951 nucleotides of DNA, from the NCBI RefSeq assembly GCF_003334785.1, contig NZ_QOWV01000069.1; one strand, given 5' to 3'. Positions 1 through 951 of the stretch are shown here, piece after piece. Origin of the DNA: Escherichia coli. Lineage in GTDB: Bacteria; Pseudomonadota; Gammaproteobacteria; Enterobacterales; Enterobacteriaceae. How positions within the stretch are numbered: position 1 is the first letter of the stretch; the number at the start of each line of letters is the position of its first letter. Below the pieces are notes generated by a model, which was given only the letters and a program-made list of their open reading frames with translations, did not search any database and had not been told where the DNA came from. The position numbers were made by a program, and so were the translations under genes.

Positions 1-237
1 CCCCTGCAGCGGGTCATAATAGCGGTGGCGGTTGTAATACAGGCCGGACTCCTCATCATACTGCTGCCCCGGCAGGCGGATAAGCTGCTGCAGCTGATGC
101 GGGTTCTCTTCATTCAGCAGGTTGCCCCATTCATCGTATTCTGCGCACCATTCTGTTGCCCCTTCCGTGCTGATAAGCGCCAGCGGCAGGCCGCGATGGT
201 CGCAGTGGTACAGGTGGATTTTTCGCGCCGGCGTGTA
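1..237 (-). other. N-terminal portion of the RHS repeat-associated core domain (TIGR03696-like), truncated by the window edge before the DPxGL motif
   Basis: Residues ~239-317 of the in-window translation ([79 protein letters not shown]) match, from memory, the pattern of this domain: a YD-type repeat, then 'xRxPGQYYDEETGLYYNxxRYYDPxxGR', then DPxGL. The domain start is approximate and the assignment rests on recalled motif knowledge, not a computed HMM score. Confidence 0.7.
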
Positions 238-951
238 CACCGGGTCCATCTGGTTTTGCATCTGCTCCACGGTCAGGCCGCACGATGCCAGCCAGCGGCG
301 GCTTTCCTCACTCACCCGGTCAGCCAGGATTTCACTTTCCAGCCGGTCGAGCATCTGCACCAGCACCGGCGGGAACACCACACTGCCACCGTCTTCGCCG
401 CCGGACTGCTGAAGGGTATCCGCCAGGCTGCGGCGCTGCGTTTTCGCCAGCTCACCGGTGGCGGTTTCAACCCTGATGAGTGGCGTGAAGCTCCCCGGCT
501 GATAAATCGTCTGGATGCGGGTTCTGTCGTTCTGTATCGTGGTCAGGCGGTCGCCGTCCCAGCCGTACCAGGTCACTTGCGGTTTCCGTGACAGCGACAT
601 CCAGCCCGTCAGGTCCCGTTCACGTCGCCACACCCGTTTTGCCACCCTGCGGCCCAGCGGGTCGTAAAGATAGCGGCTTTCGACCAGCGGCTCTGCATAT
701 TGTGTCCGCGTGTAGTGCACCAGCCGGTGCTGACTGTCGTAATGGTACCGGTGGGTGCGCTCATCATCCGTGCGGATAACCCCTTCCGGGATGAGGTCGG
801 TTTTCTCTGTCAGCCTGCCGTGACGGTCATACCGGTAAAGATAGTGCGCGTCACGGGCGATACGGTTATCCGGCCACATGCTGAGGGTGCTGTCCGGGTG
901 CAGCTCCGGGTCGGGCAGGCGGTTACCTGCCGGGTCTGTGGCATACGGGAT
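1..951 (-). CDS. rhs: Rhs family YD-repeat core protein, internal/3'-proximal fragment (partial at both ends; no start or stop codon in window)
   Basis: Reverse-complement frame in register with + position 1 is open for 317 codons; I checked it block by block and found no stop. Translation (N to C, + 951 down to 1): [317 protein letters not shown]. It contains multiple YD-repeat signatures (xYxYDxxGRL-like) and the characteristic '[21 protein letters not shown]' segment that precedes the DPxGL motif in Rhs core proteins. G+C is about 62% by hand count, as expected for enterobacterial Rhs cores. The paralog (rhsA/B/C/D-type) cannot be assigned from this fragment. Confidence 0.93.

Follow-up and report, generated by a model that had tools for sequence, protein, structure and literature searches.

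The window, by which we mean the whole 951-nucleotide stretch of Escherichia coli DNA analyzed here, is an ordinary stretch of the rhsC toxin-delivery gene of E. coli, and a very common one. Most probably it is the 951-bp block of core homology of the rhsC locus, as the orphan copy, the copy within the main gene or a contig in which the two have collapsed, and what follows it would be either the RhsC/YbfB or the YbfO/YbfC pair. The block encodes the last third of the Rhs YD-repeat cocoon together with the start of its C-terminal plug. It is carried twice in most strains, inside full-length rhsC and again as the whole conserved part of an orphan that comes after rhsC-ybfB. The original prediction for this DNA recognized an Rhs core that stops short of its toxin; the nature of the window as a block duplicated between main gene and orphan is something that it missed.

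An Rhs core fragment open from end to end

Read on the minus strand from window base 951, the sequence is a single frame of 317 codons with zero stops that reaches base 1, with the ending that had been quoted for it. Such a frame stayed open in 1 of 20,000 composition-preserving shuffles of the window. The translation matches the NCBIfam profile NF041261 (RHS_core) with an E value of 8.6e-207 over profile positions 913-1229 of 1261, and 32 positions of the profile remain past the window. Its score of 689.7 bits is under the whole-protein cut-off of 2000 because the window holds a 317-aa fragment only. The RHS repeat-associated core domain (TIGR03696) was also found (37.6 bits against a cut-off of 32.5), with only positions 1-42 of its 76 inside the window. 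The features of the window are as follows.

1..951, minus strand: C-terminal third of the Rhs YD-repeat shell, rhsA/B/C subfamily (open frame with neither start nor stop in the window; RHS_core match)
1..951, no strand assigned: main/orphan repeat block (full-length rhsC plus 5'-truncated ybfO/rhsO), delimited by the limits of exact identity between the copies
1..72, minus strand: first part of the C-terminal plug (aspartyl-protease domain), 24 residues, ahead of two D-x-x-G-L motifs (translation and RHS_core match; role according to PMC8636562)
4..138, minus strand: start of the RHS repeat-associated core domain TIGR03696, positions 1-42 of 76 (window residues 272-316; the other 34 positions lie past coordinate 1)
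109..219, minus strand: Pfam RHS protein signature PF03527 (E=9.6e-15; found at residues 250-286 in the translated orphan of 506 aa, corresponding to window residues 245-281)
124..271, no strand assigned: stretch dense in SNPs, with 11 of the 17 positions at which K-12 rhsC departs from the window; the window allele is orphan-type here (copy comparison)
703..771, minus strand: YD repeat TIGR01643 (window residues 61-83)

Antisense to the Rhs frame there is a 188-aa ORF with a GTG start (window 25-591, plus strand), and several shorter ORFs lie likewise. It resembles the shadow ORFs that usually accompany G+C-rich genes, with no sign of being a real gene.

Genomic distribution and identity of the locus

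Of 5,426 complete E. coli genomes, 3,888 match the window at 95-99.9% identity, and the median number of places is 5 per genome. None of these 5,426 genomes has a 100% match, the best being 99.8-99.9%. A 171-nt allele from the most polymorphic part of the window (positions 130-300) was absent from the GTDB species representatives and present in six metagenome contigs, for which the best identity over the full window was 99.7% and none was identical throughout. All the matches of at least 99.8% in complete genomes sit at the rhsC locus, between ybfA and ybfC. The locus is flanked by kdpFA-ybfA and, at its other end, by ybfC, ISAs1 remnants, ybgA and phrB. The usual order within the locus is rhsC (4.2 kb), ybfB, an AT-rich spacer of 45 bases, a 5'-truncated pseudogene (ybfO/rhsO in K-12, annotated as "RHS repeat-associated core domain-containing protein") and ybfC. 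The copies compared differ from the window, over its 951 positions, as follows.

Orphan copies: 1 mismatch in ESY002, 1 in TSW4848-W1 and 2 in K-12-like strains
Full-length rhsC: 1 mismatch in ESY002, 3 in TSW4848-W1 and 17 in K-12-like strains
K-12 rhsA: 13 mismatches
K-12 rhsB: 14 mismatches
K-12 rhsD: 78% identity only

By these counts the window best fits strains like ESY002, in which the main and orphan cores have been homogenized.

The window coincides with an exact repeat between main gene and orphan

In ESY002, no difference separates the two copies of the block (L001 7001-7951 and 8872-9822), and both depart from the window at a single position. The longest exact run common to the rhsC and orphan copies of this strain is 951 bases long and starts at window coordinate 1, with mismatches between the two copies directly outside both window ends. 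The left end of the window is the final base ahead of the first main/orphan difference, and its right end is the point where the core homology of the orphan starts, i.e., the truncation point of the orphan. Since it is implausible that both ends fall by chance, to the base, on the limits of identity, we infer that the maximal exact main/orphan repeat of a genome of this type gave rise to the window, by extraction or in assembly, and that it is either a single one of the two identical copies or a contig into which the repeat collapsed; the coincidence was read in another strain, ESY002. Across the strains compared, main and orphan copies share 98.2-100% identity over the 951 bp. [quoted passage not shown] The original prediction had allowed for additional orphan toxin/immunity modules beyond the window, and the ybfO-ybfC orphan of the rhsC locus is just such a module.

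Because the block is common to main gene and orphan, the left flank of the window is ambiguous and could hold either the RhsC tip and ybfB or the YbfO-type tip and ybfC. In ESY002 the full-length rhsC contains a copy identical to that of the orphan, and the window fits either of them. It may itself be a 5'-truncated orphan copy, and two different tips follow coordinate 1 in one and the same genome. A window that ends on an exact repeat within its own locus has no unambiguous extension, and claims about the attached toxin need long reads or a junction PCR. The same layout of main gene plus orphan was seen at other rhs loci, one with core ends duplicated ca. 2.3 kb apart (L013 174-344 and 2468-2638), and K-12 rhsA is followed by two successive orphan fragments, each with its own small ORF (L003 9170-10126 and 10633-10851).

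Continuation past the window in close relatives

The sequence past coordinate 1 was read in relatives at 99.3-99.9% identity to the window. In every near-identical locus, the next 32 codons consist of a 10-residue segment, 17 further residues and the motif D(P/S)xGL. The D-x-x-G-L boundary ended exactly 32 codons past coordinate 1 in all six continuations, the number of profile positions left in RHS_core, and the estimate that the window stops about 30 codons short of the core/toxin boundary was thus accurate. A first motif, DPIGL, lies 6-10 codons past the window, and 17 residues separate it from the second D-x-x-G-L motif. The frame runs on to the boundary motif with no stop or frameshift in the closest loci, and we saw no outcome that would contradict the original prediction. 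By analogy with Rhs1, in which cleavage takes place after two DPLGL motifs 17 residues apart and the catalytic aspartate belongs to the second (PMC8636562), the plug would cleave itself after its second D-x-x-G-L motif and free the toxin tip.

The continuations of rhsC and of the orphan open with the same 23 residues. A closing DPxGL motif had been expected, and this was borne out for the rhsC continuation (DPLGL) but not for the YbfO-type one, which has DSMGL. Among the loci of at least 99.3% identity, the longer motif PxxxxDPxGL appears as PISNIDPLGL (rhsC), PVINVDPQGL and PISDIDPLGL. The YbfO-type boundary reads PVQYIDSMGL, in which the aspartate, glycine and leucine are kept and the proline is replaced by serine. 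Homologs of the YbfO-type tip have proline, serine or alanine at this position, with D, G and L constant.

In the rhsC copy, ISNIDPLGL is followed by ETLKCIKPLHSMGG..., the start of a cysteine-rich tip of 150 aa (its residues after DPLGL begin ETLKCI...), and then by ybfB, which codes for a largely hydrophobic protein of 108 aa. In the orphan copy, VQYIDSMGL is followed by ASKYGHLNNGG..., the start of a proline-rich tip of 152 aa (its DNA contains TAGGCGGTTTGTTGGGTCTC at L001 6844-6863 in ESY002), and then by ybfC (189 aa), which overlaps the ORF of the YbfO-type tip by 4 bases. YbfB is a membrane protein, and YbfC looks like a secreted one. YbfC starts with MKRVLFFLLMIFVSFGVIA, directly followed by DC, and this start, judged from its residues, would be a Sec signal peptide. 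At both copies, G+C drops in steps, from 0.60-0.65 in the core to ca. 0.45 for the tip and then to 0.30-0.41 for the small ORF. The AT-richer tip and the small same-strand ORF that had been anticipated past coordinate 1 are therefore both present in the relatives, with ybfC or ybfB directly after the tip.

A scan of the orphan region for promoters and terminators gave 9 sites against 5.6±2.2 expected, i.e., not above chance. Within this overall result, one sigma-70-like site, a weak one with 9 of 12 matches, is located on the minus strand at the start of the YbfO-type tip (L001 6878-6907). Internal expression of orphan Rhs toxins has been reported in Salmonella (PMC7043789).

Three architectures at one locus

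The rhsC locus is found in three architectures, namely the RhsC tip with ybfB, the YbfO-type orphan with ybfC, and an intact rhs gene to which the YbfO-type tip is fused. The junction of ybfB, spacer and truncated core was present in 2,646 of the 5,426 complete E. coli genomes. A query made of the YbfO-type tip, the window and 500 bases of upstream core was covered over at least 80% of its length in 1,074 of them, in which the fused arrangement is either contiguous or interrupted by insertion sequences (IS). The YbfO-type tip itself is single-copy in about 3,540-3,570 genomes. These DNA junction queries answered what the protein search for full-length carriers left uninformative; that search returned fragments of 718 aa at most, since it is the core that decides how full-length Rhs proteins cluster. 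The largest of these fragments (P0035, 718 aa) has a normal N-terminus and early YD repeats joined straight to a further segment and then the YbfO-type tip. Its appearance is that of a protein that lost most of the shell through an in-frame internal deletion from one YD repeat to another.

The fused form is well represented by isolate F1267, whose intact gene of 4,200 bp codes for 1,399 aa, ends in the YbfO-type tip and has no ybfB next to it; it has two mismatches to the window. Beside it, ybfC is annotated as frameshifted (L006 5934-6504), and kdpA has an internal stop in the same sequence. An assembly error is as likely an explanation of the ybfC frameshift as a true loss of the putative immunity gene. 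In 23CRST036 (L007 5001-11527), IS903B and IS3 break up the fused rhs with the YbfO-type tip; they are inserted in the region equivalent to the window, near window positions 22/23 and 347-352. The same broken configuration was seen in at least 14 other genomes among the matches listed, and all of these are probably one lineage.

This fused arrangement, of the F1267 or enterohemorrhagic E. coli (EHEC) EDL933 type, is the first alternative origin to be weighed for the window, which would then be single-copy, with nothing but the YbfO-type tip and ybfC in its left flank. It is common, the F1267 gene is intact and only two differences away, and in EDL933, whose genome versions conflict at rhsC (z0847 separate from z0851 in one, fused in the other), PCR favored the fused form (PMC7216683). 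The rhsC-specific primer of that study maps within the YbfO-type tip, and the two versions disagreed at exactly this repeat. However, a single copy gives no reason for both window ends to fall on the limits of main/orphan identity, and the nearest match over the full window, with one mismatch, is a two-copy genome. We consider a fused origin of the window unlikely, and the two-copy repeat remains the preferred reading.

The fused form could be either the state before displacement of the tip (PMC2935791) or the product of recombination across the block. The homogenized copies of ESY002, set against the 17 differences of K-12, indicate that exchange between the copies is ongoing. From the distribution of architectures in the population, recombination at the 951-bp block seems probable, and, extrapolating from other Rhs loci that have been published, the block may be a substrate for RecA-dependent swapping or displacement of tips between main gene and orphan. 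In Salmonella, recombination between main gene and orphan across 522 bp at 95% identity has been selected experimentally (PMC3967940), and in E. coli attached and dissociated tips have identical core regions (PMC2935791).

The core allele does not fix the tip

In metagenomes, cores like that of the window (98.4-99.7% identity) were joined to four tips, RhsC, YbfO-type and two others starting VDINLYPESD... and SMWEDAKSGAC..., and all four follow a D-x-x-G-L motif that ends 32 codons past coordinate 1. The core alleles are mosaic, and the exact 171-nt allele of the window adjoins at least four different tips. We had considered assigning the tip from core SNPs and rejected it for this reason, since likeness of the core allele cannot fix what is attached to it.

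This mosaicism raises the question of whether the window comes from another paralog or locus of the rhsA/B/C subfamily with a different known tip, for example one of the last two. Gene conversion homogenizes cores between rhs copies, and the metagenome contigs that carry these tips have the identical 171-nt allele and 99.3% identity over the full window. Against this, all the matches of 99.8% or more in complete genomes are at the rhsC locus, K-12 rhsA and rhsB differ at 13-14 positions, and the right end of the window is the truncation point of the orphan of precisely that locus, all of which makes another paralog very improbable. Slighter still are the chances of a toxin/immunity pair past coordinate 1 that is undescribed and absent from current E. 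coli genomes, to which the original prediction had pointed as the place for any such pair: Rhs tips are highly polymorphic (PMC3967940) and the exact window is absent from every collection searched, but the window is 1-2 substitutions away from loci with the two K-12 pairs, which occur in 2,646-3,570 of the 5,426 genomes, and no near match had an unfamiliar tip. Since thousands of genomes carry the two candidate pairs, and both are already annotated in K-12, a new pair is not to be expected next to the main/orphan block.

Families and putative function of the tips

The two tips and their small ORFs are putative toxin/immunity pairs. Neither NCBIfam nor PADLOC gave a match for the RhsC tip, the YbfO-type tip, YbfB or YbfC, and Pfam gave none for either tip or for YbfC. 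A sequence search against solved structures retrieved no relative of the YbfO-type tip or of YbfC. The AlphaFold models from the analysis of the tips were of low confidence (mean pLDDT of 50, then 61; pTM of 0.34 and 0.39), and with a best E value of 4.1 in Foldseek against the PDB, no fold was assigned.

The YbfO-type tip belongs to a small family with 28 representatives in 1.84 billion proteins, every one of them the C-terminus of an Rhs protein. It is kept down to ca. 31-42% identity; some Cys, Tyr, Pro and Trp positions are invariant, and the members have in common the motifs SPYDYTQYC(R/K)KW and (I/L)PxGYxC and a basic C-terminus. Homologs of the tip and of YbfC are also paired in a vgrG-linked locus and in Phytobacter, and this conservation in other genera speaks for selection on a cognate module. 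One metagenomic contig of enterobacterial type (L014/L015 429-7132) has a tip homolog (ca. 70% identity) and a YbfC homolog (67%) after vgrG, DUF6531 and RHS-repeat ORFs. The Rhs ORFs of this contig are fragmented, possibly by sequencing errors. From such gene neighborhoods, the YbfO-type family would thus be linked to type VI secretion systems (T6SS) outside the E. coli rhsC locus. At the rhsC locus itself there is no vgrG/eagR or T6SS cluster among the neighbors (kdpFA, ybfA, ISAs1 remnants, ybgA and phrB). The protein of F1267 starts with MSGKPAARQGD... and matches DUF6531 (E=4.8e-18), while it reaches only E=0.18 with the Pfam PAAR_motif. Tentatively, the YbfO-type tip and YbfC might be an uncharacterized toxin/immunity family whose fold is new and whose target lies outside the cytoplasm, a suggestion that we rate at somewhat below even.

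Comparison with known systems

Descriptions of Rhs cores, their boundary motif, tip/immunity modules and orphan arrays go back to 2009-2014, and the locus is already present in K-12. The residual interest of the locus is modest and lies in the activity of the two putative K-12 tip/immunity pairs. The closest relative is K-12 itself, in which rhsC-ybfB and ybfO(rhsO)-ybfC occupy the same locus (ybfA to ybfC, with ISAs1 remnants) and have the same continuation, tips and small ORFs. Its orphan core differs from the window at 2 of 951 positions and its rhsC at 17.

The arrangement also resembles the rhs-main/rhs-CT-orphan locus of Salmonella Typhimurium LT2 (Koskiniemi et al. 2014, PMC3967940), which has, like the rhsC locus, a full-length main gene, a 5'-truncated orphan with core sequence in common with the main gene, and two immunity genes. 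In both there are recombinants with the orphan tip fused to the main gene. However, the block of homology measures 951 bp at 98.2-100% identity at the rhsC locus and 522 bp at 95% in LT2, and the tips are unrelated. Recombination was seen in evolution experiments in LT2, whereas at the rhsC locus it is suggested by the natural variants. In the C-terminal displacement model (Jackson et al. 2009, PMC2935791), a dissociated tip, with an identical or nearly identical core fragment, lies silent downstream; the window is an instance of this model and adds nothing new to it.

Compared with the T6SS Rhs effectors of solved structure, the rhsC locus differs in having no adjacent vgrG or eagR and in the second motif of the YbfO-type continuation, DSMGL. 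Rhs1 of P. laumondii (PMC8636562) combines a YD-repeat shell with a plug in which two D-P-x-G-L motifs are 17 residues apart, and the same spacing is found in the continuations of the rhsC locus.

Follow-up and report, generated by a model that had tools for sequence, protein, structure and literature searches.

What does a stretch of Escherichia coli DNA encode when a single reading frame crosses it from edge to edge, and what sets the two points at which it begins and ends? The stretch analysed here, which we call the window, is 951 nucleotides long, and our answer, which we hold to be very probable, is that it is a segment of an RhsC-type core and at the same time the repeat of the rhsC locus, that this repeat supplies the homology for exchange of Rhs tips, and that the window is likely a collapsed-repeat contig. 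Rhs cores and their paralogy are already established, as are orphan modules and recombination across core stubs; the window illustrates this knowledge and does not extend it, and the judgement of an earlier sequence-only reading, that this is well-described biology rather than novel, is one we share. The main value of the analysis is the correct reading of the window as one known protein-coding repeat.

Coding Frame and Protein Family

Frame 0 of the minus strand runs from window base 951 to base 1 as 317 codons with 0 stops when the reverse complement is translated, and the remaining minus-strand frames contain 7 and 17 stops. In 20,000 mononucleotide (composition-matched) shuffles the mean was 9.4 stops per frame, and any of the six frames was fully open in 0.085% of them; the stop-free frame from edge to edge that the sequence-only reading had described is thus well founded. 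Compared with K-12 rhsD, the window shows 209 nucleotide differences, of which 41, 34 and 134 lie at first, second and third codon positions; identity is 81% for amino acids and 78% for DNA, there are no frame-breaking gaps, and the comparison with rhsE gives a codon-position pattern like that of rhsD. Substitutions are spread over the minus frame as expected of genuine coding sequence. The GC content of the window is 62% (GC3 76%); the K-12 core has approximately 61–62% GC, against 37–40% for the tips and immunity genes.

The plus strand is almost open as well: its frame 0 has one stop in 317 codons and an open stretch of 196 codons, and this single stop across the whole length could be taken for the mark of a real antisense gene, a reading to which we give practically no credit. 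Plus frame 0 is the exact mirror of the minus coding frame, and among the minus-frame codons TCA at codon 121 is the sole one whose reverse complement is a stop; the mirror frame is nearly stop-free because TTA, CTA and TCA are rare in a GC-rich Rhs gene. In addition, the substitutions pile up at the third codon positions of the minus frame, where the plus frame has its first positions, and every family match belongs to the minus-strand product. The plus-strand gene was therefore rejected, its open stretch being no more than the coding frame in mirror image. Since the whole window is one known coding repeat, the smaller “features” found in it, such as the plus frame, hairpins and motifs, are by-products of Rhs core coding. 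A terminator-like hairpin on the plus strand (positions 88–102) was set aside as being within chance (1 found, shuffle mean 0.5), and an Rfam scan of the window for structured RNA gave two chance-level matches, far under the gathering scores. Chi sites were considered as the explanation of a “rearrangement hot spot” and rejected, as none is present on either strand of the window.

The translation matches the NCBIfam model RHS_core (NF041261) from end to end (model positions 913–1229 of 1261, E = 8.6e-207) with 689.7 bits, a score to be read per residue (here 2.2 bits), since the whole-protein cutoff of 2000 bits is unreachable for a fragment that makes up a quarter of the model. The window (1–951, minus strand) is the C-terminal quarter of an RhsC-type core and corresponds to amino acids 899–1215 of the 1397-residue K-12 RhsC. 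Its family identity was observed directly: the window is an Rhs core of RhsC type, edge to edge on the minus strand, as the sequence-only reading had proposed for Rhs cores in general. The recurring YD-repeat motifs mentioned there are also present, with three motifs following the pattern YxYDxxGR[LIV], namely YRYDRHGRL (aa 39, plus coordinates 811–837), YHYDSQHRL (aa 69, 721–747) and YLYDPLGRR (aa 94, 646–672), all encoded on the minus strand; the same scan of 2000 shuffled proteins gave a mean of 0.011 hits. Of the Pfam and TIGRFAM models to which that reading had pointed, TIGR01643 (YD_repeat) scored 29.1 bits against a cutoff of 15.8, PF03527 (“RHS protein”) matched aa 245–281 (positions 109–219, minus strand, E = 5e-15), and the Pfam RHS_repeat model gave weak matches (E = 0.066 and 0.89).

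The claim that the translation contains the terminal signature of the Rhs core holds in part. Besides PF03527, TIGR03696 (Rhs_assc_core) matched above its cutoff at aa 272–316 (positions 4–138, minus strand), yet only with model positions 1–42 of 76, and the autoproteolysis motif lies beyond the window. The core-end motif itself (DPxG-x18-DPxG, QDPIGL...PxxxxDPxGL) is absent from the window; in related loci it starts 6 codons past the coding 3′ end of the window, which stops 32 RHS_core model positions short of the end of the core. The motif is missing because of the window limits, and this is not evidence against membership of the Rhs family.

The solved Rhs effectors Tse5, Salmonella bongori Rhs, Photorhabdus Rhs1 and Tse15 align with E values of 1e-24 to 1e-12 in two blocks, at aa ~17–165 (shell) and aa ~238–316 (C-terminal domain). 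The YD-repeat (beta-shell) part covers aa 24–165 (positions 457–882, minus strand) and aligns to residues 863–984 of the Tse5 shell (8cp6). Between the last shell repeats and PF03527 there is a non-YD segment of approximately 70 residues, GELAKTQRR...QMQNQMDP (aa 166–237, positions 241–456, minus strand), for which no aligned counterpart was found in the solved Rhs structures, where Tse5 skips from residue 984 to 1012 and S. bongori Rhs from 1313 to 1316. The identity of this segment to RhsD is 68%, against 82–86% elsewhere in the window.

Copies in Other Genomes

Of 5426 complete E. coli genomes searched with megablast, 3888 gave matches to the window, the median number of matching places in a genome being 5. 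The high conservation between paralogs asserted in the sequence-only reading is seen for K-12 rhsA, rhsB and rhsC (98.2–98.6% identity), while rhsD and rhsE reach about 78%. The best matches (99.8–99.9%) were not with any of these genes, but with an N-terminally truncated pseudogene between ybfB and ybfC, directly downstream of rhsC. In a K-12-like genome this orphan fragment differs from the window at 2 positions, and rhsC, rhsA and rhsB differ at 17, 13 and 14, respectively, so that relative to K-12 the alleles in the window are of the orphan type. PGAP annotates the K-12 orphan as “RHS repeat-associated core domain-containing protein”, incomplete, with the N-terminus missing, and as a pseudogene; this truncated core fragment is known as ybfO/rhsO. 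The description of the window as coding sequence therefore stands as far as the open core frame is concerned, with the reservation that the nearest K-12 copy is a 5′-truncated orphan annotated as a pseudogene.

No copy identical over 951/951 positions was found in the 5426 complete E. coli genomes. The nearest relatives, ESY002 and strain 164, have 1 mismatch each to the window, and in both of them the main and the orphan copies are equally close. A 133-nt allele pattern of the window (681C together with 778A) was found in 0 contigs among the GTDB representative genomes and in 6 metagenome contigs, none of which bears a copy identical to the window.

Repeat Structure of the rhsC Locus

In K-12 the order of the rhsC locus is rhsC, ybfB, the truncated core fragment, ybfC and ISAs1, the ISAs1 elements being the classical H-rpt. 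A 951-bp direct repeat occurs here once inside full-length rhsC and once at the head of the orphan core fragment that lies between ybfB and ybfC, with 1871 bp from the start of the one to the start of the other, and the window (1–951) corresponds to one copy of it. The geometry of this repeat was read directly from the genomes. Homology between the orphan and the rhsC core begins exactly at the first coding base of the window (window base 951; position 9001 of L002), and in related loci the orphan core homology starts abruptly after a 45-nt AT-rich spacer that follows ybfB, with neither an N-terminus nor a start codon. At the other end, window base 1 comes immediately before coding position 952, where main and orphan have a fixed difference. 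In ESY002 and in strain 164, main and orphan agree fully (100%) from coding position 1 to 951 and no further, with 0 bases in common upstream of the repeat and the first difference at position 952. The spacing of 1871 bp and the difference at position 952 are present in 9/9 two-copy genomes examined, a small sample mostly drawn from the top matches. Base for base in its extent, the window coincides with the direct repeat that the main gene and the orphan share at rhsC.

Similarity between the two copies is graded, with 0, 0, 4, 11, 11, 14, 16, 17 and 19 main/orphan differences within positions 1–951 in the nine genomes. The differences fall in contiguous blocks, confined to 774–793 in TSW4848-W1, to 686–828 in strain 32-4, and to 276–327 and 686–828 in 2024CK-00535. 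Clustered in this way, they look like gene-conversion tracts, such as patchy conversion would leave. The orphan copies align gapless to the 951-bp window in 9/9 cases (1–12 mismatches), and no internal stop interrupts the translation of the K-12 orphan. The junction of ybfB to the orphan was found in 2659 genomes of the complete E. coli collection, and in related loci the orphan module continues past the core-end motif with a distinct tip and then ybfC.

Several further observations were made at these loci. In the K-12-like orphan (L002, ~10020–10050) the core-end motif reads PVQYIDSMGL, with DS replacing the usual DP, and the full-length rhsC has PISNIDPLGL. The orphan stub at the K-12 rhsA locus (L003, 12158–12541) covers coding positions 567–951 of the window with 95% identity, and the one at the rhsD locus (L005, 9987–10136) covers 802–951 with 83% identity. 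Since the lengths of the K-12 stubs differ between the rhsA, rhsD and rhsC loci, displaced tips keep core pieces of variable length, the rhsC orphan being the longest. Directly 3′ of the orphan module, the ISAs1-family transposase genes ybfQ and ybfD are degenerate (11298–13703 in L001/L002 and equivalents), each genome inspected showing them truncated or interrupted by internal stops.

About half of E. coli genomes carry this sequence twice within 2 kb. A near-identical duplication at this distance makes short-read assemblies collapse or break, and consequently neither the copy (main or orphan) nor the attached tip can be assigned from the window alone.

Single-Copy Loci

Natural loci with one fused gene in place of the two copies were also observed directly. 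F1267 (L012) has a single full-length “RHS element core protein” with a main-type upstream flank and an orphan-type downstream flank, and with ybfC directly downstream of it; the rhsC tip, ybfB and a second core copy are absent. The same single-gene architecture, between ybfA and ybfC and without ybfB, is present in O157:H7 7636 (L021) and STEC435 (L022). The single-copy genes differ from the window at 2 (L012), 16 (L021) and 23 (L022) positions. Among the complete E. coli genomes, the orphan tip with ybfC was found in 3519 and the rhsC tip with ybfB in about 2540–2780, from which it follows that approximately 850–1000 genomes have the orphan tip without the ybfB module. In four inspected loci lacking ybfB (L012, L021, L022 and annotations) the tip is carried on a full-length gene. 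The fused loci fit C-terminal displacement and a crossover within the repeat equally well.

It was also seen that ybfC, presumably the immunity gene for this tip, is annotated as frameshifted in F1267 (L012, 4503–5073) and in O157:H7 7636 (L021, 5944–6514), where the Rhs with the cognate tip is intact. A frameshifted ybfC beside an intact Rhs would be odd for an active toxin/immunity pair; it could be explained by an error in sequencing, by an rhs gene that is silent or by a tip that has no activity.

Probable Origin of the Window and Proposed Mechanism

When a repeat is collapsed, a de Bruijn-graph assembler emits it as a piece that ends exactly at the ends of the maximal exact repeat. Both ends of the window, whose record comprises no more than these 951 bases, fall on repeat ends, and the window is therefore most likely a collapsed-repeat contig, produced by short-read assembly of an E. 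coli in which the 951 bases do not differ between the two copies, an origin that we infer from the boundaries. Metagenome contigs of the SPAdes type were also seen to break at the edges of the repeat with overlaps of k-mer size, L016 starting 53 nt before the repeat end and L020 stopping 33 nt into the orphan copy (L016 1–53, L020 34–104).

Two other origins have to be weighed against this one, and both appear unlikely. The window might be a piece of a single-copy, full-length and translated Rhs gene of the O157:H7/F1267 type, its match with the repeat ends being coincidental; the frame is intact and under purifying selection, and full-length genes with this region, the tip and ybfC exist in the estimated 850–1000 complete genomes given above. 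However, both ends match the repeat boundaries to the base, which is very unlikely to happen by chance for 951 bp of a 4.2-kb gene, and the genes checked have 16, 23 and 2 mismatches, against 1 in the homogenised two-copy genomes. It is similarly improbable that the window comes solely from the orphan as an untranslated, neutrally decaying pseudogene, with the open frame as a relic that has no present role. The PGAP annotation of a pseudogene without an N-terminus would agree with this, as would the orphan-type alleles of the window in K-12 and the absence of a promoter-like site from it. On the other hand, all nine sampled orphans are free of gaps and that of K-12 is free of internal stops, the orphans are 98–100% identical to the main core with tract-like sharing within a genome, and full-length genes of other strains carry the orphan tip. 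The similarity of the orphans, together with the tracts, fits ongoing conversion and not free decay. A collapsed repeat shared by the main gene and the orphan remains our preferred reading of the window.

In the context of a full-length protein, the segment would encode the final YD strands that form the Rhs shell, and the first part of the C-terminal domain. By homology to the solved Rhs effectors, this domain would close (plug) the shell and cleave off the toxin, with the catalytic DPxG-x18-DPxG and the toxin itself expected just past the window; behind this role stands what is generally known about Rhs and Tc cocoon proteins. As DNA, the repeat may supply the homology by which sequence is swapped between main gene and orphan, and it would do so while bracketing rhsC-CT, ybfB and the spacer. 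Gene conversion could then homogenise the main and orphan copies, and a crossover in the repeat would fuse the main core to the orphan tip with deletion of rhsC-CT and ybfB. In a displacement variant of the mechanism, an incoming tip/immunity cassette would push the old tip downstream together with a core stub. Recombination as the cause, and the direction of the event, are what we infer here, and it could be that the single-copy state is ancestral (C-terminal displacement) rather than the product of recombination. Rhs cores had been named in the sequence-only reading as substrates for homologous recombination, and this agrees with our results in a more specific form, since the window is a direct repeat with natural fusions and graded similarity between copies. 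To speculate, the repeat might be more than a remnant of displacement and be kept near-identical by frequent conversion as a selected toxin-switch cassette, or the orphan might be self-expressed from signals inside the segment as in Salmonella, and the 0–19 differences might then represent a tunable switching rate, but we consider such a scenario to have little chance of being correct.

Even less probable, in our estimate, is that the segment acts as an internal expression signal as well, with a promoter in the core, a short way ahead of the PxxxxDPxGL codons, driving tip and immunity in a toxin–antitoxin-like manner, as in Salmonella. There, transcription from the internal P2 promoter starts 89 nt upstream of the motif codons (PMC7043789, S2 Fig). 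The homologous position, from the −35 element through the transcription start, does fall inside the window (positions 24–59, minus strand; coding 893–928), and to that extent the idea is supported. Nevertheless, the hexamers are degraded, with ATGATG and TACAAC in the window against TTGACG and TACAAT in Salmonella (the final T of the −10 element is lost), the local identity to P2A is 63%, and a consensus scan detected no sigma-70-like promoter on either strand of the window. As the P2 hexamers are not conserved and the scan was negative, an internal promoter was rejected as a supported feature.

Comparison with Known Systems

The K-12 rhsC locus has the same repeat frame, spacing and boundaries, with 2 mismatches between the window and its orphan and 17 to rhsC; the window differs from it in carrying 144A and 778A. 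Similarity to the solved T6SS Rhs effectors (Tse5 8cp6, S. bongori Rhs 8qjb-d, Photorhabdus Rhs1 7q97 and Tse15 8uxt) is distant, although the shell and the C-terminal domain align; aa 166–237 have no counterpart there, and the window contains neither the N-terminal parts of these effectors nor their cleavage motifs or toxin. No T6SS genes were seen near rhsC in the loci inspected, where the neighbours are ybfA and kdpFAB upstream and ISAs1 downstream, and no defined delivery pathway is known for K-12-type Rhs genes.

The closest parallel is the pair STM0291 (rhs-main) and STM0292 (rhs-CT-orphan) of Salmonella Typhimurium, in which rhs and its immunity gene are likewise followed by a 5′-truncated core with an alternative tip and immunity gene (PMC3967940). 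In that system, a 522-bp main/orphan repeat with 95% identity was shown experimentally to recombine, and the product is a full-length chimeric rhs gene through which the orphan toxin is deployed (PMC3967940). In both cases the direct repeat in the core is the substrate for the chimera, at rhsC putatively so. The rhsC repeat exceeds that of Salmonella in length and often in similarity (951 bp with 98–100% identity, against 522 bp with 95%), and the two loci belong to different Rhs lineages with different tips, P2 not being conserved at rhsC.

Orphan rhs-CT/rhsI modules are a general feature of the Rhs family, and CdiA-CT orphan modules are found likewise (PMC3150448). According to the C-terminal displacement model of Jackson et al. 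2009, as it is cited in PMC3150448, an older tip with its immunity gene is pushed downstream together with a stub of the conserved core. The rhsC locus is alike in kind to this model and to the CdiA-CT orphans and can be regarded as a textbook instance, with the tip of its orphan carried on full-length genes elsewhere.

Follow-up and report, generated by a model that had tools for sequence, protein, structure and literature searches.

The segment singled out in this Rhs protein is best explained, with a probability that we put at roughly 0.68, as an excursion of about 80 residues from the turn of one wall hairpin of the Rhs cage, a clade-specific and helical feature lying outside the cage and having a structural role that is neither catalytic nor that of a plug. 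The insertion (81 residues, aa 160-240, positions 232..474 on the minus strand) is delimited by a gap in alignments with solved cages, by length variation among homologues and by an AlphaFold2 model. The chain would exit the wall at one beta-hairpin turn, after the strand ...SFTPLIRVE, build a small helical bundle held by conserved Leu and Trp residues, and rejoin the wall at the adjacent strand. Judging from the cages of Tse5 and Tse15, the bundle would sit on the outer surface near the C-terminal end. Its structural role there may be to brace the last hairpin, or to provide a clade-specific acidic outer surface contacting another protein or cage, both bracing and docking being speculative.

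Rhs cages are usually pictured as smooth beta-shells in which function resides only in the two plugs and the autoprotease. The most widespread E. coli Rhs core, which is also present in Salmonella, Serratia, Citrobacter and Paracidovorax, bears a conserved, predicted helical module of some 80 residues at a hairpin that varies among Rhs proteins, and the insert offers a concrete deletable element for probing loading, secretion or release. A literature search found no paper describing the insert in E. coli-type Rhs. The family has been known for a long time, and the insert adds to it an ordinary structural detail and a modest correction to the picture, not a new kind of element.

The window and its protein

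The window, by which we mean the whole 951-nucleotide stretch of DNA analysed, is open throughout in reverse-complement frame 1 (317 codons, zero stops), its sole long open frame, and the plus-strand ORFs are antisense to it. Judged by translation, profile matching and DNA identity, the frame (1..951, minus strand) is a fragment of an E. coli RhsA-D-type Rhs core, taken from its C-terminal part. The DNA is 99.8-99.9% identical to E. coli rhs loci and occurs in 3,888 of 5,426 complete genomes (median, five copies per genome). Its best match in K-12 is an N-terminally truncated 'orphan' rhs fragment directly downstream of rhsC and ybfB, and the encoded protein shares 98.4% amino acid identity with residues 899-1215 of K-12 RhsC. 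The NCBIfam model NF041261 (RHS_core, RHS element core protein) is collinear with the window over profile positions 913-1229 (E 8.6e-207) at 689.7 bits, the curated cutoff of 2000 bits being set for whole proteins and out of reach for a 317-residue fragment. The insert alone matches positions 1072-1152 of this model (E 1.4e-36) and is already within the curated profile.

Further family features are present in the window: YD repeats (TIGR01643, and weakly PF05593), PF03527 and TIGR03696, with the TIGR01643 and TIGR03696 matches both exceeding their cutoffs. Upstream of the insert, YD-repeat beta-hairpins of the cage wall occupy aa 37-159 (475..843, minus strand), with YxYD at aa 39, 69, 94 and 129, matches to PF05593 and TIGR01643, and strands in the AlphaFold2 model. 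Downstream lies the PF03527 'RHS protein' motif (aa 245-281; 109..219, minus strand; Pfam E 5.2e-15), and then the TIGR03696 Rhs-associated core begins, a domain that comprises the C-terminal plug and the autoprotease (its start at aa 272-316; 4..138, minus strand; profile positions 1-42, E 2.3e-9). From the positions of NF041261, PF03527 and TIGR03696 the window would comprise the last part of the cage wall and the beginning of the C-terminal plug. It ends at ...YYDPLQG, just short of the DPxGL autoprotease motif, and in the matching K-12 genes (RhsC and the orphan fragment) a DPxG-x18/19-DPxG aspartyl autoprotease motif lies directly downstream, outside the window. Pfam scans of the C-terminal toxin regions of RhsC and of the orphan matched no family. 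A promoter and terminator scan of the window gave zero promoter-like sites and one terminator-like match at chance level, and so an internal promoter within the insert is unsupported.

The segment between the wall strands

The sequence-only reading had noted that aa 160-240 lack the YD-repeat signature, and this is borne out: the segment holds zero Y-x-[YFW]-D and zero G-[RQK]-[LIVM] motifs, while the residues upstream of it carry YRYD..GRL, YHYD, YLYD and YGWD. Its composition departs from that of the flanks in the same sense (Tyr 1.2% versus 8.1%, His 0% versus 5.1%). The same reading placed the segment between two blocks of YD repeats, which is right for the upstream block only, as the downstream sequence is the PF03527 motif and then the start of TIGR03696 and not ordinary wall repeats. 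The literal absence of YD is in itself weak evidence, because YD-free gaps of 195 and 128 residues elsewhere in the beta-sheet wall of RhsC are still predicted to be beta-hairpins; motif spacing was for that reason dropped as a test. What makes the segment distinctive is the alignment gap against solved Rhs structures together with the predicted structure.

A phmmer comparison of the window protein with all PDB sequences places the flanks on either side of a much shorter connection in each of three solved cages. In Salmonella bongori Rhs (8qjc) query residues 163 and 245 align to 1313 and 1316, leaving 2 residues between; in Pseudomonas protegens RhsA (7q97) residues 162 and 243 align to 1176 and 1182, leaving 5; and in Tse5 (8cp6_B) residues 165 and 238 align to 984 and 1012, leaving 27. 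A profile built from 18 homologues and compared with the PDB gives the same picture, and extends it to Tse15 and to the Rhs core of A. mimigardefordensis. The flanking strands themselves are well kept. The last wall strand ahead of the insert (aa 157-164, TPLIRVET; 460..483, minus strand; model residues 976-983 in AlphaFold2) carries an SF.PL.R anchor that is kept in all aligned homologues, and it aligns to 'FVPLLRLEQ' of Tse5. The first wall strand past the insert (aa 243-250, RKIHLYHC; 202..225, minus strand; model residues 1062-1069) opens the conserved HLYHCDH.G.P motif and aligns to strands of Tse5, RhsA, S. bongori Rhs and Tse15.

Searches with the segment itself point the same way. Neither PF05593 nor TIGR01643 matches inside aa 160-240. 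A Pfam scan of the insert and 13 homologous inserts returned nothing significant, the insert being unmatched even at E<=10, and a profile of the insert found only chance helical matches among PDB sequences (best E 0.023). Against a set of 5.8 billion proteins, the insert and its profile retrieved only Rhs fragments of E. coli, Shigella and Enterobacter of at most 142 residues. The GC content is even throughout the insert and the sequence on either side of it, with no discontinuity at the borders, and so the segment is not a recent insertion of DNA.

For structure prediction, 1.84 billion representative proteins were searched with RhsC 80-1262, and 84 matches of at most 1,700 residues were aligned and passed to AlphaFold2. 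The resulting model of RhsC 80-1262, from an alignment that is shallow at 85 sequences, has a mean pLDDT of 85.9 and a pTM of 0.79. When it is superposed on Tse5, RhsA and the A. mimigardefordensis Rhs core, the TM-scores, normalised to the target, are 0.84-0.86; the whole cage model resembles Tse5 most closely (0.85, at 31% identity). The insert corresponds to model residues 979-1059, between the strands at 976-983 and 1062-1069 and about 30 residues ahead of the C-terminal plug. No other strand-free stretch of the model approaches it in length (78 residues, the next longest being 29), and it contributes 43 of the model's 76 helical residues.

Five short helices are predicted within it, with block pLDDT values of 78-89 except in the Gly/acidic loop. 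Helix 1 (aa 165-169; 445..459, minus strand; model residues 984-988) becomes disordered when the insert is folded alone. Helix 2 (aa 176-183, LADTLQQS; 403..426, minus strand; model residues 995-1002) carries a conserved 'sLAxxLxQ' pattern. The Gly/acidic stretch that follows (aa 184-194; 370..402, minus strand), including the QSGGEDGGS sequence which had been taken for a flexible loop, is indeed predicted as coil, with the lowest confidence in the insert (10-residue block mean pLDDT 61); it holds a 5-residue extension found in some lineages only and missing from a 74-residue class in E. coli and Salmonella. The sequence beyond the loop had been called helix-prone, and AlphaFold2 predicts helices there as well: helix 3 (aa 195-209, conserved 'L..LE.EL'; 325..369, minus strand) spans model residues 1014-1028 in the cage and 36-50 in isolation; helix 4 (aa 215-223, EESRRWLAS, conserved 'LS.eS..WL'; 283..309, minus strand) spans 1034-1042 with a block mean pLDDT of about 89; and helix 5 (aa 228-233, VEQMQN; 253..270, minus strand) spans 1047-1052.

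When the insert was folded alone, with 14 homologous inserts, the mean pLDDT fell to 68, and helices 2-5 were again predicted. Residues 31-70 of this isolated model reach block values of 72-85 and the first 14 residues are disordered; the C-terminal helices may thus be a semi-autonomous unit, with the N-terminal part dependent on the cage. A Foldseek comparison of the isolated model (pLDDT 68) with the PDB assigned no fold (best E 4.8).

On these comparisons the segment is to be taken as an insertion, and as a predicted helical one. The outcome that the sequence-only reading had set against itself, namely that these residues are just two or three YD repeats, degenerate but in register with the beta-spiral, gains something from those other parts of RhsC that go without a literal YD for up to 195 residues and remain beta-hairpins. 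It is nevertheless extremely improbable, because solved cages with conserved flanks lack the segment, no repeat model matches within it, and it is predicted to be helical and not beta; profile alignment and AlphaFold2 go against it alike.

Variation and selection at the site

How the site varies was addressed by counting the residues between the two flanking anchors in 60 homologues, drawn from the best 150 representatives in the RhsC 80-1262 search. The length ranges from 6 to 114 residues, and several classes can be told apart. The E. coli RhsA-D type has 79 residues, and a second class in E. coli and Salmonella has 74, being without five residues of the Gly/acidic loop. Alignable inserts of 65-73 residues occur in Serratia, Citrobacter and Paracidovorax, the last a betaproteobacterium. 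Comamonas and others have 77-114 residues of a different, low-complexity sequence; a class resembling Tse5, with the FFHTDHLGTP motif, has 35-53; and Chitinimonas and one other have only 6-12. Longer inserts at the turn that bears Helical Region 2 in Tse5 are thus common. Across Rhs proteins, the module of 65-80 residues is conserved and the length of the site is variable between lineages.

Members of the 65-80 residue class share the pattern sLAxxLxQ - loop - L..LE.EL...LS..S..WL....L. Conservation is concentrated on Leu and Trp, as expected of a bundle core, and does not extend to any set of polar residues. The insert-bearing core is joined to different toxin ends, among them the RhsC toxin, that of the orphan and a DUF4329-containing one. 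One insert-bearing homologue, P0085, whose cluster includes a Salmonella enterica protein, adjoins tssF, tssG and tssA.

Nei-Gojobori estimates against three diverged homologues gave dN/dS values of 0.19-0.57 for the insert and 0.09-0.34 for the flanks, figures that are approximate because dS approaches or passes saturation in several of the pairs. In most pairs the insert value is two to four times that of the flanks, an exception being P0087 versus P0085, where the insert (0.187) lies below the N flank (0.273). As dN/dS is below 1 in all comparisons, the insert is under purifying selection, which in most pairs is more relaxed than that on the wall strands.

Location of the insert and its possible roles

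Where the insert lies with respect to the cage can be approached through the solved homologues. The sequence-only reading had raised a part in closing or plugging the shell, and this finds no support: the plugs lie in other parts of the protein, and cages that lack the insert are closed all the same. Of the two plugs of an Rhs cage, the N-terminal one corresponds to DUF6531 and the C-terminal one to TIGR03696. The C-terminal plug of Tse5 comprises residues 1092-1168 (PMC10684867), which align downstream of the insert, and TIGR03696 starts at window aa 272; the insert falls within neither the plug domain model nor the plug residues of the solved homologue. Chain 8cp6_B, at 1,121 residues, is exactly as long as the Tse5 shell fragment 48-1168, and so the chain gap 984-1012 corresponds to residues 1031-1059, in Helical Region 2. 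This region of Tse5 (1031-1062) is a helical, map-resolved protrusion on the shell surface that is missing from Rhs1 and RhsA (PMC10684867). For Tse15, the flanks find their counterparts at positions 1242 and about 1283 of 8uxt_A, the numbering of which is native since the DPxG aspartate stands at 1369, as in the D1369N mutant. Residues 1256-1267 of Tse15 are unmodelled and were described as a 'solvent exposed exterior loop' (PMC11461821), and they fall in the same inter-strand gap as the insert. Kielkopf et al. draw attention to the equivalent loop of S. bongori Rhs, 1312-1315, as a site where other Rhs loops are larger (10.1101/2024.02.26.582050).

By analogy of site, and on a rough estimate of volumes, the insert most likely lies on the outside of the cage, towards its C-terminal end. 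That it instead folds into the cavity or onto the C-terminal plug, helping to close the cage or to hold the toxin, seems improbable. Its distance of only some 30 residues from the plug region would suit such an arrangement, as would the precedent of the 'anchor helix' (289-302) of P. protegens RhsA, which binds the inner wall (PMC8765631), and the outside position in E. coli does come by analogy; yet in Tse5 and Tse15 alike the residues added at this turn lie outside the cage. Volume argues similarly: the insert is estimated at about 10,600 cubic angstroms and the 150-residue RhsC toxin at about 19,500, and together, at about 30,000, they exceed the cavity of S. bongori Rhs, which is reported to be about 25,000 cubic angstroms (10.1101/2024.02.26.582050).

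[quoted passage not shown] The shared site lends this some weight, since Helical Region 2 touched the bilayer during 1 microsecond of simulated molecular dynamics (PMC10684867), and the hydrophobic moments of the predicted helices are moderate (1.2-2.1). We consider such a role unlikely all the same, for the Tse5 proposal comes from simulation only (PMC10684867), there is no sequence homology with the Tse5-like inserts, and conservation falls chiefly on Leu and Trp, in an arrangement suited to a bundle core. All 14 of 14 full-size inserts are net acidic (-1 to -9, with the window at -5), as is the shorter Tse5-like class (-2 to -11); such acidity is unfavourable for anionic bacterial membranes and weighs weakly against the idea. 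A tolerated expansion with no specific function, in which a variable surface loop has grown by drift, is a live alternative to structural decoration, although again a rather improbable one. A site ranging from 6 to 114 residues with unrelated sequences in different lineages, a lineage-specific 5-residue indel in the Gly/acidic loop and the raised dN/dS of the insert in most pairs would all accord with drift, but not so a dN/dS that stays below 1 throughout, a hydrophobic pattern kept from Enterobacterales to Paracidovorax, or helices predicted with confidence (block pLDDT 78-89).

Unlikely too is that the conserved bundle is a functional exterior adaptor specific to the enterobacterial-type Rhs cages, either a docking site for a delivery partner or for another cage, or a latch mechanically coupled to the nearby C-terminal plug that influences toxin release; were this so, the insert would be a previously unrecognised functional element of the Rhs cage. 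The preferred reading remains that of a structural excursion in the wall hairpin, probably neither catalytic nor a plug.

Comparison with known Rhs cages

The closest counterpart to the insert is Helical Region 2 of Tse5 (Pseudomonas aeruginosa PA2684, 8cp6), which occupies the same hairpin turn, between the ...PLLR.E and ...FFHTDHLGTP strands, and like the insert is helical (in the insert by prediction) and lies about 30 residues before the C-terminal plug. It is far shorter, at about 30 residues against 81, and an hhalign comparison of the full-size insert profile (A2) with the profile of the 38-57 residue Tse5-like inserts (A4) gave a probability of 1.5% and hence no homology, so that the resemblance to Tse5 is one of site and secondary structure only. 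Helical Region 2 has been discussed in connection with pore-forming delivery, and was reported absent from 13 homologues with enzymatic toxins (PMC10684867). In contrast, the E. coli insert is larger than that of Tse5 and sits in a core joined to several different C-terminal toxins, which tempers the idea that a helical protrusion here goes specifically with a pore-forming toxin.

Tse15 of Acinetobacter baumannii (8uxt/8uy4) similarly has extra residues in the same inter-strand gap, although its loop, with about 40 residues between the strands, is shorter, is in part disordered and has not been called helical. The flanking strands of S. bongori Rhs (8qjb-d) and P. protegens RhsA (7q97) are homologous but joined by a turn of 2-5 residues, with no insert. 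The anchor helix of P. protegens RhsA (289-302) is, like the predicted helices of the insert, a short amphipathic helix on an Rhs cage (PMC8765631), but it is N-terminal, lies inside the cage, belongs to the N-terminal plug assembly and is unrelated in position and sequence.

The orphan core fragment of K-12 and the toxin ends

The closest K-12 match of the window (1-951) is not a full rhs gene but an N-terminally truncated 'orphan' core fragment (L001:5986-7506, in the rhsC locus), which lies downstream of rhsC-ybfB, has a toxin end of its own and is followed by ybfC. This orphan copy keeps the helical insert, the predicted helical insertion in a β-hairpin turn of the Rhs cage, intact. Neither the C-terminal toxin region of RhsC (L001:5189-5629) nor that of the orphan fragment (L001:7050-7506) matched a Pfam family, even at E<=10.

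Two homologues and their loci

P0085 (L004:434-9603) is a full-length homologue in which the insert is 74 aa long, and its cluster contains a Salmonella enterica protein. Its gene adjoins tssA (ImpA_N), tssG and tssF, which places it inside a cluster of type VI secretion genes; an ankyrin-repeat gene comes after it. P0087 (L002:276-3548; 1,090 aa) is 74% identical to the window region, and a weak Pfam match to Phage_GPD (VgrG-like) N-terminal to its partial Rhs core suggests either that VgrG and Rhs are fused here or that the gene has been rearranged.

Composition and antisense frame of the window

GC content is 0.58-0.68 over all of 1-951, with no GC discontinuity at the borders of the insert (232-474). 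Antisense to the rhs frame runs a 188-aa ORF (25-591, + strand); in DNA with a GC content of about 60%, antisense ORFs that are long are to be expected, and a promoter scan of the window found no promoter-like site for this ORF, which is otherwise without support.

Other strand-free stretches of the cage

A second stretch free of strands, 21 residues long, lies at window nt ~856-918 (aa ~12-32; residues 831-851 of the RhsC AlphaFold2 model), and there coil is predicted with a block mean pLDDT of 73-82. Outside the window, a strand-free run of 29 residues (RhsC aa 251-279; L001 nt ~2186-2272) includes a 15-residue helix in the model and sits close to the cage's N-terminal end. In the structure of Tse5, the Pseudomonas aeruginosa Rhs cage (PDB 8cp6), 'Predicted Helical Region 1' (873-914) is another surface protrusion, at roughly the site of the aa ~12-32 stretch, and the helix-bearing stretch at 251-279 may be the counterpart of the third Tse5 surface protrusion (141-167).
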